DNA of 64,000 bases from an uncultured delta proteobacterium. GTDB taxonomy: Bacteria; Desulfobacterota; Binatia; UBA9968. The stretch covers positions 608,001-672,000 of the forward strand of contig CAVTUQ010000002.1 in assembly GCA_963737905.1 (NCBI GenBank). Direction: 5' to 3'. Made by a program: the position numbers and the translations under genes. This document shows, one piece after another, positions 1 to 64,000 of the stretch; positions within the stretch are counted from its first letter, which is position 1; every line of letters begins with the position of its first letter. The notes beneath the pieces were generated by a model. That model did not search any database. It was not told where the DNA came from and saw only the letters and a list, made by a program, of their open reading frames with translations.

Positions 1-15
1 CTTCGCCCGTCCCGC

Positions 16-2650
16 CTAATCTTTATTTTTCCGAATCTCGCGTTCCGCCTGGAGCCAGTCCTGAACCGCGTGGTCTTCGCGGCGGCCTTGCTGCTCATAG
101 AGTTCATCGGCTCGCTGGGCGATCTGCGGTGTCACATCAAGAGGGTTCTTGGCCATGAGGGGCGCGGCAGTTGGATCGAACACCCGATACGCAATCAGTT
201 TTACGCGATCATTCAGGACAAACCACGCGAGGGCATAGCCCCAGACGAACAGTGCCCAGCCCCAGCCGAGGGGCGTCATAAACAGCCCATAAACCGCGAT
301 CAAGTCGCCACGATTTGCGTGCCGAGCACCGCGCCCCATAAAATTTTTGCCGGACGGATGGACCAGAACGGGCCGCGCGTGCGCGTGAGGAAGATCGTCA
401 GATGTCCCGCCACGGACAACTTCAAATACATCAACGTCTGGATGTGCGCGCGGTCGAGATGAAAGACGCGCTCGCCGAGATAAAACAAACCGAAGGCGGA
501 GACGACCCCGATGACGCCCAGCACCGTGGAGATCCCCAGCACCATGCGCATGTTCCAGGCCTCGGGCTGATCCTTGTAATGAACGTTGTCATACGCGATG
601 GACAGGATGGCGCCGTCGTTGAGCAACGCCAGCATCACGATCATCACCGCGGTCAACGGATAAAAATTAAAGACCAGGATCGCCAGCGTCATAAAGAACA
701 GCACGCGCAGCGTCTCGGCGATGCGGTAGATTGCGTAGCTGTTCATCCGCTGGAAGATACGGCGGCTTTCCTTGACCGCGTCGATGATCACCGAGAGGCC
801 GGGCGTCATCAGCACGATGGCCGCCGCCGCGCGCGCCGCGTCCGTCGCGGCCGAAACGGCGATGCCGCAGTCGGCCTTCTTCAGCGCGGGGGCATCATTC
901 ACCCCGTCGCCCGTCATGCCAACGATGTGACCGCGTTTTTGCAGCACGTCCACAATGTGGAACTTGTGCTCGGGAAACACCTGCGCGAAACCGTCGGCCT
1001 TCTCAATGGACTCGGCCACCTCCGTGGTTTCCTGCTTCTTTGAGTCGCCCAGGCTGGAGGCATCGAGGATGTCTGCGCCCATGTCCAACTTCTTGGCGGT
1101 TTCCTTGGCGATGGCGAGTGCATCGCCCGTAACCATCTTGATCTTCACGCCCATCTGTCCCGCGGTTGCGATGGTCGCCTTGGCATCGTCGCGTGGCGGA
1201 TCGAACAATGGCAACACGCCAACGAACTGCCATGAACTTTCTCCTCCTCCCTCGGCTCGCGCCACGCCCAACGAACGAAAACCGCGCGCGGCAAACTCGT
1301 TGACCGCCTGCTCGACGGCGGCTTTCACCTGCCCGGCATTGGCCGCCAAGGCCAGAATCACCTGCGGCGCGCCCTTCGTCACCTTGAACGGCTTTCCGTC
1401 TTTGGCTTTGACGGTGGCCTCGGTCCGCTTGTGGACCGGGTCGAACGGCTGGAAATGCACCACCTCATAAGCCTTTAACGAATCCTTGTCTTTCAGTCCG
1501 CCCAGAACGGCCAGATCAATGGTGTCGTTATTGTCCGCGCGCGACGCGAGCGCCCCATTGAGGATGACTTGATCGGCAGCGATGTCGTTCAGGCTGAACG
1601 GATCGCCCAAGGTCAGCTTGTTCTGGGTCAGGGTGCCTGTCTTGTCGGCGCACAGCACGTCTACGCCCGCCAATTCCTCGATCGCCACTAACTTGCTCAC
1701 TATCGCCTGTTTCCTGGCGAGCAGGCGCGCGCCGACCGCCATCGTCACCGACAACACCGTCGGCATCGCCACGGGAATCGCCGCCACGGTCAGCACCAGG
1801 GCGAACTGCAACGTGGTGAGGATCGGGTCGCCGCGGAAGATGGCGACGGTAATAATCACCGCCACCAGAGCCACCGCGAGGATGATCAGGTAATTGCCAA
1901 TCTTCAAAACCGCCTTTTGAAAATGGCTGACGGTATGCGCCTCCTGCACCAGTTGCGCCGTCTTACCGAAGTAGGTGTTCTCTCCCGTGGCATAGACCAG
2001 TGCGCCGATTTCACCCTGGCGAATAATCGAACCGGAAAACACCGCCTCGCCGGGTTTGCGCTGGCGGGCAACGACTCTCCCGTCAGCGCCGACTGATCCA
2101 CCTCCACTGGGTCGCCCTCCAGCAGGCGCGCATCCGCCGGCACAATGTCGCCCAAGCGCAAGCGAATGACGTCACCCGGCACCAACTCACGCGCCGCCGG
2201 GTTGACCCACTTCCCATCACGTTTCACCCGGGCCTTGATCGCCAGTTTAGCCTTGAGGGCCTCGATGGCGTTTCCCGCCTCGCGTTCTTCCCAGAATCCG
2301 ACCACAGCGTTGGCAAGAAGCAAGAGGAGGATGATGCCAAAGTCCGGCCAATGCCGGACCACGCCCGACAGAATCACCGCCACTTCAATCATCCACGGGA
2401 TGGGCCCCCAAAAATAGCTAAGGAATTTCAGGAACGCATTGGTTTTCTTTTCTTCAATCTCGTTGGGGCCGTATTGGGTCAGCCGCTTCTGCGCTTCGGC
2501 TTGACTGAGGCCGTCCGGCGATGACCCCAATTTTTTCTCCAGTTCCGCCAGAGGCAGGGATTTCAGATCATCTTTCGCATCGGGCTTGGCATTGGGCTTC
2601 GATCCCGGCTTCGATTCGGGAGGCTTGGGTTGGTCGGCATTGGGTTTCAT
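16..2650 (-). pseudogene. P-type IIIA plasma-membrane H+-ATPase with C-terminal DUF2934-like domain, split by two 1-nt deletions (~2061 and ~304)
   Basis: ORFs 1904-2650, 300-2042 and 16-339 join into one protein: TGESLP actuator, DKTGTLT phosphorylation site, KGAP, TGDGVNDAPAL and AIPVAMP. Adding one base restores ...LPATRKPGEAVFSGS and ...TQIVATLIAVYG. C-tail IAQRADELYEQQGR...DWLQAEREI is DUF2934-like. The indels could be sequencing errors. Confidence 0.9.
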
Positions 2651-2687
2651 AATGGATATTCTCCATTTATTGCGATGGCACAGGTTT

Positions 2688-2856
2688 CTTAAGTAAGGTT
2701 ATTCCGGATTTTCTGTGAAGAAGTATTCACCACAGAGGCGTCGAGTTCGCAGAGATCGGAGAATTTCTTAATCAAGAACTCTTTACTCCGCGTCCTCCGC
2801 GCCTTCGCGGTGCAATTTCCGAGTCCTACTTCACAGGAATGCCTGAAGTCCCCTTA
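2688..2856. repeat. Nested palindromic intergenic element (REP/MITE-like)
   Basis: Outer CTTAAG...CTTAAG, then TTCTGTGAAG / CTTCACAGGAA inverted pair, then inner CACCACAGAGGCG...CGCCTTCGCGGTG imperfect inverted pair. Confidence 0.6.
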
Positions 2857-2917
2857 AGTTGAAGGAGCTTGCGCACCATCGCCCGCGTTTTCCCTTTCCC
2901 GGGAATCTTCATCGGAT

Positions 2918-4516
2918 TTAATCCTCGTTCTTTTCGGATTCAGGCTCCTCGGTGGTCTTTTCCTCCTCGCCGGATTCCAGCCGCAACAGGCGTGCGTCGA
3001 TGTCCGCCAGCAACTTCTCGTAAATCTCCTGGCTCAGCAGGCCTTGCCGGAAGGAATCGATGGCATGGTTCTTCTCCGTCAGCAACAGATGCCGGCGCGC
3101 CCACTGTGATTCCTGGGCCGCAATCGCCGCGCGGTCGAGTTCCAACTCACCGATCTGGTCTTGCTCCTCCTGGATCCGCTTTTCGTATTCTTGCTTGAGC
3201 CGGGGGCGCACGTCGTCGCCGGAGAAATGCACGTACGACATACGTTCCAGTTCTTCGAGCGCTGCGCTGGCCGCCTGCAGTTTGCCGCGAGCAAACTCGT
3301 ACGCTTCCCGGTGCTCGCGCCCTTTGACAATGCCCAGCCATCGCAGCAGTGGCGATACGGTCATGCCGTGCACCAGAATCGAGATCATCACCACCCCGAA
3401 CGTCGTCGTCACCAACAGATCACGATGCGGGAAATCCTTCGCCAGACTGAGCACCAGGACCATCGGCAAACCACCGCGCAACCCGCCCCACGTCAGCACG
3501 ACGCTCCACAGCCACGGAATTTTCTCGCGGGTCTTTCGCAGCAAACCGGACACGGCGAAGATCACCAGCCCCCGGCCCGCGCTCACGACCAGATAGGCGA
3601 CGAGAATCACCTTCCACGAACTGAACAACGCATCAAGATGCACCTCCAGGCCGATGAGCAGAAACACAATCGAGTTCAAGGCAAACGCGACGTATTCCCA
3701 AAAGGTTTCTACAGCGACCCGCGTGGACGGCGTCATGCCGGTGCGCGCGCCATAATTGCCGCAGAGCACCCCGGCGACCACGACCGCGATCACACCTGAA
3801 TAATGAAAGTGTTCGGCGGTCACAAACGAGCCATACGCCGCGATCGTCGTGAGCGTGATCTCGATCATCGCATCATCAATCTGTTTGATCACCTGCGACG
3901 CCGCCAGGCCGACCGCCGCGCCAATCAGCCCGCCAAACCCGACAATCTTGAGAAAGTCAGTCGCCAGTTGTCCCGTCGTGACGCTGGCACCGGTCACCAG
4001 CGAAAGACTCAGCATGAAGAACACGATCGCCGTGCCATCGTTGAGCAAACTCTCGCCGTCCAGTAAAACCGACAACCGCCGCGGCGCGCCGAAACTCCGA
4101 AACACCGCCACCACCGCGATCGGGTCGGTTGCCGCGATCAACGCCCCAAACACCAACGCATACTGCCACGTGAAATTCTGCTCCAGATGGAGCGTGCTCA
4201 CGACGGGTGTCAGGATCACGGTCGTCAACGCCACCGCGGCAGCCACACCCGGCACGGCCAGTGCCGCGATGGCAAAGCGGTTACGCCAGAATTCGTGGAA
4301 CTCGATGTGAAACGCAGCCTCAAACAACAAGCCCGGCAGGAAAACCGAAAAGAGCAATTCCTTCGTCAAATGGGGCGGCGTGAACAGTTTCAGGATACCG
4401 AGCGCCAACCCGGTTAGCACCAGCCCCACCGTATACGGCACATGCAATTGCCGCACGGCAATCGCCACCGCCACGGCGACCGAAAACAACAGAATCAGAA
4501 TGGTCTCAGCCTGCAC
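2918..4516 (-). CDS. CPA1-family Na+/H+ antiporter (NhaP/NhaG-like)
   Basis: About 12 TM segments; motifs FLPGLLFEAA, ATDPIAV, GESLLNDG, FWEY, WGGLRG. Confidence 0.93.
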   Translation of the reverse strand: MQAETILILLFSVAVAVAIAVRQLHVPYTVGLVLTGLALGILKLFTPPHLTKELLFSVFLPGLLFEAAFHIEFHEFWRNRFAIAALAVPGVAAAVALTTVILTPVVSTLHLEQNFTWQYALVFGALIAATDPIAVVAVFRSFGAPRRLSVLLDGESLLNDGTAIVFFMLSLSLVTGASVTTGQLATDFLKIVGFGGLIGAAVGLAASQVIKQIDDAMIEITLTTIAAYGSFVTAEHFHYSGVIAVVVAGVLCGNYGARTGMTPSTRVAVETFWEYVAFALNSIVFLLIGLEVHLDALFSSWKVILVAYLVVSAGRGLVIFAVSGLLRKTREKIPWLWSVVLTWGGLRGGLPMVLVLSLAKDFPHRDLLVTTTFGVVMISILVHGMTVSPLLRWLGIVKGREHREAYEFARGKLQAASAALEELERMSYVHFSGDDVRPRLKQEYEKRIQEEQDQIGELELDRAAIAAQESQWARRHLLLTEKNHAIDSFRQGLLSQEIYEKLLADIDARLLRLESGEEEKTTEEPESEKNED

Positions 4517-4657
4517 AGTCTGTCACCCCCACTACATCGCCCGCCAACTTTGGGGCGAGGGGAAGGATGCGGCAATCGATAGACCCGCGAACACCTCTTC
4601 TGTTTTCATTCCCTGCCTAGGGGATGGTTTTTGATCCGCTTCTAATCATGGTTGCGA

Positions 4658-4785
4658 GCCAAGTTCCTGCAGGGGGCGTAGAAACGTGATGACAACATGC
4701 CGGGAAAGCATGCCGATTACCTATTCGTCCGTCATCACGGGCAGTTGATTGACTCCGGTCACCATCCATCTGCTGCAGCGCCGCG
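4658..4785 (-). pseudogene. C-terminal CBS-domain remnant, probably of an M50 site-2 protease-CBS protein
   Basis: Manual translation across a frameshift and a stop gives AALQQMDGD/GVNQLPVMTDE*VIGMLSRHVVITFLRPLQELG, a CBS pattern typical of the C-terminus of site-2 protease-CBS proteins. Not in the ORF track. Confidence 0.65.
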
Positions 4786-4807
4786 TATCGCATATTGCAA
4801 CCGCCCA

Positions 4808-7010
4808 TTACCGCTGCCACAGGATGCGCTTCTCTTCCAGGGGGGGGTGAAACGGCACCACCCGCGGGGTGTAATCTGTGGCGGGACGAGAGGCGGGCAC
4901 CCGGGCGCTGTAACTGAAACCCCGCGCTGCAATCAATTGTTCACCTCGTACCATTCTTTGACGAATCGCTTCGCCGCCGTTTACCAGCTCGGCGTAGAGT
5001 TCGACCTGAACGGCCTCTGGATCGAGGTCGCCGAGATAAACCTGAACTTGAAAAAAATGCCAGGGCTGTTTGGTCTCGACTCTTACTTCGCCGAATCGCA
5101 GGGTGGCCCAGTGCCGTTCGATGGAATTCTGCCATTGAACCAGCTCCGCTGCCAAAGCGCCGTTCCCGGCGAGGCGTCTGCGATAGGCTTCGGCGGCGGG
5201 AATATAATTCTTCTCCGCGTATTCGCGCACGGTTCGGTTGGCGGAAAAAAATGGCGTGAGCCGGGCCATGCTCTTGCGCATTCGAGCGACCCAAGCTGTC
5301 GGGATGCCCCGGTCGTTGCGACTATAAAATTCCGGCACGACCTCCTGCTCCACGAGCGAATAAAGCGCCTCGGCCTCGGCTGCATCCCAGGCAGGATCGT
5401 CGCCGTGCTCTTGTCCGTCACCGATGGCCCAGCCCATCTCCGGCGCGTAGGCTTCGGCCCACCAGCCGTCGCGCTCCGAGAGATTGAGACCGCCGTTGAC
5501 GAGAACTTTCATGCCGCTGGTGCCGCTGCTGGCTTCCCAGGGGCGCCTCGGCGTATTGATCCAGAGATCCACGCCCTGAACCAGATGTTCCGCCATCATC
5601 GTGTCGTAGTCGCTGAGCATAGCGACGTGCCTGCGGGTCGGGAGCCGGCGGATAAACTGGGCCCATTCTTGAATCATGAATTGTCCCGCTTGGTCTGCAG
5701 GATGCGCCTTCCCCGCAATCACCAACTGCACGGGACGCGTGGGATTTGTCAAGATGCGCAGCAATCGATCCGGGTCGTGTAGTAATAAGTTCGGCCTTTT
5801 GTAAGTAGCAAAGCGACGGGCAAAACCAAGCGTAAGCGTGTCGGCATCAAGAATTTGCTGGATGAGCGACAGCTCTTCAAGCGAAGTGCCCGAAGCGACC
5901 AATTGAGCCGATAGTCGTTTGCGCACGTACTCGACGAGAGACTTTCTACCGGCCGTGCGCAGCTGCCAGAGCTTGGCGTCGGTTGTAGAACGGATAAGTT
6001 CTTCGAGCGATTCCGTTGTGCCCATCCAGCGTTCCTTGCCGCAGCAAGTGGTCCAGAGCTCATCGGCCTCTGCCGAGTCCCAGCTCGGCATATGAACGCC
6101 GTTGGTGACGTGCTTGATCGGCACTTCGACTCGCGGCCAGCGCGGAAACAAAGGTTGAAAGAGGCGCCGGCTGACGGCGCCGTGGAGCCGGCTTACGCCG
6201 TTGACAGCGCCGCTCCCCCGGATCGCCAGGTAGGCCATGTTGAAAGGCTCCGCGCGATCGCTACCGTTCTGGCGGCCGAGGGCCAGCAAAGCATCCAAGG
6301 GAATGCGGAGTTTCTGCTCGCTGTAGCCGCGCAAATAACGCTCGATGAGCTCGGGCGGGAAACGATCAAAGCCCGCCTCCACCGGCATATGCGTGGTAAA
6401 TAGATTTCCCGCTCGCGTCACCGTCAGCGCGACATCGAAAGGCTGGCTCGTTTCGTCCATGTAATCCCGAGCTCGCTCCAGGACCACCAATGCCGCGTGT
6501 CCCTCGTTGAGGTGACACACTTCCGGGTTGATGCCGAGCGCTCGCAACAGCCGCCAACCCCCGACGCCGAGAATCAACTCCTGCTGTAAGCGCAGCTCGG
6601 GGCCACCACCGTAGAGCTCGCTGGTAATCCCGCGGTGAGCCGGGAAGTTCGCCAGATCGTTGCTATCCAAGAGGTAGAGGCGTGCTCTGCCGACCTGAAC
6701 TGCCCAGCCGCGCAGCCACACGGTGTATCCCGGGAAACCAAGCTCGAGCCGCAGCCACTCGCCATTGGCGTCCCGCAAAGGCGTAACCGGCAGTTGCCCG
6801 GGATCGTTGTAGGGATAGAGGGCACGCTGCGCGCCGTCCCTGTCGATCACCTGACGAAAATAGCCTTGTTGATAGAGTAGTCCGATCCCAACCACCGGCA
6901 CGCCGAGATCGCTCGCGGACTTGAGCTGGTCGCCGGAAACGTTACCGAGGCCGCCGGAATAAATCGGCAGCGCCTCGCTCAACATGAACTCCATACTAAA
7001 ATACGCGACG
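4808..7010 (-). pseudogene. glgP: Alpha-glucan (glycogen) phosphorylase, 5'-truncated and with a lesion in the PLP signature
   Basis: VAYFSMEF..LPIYSGGLG, CHLNEGH, ARRFATYKR and GKAHP motifs. The PLP motif reads EASSGTSGMK (extra AGC codon). The native N-terminal ~100 aa are missing; the ORF's first ~55 codons are the antisense of an antiporter fragment. Confidence 0.85.
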
Positions 7011-7384
7011 GGGCTGGGCAGGACCTGGGTTGGCGTGATCCTGATGGCTTCCGTTACCTCGCTCCCGGAACTGGTTACGGGAATCAGCTCGGTGGCTATC
7101 TTCAATGTTCCCGACATCATGGCCTTCGGGAATATTTTCGAAAGCAACCTGTTTAACATTCTGATCCTGGCCATCGACGACCTCTTCTACACGAAAGGGC
7201 CGATCCTTTTGCATGTCTCCGTCAATCACCTTGTCAGCTCCAGCGCGGCTATTGCTATGACCGGCATTGCAGTCCTTGGTTTGACCTACGAGTGAGCAAA
7301 AAATGGCTTTTCTTTGCCTGGGATTCTCTGGCGATTCTGGCAATTTATCTGGTCGCTCTCGCCGTCCTCTACATGATGCGATAG
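7005..7384 (+). pseudogene. Na+/Ca2+ (CaCA/YrbG-type) antiporter remnant with internal deletion and frameshift
   Basis: GLGRTWVGVILMASVTSLPELVTGIS (alpha-1 repeat region) is joined directly to MAFGNIFESNLFNILILAIDD (alpha-2 end). The tail VSKKWLFFAWDSLAILAIYLVALAVLYMMR* is in another frame. Confidence 0.8.
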
Positions 7385-7573
7385 AAACAATGTCGTGTTG
7401 TGCTATGAATTTCACCCTTCGCGCAATTGGCTGGATACGTGACCAATAGCGTTACCCAGGATTCTTGTACAAATGGCAACCAAGACGATGCACAATTTCG
7501 CAATCGCAAAAATCAAAATCATCTTGACTATCTTGGCTACATCTCATCAAAGCAACTAATGCTTCGCCCTGCG

Positions 7574-8347
7574 TCATTCGATAAACGTCAACAGACCCAT
7601 AACCACGATACCGAGCGTGATAAGGACCGTCTGCAACACCAAGGCACGCAAACTGCGATCGTGCTGCAATTCCGGAATCAGATCTGCGGCGGCGAGATAG
7701 ACAAATCCACCCGCCGTGAGCGGGACCAGCGAAGTCGTGACTGTTTCCTGGGCGACAGAGCCGGCCAATAGTGAAAGGGCTGTGCCCAGGATGGCGACAC
7801 TGGCGGACCCTAGGTTGAGCAGCACCGCTTTGCGCACGCTGAGCCCGCTGTGGATCAGAATACCGAAGTCGGCCAGCTCTTGGGGAATTTCGTGGAATAG
7901 CACCGCGATGGTCGTCGACAGACCGAGGGCCGGGCTCGCGAGATAACTCGCGCCGATCACCATGCCGTCAATGAAATTGTGAATCGCATCGCCAAGTATA
8001 TTAATCGCAGCCAACTCGGGCCGATTCACCGCCTGATGGCCATGGAAATGCTCGTGTAATACTCCGTGGCTGTGGCGGAGGAGTTTCTCGACTACAAAGA
8101 AGGCCATCATTCCGCTCAGGACCAGAAGCGAGGGGCCCAACGGCGTGCCTGGAGAAACAGCGGCGGCGAAAGTTTTCGGGATCAGGTGAATGAACGCGTT
8201 GCCGAGTAGGGCTCCGACCGCGAAACTCACGAAGAATGTGGCCAGTTTGCGAATGCGGGCTTCGTCCATCGAGATCGTAAAGAGGCCGACGAGTGAAACG
8301 AGGCTCACTGCGATGACGCTGACAAGGGCAAGAATAACGGTCGTCAC
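7574..8347 (-). CDS. ZIP family zinc/metal transporter
   Basis: His-rich loop HSHGVLHEHFHGH; GDAIHNFIDG and HEIPQELADF motifs. Confidence 0.93.
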   Translation of the reverse strand: MTTVILALVSVIAVSLVSLVGLFTISMDEARIRKLATFFVSFAVGALLGNAFIHLIPKTFAAAVSPGTPLGPSLLVLSGMMAFFVVEKLLRHSHGVLHEHFHGHQAVNRPELAAINILGDAIHNFIDGMVIGASYLASPALGLSTTIAVLFHEIPQELADFGILIHSGLSVRKAVLLNLGSASVAILGTALSLLAGSVAQETVTTSLVPLTAGGFVYLAAADLIPELQHDRSLRALVLQTVLITLGIVVMGLLTFIE

Positions 8348-8653
8348 GCGCTGCCCCTAGCAAGAGCCGCGTTAACGGAATTGATGATTTTCATCTTCCC
8401 TATAATGCTCCTTGATGGATGTGTCATAGGATCAGCATCGTTACAAGCTAGTCCCCTTCTTTCGGACGGACCTGTCCTTCGGCGCTAAAACGTCACCAGA
8501 CCAAGACTTGTCACGGATCGTTCGCTTGTCTATAAGAGAAAAAATCAATCGATTTCATAATGGGTTAGCCGTCCGAGCGGAAAAAGGGAGAAACATTCTT
8601 TCGTCGGTTCCGAACGGCAAGAAACTTTGAACCAATAGGGAGATAAAAAACTT

Positions 8654-8776
8654 ATGTATACACGGATACTGATACCGCTGGACGGGTCACAAATGGTAGA
8701 ACAGGTTTTACCCCATGCTCGGTTTTTGGCCAAAGCGCCGATCTACCTTCATGGTTCGCGCGCACAAGACAAATAA
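8654..8776 (+). pseudogene. Universal stress protein (USP) N-terminal remnant
   Basis: GGAGA RBS then MYTRILIPLDGSQMVEQVLPHARFLAKA..., the canonical USP beta1-alpha1 start, ending after 40 codons. Not in the ORF track. Confidence 0.8.
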
Positions 8777-8819
8777 CCGTGGCGATGGGGAGGCTCTCTC
8801 AACAGGTATTGCACGTTCG

Positions 8820-8897
8820 TTGCGAATTTCGTAATTAGTCTTCGGATTTGTCTCAGAGTTCGAATTTCGGATTTTGTCAACGTGTCTTGGCGCGATA
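8820..8897. repeat. Short degenerate repeat tract (TTCGGAT/TTCGAAT units) ending in GTCTTGGCGCGATA
   Basis: CGAATTTCG...TTCGGATTT...TTCGAATTTCGGATTT; the final 14 nt are identical to 18795-18808. Confidence 0.55.
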
Positions 8898-8903
8898 AAC
8901 TTC

Positions 8904-9326
8904 ATGGCTAATGGTCATTGGGAGCTTTTCCCGCATGAAGCCGATATGGGTGTGAGGGGATCTGGGCGCTCTAAAGAGGAGGCCTTTGAGCAAACCGCGG
9001 TGGCGCTGACAGCCGTCATCAGCGACCCGGCATCCATCGAGGCCAAGGAAATGGTAGAGATCGCCTGCGAAGCTCCCGACGACGAACTTCTGCTCGTTAA
9101 CTGGCTCAACGCCGTGGTCTACGAGATGGCAACACGAAAGATGCTCTTCGGCCGCTTCCGCGTTTCACTCGACGGCACTGCTCTACGGGGACAGGCCTGG
9201 GGTGAGGCGATCGATGTGGATCGGCACGACCCCGCCGTTGAAGTGAAAGGCGCCACATGCACCGTCCTCAAGGTGGCGCAGGATGATGCCGGCTGTTGGT
9301 TCGCCCAATGTGTTGTCGACGTTTGA
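8904..9326 (+). CDS. Archease (RtcB cofactor)
   Basis: [12 protein letters not shown]-terminal motif, EVKGAT, C-terminal VVDV; immediately upstream of rtcB. Confidence 0.92.
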
Positions 9327-9335
9327 GGAAAACAG

Positions 9336-10766
9336 ATGGATGTCGCACGCCTTCAAAGAAAAAACGAAAATGAGTGGTGGATTCCGCCCTTTGGCAAGAT
9401 GCGTGTTTCCGCTGTGATCTTTGCCACTGAGAAACTGATCCGTGATATGGACGAAAAGGTGTACGAACAGGTCACTAATGTCGCGACTTTACCGGGCATC
9501 GTCAAAGCGTCGTATGCCATGCCCGATGCGCATTGGGGATATGGTTTTCCCATCGGTGGCGTCGCGGCCTTTGATGCCGACAAAGGCGGCGTCATTTCTG
9601 CCGGCGGGGTCGGCTTCGACATTTCCTGCGGCGTGCGAACCTTGTTGACCGGGCTCACGTTAGAGGAAGTTGGGCCTGCCAAGGAACGGCTGGCGGACGT
9701 ACTGTTCCACAAAATTCCAGCCGGGGTCGGCAGCCGAGGGAAGATAAGCTTGAACCGCAAAGAAATGGATTCCATGCTCACGGGAGGAGCGCGATGGGCA
9801 GTGGGACGGGGCTACGGCCGGGCGGAAGATCTTGAGCGAATCGAAGAAGGCGGATGCACCTCCGGAGCACACCCTGACGAAGTCTCCGATCGCGCCAAGA
9901 AGCGCCAGCAGGACGAAATGGGGACTCTCGGTTCCGGTAACCATTATCTGGAGGTCCAACACGTCGCTAAAATTTTCGACGGCCCCATAGCGTTGTCGTA
10001 CGAGCTTTGTGAAGGTGATGTCGTGCTCAGCATTCACTGCGGCTCTCGCGGGCTCGGCCATCAAATCGGCACAGAGTTTCTGACCCGGATGGCCGCCGGC
10101 GCGTCGCAGTATGGTATCGAGTTGCCGGACCGCGAGTTGGCGTGCGCGCCTATAGACTCGCCTCTGGGAGAAGCTTATCTGGGCGCGATGCGCTCCGCGA
10201 TTAATTGTGCGCTCGCCAACCGCCAGATCATTACCCATTTGGTGCGAACGGCCTTCCATGAGGTCTTTCCAAAAGCGGAGTTGCCGTTGCTCTACGACGT
10301 CTCCCACAACACCTGCAAGACTGAAGAACACATATTCGATAGAAGACCCCTGCGTCTTTTTGTTCATCGCAAGGGCGCTACCCGCGCCTTCGGCCCCGGC
10401 CATTCCGCCGTCCCCGATATTTTTAAATCCGTGGGCCAGCCGGTTCTGATCGGTGGCACAATGGGCACCGCTTCATATATCCTGTCGGGCACAGCCAAAG
10501 GAATGAATCTGGCCTTCGGCTCCGCTTGCCACGGCGCTGGCCGGAGCATGAGTCGCCATCAGGCCTTGAGACAGTGGCGCGGAGTGGAGGTCGTTCAGAG
10601 CCTCGCTAACCAAGGGGTGCTGATTCGCAGCCGCTCGATGCGCGGGGTTGCCGAAGAAGCGCCCGGAGCTTACAAAGATGTGAGCGCGGTCGTCGAGGCG
10701 GCGGATCATGCGGGTCTCGCCCGAGTTGTTGCCCGACTGGAACCCGTGATCTGCATTAAGGGATAG
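9336..10766 (+). CDS. rtcB: RNA-splicing/repair ligase RtcB
   Basis: MPDAHWGYGFPIG, GFDISCG, LGSGNHYLE, HCGSRG, HRKGAT, HGAGR, EEAPGAYK and terminal KG. Confidence 0.97.
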   Translation: MDVARLQRKNENEWWIPPFGKMRVSAVIFATEKLIRDMDEKVYEQVTNVATLPGIVKASYAMPDAHWGYGFPIGGVAAFDADKGGVISAGGVGFDISCGVRTLLTGLTLEEVGPAKERLADVLFHKIPAGVGSRGKISLNRKEMDSMLTGGARWAVGRGYGRAEDLERIEEGGCTSGAHPDEVSDRAKKRQQDEMGTLGSGNHYLEVQHVAKIFDGPIALSYELCEGDVVLSIHCGSRGLGHQIGTEFLTRMAAGASQYGIELPDRELACAPIDSPLGEAYLGAMRSAINCALANRQIITHLVRTAFHEVFPKAELPLLYDVSHNTCKTEEHIFDRRPLRLFVHRKGATRAFGPGHSAVPDIFKSVGQPVLIGGTMGTASYILSGTAKGMNLAFGSACHGAGRSMSRHQALRQWRGVEVVQSLANQGVLIRSRSMRGVAEEAPGAYKDVSAVVEAADHAGLARVVARLEPVICIKG

Positions 10767-10793
10767 ACTACTCAGTCCACGGGAGGAGACGCC

Positions 10794-11552
10794 ATGTGGA
10801 ATCTAATCGGACCAGCGGGAACATTCGCCATCATCGTCATCATCCTGCTCATCAGCGGGATCAAAATCCTAAAAGAATACGAGCGTGCTGTGATCTTTCG
10901 GCTGGGGCGCATGGTTACCCCTCGTGGCCCAGGCATTACCTATGTAATTCCGCTCGTCGAAAAAATGGTCCGCCTAGACCTTCGGACGGTTACATTGGAC
11001 GTGCCACCGCAGGATGTCATTACCCGAGACAATGTCTCCGTTAAAGTCAGCGCGGTCCTCTATTTCAGAGTCATCGATCCCAACCGGGCGATCCGCGAGG
11101 TACAGAACTATCTCTTCGCCACATCGCAACTCGCCCAGGTGACACTGCGAAGTGTCTGCGGCCAGGCAGAATTGGATGAGCTGCTCGCGGAACGGGAAAA
11201 GATGAACACCCGAATCCAGGAGATCCTCGATGCCGAGACCGAACCCTGGGGCATTAAGGTTGTCCTGGTAGAGATTAGGGACATCGATCTGCCCCAGGAA
11301 ATGCAGCGCGCCATGGCCAAACAGGCGGAAGCGGAAAGAGAAAGACGAGCCAAGGTGATCCATGCAGACGGTGAGTTCCAGGCCTCCGAAAAACTCGCCG
11401 CCGCGGCGGAAGTCATCGCCAAAGAACCCAGTGCCATGCACCTCAGATTCTTACAGAGCCTGGTTCAGGTGGCGGCGGAAAACAACCACACGGTTGTCTT
11501 GCCTATTCCCCTGGATCTCATTGCGAGTTTTCTCGACCAAAGGCGAGGATAG
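10794..11552 (+). CDS. SPFH/stomatin-like (slipin) membrane protein
   Basis: N-terminal TM; [27 protein letters not shown] and [11 protein letters not shown] motifs. Confidence 0.95.
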
Positions 11553-11813
11553 ATCGAGCAAAGCGTCGAAGATAGCGGGCACAGAAGCAATGAGTCTCAA
11601 GAAGTTGCAAGCGGAGAGCCCGCTGGATCAAACAACAACTCGCCGGCGGCAAAGATGTCTTTGCTTATTTCAATAACGACGCACAAGGTTACGCTGTGGA
11701 AAGCGCGGCGGAACTTTGACGCTACCTCGGGGATTATAGGGCTTGATAACGTAAGTTCTGAACAAGAGAGATTAATCGCCAATGGTTATAAGTTCGTTGT
11801 GAGCGTCACATTT

Positions 11814-12638
11814 ATGTGGTTTTTCCTCAAGACTACAGTTCACAATTTTTTCCAAGACAATGGCTTCTTTCTCGCCATGGGCTTGGCGTTCAATTTGCTG
11901 CTCTATTTTATACCGCTCGGTCTGCTGCTGATCTCGCTCCTCGGATATACCTTTCTCGATTCGGAACGAGCAATGATGGAAGTCCATTCGGTAGTGCGAC
12001 AGTTTCTCCCGCGGTCGGAGCAAGCATTTGCCGACAACCTTGCGGCAATCGTTACCAACCGCGGCCTGTTAGGAGTCGTAGGATCTATCTCTTTTTTGAT
12101 TTTCAGCAGCACGTTATTTGGTTCGGTGCGTCATGTCCTCAACATCGTCTTCAAAGCGCAGACAAGACGCGGTTTCATCAGTGGACTATTCCGGGACTTC
12201 CTTCTGATGTTGATCACGGCAATCCTCTTAGTGCTGTCGATCGGCGCCGGAACGCTGTTAGCGCTGGTTCGAACCATCGGTATCGAGCGCCTCCCGGTAG
12301 CCGCACCGATGGTTGAATTTGTTTGGGGCGTCACGGGTAAACTCATCGCGCTGGGATTGTTAGCCAGCCTGTTCTACGTTTTCTATGGCTACGCTCCCGC
12401 CCGCGCGTTATCTCGGAGATCCTTATTCGTGGCATCACTCAGTGCGACGATCCTCTTCGAGCTCGCCCGTTGGGGCTTCGCCTGGTACGTTGCCTTCGCG
12501 CACGAAGCTCTCGCGCTGTACGGTGTCCTCGGTGGTTTGATGTTTTTTTTCTTTTGGCTGTACTACGCCTCATTGGTCTTCGTTCTCGGAGCCGAAATGG
12601 GCTTTGCTTGTGAACAAACCCGTCCACTCAAGGCTTAG
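11814..12638 (+). CDS. YihY/BrkB-family inner membrane protein (start uncertain; ORF opens at 11655)
   Basis: Six hydrophobic segments; LYGVLGG..FFFWLYY..LVFVLGAE C-terminal signature. Confidence 0.85.
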   Translation: MWFFLKTTVHNFFQDNGFFLAMGLAFNLLLYFIPLGLLLISLLGYTFLDSERAMMEVHSVVRQFLPRSEQAFADNLAAIVTNRGLLGVVGSISFLIFSSTLFGSVRHVLNIVFKAQTRRGFISGLFRDFLLMLITAILLVLSIGAGTLLALVRTIGIERLPVAAPMVEFVWGVTGKLIALGLLASLFYVFYGYAPARALSRRSLFVASLSATILFELARWGFAWYVAFAHEALALYGVLGGLMFFFFWLYYASLVFVLGAEMGFACEQTRPLKA

Positions 12639-12790
12639 CTCACGGCTGAAATTTTTGGTTCCCTTTTTTGCAAGACTGCCGTGACCTCATCATCAGAAAC
12701 TGGGAAAAGTCCCTGAAGAAGCCACGGCACCAACGGGTTTTTTTCGGTTCGCTGCCGCGTATCGAGCGCGCCACTTTCGCAGGTGGTTTC
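12638..12790 (-). pseudogene. C-terminal remnant of a COG1926-type phosphoribosyltransferase
   Basis: Across frameshifts reads ...GAVGFF.RDF..VSDDEVTAVL, matching the F.AVG..Y.DF.QVSDDEV C-terminal motif of this family. Confidence 0.55.
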
Positions 12791-12819
12791 GGAAACAGCG
12801 CCCGGACCTGGCCTCTGGC

Positions 12820-13046
12820 CGGAGATCCACTCCAATTCCTCGCCAGTCAATCGAAGATTCTCGAGAAATGTCAACGCCTGCTTCAATCCCGCTGCCACAG
12901 AAAGTTGCGTTTGGACGGTAACTTCCGGATAAAGAATTCGAATACCGCCGTATCCTCCATCCCCTGATCGAAGTAAGCTTGGAGCATCGTCAACTGTTAG
13001 AGATCCGTTAGGAAACGCTCGTTGGTGTGTTCGGGTCGCTAATCAT
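12820..13046 (-). pseudogene. pncB: Nicotinate phosphoribosyltransferase N-terminal remnant
   Basis: LTDL*QLTMLQAYFDQGMEDTAVFEFFIRKLPSKRNF/VAAGLKQALTFLENLRLTGEELEWI is the PncB N-terminus (LTDLYQLTM) with an in-frame TAA, frameshifts and truncation. Confidence 0.88.
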
Positions 13047-13085
13047 AACACCGCTACCCTTTTAATCGCCCTACCCCAGATATGC

Positions 13086-13100
13086 GCACATCATATGCCA
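13086..13100 (-). promoter_or_regulatory. Candidate sigma54 (-24/-12) promoter upstream of the pncB remnant
   Basis: Minus strand TGGCATATGATGTGC = GG-N10-GC, about 40 nt upstream of the ATG at 13046. Confidence 0.5.
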
Positions 13101-13232
13101 CCAATAAGCCTCGCTCTTATTACCTTAACTATCGAATCAGCCTCAATATTTCCCCGCATTAAAGAAAACGTGAGAGCCGGCTGTCAAGGTTGTAAAAAAG
13201 ACCGCGGAGTAGTGAAAACCCCTCTAACTACC

Positions 13233-13261
13233 TTGACACGTACGCATGACAGCCTTATCTT
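13233..13261 (+). promoter_or_regulatory. Candidate sigma70 promoter for the sigma factor gene
   Basis: TTGACA-17 nt-TATCTT. Confidence 0.55.
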
Positions 13262-13461
13262 GGAAGGTGCGGTATTGGACCTATCGTAGACGCGATTAAA
13301 GCTTCAATTACCTTTCCTAACAAATATCAACCTTGATTACAGCCTGGTAATTCGTTTCTGGGGTCTGACCGATAAAAATTGAGCGTCTAACGGATGAGGA
13401 AGGGGGTTTGCACCCAATGGGAAAAGGCGCTTTAACGGGTGAGAACCAAAAGGAGAAGGCA

Positions 13462-14997
13462 ATGTCGGTAAATTTGGACATAGAGAGAACGACGGATGAG
13501 GTTCTAGATAACCCCGAAACCGAACTGGACACATCGAGCGACAGGGAGCCTGAGTTTGCGGCTGACGTCGATTCCAGCGATGAATCCCAAGGGGAGGAGC
13601 CTTCGGAACGTGAGGAGGTAGGAGCAAATTTTAGTTCCATTCAGCAATACTTGCATGAGATCGGCTCCGTCCCTCTGCTGAACCGCGAGCGCGAGACTCA
13701 ACTCGCGATGCAGATGGAACGGGGTAAGAATCAGATCCTTCAAGCGCTCTGGTCGATACCGACGGTGCTGCATCACGTGCTCGACCTGGGAAATGCGATT
13801 GCGAGCGGGGATCTCGATCTTCGCACGGTTATAGACAAAGCCGATACCGACGCGGAGGACGGCGAGGAAATTCTCGATCCAAAGCCCTTCCTCAAACTGA
13901 TCGGTAAGCTACGCAAGTTACATGAGACTGCAGAACAATACCGGCGGGAATTAAAACGTAGTCGTCTGTCGAAGCAACGGCAGGCCCTTTTGACGCAGAA
14001 ACAATCCCGTCTAACGGAAAAAATTTGCGCGCTGATGAAGGACCTACGCCTTTCGTCGAGCCGGGTCGAGGAAATGGTTCAGCAATTGAAACGTTCCGCC
14101 GAGCGTCTGGCAGCTTTGGACCGGCAAGCAGGGTCCTCTCCAAGAGCAAATCGTCATGCAATACTGGCCGAGATAAGGATTATAGAGGAGAAAATTGGCC
14201 TGCCAGCTGCGGAGATCAAGACCCAAGTAGGTTTCATCCAAGAAGGTGAAGCCCTGGTAAACATTGCAAAGAAGGAGTTTACGGAAGCCAACTTGCGTCT
14301 GGTGGTGAGCATCGCCAAAAAGTATATCAACCGGGGTTTGGGTTTTTTGGACCTCATTCAGGAAGGTAATCTGGGATTGATGCGAGCGGTCGAGAAATTC
14401 GATTACCGGCTCGGCTTCCGGTTTTCTACCTATGCGAGTTGGTGGATTCGCCAGGGCATCACACGGGGCCTCATCGACACGGGACGGACTATTCGCATTC
14501 CCGTCCACAGGGTGGAGCTACGTAATAAAATCATCCAGACAGCCCAACGATTGCAGCGAAAACTCGATCGCGAGCCAAGACCTGACGAGCTCGCCAAGGC
14601 GATGCGAATGTCGGTGTCGGAGCTGCTTAGAGTCATCCAGGTTCAAGGGGAGCCGGCCTCACTGCAAACCCCGGTTTGGGAGGATGGTGACGAACTTGGA
14701 GACTTTGTCGAAGATCGGATCAATAGGCGCCCCGAAGAGGAGGCCATGGAGGGGTCGCTGCGCAGAGATGTAAAGAAGGCCCTCGCCATCCTTACCCCAC
14801 GGCAGGAAAAGGTATTGCGCATGCGCTTCGGTATCGAGGAGAAGCGCGACTACACGCTGGAGGAGCTCGGCGAAATGTTTACGGTTACCCGGGAGCGCAT
14901 TCGCCAAATCGAGCAGAAGTCGCTACAGATACTCCGTAACCCCCATCGGCGGAGACCGCTTCCATCAGCTCGCGTAGTCGATACCATGGCCGTTTAG
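13462..14997 (+). CDS. RpoD/SigA-like sigma-70 factor paralogue (lacks a typical region 1.1)
   Basis: AAGGAG RBS; region 1.2 [11 protein letters not shown], long non-conserved region, [50 protein letters not shown]. Confidence 0.92.
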
Positions 14998-15061
14998 ATT
15001 CGGCATCTAGGCGCGACTAATTTTGCACAAGCCCGAACATTCCATACCCTGCCTATTTTGT

Positions 15062-15328
15062 CGGTGCGTAGGAAGCAGCGCATCGGCATCATCCACGTCG
15101 ATGGGCAAGAACGGCGCCCACACTTTGCCTTCGCCCTGAGATGGTCGACTGGGACTCTTGAACGCTCATATAACTGAGCACTTCATCGGAATAGAATAAG
15201 TAAGTCGCATAGCAGCCGTAGCGGTTAAAGGATTCCGCCAGTTTCGGGACTTCGTCAATCGAAACTATATGGTTGCGAAAGCCTTTCTGATAATGGGTGG
15301 CGAAGTCGACGAGGTTAAATTTCCTCAT
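15062..15328 (-). pseudogene. N-terminal remnant of a probable archaeo-eukaryotic primase/PrimPol-like protein
   Basis: MRKFNLVDFA..RNHIVS..YATYLFY..TISG, then after a frameshift EGKVWAPFLPIDVDD (hhhDhD, AEP motif I-like); truncated. Confidence 0.5.
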
Positions 15329-15415
15329 AATTTAATTATACAGCCCATGAATCCCTTCTCCAGACCCGACTGCCGACGTGTGCAGTTTGGCCTTCAGGGA
15401 TGATAAGCTACTTGT

Positions 15416-16540
15416 GTGGCCGGAGTAGAAGCAGGAGGAGAGCTCGCGTCTGAATGGATAATTCAGAACGGCACTTGCTTCATGATCTTCGCCTACGATG
15501 CTGCACGCTCAATCAATCTTGAGTTGGCAGAGCGGCGGGTCCACGAGGCAACGCAGCGTCAAACGATGCCCCACAAACGGCGCGCTCCCAGCTATTTCGA
15601 ATACCAGCCGCCGCCGCTGCGGGTTAGCCAAGACACGGAACCGATTCATGCCGGCAAATTTTCCGGACGCGCGAGCGTGGATCTTTTGATCTACGATTTT
15701 GGCGCGGTGACCGTGACCTATAGTTTTCCCATCAATGGACCGTTTATTGATCTGCTTCAGCTCAGCGAGGAACTTTACGATAATGAGTTCTTGCTTTCCG
15801 CTTCGCACTTCCGGGTAAGCCAGCTGCTCAATGTGATGGGAGAGGCAGCCAACCAAGCCAGCATGGCCCCCGTCGTGGAAGATTACGTAGTCTTCCATAT
15901 TGAATCCTTCACCCAACCTTTTGACGCCAACCGTTTCTGCTCCGCAGAACGCCGGCAGATCGCTCAGATTCTTCGCGCCGAACGGCAGACTCTCTCCGAT
16001 CAAGAAGTCGACGATGCCATCGCAGCCCGGATATCCTTCGGTATCCAGGATCTCACCATTGTGGATTGGAACGCCGCCTTACTGATCGACCGCGAAGGGG
16101 AGGACATTCGAGCCGTTTTGGACTTCGCGAATGTCGAGCTGCTGGAAATGCGCTATCTGGATCAGCGCCTGGATCGTGCGATGGACCAGGCCTATGACAC
16201 ACTCTCACACTCGTCCTTAAATCTGTTACGAGTTTTCGGCTATTACAGCGCCGCGCTGCGCCGCGTTGCGGAGCTTCAGGTGGACAACGCCATCCTCTTC
16301 GAAGGCGTCAACAACACGCTCAAGCTCTTGGGCGATCAATACCTAGCGCGGGTTTATCGCTTGGTGAATCGGCGATTTCACCTCGACGAATGGGACGCGA
16401 GCATTTTGCGCAAGCTTCAGACCCTTGAGAGCATCTACGAAAAAATCTCCAACCAAGCCACCAATCGCCGGATGGAAATACTTGAATGGGTCATCATCAT
16501 TTTGATCGCCGCATCTATTGCCCTTGAGTTCCGTCACTAG
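15416..16540 (+). CDS. Conserved hypothetical protein, RMD1/DUF155-like, with C-terminal TM
   Basis: ANVELLEMRYLD, GDQYLARVY, RKLQTLESIY and LEWVIIILIA. Confidence 0.6.
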   Translation: MAGVEAGGELASEWIIQNGTCFMIFAYDAARSINLELAERRVHEATQRQTMPHKRRAPSYFEYQPPPLRVSQDTEPIHAGKFSGRASVDLLIYDFGAVTVTYSFPINGPFIDLLQLSEELYDNEFLLSASHFRVSQLLNVMGEAANQASMAPVVEDYVVFHIESFTQPFDANRFCSAERRQIAQILRAERQTLSDQEVDDAIAARISFGIQDLTIVDWNAALLIDREGEDIRAVLDFANVELLEMRYLDQRLDRAMDQAYDTLSHSSLNLLRVFGYYSAALRRVAELQVDNAILFEGVNNTLKLLGDQYLARVYRLVNRRFHLDEWDASILRKLQTLESIYEKISNQATNRRMEILEWVIIILIAASIALEFRH

Positions 16541-16621
16541 GCCATACTATTCGTGCACCGAGCGGCCCGATTGCCCGGAGCTGAAAAATCGGCCATAGTC
16601 CATGCTTAAGAGAGCAGATAT

Positions 16622-18697
16622 ATGAACGAAAAGGCGGATTTCTTTAACCTTTATAACCACGGCTTTATCCGGGTCGCGGTGGGAACCCCTGAAGTGCGCG
16701 TCGCCGACCCGGCCTTCAACGGGGCCCGGACCGTCGAACTTATAGAAAAGGCCGAGCGCGAGAAGGCCGTCCTGGCGCTTTTTCCGGAATTGGGCCTCAC
16801 CTCGTATTCCTGCGAGGACCTATTCCATCAACAAGCATTACTCAATAGCGCGCTCGAAGCCTTGAGTGGGATCTTGCAGGCATCCGAAACTTTAAATCTG
16901 ATTGCCGTGGTCGGCATGCCGCTGCAAGTGGACCATTTGCTGTTTAACTGCGCGGTTGTCCTCCATCGCGGGAAGATCCTAGGCATCGTTCCCAAGACGT
17001 TTCTGCCTAATTATCGCGAGTTCTACGAATACCGGCAGTTCGCGCCTGCAGCGGCGGCCCACAGCACAATCGTTGATGTGCTCGGACAGGCCGAGATTCC
17101 TTTCGGGGAGCGACTTCTCTTTCAGTGCCAAGAGGAATACCGGTTTACGTTCTTTGTGGAGATCTGTGAGGATCTCTGGGTACCTATTTCGCCATCCTCC
17201 GGCGCTGCTCTAGCCGGCGCCACAGTCATCTTGAATCTTTCGGCATCCAACATCACAATTGCCAAGGACGAGTACCGCCACAGCTTAGTCGCCACCCAGT
17301 CCGCCCGCTGTCTCGCGGCCTATCTCTATACCGCGGCCGGGACGGGCGAATCGACCACCGATCTTGCCTGGGACGGGCATGCTCTAGTTTACGAGAACGG
17401 CGACCCGGTCGCTGAATCGGAACGATTTCGTTACGACTCTCAGCTTATAGTAGCAGAGCTGGATTTGGAGCGGCTCATCCTGGAGCGCATGCGCCAGAAC
17501 AGCTTCGGTCAGAGCATACAGCGCCACCAAGAAGAGCTGCACCGGTTCAGAACGGTTAGCTTCAACATCGAGCTGCCGAATGCGGGTCGCCTGCTCTGCC
17601 GGCGGTTGTATGATCGCTTTCCTTATGTGCCGTCGGATCCCGCGCTCCGCGATCGGCGCTGTTATGAAGCTTACAACATTCAAGTGCAGGGAATCGTAAA
17701 GCGGCTCCAGAGCTCCGGAGTATCGAAACTGGTTATCGGGATCTCCGGCGGGCTGGATTCAACCCATGCCTTGATCGTAGCCGCCCGGGCAATGGACGTG
17801 CTGAAACTGCCGCGCTCCAACATTCTGGCCTATACGATGCCGGGTTTTGCAACCAGCCAGCGCACCATGGCGAACGCCAAAACTCTCATGGTCGCCCTGG
17901 GTTGTGCCGCGCATGAGCTTGACATACGCCCGGCGTGCGAGCAGATGCTCCGCGACATCAATCACCCTTACGCGCGGGGAGAACCGGTTTACGACATCAC
18001 CTTTGAAAACGTCCAGGCAGGAGAACGGACCAACCATTTGTTCCGACTTGCCAATCTCCACCAGGGATTGGTGCTCGGAACCAGCGATCTCAGCGAACTC
18101 GCTCTGGGTTGGTGCACCTATGGCGTGGGAGATCACATGTCCCATTACAGCATCAACGCCAGCGTTCCCAAGACACTGATCCAGTTTCTGATTCGCTGGG
18201 CTGCGGACACGAACCAGCTGGGTGAAAAAGCCAGCCGGGTCTTGCGCTCCATCCTCGAGACTGAATTCAGCCCGGAACTTATTCCCGGGGATCCCAACGG
18301 CGAGCAGCCCACCCAGAGAACCGAAGATGTTATCGGCCCCTATGAGCTTCAGGATTTTAACCTCTACTACACTACCCGTTTTGGCTATCTGCCTTCCAAG
18401 ATTGCATTCCTTTCCTACTGTTCTTGGAAAGATCGCGCTCTAGGCCAATGGCCGGATATCCCCGAAGCAAGACGACATAAATATACCCTCCCGGAAATCA
18501 AGCGTTGGCTCTCCGTCTTCGCCTTGCGTTTTTTCCAGCTAAGTCAGTTCAAACGAAGTTGCATACCCAATGCGCCAAAGGTCGGTTCCGGCGGTTCTTT
18601 GTCTCCACGCGGAGATTATCGGGCACCCAGCGACAGTGAAGCGACTGCCTGGCTTCAAGAAATCAGCCAGATTCCCGATCAGGATCCCGAAACGTAA
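16622..18697 (+). CDS. nadE: Glutamine-dependent NAD+ synthetase
   Basis: Nitrilase domain ([24 protein letters not shown]) plus synthetase domain ([20 protein letters not shown]). Confidence 0.96.
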
Positions 18698-18730
18698 TTT
18701 TAGGATAAGAAAGAGATCGAAAAATTGTGC

Positions 18731-18808
18731 CTCGCGCAAAGGCGCAAAGGGCGTCAAGAAAGAAGACAAGTAAAATTTTCTTCGCGTTCTTGGCGTCTTG
18801 GCGCGATA
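18731..18808. repeat. Palindromic REP-like element built from octamer repeats
   Basis: TCGCGCAAAGGCGCAAAG ... CTTGGCGTCTTGGCGCGA: 15/18 inverted match around an A/T-rich spacer, just downstream of nadE. Confidence 0.7.
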
Positions 18809-19136
18809 GAGTCTTTGGCACCGCGTGGTTGGGCCAGCTGATCTGTAAAAATCATTTGCGGGAGCGGTTGCTTTGGGCTGGAACGCAGAGGAGTCTTTTG
18901 AAATTCAAACTCATACGCTTCCTCCCGGTTTTGTCCTCCATTTGATACTGCCGCAAATCCAACTTACGGGCAGCAGGTCAGCACCTATAGCGTAGACTTC
19001 AAAAGGCCATCCACCTCGAAGCGAATTTCACTCTTGCAATACAAAGAAAAGTAGACTTATAGTCGGCCCGTCCCGATCGATTGATCTCTGTAACTGACGC
19101 AGCGTTTACGCACGACGGATTGGTAGGAATCGAAGC

Positions 19137-19841
19137 ATGTTAACGCGGTCTTCATTGCTTAGCCTCCTCCTAATTCTCACCATAGGATTCGTGGTGACGA
19201 AAACCTATTGGCTGTGGACGAGCGGCCCTTGGGATCTTCCAAGTCCGAGAAAGGCTAAGTCACCGATCGTCGGCGAAGACGCCAAAGCAGTTATTAATCC
19301 GCGACCGATAGTTGGGACGGAGACCATTATCAGCAAAAACCTATTCGATCCGGAACGGGGAGCGGGGCTGACCCGGCAAACGGAGGCGAATTCCCAGGCC
19401 TTTCAACGAATACGAAGCATGGTGCTATTGGGTACTGCCATACTTGGGAACAACCGATTTGCGATTCTGCAGGATGGAGGATCTTCCTCGGGCGCGCCGA
19501 GAATCGCCGATCAATCGATCGCGCCTATGCGTATCAAACTCGGGGATACGGTTGAGGGATTCAGGTTGTCAGAAGTTTCGGAAAAAAGAGTTGTTTTTGC
19601 CAAGGGAACTGCGACCGTGGAAGTTCCGCTCGATTATTTTCGCAAAACCGACATAGCTCAGCCACCAGGATCAGTAGCGGCGCAAACAAGTCCGGCGGGA
19701 CAAGCGGCTGCGCCCGGAGCTGTCGCGCCCAGAGTTATTACACCAGGACAACCAAATGTGGACCGGGGTGTGCCAGAGCGACGTGCCAGGAGGGCGAGTG
19801 CCGAGGGCTACTTTACCGCGGCGAGAGCGCCAACAGGCTGA
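19137..19841 (+). CDS. GspC/PilP-like (type II secretion protein C/N-like) membrane-anchored protein; 3' end possibly damaged
   Basis: N-terminal TM; IISKNLFDPER, MVLLGTAILG..FAIL and GDTVEGFRLSEV..RVVF pattern. TTGCAA-18-TATAGT lies upstream at 19034-19063. Confidence 0.55.
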   Translation: MLTRSSLLSLLLILTIGFVVTKTYWLWTSGPWDLPSPRKAKSPIVGEDAKAVINPRPIVGTETIISKNLFDPERGAGLTRQTEANSQAFQRIRSMVLLGTAILGNNRFAILQDGGSSSGAPRIADQSIAPMRIKLGDTVEGFRLSEVSEKRVVFAKGTATVEVPLDYFRKTDIAQPPGSVAAQTSPAGQAAAPGAVAPRVITPGQPNVDRGVPERRARRASAEGYFTAARAPTG

Positions 19842-19899
19842 AAACGAGTAACACGGCCGTTAGCTCCGCCGACAGAATGCATCATCGCGCTCCGCGGGC

Positions 19900-20880
19900 G
19901 CAACCTCAGCAGGTGAGCGGCCCCGGCGTTGAAGGACAATCGGCGGTCTTCAATCCTTCCAGCTTGCCGTTGACGAATTGTCCTTCGTAGCGCGCACCCT
20001 TGGCGCTTATGTAAACGCCTGGGCCATGGGCTTTTCCTTCCTTGAAGCTTCCATCCAGGCGTGCGCTGCACCGGCGCGGAATTCAACGGGTTGCCGAACT
20101 GCTGGCACGCCCCTCTGTTGGTTGCGTTACCGGTGCCATGCTGGATGCTGGACATAAAATAATTACGCGTGAACGGCGAATCGGGAAGGCCAGCGCTGCC
20201 GTCCGGCTGGGTATGCACTAACGAGGCCGTTTTGACCCAGTACCAGTACTCGTTGGCGGAATAGATCTCAACTCCGAACGCGCACGTATTGGTCATCTGA
20301 CATGCGTCATACCGGCTGGCGGTAATGCCCGTGAACGGATCGGTGGTTCTCACGTTGGCGAACGGAAAAAGGTTTTCGGCATATAGGTGATCCTGGCGGT
20401 TGCGCTCGGTGCGGCCAGACTGCGAGAACCGGTAGTTCATGCCGATACCGCTGCCTACCGAGATCCATTGCATGTGGCCGTCGAACACCTTTCTGCCGAT
20501 TCTGCCGCAATCGTCTTCGTTGAAGCCGAGATTTCGGAAGTCGTTGAAGAAACGGCCGGGTTGCGAGTATATTTCGGTATAGATCCGGGTGATGTGGTTT
20601 AGCCAGCGGGTTGCGCGTGCCGGAGTCATCCTCTGCCTCGTAGCGCAACCATGAAACCCAGTCGCGAACGGCAGCGAAGCCCAGACCGGCTACAGCCGGA
20701 TCCTTGGCCGTGTAGGAGAACTCATAGATGTCATTGGCGACGAAGTTCCCTCCCGCCAAGCTGGTTGCCGTTCCGCCAGCGTTGTAATTCCAACCCGAAG
20801 GCGGAACGACTTCCGGCGAGTCGTCGAGGTGAACGCGATGGGTCAACTTGGCCGTGGTTTTGTCCGAGGTTGCCGCTAGA
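19900..20880 (-). pseudogene. Fragment of a secreted alpha/beta-hydrolase-domain protein
   Basis: YEFSYTAKDPAVAGLGFAAVRDWVSWLRY, SQPGRFFNDF..LGFNED, NYRFSQSGRT and NEYWYWVK (6-nt duplication); frameshifted and truncated at both ends. Confidence 0.7.
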
Positions 20881-21063
20881 TACCTCAAGGTGAACGAAGC
20901 GGCCGAGCTTACGATTTATTCGTACGCCTTTCTGCTTCAAAATTTTTTTCGTTGATCTTGAAGCAAATATCGAGTGGCTCACGAAGCGAAGGATCTGTAA
21001 CGTGGTCAGCACTCACCAGCTCACCGGGCCCGGAGTTAAAGGCGGCCCGGACTTATTCCCAAT

Positions 21064-21456
21064 TTACTTGCCGACCAAGGAAACCGACTCCAATTCCTCG
21101 CCGCTGGGAAGTGTGATGCGCGCCCTCAACCTGTCTCCCGGAACGGGCTTGAGACCCGTCGCCGTAAACTTGTTTTCACCCGCCGAGATCAACTTCACCT
21201 CCTGCCCGGGACGCTGCGGAGCGATGAGCGTCAACGCCCCCTTGACGCCCGTGGTCGCAATCGGCTTGCCTTCTTCGCTCTCGACGTACAGCGTGACGGT
21301 TCCCTTCTCCACGACGAACTCGATCACGATCTCGTCGTCGCCACGGCCTACGGTTCCGCCGTGCTTCGGATTGTGGTCGCCGTGTGCATAAGCGCTTCCG
21401 AAAGCGATTAGATTGAACCCCAAAGCAAATACTACGGCGAACGTTTTCACTTGCAT
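21064..21456 (-). CDS. Small periplasmic His-motif (putative metal-binding) protein
   Basis: Signal peptide ending AYA followed by HGDHNPKHGG; beta-rich body. Confidence 0.7.
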   Translation of the reverse strand: MQVKTFAVVFALGFNLIAFGSAYAHGDHNPKHGGTVGRGDDEIVIEFVVEKGTVTLYVESEEGKPIATTGVKGALTLIAPQRPGQEVKLISAGENKFTATGLKPVPGDRLRARITLPSGEELESVSLVGK

Positions 21457-21484
21457 CCCCCTGCCTTGTATTGTTGAAACATAC

Positions 21485-21514
21485 ACAAGAGGCGGCCCGG
21501 AGGCCGCCTCTTGT
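21485..21514. terminator. GC-rich stem-loop between the LVIVD gene and the His-motif gene
   Basis: ACAAGAGGCGGCC-cgga-GGCCGCCTCTTGT perfect 13-bp stem. Confidence 0.6.
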
Positions 21515-21541
21515 TCGCTCCATTGCGCCTAGAGCAAGTTG

Positions 21542-23276
21542 TTATCCGCCGCCGCCACCGCCGCCGCCCGGAGGAATATCGTTAACGCACTCGCCTGCGC
21601 CCCTCTTAGCCTTATCAAGGCCGATCTGCAGCGCCGGCCCTTGCAGCTCGATGATGTCCATGCCGAAGCCAACCCGGTCGACGACGTAGACGTAGCCCCG
21701 GTTATCGACTTCCACGTTGTTGGTCATGTAGCCGCTGCTAGGAGGTGGGACGTCTGTGCGAGGCCACGGGTTGTCGGGCACGTAGAACCCCACCTCGACG
21801 GGGGCCTCCGGTTCGCGGATGTCCCACGCCCGTACGCCACCCGTGAAGTAAGCGAGGAAGGTTACCCTGCCGTAGTACGGATTGTTGAAGTTCTCCTCGC
21901 TCGAATGCACCCCGAAGCGAGCGCCACGCGTGCAGTAGTTCCCGCGCGTATATTTCTCGCCTGAACGCGGGTCGACCGACATCGTGGAGAGAACCATCGG
22001 GCCCTGCCACGGATATTGCTCGACGCGGGTTCCCGGAGGCGCCGTCTTTGAGTTTTCCACCGTCACGTCGACGATGAAGCTCCAGTGGGGCGCCTCGTTA
22101 CACCGGTTGGCCGTCGCTTCGGACGCGAGCAGCACGATGTCGCGGGTCTGGAACTCTTTGTGGCACTGATAACTCTTCGGCTCCAGCCCGAACACCGGCA
22201 TGCTTGTGTGTCCGCCCTGATCGGGCGACATGTGCAGTAGCCCAACTTGCGCCGATTCGATGTCAGCCACCGTAGGGGAGTCAGGATCGCCTACCCACGT
22301 CCCGTAGGGGGGCGGCAACAGTTTGTTGCGGTCGATGATCTGGAGCACGCCGTCATCGCCAACACCCCAAGCGGCGTAAATGCGATTCCCGATGATGTCA
22401 TTTCCCGTGGCTCCGCGCGTCAACCTTTGAACGTTTTGCGGGTGCTCATAGGCCGAAATGGGTCCGTGCAGCGAAGGCGGCGCCGTTCCGGTCCCGTTCG
22501 GCTGCGAGCCCACCAAGCCGTAAGTGCGGATGTATTTTGGGCAGCCGACCGAGGCAGCGTCCGTCGCCAGCAAGTTGTTGCTGCATGTGGCGTGATTGTT
22601 GACATGCGGATTGCTCCAGTCGTAGATCAGCATCGCTTGCGAGGTGCGCCACAGCGGCTCGGGACCCAGCGTCGCGTTCTTGCTGCCCGGCATGTAGGCA
22701 ATGCCGGTGCTGCATTCCCACCAATCCTTATGCGTGGAGCGGAGATTGCGCTGGGCCTTGAGCAGGACAGGCGGCGTTACTCCCGGAATCGGACACATCC
22801 CAAGCTCGTATCCTGCCGCGCTGCTTCCCTGAATGTTGCGCAGCAGATAGGCCTTGCCGGCCTGGCCGCCTGGCAGCTCGGAGCCGAGGCACATGCGCAC
22901 CATCTGCGCCTGGCCGCCAGCCACCGGGACTGGGATGTGGACTTCTCTACCGGGTTTTTCGGATCGGTGACGTCGATGATGATCGTCCCGTTCTCCTCCA
23001 CCACGCCGCCGTTCAGCGGGTTGGGAGAGGGCCGGGTGCGCTGCCAAGCCGTGCGTACCCAGCAGAACAACATCGTTCTTCCGTCCGGATAGTGTGATCA
23101 CGTTCGGTTGGTAGGATCCACGCCCTTGCAGAACGTGGCCGACACCGTGCATGTTCTTCGACTCGCCGCTGCTCTATCGCCTGCGCGTTTACGCTGAAGG
23201 CAGAACGGCTAAAGCAGCCGCGAATAACGCTGTGCCGCAGCACGCGCCTTTGCGTAATGCATAGCTGTAGCTTCAT
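21542..23276 (-). pseudogene. Secreted LVIVD-repeat beta-propeller-like protein with several frameshifts in the 5' third
   Basis: Signal peptide, KNM..VGH.LQGR.SYQP, TIIIDVTDPKNP, AYFTGGVRAWDIREP..PVEVGFYVP, NNVEVDNRGYVYVVDR. The N-terminus is spread over ORFs 23013-23276, 22777-23073 and 21542-23152. Confidence 0.75.
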
Positions 23277-23413
23277 TTGATTTCTCCTTTTTTCCAGCTT
23301 TTGACAAGAGGTAAAACCCCTTACTTCTGCTCAACGTAATCCTAAAGCGTAGCGGTCTGTATGGACCGATGGCTGTTTTATCCCACGCGTTGTAAGTCCT
23401 CCCGGCACTGGGC

Positions 23414-23853
23414 TCTATTGCTGTATGGCAGCAACCCGTCTTCTAGGATTAAAGCGCACGGAGCGAGAATCACCGTACGACCAGATCTCAAAAGGCCGCC
23501 GTATGGGGTTCCTCCTGAACGGTGTCGGTTGGCTCTCCCCAGATGGCTCTGACTTCCTCGGTCGTCATGCCGATCTGCGGCTCTGCGGGCGCGGCGGGTG
23601 GTTTTTTTGTGGTATCCGCGACTGATTTCTTTGGGCCTGGGCATCCACAGTTGATTTCGTTGGGTCCCGGACATCGGCGGGTGATTTCTTTGCGTCCGCG
23701 GCATCCATCGGCATCTCCGCCCATCGACTCAAACTGGCAGGGAAAATTCTGATAGAGAGCCTCTCCTTTTTTTCCCACGCACTTGAAGACTTCCGCGGAG
23801 GCCAGCGGTGCAAAAAACAATACAGAGAACAGAGCGCATACGGTTTTCAACAT
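23414..23853 (-). pseudogene. DUF4124-like secreted protein with 10-aa repeats and a C-terminal BamE-like motif, frameshifted
   Basis: Signal peptide + EVFKCVGKKGEALYQNFPC; about 30-bp imperfect repeats at 23590-23715; IGMTTEEVRAIWGEP...EIWSYGDSRSVRF in shifting frames. Confidence 0.65.
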
Positions 23854-24123
23854 GGACCAGCTTTCCTCGCTTTGTCTTTAGATTTCCGCAAAGCAGACCT
23901 GGTAAAATCAGCACAAAAAAATTACTTACGGATCAGGGTTCTTCATGTTTAACCTCCCTTTTAACTGCCATTGTTGGTTTTGGGCTACTCCTACCTTCTC
24001 CCTCTTCTGTAGTCACCTTGGTGAATTCTGCGCTTCTCAGAAATATGAGTTTAGCGACATATGGAGAGTATTTAGGCATTCTTAAGCACTCTGGAGCGTT
24101 GATGCACTTTATTGGGGAATGGC

Positions 24124-24176
24124 GAGCCTGTCCAATAATTTCTTCGAATGACTGTTATTGACTTTTCTTATGACCT
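24124..24176 (-). promoter_or_regulatory. Left copy of a 53-bp inverted repeat; putative LysR-controlled promoter
   Basis: Reverse complement AGGTCATAAGAAAAGTCAATAACAGTCATTCGAAGAAATTATTGGACAGGCTC is 51/53 identical to 25363-25415. Confidence 0.75.
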
Positions 24177-24224
24177 AGCCTAGGAAATGAGACAAAATGG
24201 CCGTTTGAGTTCTGGGAGGGGAAT

Positions 24225-25133
24225 ATGACCCTTCATCAGTTAAAAATTTTTGAATCTGTGGCCAGGCACCTCAACGTTACGAGAGCATCGCAGGAACTAC
24301 ACATGAGCCAACCCGGCGTTTCCCAGCAGCTTAAGCTTCTGGAACAACACTACGAAGCGAGATTCGTTGTGAGAGTTGGTCGGGGCGTAGAGTTAACCGA
24401 TCAAGGACATGCTTTTCTCGATGCAATCAGGTCTATCCTCGCGCAAGCCGAGAAGATCGAAAGCGTCTTCAAGGTCAAATCGAAAGAAAAAACGAGTTTT
24501 TTAACGGTCGGGGGTAGTCGTAGTCATACTGTGACTGTTCTTCCGGAAATCCTAAAGACCTTTAAACAAAACCATCCGTGGGTTCAATTCGTCCTCGAAA
24601 GCAATGATAGCTCCACGATGGAACGACATATTTTAAATGCAGCGGTGGAAATTGCTCTCATCAATCACCCCTCATACTCTGATCAGATCGCGTACGAGCC
24701 TTACAAGGAAATGGAGATTGTGGCATTTGCTCTCGCCAAAAGCCCTTTCATTGGGAAGAAGATAACGTTAGAGGAGCTGTTCCGAATTCCCCTGGTCGTC
24801 AGGCGACGAAGCACGACCTTAAGGGAACTCTTAAGACAGGGATACAAACCAAACATTGCCGTCCAATGCGACGTATCTGAGGCCGTGAAAGGTGCTGTGC
24901 AAAAAGAGCTTGGAGTAGGCATTTTATACCGAGAAACCATCGAGCCCGACCTTAAAAGTCGCAATCTTAAGATACTCCACGTACCCGACCTGGAGAAAAT
25001 AAGAACTCAATCATTCATTATCTACAACAGGTCTAAACCCCTTTCCGCTGTTGCACGGGAGTTCCTTCACGCATTGCATGAAAGCAGAGTTTCGAAAGTC
25101 GAAAGTAGGGGCTTTAGAAAAATTACGGCTTGA
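24225..25133 (+). CDS. LysR-family transcriptional regulator
   Basis: MTLHQLKIFESVARHLNVTRASQELHMSQPGVSQQLKLLE HTH plus substrate-binding domain; 302 aa. Confidence 0.96.
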   Translation: MTLHQLKIFESVARHLNVTRASQELHMSQPGVSQQLKLLEQHYEARFVVRVGRGVELTDQGHAFLDAIRSILAQAEKIESVFKVKSKEKTSFLTVGGSRSHTVTVLPEILKTFKQNHPWVQFVLESNDSSTMERHILNAAVEIALINHPSYSDQIAYEPYKEMEIVAFALAKSPFIGKKITLEELFRIPLVVRRRSTTLRELLRQGYKPNIAVQCDVSEAVKGAVQKELGVGILYRETIEPDLKSRNLKILHVPDLEKIRTQSFIIYNRSKPLSAVAREFLHALHESRVSKVESRGFRKITA

Positions 25134-25362
25134 TCGCAACTCGAACGATACCAACTTCCAGCTCCCCACAAGAACAAGTAACTAAGACTTCGTTAGCTAG
25201 CGCAGTACGTCAGCAATTGTCCTCCCAGACTTTCCTTCCTCGGACTACGTTGTCCCTCGTACCCGCTACTCGACTCTATCCGCAGCACCACCCGGGATTG
25301 AGCCATCAAGAAGATCCTAGAACTTTTACAATCAGCGTTAAGTAAAAGAAACTTACTTAACA

Positions 25363-25415
25363 AGGTCATAAGAAAAGTGAATAACAGTCATTCGAAGAAA
25401 CTATTGGACAGGCTC
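25363..25415 (+). promoter_or_regulatory. Right copy of the 53-bp inverted repeat upstream of tctC
   Basis: AGGTCATAAGAAAAGTGAATAACAGTCATTCGAAGAAACTATTGGACAGGCTC; contains T-N11-A LysR-type spacing. Confidence 0.75.
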
Positions 25416-25573
25416 TCGCTTACCCAATAGAGTGCCAACGATTACTTAAAAGTACTCTCCACATATCAGTAAAATACGTACGGCTTGGGAACCTAGTCAA
25501 AGATATTTGCTTTGCACACCCGCAAGTGATAGACGCACATCACAGGAACATCACCGACAAAGGAGGCCGCGAA

Positions 25574-26552
25574 ATGAAAACCATTTATCGTGTTTGTCTT
25601 TTGTTCCTAACGCCTATCTTTCTATCCACCCTGGGTACTGCAGAGGCGTGGGAACCTACGAAGCCGATCGAGTTTGTCGTCCCCGCTGGCACGGGAGGCG
25701 GCGCCGATCAGATGGCTCGTTTGATCTCCGGTATAGCTGCAAAGGACAAGCTTTCTCCGCAACCGTTGATTGTCGTCAACAAGTCCGGCGGGGCCGGCGC
25801 GGAGGGCTTCCTTGACGTAAAAAGCAAGAAGGGCGACGAGTACACGATCATCATCACCCTTTCGAATCTGTTTACGACTCCCCTGGCGACGGGAACGCCC
25901 TTCAACTGGCGCGACCTGACCCCGATCGCCCGGCTGGCGCTTGACCGCTTCATTCTTTGGGTCAACGAAGAGACGCCGTACAAGAGCGCAAAGGAGTACC
26001 TGGCCGCCGTAAAGAAAAATCCCAGCACGATGAAAATGGGCGGCACCGGTTCGAAGCAGGAGGACCAGATCATCACGGTGCTACTCGAACAGAGTGAAGG
26101 CGTGAAATTCATCTACGTGCCTTTCAAGGGGGGTGGCGAGGTGTGCGTCAATCTCGTAGGCAAGCACATCGACTCCACGGTGAACAATCCCGATCGAGTG
26201 CGTGAGCCACTGGAGGGCGAAACGCGTGCGGCCGCTGGCTGTTTTCGACACCGAGCGCATACCAGACGCCGACTGGAAAGGTATTCCGACGGTGAAGGAA
26301 GCCTTGGGGGTCGATATCTCCTATAACATGCTTCGAGGCATCTTCGGCCCTCCCGCTATGCCAAAGGAAGCCGTGGACTGGTACGTCGCCTTTCTCAAGA
26401 AGGTTTTCGACTCCAAGGACTTTCAAGGCTACCTGCATACGGGAGCGCTCAAGCCGGCGTTCGCCTCTGGCAGCGAGTACGTGAAGTGGGTAGAGGAGAA
26501 CGAAAAGCTCCACAAGGAATTGATGGAGAAGGGCGGCCTGATCAAGAAGTAG
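25574..26552 (+). CDS. tctC: Tripartite tricarboxylate transporter substrate-binding protein (Bug/TctC), +1 frameshift at CCC 26189-26191
   Basis: Signal peptide, VVPAGTGGGADQMAR, NKSGGAG, YVPFKGGGE. Removing one C gives VNNPIECVSHW... joining ORF 26202-26552. Confidence 0.9.
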
Positions 26553-26553
26553 C

Positions 26554-27033
26554 ATGCGCATCGCTGACCTCGTCACCGCCGCGGTCCTGATGCTGCTGGG
26601 TAGCCTCGTGATCTACGATGCCGTCCTGCTTGGAATCGGCTGGGGAAAAGAAGGGCCCGGGAGCGGCTTTTTCCCGTTTTGGCTAGCAACCCTCCTGGTT
26701 GTAATCAGCGCGGTGATCTTCTTACAGGCCTGGATGGGTCGGTCCGATCAGCCTTTCGTTACCCGGGAACGTTTCGTGCCGGTCTTGAAGGTCGTGGTGC
26801 CGATAGCCGGCTTCATCATTCTGACCGACCCACCGGGTCCGTGGCCCGGTCTCGGCCTCTATGTGTCGGGAGGGCTGTATCTTGGGTTTTATATGCGGTG
26901 GGTGGGACGCCACAACTGGTTTTCGGTCGTGGCGCTTTCTATTGCGGTTCCCCTGATGGCGTTCTTCGTTTTTGACAAGTGGTTCCTGGTACCGATGCCC
27001 AAGGGACCGGTGGAGGCCTGGTTCGGGTACTGA
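26554..27033 (+). CDS. tctB: TTT small permease
   Basis: Four TM segments, GPGSGFFPFW and C-terminal LVPMPKG; lies between tctC and tctA. Confidence 0.9.
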   Translation: MRIADLVTAAVLMLLGSLVIYDAVLLGIGWGKEGPGSGFFPFWLATLLVVISAVIFLQAWMGRSDQPFVTRERFVPVLKVVVPIAGFIILTDPPGPWPGLGLYVSGGLYLGFYMRWVGRHNWFSVVALSIAVPLMAFFVFDKWFLVPMPKGPVEAWFGY

Positions 27034-27036
27034 CAC

Positions 27037-28557
27037 GTGGGAATCGAGAACCTATTCCTCGGCTTCCAGGTTGCGATCACGCCGTTCAATATCTTTATCG
27101 CCGTGGTCGGTATCTTCATGGGCACCATCATCGGAGTCCTTCCCGGTCTCGGCGGCGCCAACGGCGTGGCGATTCTCTTGCCGCTCACCTTCACTATGCC
27201 ACCGACGTCGGCCATCATTTTGCTCACATCCATTTATTGGGGCGCACTTTTCGGCGGGGCCATAACCTCGATACTTTTCAACATCCCCGGCGAACCCTGG
27301 TCGGTAGCCACGACGTTCGACGGCTACCCGATGGCCAAGCAGGGCCGGAGCGGTCAGGCCCTCACGGCCGCCTTCACCTCCTCTTTCGTGGGTGCCTTCT
27401 TCTCAATCGTTCTTATCACCTTATTTGCCCCCCTTTTGGCGGAGATCGCGCTGAAATTCGGCCCGCCGGAATTCTTCGCCATCCAGTTCCTGACATTTTC
27501 GAGTTTCGTGGGATTAGGCGGGGGCAATCCGCTTAAGTCTCTGGTTTCGATCCTCATCGGCTTTATCCTGGCCACGGTGGGGCTCGACATCGTCACGGGC
27601 CAGCTGCGTCTTACTTTCGGCTTCACCGATCTGATGAAGGGCTTCGATTTCATCGTAGCCGTGATCGGTCTTTTCGGCATTGGAGAAATCCTTTTGAGCG
27701 TGGAAGAAGGACTCAAGTTTGAGGGGACCGCCACTGGCATGAACATGCGGGTGGTGCTGGACACATGGAAGACCTTGCCACGGTACTACCGGACATTCGT
27801 CCGCGGCGCCATCATTGGCTTCTGGATGGGTTTCAAGCCGGGGGGGGCAACACCGGCGTCGTTTATGAGCTATGCCTTCGCGAAGCGCTTCTCCAAGAAC
27901 CCGGAAAAATTCGGCACGGGCGAAATCGAGGGTGTCCTCGCGCCTGAGACCGCCGCTCACGCGGCGGGCGTGGCGGCCATGCTGCCGATGATCACCCTCG
28001 GCATCCCGGGCTCGCCGACCGCTGCGGTAATGCTGGGCGGGCTGATCATCTGGGGTCTCCAACCCGGCCCCATGCTTTTCGTCGACAACCCGGACTTTGT
28101 CTGGGGCCTGATCGCCAGCATGTATACCGGCAATGTGATCGGAGTCGTGATGGTGCTTGCGTTCGTACCGTTTTTCGCGGCGATTCTGCGCGTTCCGTTC
28201 GCGATTCTTACGCCGCTCATCGTGGTGGTCTGCGCCATCGGCGCTTACGCTGTGCACAACAGCATGATCGATATCTGGTATATGCTGATCTTCGGTGTGG
28301 TGGGCTACGTCTTCAAAAAGCTGGATTATCCTTTGGCACCGCTGGTGTTGGCATTGGTCCTGGGCGATCTCGCTGAGAATGCGCTCCGCCAGAGTTTGAT
28401 TATGTCCCAGGGATCGCTGGCGATCTTCTTTACGCAACCGATTTCGGGAGTGATCACGGCGGCGGCGATCTTCCTCTTCATTCTGCCCATCATCACCCCC
28501 TGGTGGCGACGACTGCGGGGTCTACCCGTAACTGAGCCATCGCGGCGGGAAGCCTGA
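27037..28557 (+). CDS. tctA: TTT large permease
   Basis: GVLPGLG, NIPGEPWSVATTFDGYPMA, LGIPGS and GLQPGP motifs; 506 aa. Confidence 0.95.
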   Translation: MGIENLFLGFQVAITPFNIFIAVVGIFMGTIIGVLPGLGGANGVAILLPLTFTMPPTSAIILLTSIYWGALFGGAITSILFNIPGEPWSVATTFDGYPMAKQGRSGQALTAAFTSSFVGAFFSIVLITLFAPLLAEIALKFGPPEFFAIQFLTFSSFVGLGGGNPLKSLVSILIGFILATVGLDIVTGQLRLTFGFTDLMKGFDFIVAVIGLFGIGEILLSVEEGLKFEGTATGMNMRVVLDTWKTLPRYYRTFVRGAIIGFWMGFKPGGATPASFMSYAFAKRFSKNPEKFGTGEIEGVLAPETAAHAAGVAAMLPMITLGIPGSPTAAVMLGGLIIWGLQPGPMLFVDNPDFVWGLIASMYTGNVIGVVMVLAFVPFFAAILRVPFAILTPLIVVVCAIGAYAVHNSMIDIWYMLIFGVVGYVFKKLDYPLAPLVLALVLGDLAENALRQSLIMSQGSLAIFFTQPISGVITAAAIFLFILPIITPWWRRLRGLPVTEPSRREA

Positions 28558-28861
28558 ATGCTGCTAGGGTTGTCGGCGACCTCCGCCTCGTCCTACGTTA
28601 TAGACTCGTTTCCATCATCGATTCTCTCACCGATCATGACAACGTGAGTAAATGTCATCGTTCCCTATTGAACTGAATTTGCCTTGCCAATACCTGGTAT
28701 CATCGGCACGGGCAGAGCCGTGCAACTTTTCAATCGCACAGTTGTTCCACGAACCGTTGTTTGACAACACCTTCGCGTAACTGTTAACAAAGCGGAGGAA
28801 TATAACGCAGAGATCCGCGGAATTACCGCGGAAAGCAACAAAACTTTTACGGAGGTGTGCA

Positions 28862-29824
28862 ATGATCAGTGCTAATGATTTAAAGGGAGTGCTCGGGATG
28901 ATGCCTGCTTTTGCCACCCCGGATGCGGTCGATATCCGGGCAATGCAAACCATCGCGGTCGATAATCTCAAGGAAGGCGTCGACAGGATCATCAAAGACG
29001 GCGTCAACAACATCGCCACGACGGGCACATACGGCGAATGCTACAACTTACTGTTTGATGAATTTAAGATCCTGGCAGTAGCGACCGTAGAGGCCGTCAA
29101 GAAAAGTGTGCCGTTGTTCATCGGTTGCACCAGCCCCAACCCGCGGGAGGTCGTGCAAAAAATGAACTTCGTCAAGGACCTCGGGGCGGACGGAGTCCTG
29201 CTTGGAGTGCCTTACTATGAGACCCTTCACGTGCAAGATGCGATCAAGTTCTATCACGATATCGCTGATCTTTTCCCGAGCCTCAATATCCTTATTTACC
29301 ACAATCCCGACAATCACAAATTCACAATCCCAGTTTCAGCCTTTAAAGAGCTGGTGAAGAAGCCCAGTATCATCGGCATGAAAGACAGTCATAGAAGTAC
29401 GCAAGCTTTCATGAACTTACAGAAGATCGTTAAGGGAAAGATCAGCGTCTTCGTCAACCAGACCCAACTTTATCCCTACTATAGGTTAGGCGCGGCCGGT
29501 TGCTGGTCAACCGAGGTCTGGATGGGACCGTGGCCCGTGTTGTATTTGCTGGATCTTGTCCGACGGGGCGAAGATGAAAGTGCAATCGAAGTCATCGATG
29601 ACCTGGTCGGCGATGGGAGCGGAGGGAAGCCAGTACCAGGCGCGGGCAACAAACGCCCGGCAGAGTTTGCCGATTACTGCAAGGTCGGGCCCACTCGCAT
29701 ACCTTTCGTAACATTCCCCGAGGCCGAACTTGCCAAGGCCAAGCGGCGCGCGGAGCACTGGATGAAGCTCAACGCGAAATATCGCCCGCTGGTAGAAGCA
29801 CAGAAAGCTCGCTCGGCGGCATAG
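28862..29824 (+). CDS. DHDPS/NAL-family hydratase-aldolase, NahE/PhdJ-like
   Basis: MMPAFATPDA, GTYGEC (GxxGE), DGVLLGVP, IYHNPDNHKF and Schiff-base Lys in GMKDS resemble NahE (MPTPSTPDA, GTFGEC, IYANPEAFKF). Confidence 0.8.
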   Translation: MISANDLKGVLGMMPAFATPDAVDIRAMQTIAVDNLKEGVDRIIKDGVNNIATTGTYGECYNLLFDEFKILAVATVEAVKKSVPLFIGCTSPNPREVVQKMNFVKDLGADGVLLGVPYYETLHVQDAIKFYHDIADLFPSLNILIYHNPDNHKFTIPVSAFKELVKKPSIIGMKDSHRSTQAFMNLQKIVKGKISVFVNQTQLYPYYRLGAAGCWSTEVWMGPWPVLYLLDLVRRGEDESAIEVIDDLVGDGSGGKPVPGAGNKRPAEFADYCKVGPTRIPFVTFPEAELAKAKRRAEHWMKLNAKYRPLVEAQKARSAA

Positions 29825-29860
29825 ATCGTTCAAACCACACGCGCAACAAGTGAGCAGCCG

Positions 29861-29892
29861 AACCCCCGGACCACCGTCCGGGGGTTTTTTTT
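29861..29892 (+). terminator. Rho-independent terminator
   Basis: ACCCCCGGAC-cacc-GTCCGGGGGT followed by a T run. Confidence 0.85.
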
Positions 29893-30045
29893 CGGAGACT
29901 TCGAGTGCGCCGGCAATACCGGGATATTTTTTTCTTCGTCTTTTTTGTTGAGCCCATTCTAGTGAATTTTAAGCGGATCCCAAACTTTGCTTGATAAAGG
30001 ACAGTCGCGGCTCTATCATATTCCGCAGCAAGTGCACGGGAGGAT

Positions 30046-30363
30046 TTGATGGGATTTTATGCGGATTCATGGTTGCGCGAGGCTCGCGACAAGGTAGGTG
30101 CTTATCCAGAGCAACCAGGCGGAGGAAATTATTGGAGCACAACGGACTTTCAAAAGATTTCGGAGGCAATTGAGAAAGCGATCAAGGCTGCTTTAGTCGA
30201 GTGCCACGGCAGCATCCCACGGCAACACGACCACAATAAACTTGTGTCCCTCTGCCAGACAACGGGTGTCTGGGATGTTCTTCCGCCAGCGCTAAAAATT
30301 TTGGTGGAAGAAATAGAATCCTACCGCACAGCAAATTTCCGATGCCCCTACATCGTCCCCTGA
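30046..30363 (+). CDS. HEPN-domain protein, possibly truncated or degenerate
   Basis: WLREA...AIEKAIKAAL...IP..HDH.KL pattern; TTGATA-17-TATCAT promoter at 29991-30019. Confidence 0.55.
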   Translation: MMGFYADSWLREARDKVGAYPEQPGGGNYWSTTDFQKISEAIEKAIKAALVECHGSIPRQHDHNKLVSLCQTTGVWDVLPPALKILVEEIESYRTANFRCPYIVP

Positions 30364-30928
30364 ACAACTTCAAAGATACTTTGTCATTGCACGCCGGCTG
30401 ATCGACTACATGGAATATCACGTTATCGGAAACGACTCTGTTCTGAGACGTCTTAAAGTCGCTTAGAGGATGTCGCGGCTGGGCCTAACAATCCGCTTCG
30501 AAACCTGAAGTCGCCCCTTTATAGACCAGTCAACAGAAGAACTATCGCCGCAGCTAGACCCGTAGCGCACAGCACTCCGATGCCGGCCATGACAAAGGTC
30601 TCTCGGGTGGGATTTATCCTAGGAGGTGGAACGTCAGGGATCAGTATTTTTCGTGATTTGAAAAGACGTCCCATGGACCATTCCGCAGAGCATCTTTTGT
30701 ACCAGCCCACGAAGCGTCCATAGGATGACCCAAAATGACCATTATTTTGGAGTTTTTGGCGAGGACCAGGCTAAAAGACCGGGAACCTGCCATGGTTAGA
30801 AAGGTCGGTTTTCTAGGCGGAGTTTGCCAGCATGACATTTTCGCCTTCCATGCTGGCGGAGGTGAACCGCGGAACTTTAGATCCAGCTCAATATTTGAGG
30901 GGATGGAAAGGTAAGTCTCTTTTCCTCG

Positions 30929-31360
30929 CTATTGTTTTTTTTCCGTCTCTGTGCGGACGTCGGCGGACTTGATCCACCCGACGAGACCCTTCGGAGTCTT
31001 CACCATATACCACTCATTTCCACCGTTACTCTGGCCCAATGGGATGAGCGTATCTCCCTGGGATAGTTCGGCTATTTTCTCTGCCTCATCGTCTTGCCGC
31101 GGATAAAGCCCAGCCTGTCTAGACGCAACGACCAACGCCGACGGAACGGGGCGCCCCCCTGCGTCTCCGATTCCCTCGACAACCCCTTTACCTTTATTAT
31201 TCTGAGACAATGCCCTCGAAGCTTTCTGATTGACGTCGCCTTGTCTCTGGCCAACACCTCCGACGGTTCTGCCGTATTCACCGATGGCTTGAGCCAGGAG
31301 TTGACCCGGAGCCAAAAATCCCAGGAGTAGCCCGACCATTAGTGCTTTTATGGTTTGCAT
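30929..31360 (-). CDS. Secreted SH3b-domain protein
   Basis: Signal peptide; IAELSQGDTL...EWYMVKTPKGLVGWIKS. Confidence 0.8.
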   Translation of the reverse strand: MQTIKALMVGLLLGFLAPGQLLAQAIGEYGRTVGGVGQRQGDVNQKASRALSQNNKGKGVVEGIGDAGGRPVPSALVVASRQAGLYPRQDDEAEKIAELSQGDTLIPLGQSNGGNEWYMVKTPKGLVGWIKSADVRTETEKKQ

Positions 31361-31645
31361 AGCGAGACCCCTTTCCAGAAAGAAAACGAGGCGAAAGGAT
31401 ACTATGTTACTGGTCTTGCGACAAGGAAGACAAAACCCTTTTCGACGCAAAAACCGGACGGCCAGCAGATAAGCCGCCGAATATAGGTGACCGGTGCAAA
31501 AGCCCCGTCGTCCTTTTGAAGCCCGAGTTTACATTTAGGCGGGAGAGATTTGTCAATCCCGATCCCTTTGGAGAACTTTCGGAAGAAGCATCGCCATTGT
31601 CTTATTTGCTGGCCGAATAGCGAGGCAATGGCCGGTTACCATATC

Positions 31646-34077
31646 TCACCCGACAGAGACGCTGTTAGCCGCAGGCTCATCCGATTGAGATGAGGGTTCC
31701 AACTCTTGAACAGTTTTCTTACGCTTATGAAAAGCGAGAAAGGCAGTCACTCCAGTGAGCGCGACAAGAGTAATTGCAGAAATTGCAAGACCAACTGTAA
31801 ATGACCTCGGCTCATAGCGAAACTCCACGGTGTGGTTGCCAGCAGGCAATGGGACAGCGCGAAAGAATAGGTTCGCTCTTCGGATAACTTCCTCTCGACC
31901 GTCCACGAAAGCCCTCCAACCAGGATAATACGAATCGCCAAGAACTAAGATTCCCTCGTTATCAGCCGACGTCGTTATCCTAACGCGTGAATTCTCATAC
32001 CGTACGATTTTGGCCGTTGCTTTCAACTGACGTACTGGTGGCATCGGTATCTCACTATCGAGCACGACTTCTCGTGTTGGATCGAATCCCGCGCTGGATA
32101 ACCGCTGCAGCACCTGCCTAGAGTCTTTCTCCACCACTGCCCTGTTGACAATATAGGCGCGTGAAATAGTTCCCTCGATTTCGTAAAGCCACGAAAAGGA
32201 ATCGGGAAAATGCCCAGTCCGACGAGTGCCGTTCTCGGGCAGAGCTTGAAAAGCCACGAGGTATTTTACGTTAAACGTACGCAAGAGCTTTATCTGGGTG
32301 GTGAAGTCAAGCTGGTTGGCGAAGAAGAGGAAATCCGTATACGGCTGTCTTCCCAGCGCGTCGATTTCCTGGAAATAATCAACGCCGTAAAATAGCCCTG
32401 CATTAGGGAGAAGGTTTTCAAACGATAGCGCGATTGATTCTTTCAATGTTGGGTGGCCCAGAACGGTTACCGCACTGGGGTGTAAATCTCGGGCCGACGG
32501 ATAGTAAAAAAATCGATTCAGGTCACTCTCTCGTGTCTGCAAGACCCGCTTGCTTTCATATACGAAGCCGGGGTGTAGGGGAAATAGAAAACCTTTGTGC
32601 GCCCAAGCGAGATCGACAAAAACCGCCGATACCATAAGAACGCCAAAAACGCGTAGCCGGATCGCTTTGGTTTTTGCCAAGACAATCAGCAATAGAAATC
32701 CTAGAGAGAGGGCAACTTGCCTATCCAAATTTGACATTGCCCCAGCGATCTTCTTGGCGTGGTCGGGAGACAACACCGGAACCCAGTTTTGAGCGGCGAT
32801 GAAACGACCGAGTAGGTCCAGATTGGACCTAGAAAAAATATAGATCCCCAGCCACGCTACGCATACCATGGAGAGAGCTACTAAGGGTCCCTTAACGCTG
32901 CCCCCTTCGTTCAATAGCGAATCGCTGAGTCCTTTGAGAGCTACATATAAGAGAAGTACGTAAGTGAAGAAAAAAAATTTTGCCGGGAAACGAAATGCTC
33001 CGAGAAACGGTAGATGACGAAACAGGAAAGGATAAATAGGCGTATAGCTACCCAGAGCAACTATCAATGACGCGGCAACTAAACTCATGAGCGCAATTTT
33101 TTCGCGTAAAGAACTGAAACAAAGCCAGAGACTTATCCCAAAGGCAGAGATTGCTCCCAGATAGTAACTTACGAAAAATGGCGCTTCACGGCCAAAAAAA
33201 AGACGGACCCCCTTGGAGGTCGTCGGGTCAATCTCTTTGTCCAAGAAAAAAAGGTTTAGAAGGTTCATGGGGTTAAGGGACCAGTGCAAGGCCTCTTGCG
33301 GTGGGATTGGTTGTTGTCGCCGCGATTCCAAGAAAAGTTCGGCAGTGGGAAGAACTTGGACCATCACGAGTCCCAAGACTAAAAGATTCGCGGCTATTAA
33401 AACAGACACCAGCTTTCCACGCGATAAGGTGGACACAGACCGCCTCACCTTCATTCCATCGAGAAGAACCAAGACCATGCTGATCGCAAATAGTTCGGGA
33501 GAACCTGCTAGAAATTGCATCGCGGTAATCAAGGTGAACGCTAGAAAATTCTTCCACGAGCTCGAACGAAGAAGTTTCTCCCAGCTCAAAATGACCCAAG
33601 GGAGCCAGACCGCGGTTTGAAAGTGATTCAGCAAGTTGCTCAGGGAAACAACGGTCCCCCCGAGGGCGAACAGCAACGCCCCAACGATTGACAAGTAGGG
33701 AGGAAATTTCCAGTTGCGGCAGAGAAGATAAGCCCCAATCCCTGCTATCAAGAAGTGGAATATGAAAATGGCGCGGATCGCTGGGAAGAAGGACAGAATC
33801 AAAAATAGATGTGCGGCGGATAGAACACACCTGACTGGAAGGCAGCCAACAGCGGAAATCCCATGGCCATGTGGCGGTTCCAGAGGGGCAGCTCTCCAGA
33901 CCGAAAACTCTCATAGAGAGTAAATCGTAATGGATAAAAATATGGACCTAAGTCGCGGAAGAACGGGACTTGTTCTTGGAGAATCAAGTCTTGGCAAAAC
34001 CAGAGGATTAACAAAGATAAGATGAGTAAAGGCATGAGCCTGGATAAACGATTTCCCCAAGCGATTCTCGAATCCAT
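31646..34077 (-). CDS. YfhO-family (GT-C) membrane glycosyltransferase, 1-nt frameshift in an A5/T5 run near 33801
   Basis: FRDLGPYFYP, GELPLWNRHMAMGFPLLA, FRFPAKF, LVLGDSYYPGWRAFVDG, RAVPLPAGNHTVEFRYEP; ORFs 33799-34077 and 31646-33802. Confidence 0.88.
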
Positions 34078-34131
34078 AAGTCGTTTGTCGTTTGCTGAGT
34101 AGTTAGAAGACGGTACGGGTAACCAACAAAG

Positions 34132-34166
34132 AAAAAGGGGGTGGTCGCTCACGACTCACCCCCTTT
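34132..34166 (-). terminator. Terminator downstream of pilA
   Basis: AAAGGGGGTG...CACCCCCTTT stem with a T-rich tail on the minus strand. Confidence 0.8.
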
Positions 34167-34201
34167 GTAAACAATTTCAGCTAAAGTGAGCGATACTCTC
34201 G

Positions 34202-34585
34202 TTACTGACAAGGACCTCCCGTTATCTGTCCAGTCGCACTACTAAAAGTCCAGGTGTCGCTAGCGCAGTTCGCGTGCTGAGCAGTTATGGAAAATGCGTT
34301 CGTTGCAACCGTCGCAGTTGACGTGACATCATTGCTCTTGTTAAACCCTGTCGGCGTTCCACTGGCCATCGCTCCACCCTTGTACGTGAAAGCTTGGGTA
34401 AAATAAGCTTCCTGCGCCGTAGCCGCATTCCTGAGATCGGATTTAACTTGTGCTTCATAGCCACGTTTTCTATAGGCCGAGAACTGAGGAATCGCAATGG
34501 CCGCCAAGATACCTATGATTGCGACAACAACAAGAAGTTCGATAAGTGTAAACCCGGATTCGTTGCGTAACCTTAAATTGTCCAT
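34202..34585 (-). CDS. pilA: Type IVa major pilin, Geobacter-like N-terminal helix
   Basis: Class III signal G|FTLIELLVVVAIIGILAAIAIPQFSAYR; 116-aa mature protein with C-terminal Cys pair. Confidence 0.95.
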   Translation of the reverse strand: MDNLRLRNESGFTLIELLVVVAIIGILAAIAIPQFSAYRKRGYEAQVKSDLRNAATAQEAYFTQAFTYKGGAMASGTPTGFNKSNDVTSTATVATNAFSITAQHANCASDTWTFSSATGQITGGPCQ

Positions 34586-34748
34586 TTGTGAAGTACTCCC
34601 TTCGTTTATATTTTCCCGTTGTTAATGTCTCCTGCGACCTCCTACGGGAGTGGAGGTCACAAGCAACTAGATCATAAAAAAACAGTCCCCTATATTCTCA
34701 CCTCCTTGGGCAAAGGCGTTCGGAAGCTAAGACCTAAAAATGTGCACC

Positions 34749-34763
34749 GCAAATCCAGGGCCA
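34749..34763 (-). promoter_or_regulatory. sigma54 promoter of pilA
   Basis: Minus strand TGGCCCTGGATTTGC matches TGGCAC-N5-TTGC with exact GG-N10-GC spacing; an adjacent gene encodes a sigma54 activator. Confidence 0.85.
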
Positions 34764-34938
34764 GCCTGATTTCGCGAGACGCAGGGTCACAACAGAGGGT
34801 GATTGTGGATTTTCACTTGTTTCAAAAATTGCGACTTATTAAGAGCTTATAGGTTGTCCGAAAAGATCGAGGCCCCTTGGAAGTTTAGCTAGTAGCGGGC
34901 GGGATCATTCTAGTTTACGTAAAAGAGAATTTGGATTG

Positions 34939-34953
34939 TAACAAAATTTGTTA
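34939..34953. promoter_or_regulatory. Candidate upstream activating sequence for the PilR-like domain
   Basis: Perfect palindrome TAACAAA-A-TTTGTTA about 180 bp upstream of the -24 element. Confidence 0.5.
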
Positions 34954-34972
34954 TTGACCCGCCGGCGAATCA

Positions 34973-37003
34973 TCAGCGAGCGACGGCGTTTTTGGAGTTC
35001 AGCAATCCATATTTTTCCAGTCGATGGCGAAGAGATCTATAGTTAATGCCCAAAATCTCGGCAGCTCGCTTTTGTACCCCATTTGTCCTTTTAAGCGCGC
35101 CCAAAAGGATGCATTTTTCATGCGTTTCCAATTCAACGTCCAAAGACAAGCCTTTGGCGAAAAACAGATCCGCACCGCCGGGCGCGGTTCTCTCAAAAAC
35201 CTCGGCTTCCTCGTTGATTGCCACTCCTTTGATATGGGCTGGTAGATCTTCCTCAGTCATAATATTCTTATTCGCGACCGCGACCGCGTGTTCGATTATG
35301 TTTTCTAGCTCACGGACATTTCCCGGATAGCTATATCCCATTAGATGCATCAAGGCGCCGCTAGATATTTCCTCCACTTGCTTGCCGTGGGAAGCTGCAA
35401 ATTTGCGCATAAAGTGATGTGCCAGCGTTGGAATGTCCTCCTTTCTGTTGCGAAGCGGAGGCATCACTATCTGTACGACGTTAAGCCGATAAAATAGATC
35501 TCTCCGAAACCGACCGTCTTCCATCTCTTTGTGCAAATCTCGGTTCGTCGCGGAAATGACCCGTACATCAACTTTGATCTGCTTGCTGCCCCCCACCGGG
35601 GTAAAAGCTTTCTCTTGCAAAACCCTCAGCAGTTTTACCTGCAGGTGGAGCGGCAATTCCCCGACCTCATCTAGAAAAATCGTTCCTTGATCAGCCTGTT
35701 TGAACAACCCCAGATGTTCGGCAACAGCACCGGTGAAGGCGCCACGGGCATGTCCAAACAGCTCGCTTTCAATCAGGGTTTCGGGTATGGCGCCGCAATT
35801 GACCGCAACGAAAGGCATGTTTTTCCTTGATCCATTAAGATGAATCGCGCGCGCGATGAGTTCTTTGCCGGTCCCGCTTTCCCCTGTAATCAGAATGTTC
35901 GTGTTGTTTCTCGCCACCTTTTGAACCAGATTATAGATCTTTTCGATTCCACCACTCTTGCCGATGATACCCTCGAAATAGAAATCCGCATCCTCAATCC
36001 CACCAGGCCTTTGCTCCAGGTCGAACTCCCGCCCCCGACGCAATTCGTCCTCAAGTCGCAACTTCTCCTCAACCTCTCTTTGCTTACTGATGTCTTCGAA
36101 GATCGAGACGTAACCGACCAGCTGGTCGGACGCGTTGCTCAACGGTGCCAGCGTAAGTCGTAGCTGTTTCTGGTGTCCCTCGGAGGCAGCGAACGCGATC
36201 TCATCGGTCGAGATGCTTCGCCCTTCTCGTGAGCCGAGAAAGTTGGGCGTCATCCCTGGAAATATCTCATCCAACTTCTTTCCCTTAACATTTGCCTCTT
36301 GGAGCGACGTCAAATTCTGAGCCTGGCTGTTAAAGTAGTTTATGCGCCCTTCCGCATCCGTAATCGCAACACCGCTACCCACTCCCTGGAGAAGAGTCTC
36401 TTTAAGCGCGTCGAGCTCGAGGTAATCCGTATGTTTTTCCTTGAGCAGTCTTTCAGTCTCACTCAGTTTACGAGCGAGAAACCCGCCCAGTCCGGCAATG
36501 GCGAAAAAACTGCCAATGTTCAGTACCCCCGGCATCAGCTGCGACCATGACACGGGAATGCCGCTGCCGTGATGGAAAGTGCTGGTCCAACTCAGAAGAG
36601 CCACATAGCACAAACTGGAAAACCCTGCGGTAAAGAACGCCCCTCGATAAAACAACAGAATGGCTCCGTTCATCACGGCGAGATTGTAGAGAAAAGGGAA
36701 CGGGCTCGTGAAATCTCCGGTAAGCCAGATAATGCCCGTGATCAAGACAACATCGAAATCGATTTGGAGATGCGCAAAGAAACGAAGGTCAGGGATATAC
36801 GGGAGGACGAGAGCTGATCCAATGGAAATGGCGTAGGCAATGATGAGCGGGATCGAAAGCGTATAAAAAAAATGAAGATCCCCGTTGTTCTGCTTGAAAA
36901 ACTGGAAGAGCGCCGTCGCGCCCAAGAAAAAGGATAAGATGACAACCCGGAGAAAGAGCAGCCATCTGATTTTCTCTGTCAAATCCTTGCGCTCGTCGAT
37001 CAC
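34973..37003 (-). CDS. Fused PilS(TM+PAS)-PilR(AAA+/HTH) membrane-bound sigma54 enhancer-binding protein
   Basis: PilS-like N-terminus (IRWLLFLR, QIDFD..ITG..WLTG..SPFPFLY), PAS (SGVAITDAEGRINYFNSQA..FEDIS), then GESGTGKE, GAFTGA, FLDEVGE, YPGNVRELEN and HTH RAAEILGINYRSLRHRL. No HisKA H-box, HATPase or receiver domain. Confidence 0.9.
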   Translation of the reverse strand: MIDERKDLTEKIRWLLFLRVVILSFFLGATALFQFFKQNNGDLHFFYTLSIPLIIAYAISIGSALVLPYIPDLRFFAHLQIDFDVVLITGIIWLTGDFTSPFPFLYNLAVMNGAILLFYRGAFFTAGFSSLCYVALLSWTSTFHHGSGIPVSWSQLMPGVLNIGSFFAIAGLGGFLARKLSETERLLKEKHTDYLELDALKETLLQGVGSGVAITDAEGRINYFNSQAQNLTSLQEANVKGKKLDEIFPGMTPNFLGSREGRSISTDEIAFAASEGHQKQLRLTLAPLSNASDQLVGYVSIFEDISKQREVEEKLRLEDELRRGREFDLEQRPGGIEDADFYFEGIIGKSGGIEKIYNLVQKVARNNTNILITGESGTGKELIARAIHLNGSRKNMPFVAVNCGAIPETLIESELFGHARGAFTGAVAEHLGLFKQADQGTIFLDEVGELPLHLQVKLLRVLQEKAFTPVGGSKQIKVDVRVISATNRDLHKEMEDGRFRRDLFYRLNVVQIVMPPLRNRKEDIPTLAHHFMRKFAASHGKQVEEISSGALMHLMGYSYPGNVRELENIIEHAVAVANKNIMTEEDLPAHIKGVAINEEAEVFERTAPGGADLFFAKGLSLDVELETHEKCILLGALKRTNGVQKRAAEILGINYRSLRHRLEKYGLLNSKNAVAR

Positions 37004-37055
37004 AGTAAAGGCTTGCGCTCCAACGAAGGTGAAGATATCGGACTCTACGTTTGTT

Positions 37056-38276
37056 CTAAGACACCACGGAACCTAATTGAAAGATCGGCAGATACATTGA
37101 GATAACCAATCCGCCGAGGATCACTCCGAGGACAACCATGATCATGGGCTCCATGAGGGCAGTCAAATTGGCGACAGCATCATCTACTTCGTCTTCATAA
37201 AGCTCAGCCACCTTTCTAAGCATGGTGTCCAGCCCGCCGGTGTTCTCGCCGACGGCCACCATCTGGCAAACCATTGGCGGAAAGATCTTGCTCTCTCGCA
37301 AAGGCTCAGCCACCGTTCTTCCCTGACTGATGCTTACTCGGCTGTCCATGATCGCTTTTTCAATGACACGGTTACCTGCGGTCCTGGCCGTGATCGCCAG
37401 GCCGTCGAGGATTGGGACGCCGGAACTCAGAAGGATAGCCATGTTTTGTGAGAAGCGAGCTACCGCTACCTTGCGCAATAAATCGCCCACAACGGGCAGC
37501 CTGAGGAGGAATCGATCAATGTTCATCTGTCCATTATCCGTTTGATAATAGAAGCGAATTCCGACAATGATTCCGACAAGGGCAAAAACCATATAGAGAA
37601 AGTTGGCGCGGAACCAATTACTGATGTTGATCGTTATCTGTGTGGGCGCCGGCAAGGCTTTACCCATGCTACCATAGAGTTCCGCAAAAACGGGGATAAC
37701 GAAGATCAGTAAGATGGCCACAACGACGATAGCGACTACAATGATCGTGCAAGGATAAATCATCGCCCCTTTAACTTTTTTCTTGAGCTTGTTGGCCTTT
37801 TCGATAAATAGGGCGATTCGATTGAGGATTGCGTTCAACACACCGCCAGCCTCACCGGCTTGGACCATATTGACATACAGGTCGTCGAAGATTTTCGGGT
37901 GTTTTCGAAGAGCCTCAGCCAATGTAGAACCGCCTTCGACATCTTGCTTGATCGCACGCAGGGTATTGCGTAGTACCTTGCTTTCGCTTTGTTGAGTCTG
38001 AATATCCAAGCATTGTACGATGGGTAGCCCGGCATCGATCATCGTAGCGAACTGCCGGGTGAATACAGAAAGGTCCCGGGCCTTAATCTTTTCGCCAAAA
38101 CCGGGGATTTTGATTTCTGTATCCAATCCCCGGCCTTTTTCCCGAATCCGGTTCGGGATCGGCCGAATTCTGCGATCCCGCAGGATCGCAAAAACGGCTT
38201 CCAGATTGGGCGCTTCGACTTCCCCTTTCAGGACTCGTCCCTGCGCGGTTTTTCCTTCCCACAGGAATATTGCCAT
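37056..38276 (-). CDS. pilC: Type IV pilus platform protein (T2SS-F family)
   Basis: FTRQFATMIDAGLP, GEAGGVL, GENTGGLDTML, EPMIMVVLG. Confidence 0.96.
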   Translation of the reverse strand: MAIFLWEGKTAQGRVLKGEVEAPNLEAVFAILRDRRIRPIPNRIREKGRGLDTEIKIPGFGEKIKARDLSVFTRQFATMIDAGLPIVQCLDIQTQQSESKVLRNTLRAIKQDVEGGSTLAEALRKHPKIFDDLYVNMVQAGEAGGVLNAILNRIALFIEKANKLKKKVKGAMIYPCTIIVVAIVVVAILLIFVIPVFAELYGSMGKALPAPTQITINISNWFRANFLYMVFALVGIIVGIRFYYQTDNGQMNIDRFLLRLPVVGDLLRKVAVARFSQNMAILLSSGVPILDGLAITARTAGNRVIEKAIMDSRVSISQGRTVAEPLRESKIFPPMVCQMVAVGENTGGLDTMLRKVAELYEDEVDDAVANLTALMEPMIMVVLGVILGGLVISMYLPIFQLGSVVS

Positions 38277-38364
38277 CGATTACGTCCTCTCTTGAAAACC
38301 TAATCTTAGTTTGCTCAACGGCGTTAAAAATCACCGGGGACCGGTCTTTTGCACCGGCCGGGCG

Positions 38365-40092
38365 TCAGAAACCCAATGAGAAAACCGATCCAAACCCTTT
38401 GTCCGTATCGGTTACGCGAACGGTTTCCTCAATAGTCGTTAGCCCCTCACGAACCTTCTGGAGGGCGCTCATACGGAGCGTGCTCATGCCCAGTTTCACG
38501 GCCTCTCGCTTGAGCTCAACCACCGACGCATTCCGCAGAATCAACTCCTTGACACCCTCGTGCATGACCATCACTTCATAGATGGCCAAACGGCCTCGAT
38601 ATCCCGTGCCGTTACAATTGGCACAACCTCGCCCATGAAAGGTGGAAAAGCCGGCGCCAACCTCTGTTGGGTCCACACCTAAATTGATCAAAATCTCAGG
38701 ACTCACTTCTCCCGGTTCTTTGCACTTTTCGCAAATTCGCCGTACCAACCTTTGGGCCGCGATCAGATTAATGGACGAAATCAGCAAGAAAGTCTCGACG
38801 CCCATGTTGACCAAGCGATCAACGGTAGAAGGAGCATCGTTGGTATGGAGAGTGCTGAGGACCAAGTGACCCGTCAACGCGGCTTTGACGGCGATCTGCG
38901 CAGTTTCAAGATCGCGAACTTCTCCGACCATAATGATGTCGGGATCCTGTCGAAGAAATGACCGCAGGGCGGCGGCAAAGGTTAACCCGATTTGCTCCCG
39001 GACCTGCACTTGGTTGATTCCAACCAAGTTGTACTCGACCGGATCTTCGGCCGTGGAAATGTTGACGTCGGGTTTGTTGAGCTCCGAGAGCGCGGAATAG
39101 AGCGTAGTCGACTTTCCGCTACCCGTCGGACCGGTGATAAGAATCATGCCGTATGGTTTGTGTATCGCTTCCAAGAAATCTTTAAGGGTTTGCGGATCGA
39201 AACCAAGTTTGGACATGTCCAGTTGGAGATTGGATTTGTCCAATAACCGCATGACGACTTTCTCGCCAAATAACGTCGGTAGTACCGAGACGCGGATATC
39301 CAATTCTCCGCCTACTCCCATCTTTAACTTGATCCGGCCATCCTGGGTGAGGCGCCGCTCAGCAATATCCAGTCCGGCCATGACCTTGAGGCGGGACACT
39401 AAAGGATTTTTTAGCCGAAGGGGCGGACTCATGATCTCCTGAAGAACCCCGTCCACTCGGAACCGCACGCGAAAGATTTTTTCGTAGGGCTCGATGTGAA
39501 TGTCGCTGGCTCGTCGCTTCGCGGCGTCGGCCAAGATCGCATTCACTAAGGTCACTACAGGCGCCTCCATAGTGGCCTGCTGAAGTTCCTGGAGGTTAAC
39601 GTCATCGCTTTCGTGGATAACCTCCATCTCTCCATCGCCAAATTTTTTCAAAACCTCATCGTAGCTTACTCCCCCAAAGCGGTGATCGAGAGTTTTTTTG
39701 ATCGCTGAAGGGGGAGCCAGCATAACCCTCACGCCGTAGCCCGTGATAAACTTCACTTCATTGATTGCAACGAGGTCTGTTGGGTCGGCCATGGCCACCG
39801 TGAGTGTAGAACCAAGAAGTTTTACCGGCACCAGCTGATGCTTTTGAATGATTTGAGGTGGAACAAGGCCAAAGACCGAATCTTCGATTTCTGAGGGACT
39901 TAAATCAACTTTTTCGATACTGAACTGCTTGGCAAGAAACTCGGTCAGGGTATCTTCGGCAGTAAAACCAAGCCGAACCAGCTCTCTAATGACACTGGAG
40001 CCCGTATCACGCTCCTTTTCCTGAGCCTGGACGAGCTGATCGCGGGAAACAATCCCTCCCCGCACCAATAACTCTGCAATACGCGGTTCCAT
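38365..40092 (-). CDS. pilB: Type IV pilus assembly ATPase
   Basis: ASDIHIEP, GPTGSGKST, EDPVE, LRQDPD..VGEVRD, TGHLVLSTLHTN and tetracysteine motif. Confidence 0.96.
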   Translation of the reverse strand: MEPRIAELLVRGGIVSRDQLVQAQEKERDTGSSVIRELVRLGFTAEDTLTEFLAKQFSIEKVDLSPSEIEDSVFGLVPPQIIQKHQLVPVKLLGSTLTVAMADPTDLVAINEVKFITGYGVRVMLAPPSAIKKTLDHRFGGVSYDEVLKKFGDGEMEVIHESDDVNLQELQQATMEAPVVTLVNAILADAAKRRASDIHIEPYEKIFRVRFRVDGVLQEIMSPPLRLKNPLVSRLKVMAGLDIAERRLTQDGRIKLKMGVGGELDIRVSVLPTLFGEKVVMRLLDKSNLQLDMSKLGFDPQTLKDFLEAIHKPYGMILITGPTGSGKSTTLYSALSELNKPDVNISTAEDPVEYNLVGINQVQVREQIGLTFAAALRSFLRQDPDIIMVGEVRDLETAQIAVKAALTGHLVLSTLHTNDAPSTVDRLVNMGVETFLLISSINLIAAQRLVRRICEKCKEPGEVSPEILINLGVDPTEVGAGFSTFHGRGCANCNGTGYRGRLAIYEVMVMHEGVKELILRNASVVELKREAVKLGMSTLRMSALQKVREGLTTIEETVRVTDTDKGFGSVFSLGF

Positions 40093-40211
40093 ACGACCTT
40101 AGCTATCTGAAGGGATGTAAATTATCTTAAAAGAAAGCCAATTCTGTCAACAGTTTTAAATAAAAGAACGGGCTTCTGTTTGGGAGCCGAGAAGAAGCAA
40201 GCTTTGGCAAC

Positions 40212-42932
40212 CTAGGGTTTTTCGCGCAGTGCGGCCTGCGCGGCGGCGAGTTTAGCGATGGGAACGCGGAAAGGTGAACAACTTACATAGTCCAACCCGA
40301 CCTCATGGCAAAAGGCAACTGATTTTGGATCACCGCCGTGTTCTCCACAGATACCGATCTCCAGGTTTCGGCGTATTTTGCGTCCTTTTGTGATGGCGAT
40401 CCGCATCAATGCGCCGACTCCGTCACGATCGAGGCTAACGAAGGGATCTTCAGCCAATAGCCCGTCGAGTACATAGGTGGGGAGAAATTTCCCGGCATCA
40501 TCCCGCGACAAGCCCAGACATGTCTGCGTTAGATCGTTGGTGCCGAAAGAGAAAAACTCGGCTTCCTCGGCGATTTCATCGGCCACCAGGCAGGCTCTAG
40601 GAAGCTCTATCATGGTCCCGATCAGATAGCGGACTTTAACCCCATAAGAGGCCATCGTCTCACGAGCGACTTGTTCGACAATCTTCCGCTGTGCGACCAA
40701 TTCTCCACGGGATCCGACCAAAGGAATCATCACCTCCGGAAAAGGATTTTTTCCCTCTTTGCGCAACTCGCATGCCGCTTCGAAGATTGCCCGCGCCTGC
40801 ATCTCGGTGATCTCCGGATAAGAAATCCCCAGACGGCAACCCCGATGCCCCAACATCGGATTGAATTCCTGCAGAACTTTGACTTTATCTCGAAGCCGGT
40901 CAGCCGGAACTCCCATGACTTGTGCTAGTTCAACGATTTCGTCATCCCTATGGGGGAGGAATTCGTGCAATGGAGGATCCAGCGTACGGATGGTCACGGG
41001 AAGATCACCCATGATGTCGAGGATACCTTTGAAGTCTTCTTTTTGCATAGGCAGTAATTTTGCCAATGCCCGCCGCCTTCCCGCTTCGTCGTCCGCCAGA
41101 ATCATCTCGCGTACGGCTTGAATCCTGTCGCCTTGAAAGAACATATGCTCCGTACGGCAGAGACCGATGCCTTCGGCGCCAAAGGCCTTCGCCACGCGCG
41201 CTTGGTCGGGTTGATCCGTATTGGTCCGCACGCCAAGGGTGCGCACTTCATCCGCCCACTTCATGAGCGCGGCGTATTGCTGAAAGACGTGTGACTTCTT
41301 CGGTGTTTTCTCTCCCCCCAGCAGCAGCTGAAGAACCTCAGATGGACGAGTCCGAATTTCTCCCTGGATCACCTCTCCGGTGCTTCCGTCCACTGAGATC
41401 CAATCGCCTTCATTTAATACCAACTCGCCAACCCGCAGCGTGCGCGCTGTATAATCGACGTTCAATGCTTCACATCCGGCCACACAAACCTTTCCCATTT
41501 GCCGGGCGACCAAAGCTGCGTGGGATGTCATCCCTCCCCGGGCTGTAAGAATTCCCTCAGCTGCCTCCATGCCGCGGATATCATCCGGGCTGGTTTCCGT
41601 TCGGCATAGGACGACCTGTTCGCCGTTTTCCCTTCGTGCCACCGCATCCTCTGAGTGAAAAACAATCTTTCCAGTGGCCGCCCCGGGTCCAGCGGGTAGC
41701 CCTTTGGCAAGAATGCGTCCCTCCTTGGCGGCTTGTTCTTTGTCTTTATTGTCAAAAATAGGGCGTAAAAGCTGATTTAGATGGTCTGCCTCAACTCTCA
41801 GTAAAGCTTCCTTCTTGCTGATGATCCGCTCTTTGACCATATCCACCGCGATCCGCACCGCGGCAAAACCAGTCCTCTTACCACCCCGAGTCTGAAGCAT
41901 CCATAGCTTGTTGTCTTCCACCGTGAACTCGATATCCTGCATGTCCTTGTAGTGCGTCTCGAGAATCTTGCAGACCTTTTGAAGTTCTGCGTAGGGCCGG
42001 GGCATTACCGTTTTCAGCTCCGCGATCGGTCTCGGTGTCCGGGTGCCCGCGACCACATCCTCTCCCTGAGCGTTGATGAGAAACTCACCATAGAATGACT
42101 TTTCTCCGGTCGAAGGATTCCGCGTGAAAGCCACACCCGTAGCGCACTTTTCGCCAAGATTTCCAAACACCATGGCTTGGACGTTCACCGCCGTCCCCCA
42201 ATTGTGCGGGATGTGGTAAAGTTCACGGTACGCGACGGCGCGATCGTTGTTCCATGAACCAAAAACAGCTCCTATCGCACCCCAAAGTTGTTGCTCGGGA
42301 TCGCTGGGGAATTCTTTTCCTGTATGCGACTTTACGAGTTCCTTGAATGCAGCGACTAGAGCTTCTAGGTCCTCGGCTTCGAGCTCAGTATCAAAGCGCA
42401 CGCCGCGCTTCTTTTTTCTTCTCTCTAAGATCTCTTCAAACGGGTCACGCTCGGTTCTTTCCTTAGGTTTAAGTCCCAAGACGACATCCGCGTACATTTG
42501 CACAAAGCGCCGATAAGAATCGTACGCAAACCTGGGATTCTGCGTGCGGCGGATTAATCCCTGCACCGTCTCATCATTGAGGCCCAAGTTGAGAACCGTA
42601 TCCATCATTCCGGGCATTGACTCGCGCGCGCCCGAGCGCACGGAGACTAGCAAAGGATTGTCGGAATCGCCGAATCGTCGTCCGAGGATCTTTTCGATTC
42701 TGGCAAGACCCGCCATAACGCCAGATTCCAGCCCCTTCGGGTACTGCCGCTGATGCGCGTAATGGTAGTTACATACGTCAGTTGTGATGGTAAAGCCTGG
42801 CGGCACGGGCGCTCCGATACGTGTCATTTCATGCAGGCCCGCTCCTTTCCCTCCGAGCAGCTCGCGCATGGCTGCTCTGCCTTCGGCTCTACCGCCACCG
42901 AAAAAATAGACTAACTTTTTCTTGTTAAGCAT
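40212..42932 (-). CDS. ppdK: Pyruvate, phosphate dikinase
   Basis: [58 protein letters not shown]. Confidence 0.97.
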
Positions 42933-42997
42933 GATCCTCGATCCTTATCCCCGGTTGTTAGAATGCTCGCTACAGCAAAGACCTAGCGGAAGCTACT

Positions 42998-43759
42998 TCA
43001 TGCCAAAGAGAATTGATGAAGAAACGCAGCCGACTTGATCTCCCGCTCCATGTGAAACTCGATGAATCGAATCACGACGGAACGAATCTCCTTTACCACC
43101 CCCGTTGAGAGCGAAATATCCGGTGAGCGTCTTTCCTCTTGGAGGTTCGTCAGGATTTCCAATGTTGCTGCCGAAAGCGAAAAAATTTCTTTCCGCATTC
43201 GCGAACAGGACTCACAAAGAATTCCACCATCCCGCGGACTGAAGTGCCAGCGCGACGCCCATCGATCTCGACGCTCTCTGCCGCAACGTCGGCAACTCTC
43301 CAGCCAGGGCTGATAACCAGCCAATTTAAGGAGCTTAAGCTCAAAAGAGGTTAGAAAAGTTAGCGACGTCGCTTGCTCTTCAAGATGGGTGAGGCCGTCC
43401 TTCAGATGTCTGAACACCAAACGGTTCTCTTCCCGTTCACCAATCAATCCATCTGTAATCTCGACCAGATAAGAAGCAAAGGAAATTTTCTCCAGACTGG
43501 TTAGTAGATGCTTAAACCCGAACGCAAGGTCTGAAGCTATAATAAACACCAAATTACCCTGGGCCCGGTCGTGAAAACGGAGATTGACCAGAGAAAAAGG
43601 TTCTAGAGAATTGACAAAGCGCTTGCGTGAGCGTTTCGCCCCCTTGGCAATGCCGGTAAGTTTCCCATGACTCTCGGTCAGGAAAGATACAATCTTGTCC
43701 GACTCCCCGAAAGCCCAAGTGCGCAACACAATAGCCGGGGTGACGTGGCAAGGAAGCAT
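42998..43759 (-). CDS. recO: DNA repair protein RecO
   Basis: GESDKIV, AKGAKRSRKRF, FELKLL..GYQP.L..C..C and C..C zinc motif. Confidence 0.93.
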   Translation of the reverse strand: MLPCHVTPAIVLRTWAFGESDKIVSFLTESHGKLTGIAKGAKRSRKRFVNSLEPFSLVNLRFHDRAQGNLVFIIASDLAFGFKHLLTSLEKISFASYLVEITDGLIGEREENRLVFRHLKDGLTHLEEQATSLTFLTSFELKLLKLAGYQPWLESCRRCGRERRDRWASRWHFSPRDGGILCESCSRMRKEIFSLSAATLEILTNLQEERRSPDISLSTGVVKEIRSVVIRFIEFHMEREIKSAAFLHQFSLA

Positions 43760-43857
43760 GGTAAAAAATGATCGGAGTTTAAGCTTAAGAGAATTTATCA
43801 CTTTTTATCGAAGCAGACAACTATTTAAAATATCAGAGGTTTTGGCGAAGATGAAAC

Positions 43858-43886
43858 TTGACAATGGAAAACACGATGATTAAGTT
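43858..43886 (+). promoter_or_regulatory. Candidate sigma70 promoter of grpE-dnaK
   Basis: TTGACA-17 nt-TAAGTT. Confidence 0.55.
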
Positions 43887-43911
43887 TCCTAAACCTTTGT
43901 GAGGAAAAATA

Positions 43912-44544
43912 ATGGCCGACGAAAAGATTGACGAACAGACAATGACACCTCCACCCGGTAGCGAAAATGAGCCCTCGTCGAACAATCCGGAATCTGCGAC
44001 ACTAGATCAGGCATCCGAGCTGGCAAAGCTACGCGAACAGCTGGAATCAAAAATGAAAGAAGCCAAGGAGAATTACGACCGCTACCTCCGTCAAGTCGCA
44101 GACCTAGAAAATTTTAGAAAGAGAGCTAGTCGGGAAAGGGACGACGCGATTCGCTTCGCTAATGAGGCTCTGGTCAAAGATCTTCTTCCGGTTGTGGATA
44201 ATCTGGAACGGGCCGTGGCGCATTCAAAAGACGGAGGTAACGGAAAGCCACTTGTAGAAGGTGTCGAGATGGTTCTCAAAGCGTTCTTCGATATTCTCGC
44301 CAAACATGGCGTCGTGCCTATTGCAGCCGTTGGGCGGCCCTTTGATCCCGAGAAACATGAAGCAATGGCTCAAATAGAGAGTGGCACCTACGAACCAAAT
44401 ACGGTCGTCGAAGAATATCACAAGGGTTACCTGCTCCGGGATAGACTCCTTCGCCCTGCCTTGGTAAGCGTAGCTAAGACGCCGAAATCTCAAGGGAAAA
44501 AAAACAGCGGCGGCGAGGTTGAAAACGAACCTGGAGATGATTAA
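43912..44544 (+). CDS. grpE: Nucleotide exchange factor GrpE
   Basis: ADLENFRKR, LLPVVDNLERA, FDPEKHEA, KGYLLRDRLLRPALV. Confidence 0.97.
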   Translation: MADEKIDEQTMTPPPGSENEPSSNNPESATLDQASELAKLREQLESKMKEAKENYDRYLRQVADLENFRKRASRERDDAIRFANEALVKDLLPVVDNLERAVAHSKDGGNGKPLVEGVEMVLKAFFDILAKHGVVPIAAVGRPFDPEKHEAMAQIESGTYEPNTVVEEYHKGYLLRDRLLRPALVSVAKTPKSQGKKNSGGEVENEPGDD

Positions 44545-44594
44545 ATTTTCACTTGATTATCCGAAATCTTACAGAATTTTAAGGAGTAATTAAG

Positions 44595-46514
44595 ATGGCA
44601 AAAGTTATTGGCATTGACCTCGGGACAACCAACTCCTGCGTTGCAATTATGGAGAGTGGCGACCCGACCGTTCTCGCCAACTCAGAAGGCAGTCGCACGA
44701 CCCCGTCTGTGGTCGCTTTTACCGATAGCGGTGAGAGATTGGTCGGGCAAATCGCTAGAAGGCAGGCCATCACCAACCCTGAAAACACTATTTTTGCCGT
44801 CAAGCGTTTGATCGGCAGGCGTAGTGACGATCCTCTGGTTCAGAAGGCAGCCAAGGTGTTGCCCTATAAGGTGGTTCGTAACGAGAACGGTGACGCCTGG
44901 GTGGAAATTCGGGGTAAACAGTATAGTCCGGCAGAAATTTCGGCTTTTATCTTACAGAAGATGAAGCAGACCGCAGAAGACTATCTTGGTGAAAAGGTAA
45001 CCGAGGCTGTGATCACCGTACCGGCTTACTTTAATGACAGCCAGAGGCAGGCCACCAAGGATGCCGGACGCATTGCAGGGCTTAACGTATTGCGCATTAT
45101 CAATGAACCTACAGCCGCCTCTCTCGCGTACGGACTGGACAAGAAGAAAGACGAGAAGATCGCCGTCTTCGACCTTGGTGGCGGAACATTCGATATATCG
45201 ATATTGGAACTGGGTGACGGTGTCTTCGAAGTTAAAGCAACAAATGGGGATACCTTTCTGGGCGGTGAAGACTTCGACCAAAGAATCATCGATTACCTCG
45301 CAGATGAATTCAAAAAAGATCAAGGGATTGATCTGCGCAAAGATCGAATGGCGCTGCAGCGCTTAAAAGAAGCGGCGGAAAAGGCAAAATGCGAGCTCTC
45401 TTCTTCTATGGAGACCGATATTAACCTGCCGTTTATCACCGCGGATCAGCAAGGACCAAAGCATCTCAACATGAAATTGACCCGCTCTAAGCTTGAGGCG
45501 CTGTGTGCGGATTTGATCGATCGTACGGAAGGCCCATGCCGGCAAGCGCTTAAGGATGCTGGACTCTCCCCCAGCGACATCAATGAAGTTATTTTGGTAG
45601 GGGGCATGACTCGCATGCCTGCCGTGCAGGAACGAGTAAAGAAAATCTTCGGTAAAGATCCCCACAAAGGGGTCAACCCCGATGAGGTTGTCGCTGTAGG
45701 GGCTGCCATCCAGGCCGCCGTTTTGAAAGGTGAGGTCAAGGATGTGTTACTTCTCGATGTTACGCCCCTTTCACTGGGGATCGAGACCCTTGGCGGGGTA
45801 TTTACAAAATTAATTGAGCGCAACACCACGATACCGACGAAGAAAAGCCAAATCTTCTCCACAGCCCAAGATAACCAAACCGCCGTGTCGATTCGCGTAT
45901 TTCAAGGAGAGCGGGAGATGGCGGTCAATAACAAGCTTTTGGGGCAATTTGATCTGGTTGGAATTCCGGTAGCGCCGCGCGGGGTCCCACAGGTTGAAGT
46001 GACTTTCGACATCGATGCCAATGGTATTGTTCACGTCGCGGCCAAAGACCTCGGTACGGGCAAAGAGCAGTCCATCAAAATTACCGCATCGAGCGGTCTC
46101 AGCGAAGATGAGATAAAACAGATGGTCAAAGATGCTGAAGCCCATGCCGCAGAAGACAAGAAACACAAAGAGACGGTCGAAGCACGCAATCAGCTTGACT
46201 CGCTTGTCTACTCGACAGAGAAATCGCTCAAGGAGTATGGAGGCGACTTGGATGCCGGCGTCAAAGAAAATATTGACAGCGCGCTCAAGAAAGCCAAAGA
46301 GGTCTTGGAAGGACAAGATGCCCAGGCGATGCGCTCGGCTGCCGAGCAACTGAGTCAGTCTTCTCATAAACTAGCGGAAGCTATGTATGCTAAGGCTTCG
46401 CGACAACAACCGGAGCAGGAGGCTTCGGGAGACGCCAAGGAACAGCCGACGAGCGACGGTAAGAAAAAGAAAGACGATGTCGTCGATGCGGACTTCGAGG
46501 AGGTTAAAGACTAG
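44595..46514 (+). CDS. dnaK: Chaperone DnaK
   Basis: [26 protein letters not shown]-terminal DADFEEV. Confidence 0.99.
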
Positions 46515-46561
46515 AACTAGATTTCCTAAAGTAACGCAGTGACTGATCTTCGTGACAAAAA

Positions 46562-46605
46562 AGAAAGCCCCTGCTCCTACTTTTGATTGAGGAGAGGGGC
46601 TTTCT
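46562..46605 (+). terminator. Stem-loop/terminator between dnaK and dnaJ
   Basis: AGAAAGCCCCT...AGGGGCTTTCT inverted repeat. Confidence 0.7.
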
Positions 46606-46634
46606 AACGTATGCAGATTTTTTGAGGTCCAGAC

Positions 46635-47744
46635 TTGAGCGATAAAAGAGATTATTACGACTTGCTAGGTGTCGATCGCGGCGTCGGCGAAGACGAGATA
46701 AAGAAGGCTTATCGCAAGCTTGCGCTAAAGTACCACCCGGATCGCAATCCTGGTGATAAACAAGCAGAGGCCAATTTCAGGGATGTCTCGGAGGCTTATC
46801 AGGTCCTATCGGATTCACAGAAGCGCGCCCAGTATGACCAGTTCGGTCACGCGGCGTTCGGTAATGGCGGTCCGTTTAGCGGCGGATTCGATTTCACTGC
46901 GGGATTCGAAGATGTCTTTGGTGACATCTTCGGCGAGTTCTTCGGCGGCACGAGCCGCCGCAGGAGTCGCGCCCGCGGAGAAGATCTCCGCTACAATCTA
47001 ACCTTAACTTTTGAGGAAGCCGTCACGGGCACCGAAAAGAAAGTCAAAATACCCAGACAAGGTCCGTGCGAGGTCTGCCACGGCAACGGTGCTAAACTCG
47101 GAACCGCGCCGCAGACTTGTCCAACCTGTCGCGGCAGAGGACAGGTGAGCTTTCAACAAGGTTTCTTCAGCGTTTCGAGGACCTGCAACCAATGTCAAGG
47201 CCACGGTACTATCATCAAAGATCCCTGTGCAACCTGCGGCGGCACAGGTCGCGTACGGAAGTTACACACCCTCAGCATCAAGATCCCGGCCGGTGTCGAT
47301 ACCGGATCACGGCTCAAACTGAGAAATGAAGGGGAAAGCGCGCCCACCGGGGGAGCCCCGGGAGATCTTTACGTCGTCATCCAGGTGGACCCTCATCCGA
47401 TCTTTGTTCGCGACAACCTGGACATTGTTTGCGACGTTCCCATAAGTTTCGTGCAAGCGGCCCTGGGTACAGAAATCGATGTGCCGACTTTGGACGGCAA
47501 AGTTAAAATGAAAATTCCTGCGGGGACGCAATCCGGCAAACTTTTTCGCATGAAGGGCAAGGGTGTGAAAGACGTTCAAGGATACGAGCAGGGCGACCAG
47601 CATGTGCGCGTCGTCGTGGAAACACCGACTCACCTGACGCCACGCCAGAAAGAGCTTCTGAAAGAATTTGCTGTTAGCGGTGGAGAGGAAGTCAATCCTC
47701 TCTCGAAAGGCTTTTTTGATAAGGTTAAAGAACTATTCGGGTAG
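46635..47744 (+). CDS. dnaJ: Chaperone DnaJ (TTG start)
   Basis: HPD motif, G/F region and four CxxCxGxG repeats. Confidence 0.98.
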
Positions 47745-47827
47745 ACCTGCGAGTCCCAGGAACATCCCTGTCCGGCTCTTATTTGCCTCCAACCACTACC
47801 AAAGACACGTCGGCCCCAAGATTTGTG

Positions 47828-47856
47828 TTGACCTCTAACCCCACTGTGACTAAGGT
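47828..47856 (+). promoter_or_regulatory. Candidate sigma70 promoter of lon
   Basis: TTGACC-17 nt-TAAGGT. Confidence 0.45.
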
Positions 47857-47867
47857 GATGGAAGATT

Positions 47868-50375
47868 ATGAGTGAAGCTGAATGGAAAATTGAAGGTCAA
47901 GAGGGCAAGGGGTCGCAGGTAGAGATTCCGGATGTACTGCCTCTTCTGCCGATTCGCGACATCGTGATTTACCCTTACATGATGTTGCCACTGTTCGTCG
48001 GCCGGGACGTCTCAATCCGTGCTGTTGAAGAGTCTCTCTCCCGTGACCGACTCATTTTCTTGGTCGCGCAAAAAAATTCCGCCGAAGAAGTTCCGACTCC
48101 GTCGGACATCAACCGCGTCGGAACCATCGCTTCGATCATGCGCATGCTCAAGCTTGCAGATGGCCGGGTTAAGATTCTTGTCCAAGGTTTGTCAAAAGGG
48201 GAAGTCGACACCTACTTGCGCGAGCGACCCTTCTTTGAAGTCAAAATACGTAAGGTCATCGAACCCACGCTGCCCGAGGTCCCCATCGAGGTCGAAGCCT
48301 TGATGCGTACCGCTAAGGAAAAAATAGAACAGATCCTAAATCTAAAAAATCTGCCGCCTGAAATCGTCATGGTCACGGACAACATAAGTGATCCTGGCGT
48401 ACTGGCGGATCTCGTGGCGTCAAACCTGCGCCTCAAAATTGAAGAGAGCCAGGCGATTCTCGAGATTTTTGATCCCATTGACCGTTTAAAAAAAGTCAAT
48501 GAACTCCTTAGCCGCGAGTTGGAGCTGTCGACGATGCAGGCCCGGATCCAAAATCAAGCCAAGGAGGAGATGAGCAAAACCCAAAGAGATTATTTTCTGC
48601 GTGAACAGCTAAAGCAGATCCAGCAGGAATTGGGTGAGGGCGACGAACGCACTGAGGAAATCAACGAGCTTAAGAAGCAGCTCGATAAAGCCAAGATGCC
48701 CGCGGATGTGAAACGGGAGGCCGACAAGCAACTCAAGCGATTAGAGCAGATGCACCCGGAATCTTCCGAGGCATCCCTAGTGCGCACCTACCTGGACTGG
48801 CTGGTGGACCTGCCCTGGAGCAAAAAAACCAAAGACAATCTCAATATTAAAAAAGCCAAACAGGTCCTCGATGAAGATCACTACAACCTGGAGAAAATCA
48901 AAGAACGGATTTTGGAATACCTCGCGGTCAACAAGCTGAGACGGAAGATCAAGGGCCCCATTCTCTGTTTTGTCGGTCCCCCCGGGGTTGGAAAAACTTC
49001 TCTGGGAAGATCCGTCGCGCGCGCTTTGGGGAGAAACTTCGTCCGCGTATCCCTGGGCGGTGTTCGCGATGAGGCAGAGATTCGCGGCCATCGGCGGACC
49101 TATGTGGGCGCTTTGCCGGGTCGTGTCATTCAGGGAATCAAACAAGCCGGGTCGAACAATCCGGTGTTCATGCTAGATGAAATCGACAAAGTCGGAGCTG
49201 ACTTCCGTGGGGACCCTTCAGCAGCTTTGCTTGAGGTTTTGGACCCCGAGCAAAACCATGCCTTCAGCGATCATTACCTGAATTTGCCTTTCGACCTTTC
49301 TAATGTCCTGTTCATATGCACCGCAAACATGCTGGACCCGATTCCGCCTGCCTTGGCGGATCGGATGGAAGTCATCCATCTCTCAGGTTACACCAACGAA
49401 GAGAAACTGGAGATTGCTCGCAAATACTTGCTCCCAAGACAACTCGAAGACAACGGCATCTCAAGCAAGTATCTCGAGTTCTCCGATGACGCCGTGTTGC
49501 GCATTATCGCCGAGTACACCAAAGAGGCAGGTTTAAGGAACCTCGAGCGGGAGATCGCCTCTATTTGCCGCAAGGTTGCACGAAAGATTGCGGAGGAAAA
49601 AAAAGATCCTACCCGCATCACCCGCGCCAACCTTCACTCATTCTTGGGCGCGCCAAAATTTCTACCGGAAACCGAACAGGAACACCATGAAATCGGCGTT
49701 GCCACTGGGCTTGCGTGGACAAGCGCTGGTGGTGAGCTTCTCTTTGTCGAAGCCTCCCTTTCAAAGGGGCGAGGAAATTTGACCTTGACGGGACAATTAG
49801 GCGATGTCATGAAAGAGTCCGCTCAAGCCGCGGTCAGTTACGCTCGCGCCCACGCACGCAAGTTGGGAATCGAGGAAGATTTTTATCAGAAGCTCGATAT
49901 CCACATCCATGTCCCTGCAGGAGCCATCCCCAAGGACGGACCCTCAGCCGGAATCACCGTGGCGACCGCCCTGATTTCCGCTCTGACAAAGCGGGCGGTA
50001 AGCCGGGATGTGGCAATGACCGGAGAGATCACGCTGCGCGGCAGAGTGCTGCCTATTGGCGGGCTAAAAGAAAAATCTTTGGCCGCCTTTCGGGCAGGGA
50101 TTAAGACGATTATCCTTCCCGAAAGGAACGAAAAGGATCTTGACGAGGTTCCCAAATCGCTCCGCCGTAGGCTTCGATGGATCGTCGTTACGAACATGTC
50201 GGACGTGCTAAAAATTGCTTTGCTGCCAGAGCACAGTCGTGCTCGGCGCGCTGAATACACAGGCGCTGCTAAAACAAAACTTAGAGCACGCAAGGGAAGA
50301 CGCTGGAAGCGCAGCGAAAGACCTTTACGAAAAAATCAAAGAGAAAGATCCATTCCACTTATACCCAGCCACTAA
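47868..50375 (+). CDS. lon: ATP-dependent Lon protease
   Basis: GPPGVGKTS, HRRTYVGALPG, PKDGPSAG, IGGLKEK. Confidence 0.98.
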   Translation: MSEAEWKIEGQEGKGSQVEIPDVLPLLPIRDIVIYPYMMLPLFVGRDVSIRAVEESLSRDRLIFLVAQKNSAEEVPTPSDINRVGTIASIMRMLKLADGRVKILVQGLSKGEVDTYLRERPFFEVKIRKVIEPTLPEVPIEVEALMRTAKEKIEQILNLKNLPPEIVMVTDNISDPGVLADLVASNLRLKIEESQAILEIFDPIDRLKKVNELLSRELELSTMQARIQNQAKEEMSKTQRDYFLREQLKQIQQELGEGDERTEEINELKKQLDKAKMPADVKREADKQLKRLEQMHPESSEASLVRTYLDWLVDLPWSKKTKDNLNIKKAKQVLDEDHYNLEKIKERILEYLAVNKLRRKIKGPILCFVGPPGVGKTSLGRSVARALGRNFVRVSLGGVRDEAEIRGHRRTYVGALPGRVIQGIKQAGSNNPVFMLDEIDKVGADFRGDPSAALLEVLDPEQNHAFSDHYLNLPFDLSNVLFICTANMLDPIPPALADRMEVIHLSGYTNEEKLEIARKYLLPRQLEDNGISSKYLEFSDDAVLRIIAEYTKEAGLRNLEREIASICRKVARKIAEEKKDPTRITRANLHSFLGAPKFLPETEQEHHEIGVATGLAWTSAGGELLFVEASLSKGRGNLTLTGQLGDVMKESAQAAVSYARAHARKLGIEEDFYQKLDIHIHVPAGAIPKDGPSAGITVATALISALTKRAVSRDVAMTGEITLRGRVLPIGGLKEKSLAAFRAGIKTIILPERNEKDLDEVPKSLRRRLRWIVVTNMSDVLKIALLPEHSRARRAEYTGAAKTKLRARKGRRWKRSERPLRKNQRERSIPLIPSH

Positions 50376-50456
50376 CTTATAGTGCACGCAAAGCTGTTTT
50401 GGTCCGTCTCGCTGTGATTTCACTCGTTGAATACCAAGTGTAGCGGCCATCCCCCA

Positions 50457-51446
50457 ATGAAACTCAGTCGTTTAGGTGAGTTTGGTTTGATCGAACGGGT
50501 GCGGCACGCGACGGCTCCTGGACGCGGTGTCAACCTAGGCATTGGTGACGATGCGGCCTGGGTCCAGACAAGGTCCGGTTCATGTCTATTGACAGCAGAT
50601 CTTCTGATACAGGGTGTCCATTTCGACCTTAAATGGACATCGCTCTACGCCCTCGGTTATAAGACTCTTGCCGTCAACATGAGTGACATCGCGTCTATGG
50701 GAGGTACACCCGCTTATCTGCTTCTCTCTCTTGGAATTCCTGCCGCCTTTGAGATTGAGGATGTGGAGGAGTTCTATCGCGGTATTCGCTCTTTGGCTCT
50801 AGAGAGCGACGTCTCCTTGGTCGGAGGAGATACCAGCGTCGCGAAATCTTTGTTTATCTCAGCCTGCTTAGTGGGGCAGGCGCCTTATCGGCCTATCACT
50901 CGCAGCGGAGCACAAGTCGGGGACGACATCTATGTCACCGGCACACTAGGCGACTCGGCTCTGGGCTTGAAGTTGCTCAAACGAAAGTCGCCTAAGCTCA
51001 GACAGCGCGCGGGCAAGTTTCTTGTCTCGCGACATCGATTTCCCAGTGCTAGACTCCGAGCCGGAGCTAAATTAGCGCGAGAGAAGCTCGCGCGCGCCAT
51101 GATCGACATCAGCGATGGATTGCTTCAGGACTTAAGCCACATCTGCAAAGCCAGCCATATCGGCGCTGTCGTTGCAGAGGAGAAGCTACCGCTCTCGCCA
51201 GCATATCGCTCTCTGGCTGGACAGTATCGGACGCGTTACGCGCTCGCCGGCGGGGAGGACTACGAACTTCTCTTCTGTGCCCGGCGACGCGATCGGTCGC
51301 GTATCGAAAAACTTCAAGGGCACATTGATACTCCGATTACCCGTATCGGTGTCTGTGTCCGTGCGCGCGACGGCATGACGGTCTTGAACCGGAAGGGTCA
51401 ACACATTTCTTTCCGCACTTGGGGTTACGACCACTTTAAACATTGA
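50457..51446 (+). CDS. thiL: Thiamine-monophosphate kinase
   Basis: GEFGLI, GIGDDAA, NMSDIASMGG, GGDT, IDISDG, GGEDYEL. Confidence 0.96.
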   Translation: MKLSRLGEFGLIERVRHATAPGRGVNLGIGDDAAWVQTRSGSCLLTADLLIQGVHFDLKWTSLYALGYKTLAVNMSDIASMGGTPAYLLLSLGIPAAFEIEDVEEFYRGIRSLALESDVSLVGGDTSVAKSLFISACLVGQAPYRPITRSGAQVGDDIYVTGTLGDSALGLKLLKRKSPKLRQRAGKFLVSRHRFPSARLRAGAKLAREKLARAMIDISDGLLQDLSHICKASHIGAVVAEEKLPLSPAYRSLAGQYRTRYALAGGEDYELLFCARRRDRSRIEKLQGHIDTPITRIGVCVRARDGMTVLNRKGQHISFRTWGYDHFKH

Positions 51447-51500
51447 TAGAAGGGTCCCCAGAATACTGACAGTAGCGCTGTGATTGAGACAAAGCCCTAA

Positions 51501-52250
51501 ATGGACTCGGAACGTATCGCAGAACTTTTAACAGAAGTTCGGCAGGGAAAAGTTAGCGTAGCGCAGGCGTTGGCGCGCTTGCGCCATCTCCCCTTCGAAG
51601 ATCTTGGATTTGCGAAAGTCGATCATCATCGCGCCCTGCGTCGGGGTTTCCCCGAAGTCATCATGGGACAAGGCAAAGAACCAAGAGAGATTGCGGGTAT
51701 TGTACGGGCTTTACGCCGCCGCAAAGCAAACGTACTTGTAACCCGGCTGTCAGCTGAGAAAATGACAGCGGTTAAAAGGCTGGCTTCCGGGCTCAAATAT
51801 CATGCCGCGGCGCGCGCCGCGACCTGGATCGGGAAGCCGATAAAGATTACAGGCAAGGGTGCGGTGTTGGTGGTTTGCGCCGGCACTTCTGATATACCCG
51901 TCGCTGAGGAGGCCGCGCTAACGGCTGTTATGATGGGCAACCGAGTCGAAAAGCTTTTTGACGTCGGTGTGGCAGGAATTCACCGTCTCCTAGGAAACAG
52001 ACAGCAGCTATACGCCGCCTCGGTTGTTATCGTAATCGCCGGTATGGAGGGAGCGTTGCCGAGTGTCGTTGCCGGACTGATCGATAAGCCGGTTATTGCG
52101 GTGCCTACCAGCGTCGGATATGGGGCGAGTTTCAATGGACTTGCCGCGCTGCTGGCAATGCTCAATTCATGCGCCTCTGGCATAACGGTGGTCAATATTG
52201 ATAATGGCTTTGGAGCGGGATTTGCGGCGAGCCTCATAAACCGGGTATAA
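51501..52250 (+). CDS. larB: Nickel-pincer cofactor biosynthesis protein LarB
   Basis: DHHRALRRGFPE, AGTSDIPVAEEA, AGMEGALPS, PTSVGYG, VVNIDNGFGA. Confidence 0.93.
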   Translation: MDSERIAELLTEVRQGKVSVAQALARLRHLPFEDLGFAKVDHHRALRRGFPEVIMGQGKEPREIAGIVRALRRRKANVLVTRLSAEKMTAVKRLASGLKYHAAARAATWIGKPIKITGKGAVLVVCAGTSDIPVAEEAALTAVMMGNRVEKLFDVGVAGIHRLLGNRQQLYAASVVIVIAGMEGALPSVVAGLIDKPVIAVPTSVGYGASFNGLAALLAMLNSCASGITVVNIDNGFGAGFAASLINRV

Positions 52251-52456
52251 AGAGATTCAGTGTACACACGGCGATCCAACGAAAGAGAACTTACAACATA
52301 ACAGACTATCTGTTCCACACCGAAAGAGGAGCATGGTCTTTTCCAACAACGCTAAAGAGGATGCCCCAACCCGCCGATATCTTAAAAAACGCTCTCTCGT
52401 GCTAATTCAACGCCAACCCAGTGATCAGGCCACGACTAATTCCACAGGCATGAATC

Positions 52457-52882
52457 ATGGAGAACCAAAAGAAATATCGTCTGACACCTCGGCAATCTGA
52501 GCTCGCTGTAAGGGTTTCGGGTAACTCTCAAGCCGATCTGTTCGCCAACTCCGCTTTCGCGCTTTTCGACGTCATGACTGATGTCGACAAGGTTGATATT
52601 AAGGATCGTATCCCTCTGGAGGTAGAGGGGGCGGATCGGGACGACCTCATGGTCAATTGGATGCGCGAGCTACTATATCTCTATCAGGGAAGCGGTTATG
52701 TGCTGAAGGAATTTCATATCCGCGAGACAAAAGATACGCTGGTGAAGGCGGAAGTATGCGGCGAGAAAATCGATCCCGATCGGCATGAGATTAATAAAGA
52801 AATTCTGGGCGTCGCTTACCACCAAAGCCGAATGCAAAAGACCGGTGAGCAGTGGACCGCACAACTGATCTTTGAAATCTGA
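52457..52882 (+). CDS. Divergent archease paralogue
   Basis: Archease length and fold pattern (LFANSAFALF, LMVNWMRELLY, GEKIDPDRH), but the conserved H-x-x-D, K-A-V-T and terminal D residues are substituted. Confidence 0.85.
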   Translation: MENQKKYRLTPRQSELAVRVSGNSQADLFANSAFALFDVMTDVDKVDIKDRIPLEVEGADRDDLMVNWMRELLYLYQGSGYVLKEFHIRETKDTLVKAEVCGEKIDPDRHEINKEILGVAYHQSRMQKTGEQWTAQLIFEI

Positions 52883-52888
52883 AAACTC

Positions 52889-54292
52889 ATGACCCAGCTC
52901 ACGGACACAGAATACGAGGGAACCGCGCTGATCGCTGACCCCATCCACCGTTACATTCAATTCACCGTCCCGCAAAAGAAATCCGAAGTCACTGAGAAAG
53001 CACTCATCGACTCCCCCTGGGTGCAGCGGTTGCGCTACATTTATCAACTTCAGAGCGCCCGGTGGGTCTATCCTTCTGCCGAACATAGCCGGTTTCAGCA
53101 CTCTCTGGGTGCCATGCACATGGCGGGAGAATTTGCCAAACATCTCTATCCTTCCCTAAAAAAAGTGCTTGGCAATGAGTGTCCTTCGGCTCCCTTTATT
53201 GAAGAATATATGCGGGTTACGGGGCTTCTGCACGACGTGGGACACGGACCCTTCGGCCATTTTTTTGATGACAATTTCCTCTCTACATACGACTTAACCC
53301 ACGAGGATCTAGGACAGATCATCATTCAAAACCATCTGAGTGAGATTATTAGTCAACTACGACGCAGTCCCAGTGGACCCTTCGATCCAGGCGAGGAGCT
53401 GCGTCCTGAGGATATTGCGTTTCCAATTAAGAAAGATGGCAAGGAAGACCATCGCAAGCCGAAATGGGTAAGATTTCTGGAACCTCTCACAAGCGGCATC
53501 TTTACCTTCGACAATATGGACTATGTATCGCGCGACTCCTATATGTGCGGGGTCGCAGCGGGCCCGGTAGATCGTGCACGACTGATCTACTACACGTTTT
53601 TCTCGCCGAAAGGCCTCACCTTGCACAAGGCAGGCAATAGCGCACTGACGATGTTTCTAAACACTCGCCTCTATCTTTACACTAACGTCTATTATCACCG
53701 CACAACACGGGCCATCGATCTACATCTAAGAGAGATTTTTCCCGAAACCATGCGTGTCCTCTTCCCGGGCAACCCTGCGGAGCATATGGACGAGTATCTT
53801 TATCTGACGGACTGGTCATTACTCGAGGAAGTTTCCCGCTGGCGTCGAAACAACGGCGAGCTCGCGGCATTAGCCAAGGAATGGGAAACCGTCCTCCACC
53901 GTGAGGTCAAGTGGAAGATGGCGTACGATCGGACCCTGTCCCTCAACGAGCTTCGTTACGGAGTGGCTTTGATCCAAGACACCGACTGGGAAAAGCGAAT
54001 TCGCTCAGCGCTGCCGGCGGTTGCGCGAGATCTAGTGTTCCGGGTAGACATGGCGACCCAAGATCCACGACCGGAAAATCCGTTCGCCATGGGAAAGAAA
54101 CAAATTCACATCTTCGATCCTTCCACCGGTGAGATCACCAAAGAGTCCTTGGCGGAGCTTTTCGAGTTTATTCCATCCAAAGTGGTCCAATTTAGAGTTT
54201 TCGCGCTGGACCATGAACAGGATCAGCTATTATCCGAGGTCGCTGAAAGCACACTGAAGGGACAGTCCCCATCCGTAAAAACCAGCGTTTAG
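52889..54292 (+). CDS. HD-domain phosphohydrolase (SAMHD1/dNTP triphosphohydrolase-like)
   Basis: DPIHRYI, HSRFQHSLG, LLHDVGHGPFGH, DNMDYVSRDSY, VYYHRT. Confidence 0.9.
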   Translation: MTQLTDTEYEGTALIADPIHRYIQFTVPQKKSEVTEKALIDSPWVQRLRYIYQLQSARWVYPSAEHSRFQHSLGAMHMAGEFAKHLYPSLKKVLGNECPSAPFIEEYMRVTGLLHDVGHGPFGHFFDDNFLSTYDLTHEDLGQIIIQNHLSEIISQLRRSPSGPFDPGEELRPEDIAFPIKKDGKEDHRKPKWVRFLEPLTSGIFTFDNMDYVSRDSYMCGVAAGPVDRARLIYYTFFSPKGLTLHKAGNSALTMFLNTRLYLYTNVYYHRTTRAIDLHLREIFPETMRVLFPGNPAEHMDEYLYLTDWSLLEEVSRWRRNNGELAALAKEWETVLHREVKWKMAYDRTLSLNELRYGVALIQDTDWEKRIRSALPAVARDLVFRVDMATQDPRPENPFAMGKKQIHIFDPSTGEITKESLAELFEFIPSKVVQFRVFALDHEQDQLLSEVAESTLKGQSPSVKTSV

Positions 54293-54433
54293 CGGCAGGA
54301 TCGTATGCTCGACAAAGTGTACAGCGAGTTACCAGGGTCGATTAACGCCTCTGTACCTCATCGAGCCACCGCCGAGCACACATCCATGTGCTGGGCTGCC
54401 ATTCACAACTGCCCGGAGTCCTCCTGATCATTG

Positions 54434-55609
54434 ATGCGTCTAGATCTTCTCATCTTCGGGGGAGGGGCTGCGGGACTATGGTGTTTAGATCGCTTTCGCC
54501 GAGCAGGCTATCTTGCCATCCTCCTCGAAGCGGCGGCTCTCGGCCGGGGACAGACGATTCAGGCACAGGGGATCATCCACGGGGGAGGAAAATACGCGCT
54601 TCGCGGCGTGCGTGATTTTACAGCCGTGCGGGTTACGAGGGAAATGCCGGAGCGATGGCTGCGCAGTCTAGCGGGAGACATCAAACCAGATCTGCGCGGC
54701 ACCCAGGTTCTTTCAGACCAATGTCACCTTTGGCTGCCACGAGGGTCAATAGCAGCACGGGCATTGTCTTGGGGATTCATGTCGCTTCTTGCACAAGGGG
54801 GGCTCCTGTCAACGCCGCCCAAACAGCTTCCGGATTCGATGTGGCCGGAGGCGCTCCGAGGTTCGGCCTTTGCTGTCTATGCGATGGCGGAACCGGTTGT
54901 TGCAACGGGTTCACTCCTTCACACGCTGGCGCGCCCTTACCGCAAGTGGATTTTATCCTACGATGTCTCTACCCTTGATTTCGCTGGCGAACAAGTGCAG
55001 ATCGCTGACGCGCTTTTCCAACCGCGCTCGATCGTGTTCGCGGCAGGCGAAGGCAACGCCGAACTTATGCTAAGGGCCGGAATCCACGGCGACCTCATGC
55101 AGCGCCGGCCGCTTAAAATGGTACTCCTCAGGGGCACGGCCCTGCCCGTGCTGTTTGGCCATTGCATCATGCGTGGAAAAACGCAGCTTACAATCACTAC
55201 GCCCACCCAGGGTATCTGGCAAGTCGGGGGCGAGATTGCGGAACAACTGGCGCACCAGGAAAACTTGGAAGAAGCGCGACAAGCCGCCATGCGTGAGGTC
55301 CGGCGTTGCCTTCCCGGGCTGGATTTCTCGAGTGTCGAGATCGCCATTTACCCGGCTACTCGGGCAGAGGCAAGAACTGCAGAACAAAAGCGCCCGAGTG
55401 GCGTCCACGTCTCGCGCGTCGCCCCCAGAATCGTTGTAGGCTGGCCCACTAAGCTCTCGATGGCGCCGATTCTGGCAGAGGAAATTTTTGCCTTGGTGAG
55501 CGCGGAACTCAAACAACCCGGCGATTACGAGGAGCCATCAGTACCATGGCCGACGCCCCCCGTCGCGCGGTATCCGTGGGAGGAGATTGAATGGTTTGCC
55601 GGTCGCTAG
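54434..55609 (+). CDS. FAD-dependent oxidoreductase
   Basis: LIFGGGAAG Rossmann motif, GQTIQAQGIIHGGGKY, QRRPL.MV, RAEA, WPTKL. Confidence 0.85.
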   Translation: MRLDLLIFGGGAAGLWCLDRFRRAGYLAILLEAAALGRGQTIQAQGIIHGGGKYALRGVRDFTAVRVTREMPERWLRSLAGDIKPDLRGTQVLSDQCHLWLPRGSIAARALSWGFMSLLAQGGLLSTPPKQLPDSMWPEALRGSAFAVYAMAEPVVATGSLLHTLARPYRKWILSYDVSTLDFAGEQVQIADALFQPRSIVFAAGEGNAELMLRAGIHGDLMQRRPLKMVLLRGTALPVLFGHCIMRGKTQLTITTPTQGIWQVGGEIAEQLAHQENLEEARQAAMREVRRCLPGLDFSSVEIAIYPATRAEARTAEQKRPSGVHVSRVAPRIVVGWPTKLSMAPILAEEIFALVSAELKQPGDYEEPSVPWPTPPVARYPWEEIEWFAGR

Positions 55610-56355
55610 GCCAAACGGGCTTGATTGTAAGTCGCATCGGGCTTGGAACGACCAAACTCGGGAGAAATACCGATGTGAAATACCCTAACGCTTTTGCGCT
55701 CCCGTCGGACAAACAGGTTGGTGAGCTGCTCGACAGTGCTTTAACATTGGGAGTGAATTTAATCGACACTGCGCCAGCCTATGGTGCGAGTGAGACGCGA
55801 TTGGGGGCCTTCGTCGGGGACCACCGTGACCGTTTCGTCCTTAGCACCAAATGCGGCGAACAATACGGCAACGGCCGCTCTATTTACGATTTTTCCGCGG
55901 GCGGCATCACAGCTTCGGTGGAGACGAGCCTCAGGCATCTCAACGTCGATCATGTCGACATCCTCTTATTGCACTCCGACGGGAGGGACATTGAAATCCT
56001 GACGCGAACCGATGCGCTGGAAGCCCTGATCCGTCTGAAACAAGATGGTAAAACAAGGGCCATCGGTATTTCCGCAAGGACTGAGGAGGGAATCCGCGAA
56101 GCCTGCCGAGGACTCGATGTGGTCATGGCTCCATTTAGCCAGAAAGATCCGGGCCTAGCAGAGGCCCTGCGACACGCGCACGAAATGGGGCTTGGCGTGC
56201 TGGCGATTAAAGGACTTTCCAGCGGCCATCTGGAAGCGCGCCCCGCCATTGAGTTTGTCCTCCACCATCAATTTATCGATGCGCTCATTTTGGGAACGAC
56301 AGATCCGGTACACCTCCACGAAGCGGTTTCAATAGCGGAACACACCGCCAGTTAA
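55591..56355 (+). CDS. Aldo/keto reductase
   Basis: GLGTTKLGRN..VKYP, IDTAPAYG.SE, STKCGE, LLHSDG. Confidence 0.92.
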   Translation: MVCRSLGQTGLIVSRIGLGTTKLGRNTDVKYPNAFALPSDKQVGELLDSALTLGVNLIDTAPAYGASETRLGAFVGDHRDRFVLSTKCGEQYGNGRSIYDFSAGGITASVETSLRHLNVDHVDILLLHSDGRDIEILTRTDALEALIRLKQDGKTRAIGISARTEEGIREACRGLDVVMAPFSQKDPGLAEALRHAHEMGLGVLAIKGLSSGHLEARPAIEFVLHHQFIDALILGTTDPVHLHEAVSIAEHTAS

Positions 56356-56419
56356 ACGGGACTCTCCCAACTTTGCGCCGACCCGCATCGGCGGAGGACT
56401 AACTAGGCCCGGGTGTTTC

Positions 56420-57669
56420 TCAGTCGGACTGGTTAACCGTGGTTTTTCGTTGGATTCCCGCGAACCAGTAAAAAGTAAGCCCAGTTAGAGCTATGGAGAC
56501 GAGTGAAGTGAGCGCCAACCCTGGAGCGGCGCCAAATATTGTCACGAACGCGCCCATCGCCATTGAACCCAAGGAGCGCATTCCCTGATCCATCAGAAAA
56601 ATGCTCATGACCCGCCCGAGCAACTCCCGGGGGGTTTCTATTTGTATAATCAACCGGCTGATCGTGCGAAAGATAATCTGAGCTCCACCCACGAGCCCGA
56701 GTAGAAAAACCGACAGCCATAGGTACGGCGACAGGCAAAACAAAATGAGCAGCAGCGGTGTCGCCTTTGCCGAAAACCAGAGTAGGCTCACTCGATCCCA
56801 GCGTTTCTCAAGGATCCCGAGAATAATCAGACAGAAGACGGCGCCGAGGCCCGGTGCCGCCATGAGCAGCCCCAAACCCTCCGGACCAACATTTAGAACA
56901 TCTTTGGCGAACACCGGCAAAAAACGTGTATAGGTTCCCACGAAGATACTGAGCACGTAAGCCGCAATGGTGCTGGCCAGGATAAGCGGGGTAGCACGAA
57001 TATAACGGAACCCTTCCTTAAACTCTTGGACCATATCTCCTTCCGAGTGATGTTGGCCTGTCTTATCTAAACGGATCCACAGCAATTCAATGCCGGATAA
57101 TAAGAGGGAAACACCATAGAAAAGAAAGGATCCTCCAACACCGATCCAAAGAATTAAGACTCCCCCAATGGAAGGACCGACGATGCGCGCAAAGTTGAAC
57201 CCGATGGAGTAGAGGGACACGGCGCTCAGCAACTCCGCTTCCGGGACCAAGTCGCGCAGCAGCGATTGGCCCGCCGTGGGGTTCATGCTGCGCACGATAG
57301 AGAGCAACGTTTCCAGCACCACGATGTGCCAGAACTGCAAGATTCCCGCAAAATAGAGCCCCACCAACCCGAATACGGGCAAACAACAAAGAAACTGAAT
57401 GCCGGTCAGTAGACGCAAGCGATCGTAGCGATCTACGATCACACCGCCGACGGCGCCCAAGAGTAGTCTCGGCGTGGCTTCGCAAAAGCCCAGAATACCC
57501 AGAGCCAGAGCCGAGCCCGTGATCTCATAGGCGAGCCAGTAGAGCGCTACTTCGCGCACGAACTGACCAATGGAAGCCATTAGATCGCTTGACCAAAACA
57601 GAGCGTAATTCCTGTACCGCAGCGAATGAAAGACGCGAATCGGCAGACTCCCAGAAGGAATTTGTTCAC
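56420..57669 (-). CDS. MFS transporter; probable 1-nt indel just after the GTG start
   Basis: About 12 TM segments, GGVIVDRYDR motif A. The conserved FHSLRYRNYALFW lies upstream of the ORF-track ATG (57580), while AAGGAGG-8 nt-GTG (57669) is one base out of frame. Confidence 0.85.
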
Positions 57670-57790
57670 GTGTAGATCCTCCTTATAACTTTTCCCCTTC
57701 TACGTGAAAAGGGATCATGCTTAGCCTTCTTAACCTTTACCTCTACTCCCGTTTCCGTTAGATTCAGTTCACCTACCGCTCGGCTATCCT

Positions 57791-58573
57791 ATGTTGATAA
57801 CGCTCACCACCGATTTTGGCTACGCGGACCCCTTTGTGGGGATCATGAAAGGCGTCATCTGTGGAATTAATCCGCAGGTTCGGATCGTGGACATTAGTCA
57901 TGGCATACCTGCACAGGACATCCTGGCCGCCGCTCTAGCTTTGCGGTATTCGACACGATACTTTCCACCGAGGACGATCCATGTCGTGGTGGTGGACCCC
58001 GGTGTGGGCAGTGCACGCCAGCCGTTGCTTCTAGAGTTCGAGGAAAACTATTTCATAGGGCCGGACAATGGAGTGTTGAGCCTTGCAATGGAAGGAAAGG
58101 GGCCTACACGGATCGTTCACCTATCGAATCCGAGTTATCATCTGCGGCCCACCAGCACGACCTTTCACGGACGAGATATTTTTGCCCCAACGGCTGCGTA
58201 TCTCTCCCGCGGCGTTGCGCCCGAGGCTTTGGGCGAACTGACAGACCACTTCGCGAGGCTGTCATGGCCCACGGTTGTCAAAACTGAGACGAGCATGACA
58301 GGCGAGATTGTGTACAGTGACGGTTTCGGTAATCTGATTACGAACATCGGCGCGGATGATCTAAAGGAGCTATCGGGACAACAACTTAGGATCACGCTTT
58401 GCGACCTCTCGATTCCCGGCCTGGCGGCAAATTACGCCGCAGTTGAGCGAAACAGGTATGTCGCGCTGATCAACAGTTGGGGATTATTGGAAATTGCGAT
58501 TTACAAGGACAGTGCCCAGAAATGTAGCGGCGCGATCATCGGCGACAAAGTTCAGATCACCTGGGTTCCGTAG
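57791..58573 (+). CDS. DUF62 SAM hydroxide adenosyltransferase (chlorinase/fluorinase family)
   Basis: [42 protein letters not shown]. Confidence 0.93.
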
Positions 58574-58598
58574 GAGGAACACCAACCGGAGGTCACTT

Positions 58599-59060
58599 AT
58601 GAGCGAACGGTTAAGCTGGGATCAATATTTCATGACCATAACGCAACAGGTCGCGGAACGTTCCACGTGTGCCCGCGCCAAGGTCGGGGCGGTTATCGTC
58701 CGGGATAAGAATATCCTCGCCACAGGCTACAACGGCGCACCGGCCGGTATGCCTCACTGTACAGACGTCGGTTGTCTCATCTATCAATCCAAAACTCCTA
58801 ACGGGGAGACCGAGGAGAACTGCTTCAGAACCATCCACGCCGAGATGAATGCCATTGCCCAAGCTGCAAAGAACGGCTCAAGTATAAAAGATGCGGCTAT
58901 CTATATTACCCATACCCCCTGCATTCACTGCCTCAAGGTGCTAGTCAACACCGGCATCAAGGACATTTACTACTTAAAACCTTACAAACTTCACACCTTG
59001 GACGAGTTGCTTCGCTATACCCAGGTCCATCTTTACGGAGTCGATCTCCCGGCTAAATAA
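58599..59060 (+). CDS. dCMP deaminase / ComEB-family Zn deaminase
   Basis: SWDQYFM, RSTC, TGYNG, HAEMNAI, PCIHC. Confidence 0.92.
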
Positions 59061-59089
59061 AAAGGGCGGGGTTCTTCTCCCCGCCCTTT
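59061..59089. terminator. Bidirectional terminator between the convergent deaminase and atpE genes
   Basis: AAAGGGCGGGG-loop-CCCCGCCCTTT. Confidence 0.85.
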
Positions 59090-59112
59090 CGGTTTACGTT
59101 GCAATCGCGAGA

Positions 59113-59442
59113 TCAGATCCTACCGGTTAAAATAATCGCGATAACGAAGCCATAAAGTGCTAAAGCTTCCAGCAGCGCGAGAGTTAGCACTAACGGCAAG
59201 AACAGCCTATCGGCGGCGTTCGGATTGCGGCCGATGCTTTCCATCGCGGCGGCGCCCACTCGCCCCTGGCCTAGGGCTGCGCCGAAGCCGGCGACGGCGA
59301 CGGCCAAACCGGCGGCAATGGCAATGGCAGCTTTGACCTGGGAATCGCCGCTCGCGGCAGCGCCTTCGGCAGCGGCTATTGCCGCGCCCGAACTAAAGAG
59401 GCTGACGCAAAGTCCGCCCAATAACACAGTTAATTTTCTCAC
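59113..59442 (-). CDS. atpE: ATP synthase F0 subunit c with N-terminal signal-like extension
   Basis: GAALGQG, GRNP loop, LEALALY (essential Glu). Confidence 0.95.
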   Translation of the reverse strand: MRKLTVLLGGLCVSLFSSGAAIAAAEGAAASGDSQVKAAIAIAAGLAVAVAGFGAALGQGRVGAAAMESIGRNPNAADRLFLPLVLTLALLEALALYGFVIAIILTGRI

Positions 59443-59511
59443 TCCTTCCTCCTTTCCAGCGAATCTGGCCTACCACTCCTCTGTCCTCATCCTCTCCGAG
59501 CGGCCTATCGC

Positions 59512-60303
59512 TTAATGACCTGGTTGATGTGATTCGTGTCCGTGTGCTTCATCATGTCCACTAACAGCCAAAGCGACGTAGATCATGCTCAAAACCATGA
59601 AGACAAACGCCTGTATTAGCGATACGAGAGTTCCCATAACGTAAAAGGCAACCGGTATGACAAGTTTCGTCAGCCCAGTGAAGGCACCAATGACTTCGTG
59701 GTCTCCCATTATATTGCCAAACAGACGCAAAGAGAGCGAAACCGGCCTAAATCCGTTGGAGAACAGCTCTATGATTAAGAAAAATATGACTGAGATCAGC
59801 AGGACCGGCAGGAATGCCAGCTTTGAGAGGAATCCCTTTCCCGGGAGATAGGTCATAGGCCCTATGAACTGCTTGAAATAGGCCATTCCCTGCTCGCGCA
59901 CTCCGATGAGGTTATAGCCAACGAAGGACACCAGCGCTAGGCCCAAAGTCGTGTTGAGGTTACCCGTGGGTGACCCGAATCCGGGTAGAAGCCCCATCAG
60001 ATTGCTAAAGAGGATGAAGAAAAAGAAACTCGCAAAGTACGGCACATACTTCCGCCCGCCCTTTCCGATGATAGCGTCACTTTGGCGTACGATTACATAC
60101 TCAAGCAACAATTCGACGATATTGCGTGCCCCTAGTTTTTCCTCGGGTACCGTGGGATCCTGGGCTCGCGCTAGCTGAGAGCGCGCACGTAAAGCAAAGA
60201 AAATAAGCAACACGGTTGCCAGGAGAGCGAAAAACGTGTGCTCTTGAAACGCTGCCTGCAACTCATGTGGCAGGAGATAGTACCAAGTGAATCCGTGCTC
60301 CAT
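59512..60303 (-). CDS. atpB: ATP synthase F0 subunit a
   Basis: SNLMGLLPG..SPT, RPVSLSLRLFGN, IQAFVF..LSMIY. Confidence 0.96.
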   Translation of the reverse strand: MEHGFTWYYLLPHELQAAFQEHTFFALLATVLLIFFALRARSQLARAQDPTVPEEKLGARNIVELLLEYVIVRQSDAIIGKGGRKYVPYFASFFFFILFSNLMGLLPGFGSPTGNLNTTLGLALVSFVGYNLIGVREQGMAYFKQFIGPMTYLPGKGFLSKLAFLPVLLISVIFFLIIELFSNGFRPVSLSLRLFGNIMGDHEVIGAFTGLTKLVIPVAFYVMGTLVSLIQAFVFMVLSMIYVALAVSGHDEAHGHESHQPGH

Positions 60304-60306
60304 CGC

Positions 60307-60684
60307 CTATATTCCCAAGCTGGGTCTGGTTCTTATGGCCTCCACAAGAATGGCCAAAAGCAAAGTCGAAAACCCCAAAGCAAAAGATATCGCATCCAAT
60401 TGGACCCGAAAGAAGAGCGTAGCCAACAAAGCTATAAAGATCGCGATCTTGACCACTAACAACCCGACACCGGCCTTGACTCTTCCTCGACTAGCCAAAG
60501 GCGTTAACACCCAGGCAACGCCATAACTCAAGAGAAGGAAGTTTATTCCCATGAACAGGCCGCCGATGAGTAATCCTTCCGGCTCGACGAACCTCCCGGG
60601 CGCGAGGGTTACCAGCAGTCCTAAAAGCATGGCAACATGCCATAACTCAATGCGGAGTATTGTCTTTTTCGAGGCGGTTTCCAT
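60307..60684 (-). CDS. atpI: ATP synthase protein I
   Basis: Four-TM small protein directly upstream of atpB. Confidence 0.75.
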   Translation of the reverse strand: METASKKTILRIELWHVAMLLGLLVTLAPGRFVEPEGLLIGGLFMGINFLLLSYGVAWVLTPLASRGRVKAGVGLLVVKIAIFIALLATLFFRVQLDAISFALGFSTLLLAILVEAIRTRPSLGI

Positions 60685-60940
60685 CGGGTTTCCTGGCAAA
60701 GTACTTAAACCAGTGCACCAATCTCACAAAGGCTCCAGCGAAAGCGATTGCGCTAAGCGCGATCAAGAACCAAGGAGACGTACCTAAATAATTGTCCAAC
60801 AGGTATCCTACGAACAAGCCCCCCAGTATGGTTCCTGGAAGTTCGAGAGCAACGCCGAGATATAGAGTTGCTCGCCGTAGGAACGGAGTTTGGCTCTCTT
60901 GCTGGCGATCGGGGCGGCCCCCAACTTTCCCCACTGGCAT
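60647..60940 (-). CDS. atpZ: AtpZ/AtpI-family small membrane protein
   Basis: GLFVGYLLDNYLGTSPWF motif. Confidence 0.8.
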   Translation of the reverse strand: MPVGKVGGRPDRQQESQTPFLRRATLYLGVALELPGTILGGLFVGYLLDNYLGTSPWFLIALSAIAFAGAFVRLVHWFKYFARKPDGNRLEKDNTPH

Positions 60941-60968
60941 AATTTCCTATCATGAAGGTCTGGGGGGG

Positions 60969-62261
60969 TCAACTTTGGCTTTCTTCCGCCGCCCATTCAT
61001 CAAAGGCCGCGATGGTCTTACGTAAGTCCGCTGCAGTATGAGCAAATGACAGGAAGGCTGCCTCAAAGGGCGCTGGAGGCATGTAAATCCCCCGTTTCAA
61101 CATGCCGTGAAAAAATCTTGCGAATTGTTCCCGGTCACACTTTCTCGCTTCGGCAGCATTCCGAACCGTACCGACACCAAAGAAAATCGTCATCATGGAC
61201 CCGATCCGGTTAATCGTGGCGCGCATCCGGTATTTTCTCAATACTTTTCCGAACCCCTCTTGCAATGTCTCCCCGCGGGTCTCCAAAGCCTTATAGATTC
61301 CCGGACGCGAAAGCAATGTCAACGTCGTTAACCCGGCGGCCACGGCAAGCGGGTTACCTGAGAGTGTCCCGGCCTGGTAAACGGGTCCCTCGGGAGCAAG
61401 TAGATCCATAATCTCTCGCCTGCCGCCAAAAGCGGCCAATGGAAGCCCTCCACCTAAAATTTTTCCCAAACAGGTTAGATCGGGTCGAATTCCATAACAC
61501 CCTTGAGCACCACCGAGAGCGATGCGGAAACCCGTAATCACTTCGTCAAATATTAACAGCGCGCCGTAACTGCGCGTTATCATTCTCAAGAACTTTAGAA
61601 ATCCCGGCGACGGAGGAATAACTCCCATGTTCCCACAAATCGGTTCGACAATCACCGCCGCGATATTCTTTGCTTGACTATTGAAGACTCTTTCCACCGA
61701 GTCAGGATCGTTAAATGTTGCGACCAGGGTTTCCCGGGCGAATCCTTTTGGGACGCCGGGACTATCAGGCAAGCCCAGTGTTGCGACTCCTGATCCGGCT
61801 TTGACTAAGAGCCCATCAACGTGGCCGTGGTAGCAGCCATCGAACTTAACGATCTTAGTCCGACCCGTATAGGCCCGCGCCAAGCGTATGGCGCTCATCG
61901 CCGCTTCTGTACCTGAACTCACCAATCGCATCTTTTGGATGGATGGAACAAGTCGACAGACAGTTTCCGCGAGTTTGACTTCCCTTTCCGTGGGCGCGCC
62001 GAGGGTCGTTCCTTTTTTCGCGACTTGTTCGAGGTGACGTAAGACGGTCTCGTTCGCATGCCCCAAAATCAACGGTCCCCACGATCCCACAAAATCGATG
62101 TACCGCTTGCCGTCAACGTCGGTAATATGTGAGCCTTTCCCCGAGCGGAGAAATTTCGGGCCGCCGCCCACAGCTTTCCACGCTCGTACCGGACTGTTGA
62201 CGCCGCCAGGAATTCTTTCCGCAGCACGTTCGTAAAGTTGCGTTGACCTGCTCGTCGCCAT
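60969..62261 (-). CDS. hemL: Glutamate-1-semialdehyde 2,1-aminomutase
   Basis: PGGVNSPVRA, SWGPLILGH, GCYHGH, FDEVITGFR, LGKILGGG, YQAGTLSGNP. Confidence 0.97.
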   Translation of the reverse strand: MATSRSTQLYERAAERIPGGVNSPVRAWKAVGGGPKFLRSGKGSHITDVDGKRYIDFVGSWGPLILGHANETVLRHLEQVAKKGTTLGAPTEREVKLAETVCRLVPSIQKMRLVSSGTEAAMSAIRLARAYTGRTKIVKFDGCYHGHVDGLLVKAGSGVATLGLPDSPGVPKGFARETLVATFNDPDSVERVFNSQAKNIAAVIVEPICGNMGVIPPSPGFLKFLRMITRSYGALLIFDEVITGFRIALGGAQGCYGIRPDLTCLGKILGGGLPLAAFGGRREIMDLLAPEGPVYQAGTLSGNPLAVAAGLTTLTLLSRPGIYKALETRGETLQEGFGKVLRKYRMRATINRIGSMMTIFFGVGTVRNAAEARKCDREQFARFFHGMLKRGIYMPPAPFEAAFLSFAHTAADLRKTIAAFDEWAAEESQS

Positions 62262-62572
62262 GAGTGAAGTTCTCGTAACATCAGGGTTGCAGACTGTCAA
62301 GGTAACTGAAAACAACAAAGAAAAATTTTTATTCAACTTTTTTCTTGCAAACAAATCTGAAAAGGATTATGAAAATTTCTTCTGGAATCTCGTGCGATAA
62401 ATTTTTGTTGCGCTCGCACTCAAGCCGATGTTCCAAAAATTTTCTACGGTACTTGTTCATAGAAGAACTGCGGAAAGTCGCTTTTAGCAAACCAAAACTA
62501 TTGGCGCACAATTTTGTTGATATCTGTGTTGCTTACACGCGGTAAACGATGAATTTGACGCGTATTTTTGAG

Positions 62573-62592
62573 TTATCCACAGCTGTGGATAA
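62573..62592. promoter_or_regulatory. Pair of perfect, oppositely oriented DnaA boxes in an AT-rich intergenic region (oriC part or dnaA autoregulation)
   Basis: TTATCCACA-gc-TGTGGATAA about 70 bp upstream of dnaA. Confidence 0.9.
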
Positions 62593-62663
62593 TATTGTTC
62601 GTAAGTCTTTGGGAGAGGGTTTCTCCAGCAACGTTTTAATCAGTTAAGAAATTGGTGTTGATC

Positions 62664-64000
62664 ATGGATGCTTTGTGGGAAGGAGCGCTCCCGGAACTTA
62701 GAGAGCAGCTCGGCAAACAAAATTTTGAAGCGTGGATCAAGCCCATCCGTTTTAATGAACAAAAAGGTAACGAAATACGGCTTGATGTTCCAAACAAGTT
62801 CTTTCGCGATTGGCTGACGGATCACTTTATGGCGTCGATCGAGCAAGTATTGAGCTCCATTGCGCGTCACGAAGTAAAGGTCAGCTTGACCGTCAACGAG
62901 AACTTGCAAACTAGAGACGGGCCGTTAAGAGGCGAAAGAAAGATCGATCGGGAGCATGACAGGCCGCCACGTACAAGCAATAACCTCATCGCCAAATACA
63001 CGTTTGAAAATTTTGTTATCGGTGCAAGCAACCAATTTGCCCACGCTGCTTCAATGGCAGTGGCTAACCAACCGGGCGAGCATTACAACCCTCTTTTCAT
63101 TTATGGTGGAGTTGGGCTGGGAAAAACTCACCTGGTTAATGCTATTGGTCACCGGGCTAGTGCTAGACGTCCAAGCCTGAAGGTTGTTTATCTGAGTTCT
63201 GAATCATTCATGAACGAGCTTATCGGCTCACTCAGAAGAGATAAGATGGATGAGTTCAAAACGAAATTCAGAAATGTCGACCTGCTTATTTTGGATGACG
63301 TCCAATTTATTGCCGGGAAGGAGAGAACCCAGGAAGAGTTCTTTCACACCTTCAACTCTCTCTATGAGTCCCACAAGCAGATCGTCATCACCTCGGATAA
63401 GTTTCCCAAAGAGATTCCAGGGTTAGAAGATCGACTGCGGAATCGATTTGAATGGGGGCTGATAGCGGACATTCAGCCACCGGATGTGGAAACGAGAGTC
63501 GCAATTCTGCAGAAAAAGGCCGAGACCGAAGCTGTTCAGCTGCCCCACGACGTTGCCATTTTCTTAGCCGCTAATATCGACTCTAACGTCAGGGAGTTGG
63601 AAGGTTCTCTTACTCGCTTGGGTGCCTTCGCGTCATTGACAAAATCAATCATTACCGTCGATCTTGCAAAAGAGGTCCTACGAAATACATTAAAGGGAGC
63701 ACAACGGGAAGTCACTGTCGAAGGTATTCAAAAAACGATCTGTGATTACTACAACATAAAGCTAGGCGACCTGAAGGCGAAAAGGCGTACCAAAAACATA
63801 GCCTTCCCTAGGCAAGTGGCAATGTATCTATGTCGCAAGTATACTGAGACGTCTTTCCCGGCAATCGGCGACAAATTCGGGGGCCGCGATCATTCCACCG
63901 TAATCCACGCCTCCAAAACCATTGAGAAAAAGATAAAAGAAGACCCCTACATGCAAACAACCATCGAGAAGCTCGAGAGAAACCTTAACGTCAAGAAATA
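62664..64000 (+). CDS. dnaA: Chromosomal replication initiator DnaA (445 codons; window ends on TA, probably the stop codon)
   Basis: Missed by the ORF track. MDALWE..NFEAWIKP, YTFENFVIGASN, YNPLFIYGGVGLGKTHL, DDVQFIAGKERTQEEFFHTFN, GGRDHSTVIHA. Confidence 0.98.
   Translation, partial: MDALWEGALPELREQLGKQNFEAWIKPIRFNEQKGNEIRLDVPNKFFRDWLTDHFMASIEQVLSSIARHEVKVSLTVNENLQTRDGPLRGERKIDREHDRPPRTSNNLIAKYTFENFVIGASNQFAHAASMAVANQPGEHYNPLFIYGGVGLGKTHLVNAIGHRASARRPSLKVVYLSSESFMNELIGSLRRDKMDEFKTKFRNVDLLILDDVQFIAGKERTQEEFFHTFNSLYESHKQIVITSDKFPKEIPGLEDRLRNRFEWGLIADIQPPDVETRVAILQKKAETEAVQLPHDVAIFLAANIDSNVRELEGSLTRLGAFASLTKSIITVDLAKEVLRNTLKGAQREVTVEGIQKTICDYYNIKLGDLKAKRRTKNIAFPRQVAMYLCRKYTETSFPAIGDKFGGRDHSTVIHASKTIEKKIKEDPYMQTTIEKLERNLNVKK

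Follow-up and report, generated by a model that had tools for sequence, protein, structure and literature searches.

A PilS-type membrane sensor joined to a PilR-type sigma54 activator in the pil cluster of an uncultured delta proteobacterium

The pil cluster and its fused gene

The window, a stretch of 64,000 nt from contig CAVTUQ010000002.1 of an uncultured delta proteobacterium, carries pilB, pilC, a fused pilS-pilR gene and pilA, all on the minus strand. pilB (38365..40092) encodes a pilus extension ATPase of 575 aa, which matched T2SSE (1.2e-145) and MshEN, and pilC (37056..38276) encodes a platform protein of 406 aa (T2SSF, 7.3e-68). The type IV major pilin of 127 aa encoded by pilA (34202..34585) was recognized by N_methyl (6.6e-10) and by TIGR02532 (34.8 bits against a cut-off of 16.3). 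Mature PilA begins with FTLIELLVVVAIIGILAAIAIPQF and contains both E5 and P22. This N-terminus was nearly invariant in an alignment of 18 family pilins.

The fused gene (34973..37003) lies between pilC and pilA, with the end of pilC 52 nt upstream on the same strand. In the ORF list it encodes 676 aa from a GTG start. Related genomes have separate pilS and pilR genes at the same place after pilC, as the initial annotation had assumed, and the order pilC-pilS-pilR was confirmed by Pfam in three relatives of the same phylum (L054, L057 and L063).

Pfam resolved the product into a PilS-type six-TM domain, a PAS domain, a complete sigma54 AAA+ module and a Fis-type HTH, all encoded on the minus strand. 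The TM domain, 6TM_PilS, covers residues 5–186 (36446..36991; PF25323, 66 bits against a cut-off of 27). The cytoplasmic PAS domain at residues 202–309 (36077..36400) was matched by Pfam PAS, PAS_9 and PAS_4, and AlphaFold2 predicted its strands within residues 211–304. Beyond a junction at residues 306–345 (35969..36088), delimited by BLASTP mapping and AlphaFold2, follows the sigma54-interaction module with its lid at residues 346–594 (35222..35968). It is composed of Sigma54_activat (346–512; PF00158, 1e-72) and AAA_lid_14 (518–594; PF25601). The PF00158 match spans positions 1–167 of the 168 in the profile. The Fis-type HTH (HTH_8, PF02954, 2.5e-11) occupies residues 625–665 (35009..35131). 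Walker A (GESGTGKE) is found at residue 374, GAFTGA at 421 and Walker B (FLDE) at 443, and these columns were invariant across 32 aligned fused proteins.

At E<=0.01, Pfam matched neither HisKA nor HATPase_c nor Response_reg in the fused protein, in agreement with the proposed absence of kinase and receiver domains. Control by phosphotransfer or phosphatase is thus impossible. All hydrophobic segments in the hydropathy profile lie before residue 180. Membrane segments and a DNA-binding domain in the same polypeptide, as seen by Pfam, hydropathy and AlphaFold2, are the architecture of a TM one-component regulator. Since sensor and activator form one polypeptide, the activator is expected to be membrane-bound.

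The initial annotation had given the protein 676 aa. This is correct for the window, but the last 5 residues or so are unlike the C-terminus of the relatives (683 aa, ...PALADDSPAGQ). The divergent tail is attributed to a 1-nt indel at 34982/34983. In the relatives, the frame stays open for another 7 aa and ends in a TAA at about 34951–34953.

A neighbouring YfhO-like gene is frameshifted, which indicates some errors or decay in the assembly. In one soil RNA run, two short contigs fell in the AAA+ region (35076–35276 and 35685–35910), possibly from DNA carry-over.

Origin, spread and conservation of the fusion

The two halves were traced by BLASTP. Fused residues 8–321 align with residues 14–335 of canonical PilS, and the homology stops directly ahead of the PilS HisKA domain (339–398). 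Fused residues 341–672 align at 55% identity with residues 139–462 of the adjacent PilR, beginning past its receiver (6–115). A linker of approximately 40 aa separates the PilS- and PilR-derived parts. It starts in a predicted helix (306–330, AlphaFold2) that is homologous to the PilS segment ahead of HisKA, and continues as a predicted disordered tether, RRGREFDLEQRPGGIEDAD, which runs into the PilR-derived part.

AlphaFold2 pLDDT is below 50 at residues 325–341. This low-confidence stretch is too short to leave room for any cryptic domain, which answers the concern that a kinase or receiver domain might be hidden in the linker. The tether is variable in sequence, with only 'x' in the consensus of the 32-sequence alignment. 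Its length is constant within the family, 25 to 51 residues in other fused clades and 25 to 53 over the fused clades as a whole, and one fused clade member (P0137) has nearly no tether.

The trees also placed the output half with PilR. In a quick tree, the AAA+-HTH half fell in one clade with eight PilRs (SH-aLRT 96), outside of which lay the 29 other bEBPs of the genome. PilRs of other genomes scored 356–390 bits against the output half, and the best paralogue in its own genome 292 bits. The tree of the N-terminal half, made with FastTree, was congruent with the AAA+-HTH tree. Pfam, BLASTP junction mapping and the trees therefore uphold the claim of a single ORF with a PilS-type sensor and a PilR-type output, and the fused protein originated from a pilS-pilR pair. 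The event would have been an in-frame fusion of adjacent pilS and pilR. From PilS would have come the input, made up of the six-helix TM domain, the PAS domain and the helical segment that ordinarily precedes the kinase, and from PilR the output, with the HTH and the AAA+ ATPase that contacts sigma54. The HisKA, HATPase and receiver domains would have been lost. The trees of the two halves indicate that such a fusion occurred independently at least twice.

No second PilS domain was found in the 87%-complete assembly, which has a single 6TM_PilS match, and none of its own other bEBPs lies in the PilR clade. The search for separate pilS and pilR genes that the initial annotation had called for was thus negative in this assembly. 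In G031, a related genome, the fused gene coexists with a PilS-type kinase of the canonical form.

All of the homologues listed, at least 120 in number (75–99% identity, 664–694 aa), carry PF25323, PF00158 and PF02954. The 6TM_PilS match was present in 23 of 24 genomes of the same family, with complete open frames of approximately 680–750 aa. Among 200 genomes sampled from the phylum, full-length matches occurred in four more genomes, from four other families. When 84 representatives of the PilS-TM relatives were scanned with Pfam, 10 were fused and 73 had both HisKA and HATPase_c. In the databases, hundreds of fused proteins are labelled 'PilR' or 'sigma-54 interacting regulator'. A single-protein locus search returned one close relative and, from Alteromonas, an unrelated bEBP whose match was confined to the C-terminal half.

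Every domain of both halves is under purifying selection. The dN/dS of the TM domain was 0.05–0.18 (median 0.064) in the five of 20 pairs with unsaturated dS, and that of the PAS domain 0.07–0.18 in pairs with measurable dS; as most of the 20 pairs had saturated synonymous sites, the ratios rest on two to six pairs per domain.

These results bear on the possibility that the gene is a functionless leftover of a pilS-pilR pair that has decayed, or an assembly artefact, which we regard as very improbable: deletions of this kind do occur and can persist, as the gonococcal Rsp attests (PMC6528607, PMC10269533), and the window has both the indel near the 3' end and the frameshifted neighbour, but the frame is open with identical architecture in all of the listed homologues as well as in the family genomes, selection is purifying and the catalytic motifs are invariant, rpoN and the sigma54 promoter are intact, and the fusion appears to have arisen more than once. 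Contigs of two independent studies bridge the junction (residues 306–345) without joints, as a check on its reality would demand. Misassembly was ruled out by the homologues, the family genomes and these bridging contigs, and a decayed remnant is largely refuted.

The promoter region of pilA

The initial annotation had placed a sigma54 promoter and a palindromic candidate UAS upstream of pilA, and the position of each is conserved in 14 of 18 loci. The predicted promoter, TGGCCCTGGATTTGCG (34748–34763, minus strand), has GG at -24 and GC at -12. The candidate UAS is approximately 190 nt upstream of it, and the pilA ATG approximately 165 nt downstream. The strict form TGGC-N7-TTGC was found in those 14 loci, at 174–209 nt past the regulator stop, and the remaining four each had a single relaxed GG-N10-GC match at 133–193 nt. 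The genome has rpoN.

The candidate UAS is an inverted repeat, ATAAC-AAATTTT-GTTAC (34938..34954, no strand assigned), of which the family consensus is GTAAC-N7-GTTAC. A palindrome with at least 8 of 10 arm bases occurred at the same position, overlapping the regulator stop codon, in 14 of the loci; the other four had none at this threshold. In the relatives, the TAA stop codon falls inside the left arm. The same motif also stands after the pilR gene of L063, which is canonical, and after the fused gene of L059.

Across the genome, the palindrome pattern gave 76 matches against approximately 83 expected. With no genome-wide enrichment, the significance of the palindrome rests on its conserved position only. 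At four genome sites of the pattern, a relaxed match to the promoter lay no more than 400 nt away. The match at the pilA site is of the strict TGGC-N7-TTGC form, and the palindrome spacer there is A/T-rich. No larger regulon was definable from the genome-wide palindrome scan.

A Shine-Dalgarno-like element, AAGGAGGTGA (34698..34707, minus strand), lies within the predicted pilA leader, approximately 120 nt ahead of the ATG, and A[AG]GGAGG[TA]G was present in the pilA leader of 11 of 18 loci. An Rfam search of 34500–35050 at E<=1 returned no family. The strict IHF consensus occurred in 4 of 18 intergenic regions, each time approximately 100 nt past the stop, which is only suggestive of an IHF site near pilA. 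By eye, the counterpart in the window is one base off.

Proposed action on pilA

The PilS-PilR systems of P. aeruginosa, Myxococcus, Geobacter, Kingella and the commensal Neisseria (Nps/Npa) are the closest comparison. They have in common with the fused protein the PF25323 sensor with its TM1 arginine, the PAS domain, the AAA+-HTH clade, the gene position after pilC and, as the type of target, a sigma54-dependent pilA with an upstream UAS. They differ in having kinase parts and a receiver on two proteins, whereas the fused protein is a single membrane-bound polypeptide without these. Taken by its traits, it is a bEBP (PF00158 AAA+, Walker A and B, GAFTGA, Fis-type HTH, with a cognate promoter and a candidate UAS). 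It is a PilR in its clade and its location upstream of pilA, without the receiver and its phospho-acceptor aspartate, and a PilS in its six TM helices, TM1 arginine and PAS domain, without HisKA and HATPase_c.

As a whole, these features are best explained by a one-component, membrane-integral PilR that activates pilA and whose TM domain reads pilin. We put the probability of this reading at about 0.6. Its two parts are not equally strong.

The domain content and the promoter region give good support to a one-component, membrane-anchored PilR as the activator of pilA. The protein would bind the GTAAC-N7-GTTAC repeat beside its own stop codon, and would use ATP hydrolysis to remodel sigma54-RNA polymerase approximately 190 nt downstream, leading to pilA transcription. 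As it would stay anchored in the inner membrane throughout, the pilA locus would be held at the membrane. We consider this combination of repeat binding, sigma54 remodelling and pilA transcription by an anchored protein highly probable.

Other bEBPs are also controlled otherwise than by receiver phosphorylation. PspF, NifA, DmpR/XylR and NorR have AAA+ modules of this kind and are soluble, whereas the sensory module of the fused protein is an integral membrane domain. N-terminal PAS, GAF and V4R domains are common in bEBPs, and the sensory domains are mostly without TM regions (PMC6615313). In the same genome (G000), a MASE1-PAS-GAF-sigma54 activator (contig C32, 48726–52397, minus strand) is likewise a bEBP that lacks a receiver and has an integral membrane sensor fused directly to Sigma54_activat and HTH_8. 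It differs in its MASE1 membrane domain and its much longer cytoplasmic sensor array, and lies outside the PilR clade.

ToxR, CadC and TcpP resemble the fused protein in being DNA-binding activators tethered in the cytoplasmic membrane. They are mostly single-pass, winged-helix proteins that act on sigma70 promoters. In contrast, the fused protein is predicted to be polytopic, would have to oligomerise into an ATPase ring and would act at a distance on sigma54 holoenzyme. The coupling of an envelope signal directly to a promoter by ToxR, CadC and TcpP is described in PMC10269533.

A precedent, known to us by description, is Rsp of N. gonorrhoeae, a fusion of nps/pilS and npa/pilR in which the PilS membrane part is joined to the C-terminal part of PilR. 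pilE of this species is RpoD-driven. Against Rsp as so described, the fused protein is conserved throughout its lineage, is under purifying selection and stands beside an intact sigma54 promoter. Rsp is regarded as a remnant (PMC10269533, PMC6528607). A literature search turned up neither a functional PilS-PilR fusion nor a bEBP with a PilS TM domain, and no demonstration of ring assembly by a bEBP with six TM helices per subunit.

Pilin sensing via the TM domain is plausible. The domain would keep the role it has in PilS, reading the inner-membrane pilin pool via the TM1 arginine and pilin E5. Pilin-occupied protein, probably dimeric, would be unable to form an active AAA+ ring, and pilin depletion would permit ring assembly. 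The negative feedback of PilS-PilR would thereby be reproduced without phosphotransfer. For this gating of the ring by TM pilin sensing we hold somewhat less than even confidence.

The TM1 arginine, R19, was invariant in 34 of 34 fused and 83 of 83 kinase-type sequences, and R19, Q80, D84, T95, G96 and S100 were conserved in fused and kinase-type sensors alike. We take R19 to be R24 of P. aeruginosa PilS. PilS R24 and PilA E5 and P22 matter for the PilS-PilA interaction, as stated in PMC6528607, which cites Kilmury & Burrows 2016. R19, E5 and P22 are near-universal in PilS proteins and pilins, and so discriminate little on pilin as the signal. Co-folding of the TM domain (residues 1–205) with mature PilA (12–127) gave a score of 0.00, which weighs neither way.

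Direct control of AAA+ assembly by pilin binding was part of the initial annotation. The TM, PAS and AAA+ domains that it named are all present, but direct coupling meets a tether that is predicted to be disordered and is variable in length. With such a tether, a signal is unlikely to travel along a rigid helix as it does in kinases.

The signal may also be other than pilin. The fused protein would still activate pilA, with the PAS domain, or a TM domain that reads the membrane state, sensing redox, a small ligand or envelope stress, and with the TM domain serving mainly to anchor or localise the protein. Ethier and Boyd (2000), cited in PMC6058289, reportedly dealt with how the PilS TM domain takes part in polar targeting. 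Purifying selection acts on the PAS domain, which is conserved, and the signals of PilS homologues besides that of P. aeruginosa are called unknown in PMC6528607. Against this, the TM domain is constrained at least as much as PAS, and it shares with kinase-type PilS the polar intramembrane residues R19, Q80, D84 and S100. A mere anchor would not need these residues. We judge a non-pilin signal unlikely, at perhaps one chance in a few.

Lower still stands a proteolytic route. Here the full-length protein would be an inactive, membrane-sequestered precursor, and cleavage of the tether would free a soluble AAA+-HTH, in effect a receiver-less, constitutively active PilR. Receiver-less bEBP cores (PspF, truncated DctD and NtrC1) are active, and the tether (residues ~325–345) is predicted to be disordered and variable in sequence, like many protease-accessible linkers. 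But no conserved cleavage motif was evident in the tether consensus of the 32-sequence alignment, P0137 is fused almost without a tether, and no dedicated protease gene was noticed, by ORF sizes only, in the conserved pilB-pilC-fusion-pilA neighbourhood. This route appears improbable.

The membrane-integral, pilin-reading PilR can be extended further, to a version that we consider doubtful. The pilin pool would directly gate ring assembly; pilus extension would lower the pool, and the membrane ring would then fire the pilA promoter. As the regulator gene ends inside its own putative binding site, co-translational insertion would set the protein beside its target. The arrangement would have evolved at least twice and replaced phosphotransfer in a whole uncultured lineage. 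If true, such insertion would solve the problem of how an activator tethered to the membrane finds its site.

The textbook bEBP is a soluble AAA+ machine, whose N-terminal domains control ring assembly, mostly via phosphorylation or ligand binding. A polytopic bEBP raises the questions of how a ring forms in two dimensions, how DNA loops at the membrane and how an intramembrane signal crosses a flexible tether. The protein that raises them is conserved and selected, and the two-component system from which it appears to have arisen more than once is the best studied of those that sense pilin. The hundreds of database entries named 'response regulator PilR' are not response regulators.

The fused protein is a natural 'minimal' PilSR. 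If pilin feedback has survived the loss of kinase, phosphatase and receiver, nothing but the TM-PAS module of PilS would carry the pilin signal, and this module would be the cleanest system for studying pilin sensing. This soil bacterium and its uncultured relatives thus offer a natural test of activators that work without the phosphorylation parts.

The fused gene and its conservation

Four genes lay in a row on the minus strand (34202-40092). Pfam identified pilB (38365..40092; T2SSE, 1.2e-145), pilC (37056..38276; T2SSF) and pilA (34202..34585; N_methyl pilin), and between pilC and pilA an ORF of 676 aa with a GTG start (34973..37003). This protein contained 6TM_PilS (residues 5-186; 66 bits versus a cut-off of 27), PAS (202-309), Sigma54_activat (346-512; 1e-72), AAA_lid_14 (518-594) and HTH_8 (625-665), and no HisKA, HATPase_c or Response_reg at E<=0.01 in Pfam. 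No NCBIfam equivalog exceeded its cut-off; the top one was PrdR (396 bits versus 795). Three motifs were intact, namely Walker A at residue 374, GAFTGA at 421 and Walker B at 443, and their columns were invariant across the aligned fused proteins (n=32).

Hydropathy confined the hydrophobic segments to the first ~180 residues. An AlphaFold2 model from a 32-row alignment (mean pLDDT 80.2, pTM 0.41) placed TM helices until residue ~177, with a helix then leading to the PAS fold at 211-304. Beyond it came a further helix (306-330), a region of low confidence (325-341), the AAA+ module and the HTH (621-664).

The canonical adjacent PilS/PilR pair at L054, a locus in another genome of this phylum, served as the reference for the two halves. 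Residues 8-321 of the fused protein matched residues 14-335 of this PilS, ending just short of its HisKA (339-398). Residues 341-672 matched PilR residues 139-462 with 55% identity, starting past the receiver (6-115). On these alignments, the fused protein consisted of PilS(1-~335) and PilR(~135-end) joined by ~19 residues (RRGREFDLEQRPGGIEDAD), and the junction, judged by alignment, is the product expected from an in-frame deletion spanning the pilS-pilR boundary. The initial annotation had reported the HisKA, HATPase and receiver domains as absent; none was present in cryptic form, since the 40-residue junction is too small for a kinase or receiver domain.

Contiguity over the junction, which the initial annotation had left to be checked, was confirmed by contigs of two independent studies that spanned 35984-36040 without joints, one of 4053 nt (covering 34150-36579) and one of 1593 nt (35955-37100). 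A word-indexed protein search, in which 8000 candidates were scored, gave at least 120 database homologues of 664-694 aa with 75-99% identity. Every one listed had PF25323, PF00158 and PF02954, and several sat on contigs of 100-900 kb. Their source labels included 'response regulator PilR' (JGI) and 'sigma 54-interacting transcriptional regulator' (MAGs), the MAGs being labelled Candidatus Binatia and, in one case, Zixibacteria. The sole close relative in the assembled-genome contig search was a MAG labelled Deltaproteobacteria bacterium.

In the window's own genome and 40 related ones, 6TM_PilS was matched in 26/41. The matches fell in 23/24 genomes of the own family (22/23 without G006, a genome flagged unpublished), in 2/5 of another family belonging to the order and in 0/11 of a third family. 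The best matches lay in open frames of ~680-750 aa unless cut by a contig end. By ORF sizes alone, all 20 family loci assessed had the same order of pilB (~575 aa), pilC (~406 aa) and fused gene (673-700 aa). A pilin with the GFTLIE motif came next in 17 of them; two of the others (L042 and L052) stopped before the pilin, and L048 had a pilin fragment only. The fusion is real and conserved.

Twenty pairwise comparisons were made for dN/dS, in most of which synonymous sites were saturated. The usable pairs gave 0.05-0.18 (median 0.064) for TM (5 pairs), 0.07-0.18 for PAS (6), 0.09-0.35 for the junction (4), 0.05-0.06 for AAA+ (2) and 0.01-0.04 for the C-terminus (3). Judged from these ratios, the sensor half is under constraint equal to that of the motor half. 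The pattern is unlike that of a decaying remnant.

Downstream of pilA, the gene for a YfhO-family membrane protein (31646-34152, minus strand) was split in two, with ORFs of 117 and 718 aa. A homologue of 787 aa at locus L033 aligned over both in two frames, with the frameshift near 33808. A GT-C-type enzyme beside pilA might glycosylate the pilin, like TfpW-like enzymes.

Origin of the two halves

The AAA+-HTH sequences were placed in a tree of 59 rows (quick IQ-TREE; 4 duplicates removed, own family represented by 10 of its 22 rows). One clade (SH-aLRT 96) united 8 bona fide PilRs with the fused proteins and left out all 29 other own-genome bEBPs in the tree. Against the window's module, PilRs of other genomes scored 356-390 bits, versus 292 bits for the best own-genome paralogue. 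By phylogeny and score, the output half of the fused protein is PilR.

The single 6TM_PilS match in the own genome (6.7 Mb, 87% complete, contamination given as 6.7%) was the fused gene, and rpoN was found. In this 87%-complete assembly, a search for separate pilS and pilR, proposed earlier, found no second 6TM_PilS match and no other own-genome bEBP within the PilR clade of the tree. A related genome (G031) had a kinase-type PilS-like gene besides the fused gene. Two receiver-type bEBP ORFs of 485 aa each, on different own-genome contigs (C11:53502-54959 and C19:168506-169963), scored equally against the query (293.0 bits, same ranges); they may represent a recent duplication or assembly redundancy.

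With the TM domain alone (residues 1-200) as query, a profile-free search across 1.84 billion cluster representatives gave 799 matches at E<=1e-3. Among the best 150, 87 were at least 500 aa, and 84 of these were scanned with Pfam (three exceeded the size limit). The fused architecture (6TM_PilS, PAS, Sigma54_activat, lid and HTH_8; 637-775 aa) was found in 10/84, the kinase type (HisKA and HATPase_c) in 73 and the TM domain alone in one. Fused representatives bearing names came from Binatia or Deltaproteobacteria MAGs. 6TM_PilS was also searched for in 14 control genomes, where it matched in Caulobacter vibrioides only; PMC7196804 describes signalling that depends on pilin in Caulobacter.

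Full-length matches (query residues 4-668, 40-43% identity) occurred in 4/200 sampled genomes of the phylum, from four other families. Seventy further genomes matched at E<=1e-100, most over residues ~300/345-670 only, in frames of about 450-500 aa. Eight of these partial-match loci had a pilT-pilC-pilS-pilR order by ORF sizes, with L054, L057 and L063 verified by Pfam. This agreed with the proposal that the fusion occupies the position of separate pilS and pilR.

The AAA+-HTH tree and a TM-PAS tree (104 rows, FastTree; own family reduced to 9 rows) gave an identical partition. The window's family and Binatia-labelled representatives formed an all-fused clade (support 94 and 100, respectively), and five other fused sequences (L059, L060, L062, P0137 and P0248) branched among the canonical sequences of PilR and PilS. 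In these trees, at least two changes of state are forced by well-supported branches. Between fixed anchor positions, the junction was 53 residues long in the window's family versus 25-51 in other fused clades. Fusion has therefore occurred repeatedly, with both halves coming from one pair each time.

Elements between the fused gene and pilA

Both a sigma54-type promoter (TGGCCCTGGATTTGCG, 34748-34763, minus strand, GG-N10-GC spacing) and an inverted repeat as candidate UAS (ATAAC-N7-GTTAC, 34938-34954) were present as previously noted, and each was conserved in position in 14 of 18 loci, namely the window and 17 relatives having the fused-gene end and pilA. In 14/18, strict TGGC-N7-TTGC lay 174-209 nt past the regulator's stop; the other four had one relaxed match apiece, at 133-193 nt. 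The palindrome (at least 8/10 arm bases, at most 50 nt from the stop) began 4 nt before the stop-codon end in 12 of its 14 loci, with TAA within the left arm.

The window's stop placement differed because a 1-nt indel at 34982/34983, relative to contigs of two independent studies, shifts the frame. The tail reads ...NAVAR (676 aa) versus ...NPALADDSPAGQ, ...PALADDSPAGQ (683 aa) in relatives. The indel, which is either an error of assembly or a difference between strains, left the HTH domain untouched.

The same motif, as GTGAC-N7-GTCA(C), lay immediately past the stop in two further loci, L063 after a canonical pilR and L059 after another clade's fused gene, followed in both by a sigma54-type promoter and pilA. 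Another canonical locus (L064) had the related elements GTGACA and TGTTAC. The palindrome pattern was not enriched genome-wide (76 matches versus ~83 expected), and only the pilA copy was paired with a promoter match of the strict TGGC-N7-TTGC form; the weight of the motif thus lies in phylogeny and not in statistics. PMC6058289 gives P. aeruginosa PilR sites as TGT-N11-AGA with GTCT elements, to which the GTAAC-type motif is at best related.

Several smaller elements were seen. A second palindrome (TTTACGTAAA, ~34913-34924, ~27 nt from the main repeat towards the promoter; core ACGTAA in relatives), found by eye, may be a second activator site. An IHF-consensus match lay midway between UAS and promoter, ~100 nt past the stop, in 4/18 loci (L038, L041, L043 and L051); by eye, the window's counterpart was one base off.

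In the pilA leader, a near-perfect Shine-Dalgarno-like AAGGAGGTGA (34698-34707, minus strand), present in 11/18 loci, lay ~45-55 nt downstream of the promoter, with 75-150 nt between it and the pilA ATG. The element may serve to stabilise the mRNA or as a standby site for ribosomes; in L059 the same element is pilA's actual ribosome-binding site. An inverted repeat noticed by eye (GACCTCC-N9-GGAGGTC, ~34634-34660, minus strand), whose anti-SD-like arm pairs with an SD-like arm, could compete with this upstream element. Rfam matched no family in the leader region.

Proposed mechanism and related systems

Sigma54-dependent pilin genes under PilS-PilR are classical. We propose that the fused protein would bind the repeat by its own stop codon and activate sigma54-dependent pilA transcription, and that it would do so while membrane-anchored, responding to the pilin pool. 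On sequence grounds, repeat binding and pilA activation have good support, and membrane-anchored action with a response to pilin has moderate support.

R19, which we take to correspond to R24 of P. aeruginosa PilS, was invariant in 34/34 fused and 83/83 kinase-type sequences (80 of the 83 Pfam-verified, three not). Q80, D84, T95, G96 and S100 were conserved in both types alike, and in the family's pilins the N-terminal helix, which included E5 and P22, was nearly invariant. PilS R24 and PilA E5/P22 are important in the PilS-PilA interaction, as stated in PMC6528607 (citing Kilmury & Burrows 2016). The pilin part of the mechanism was proposed because of these shared TM residues, the pilin E5/P22 and the reported contacts.

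The tether between sensor and ATPase was predicted to be disordered and varied in length. As a route from occupancy to the ATPase, control of oligomeric state, with dimers when pilin is bound and free ring-forming protomers otherwise, would fit better than relay through a rigid helix. The observation of the fusion itself is solid and the assignment of pilA as target strong; gating by pilin is an attractive hypothesis. The rival readings of the mechanism are that the PAS or TM domain senses another signal, or that proteolysis frees an active soluble core.

The published precedent is Rsp of N. gonorrhoeae, a chimera of the PilS receptor with PilR's DNA-binding domain (PMC10269533), described in PMC6528607 as a modified remnant with no role in pilE transcription. 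The protein here is likewise a pilS-pilR fusion, but, unlike the remnant Rsp, it is conserved and constrained. EBP sensory domains are mostly without TM regions, according to PMC6615313. Our literature search, with most subscription journals outside it, turned up no account of a PilS-TM bEBP that is conserved and functional.

The own genome also encoded a second membrane-integral sigma54 activator of 1223 aa (contig C32, 48726-52397, minus strand; L066:10730-14398), with MASE1 (8 TM helices), several PAS, GAF, Sigma54_activat and HTH_8, and near it a soluble 921-aa paralogue. Given this MASE1 activator, membrane-integral bEBPs may form a broader class in these bacteria, as yet unstudied.
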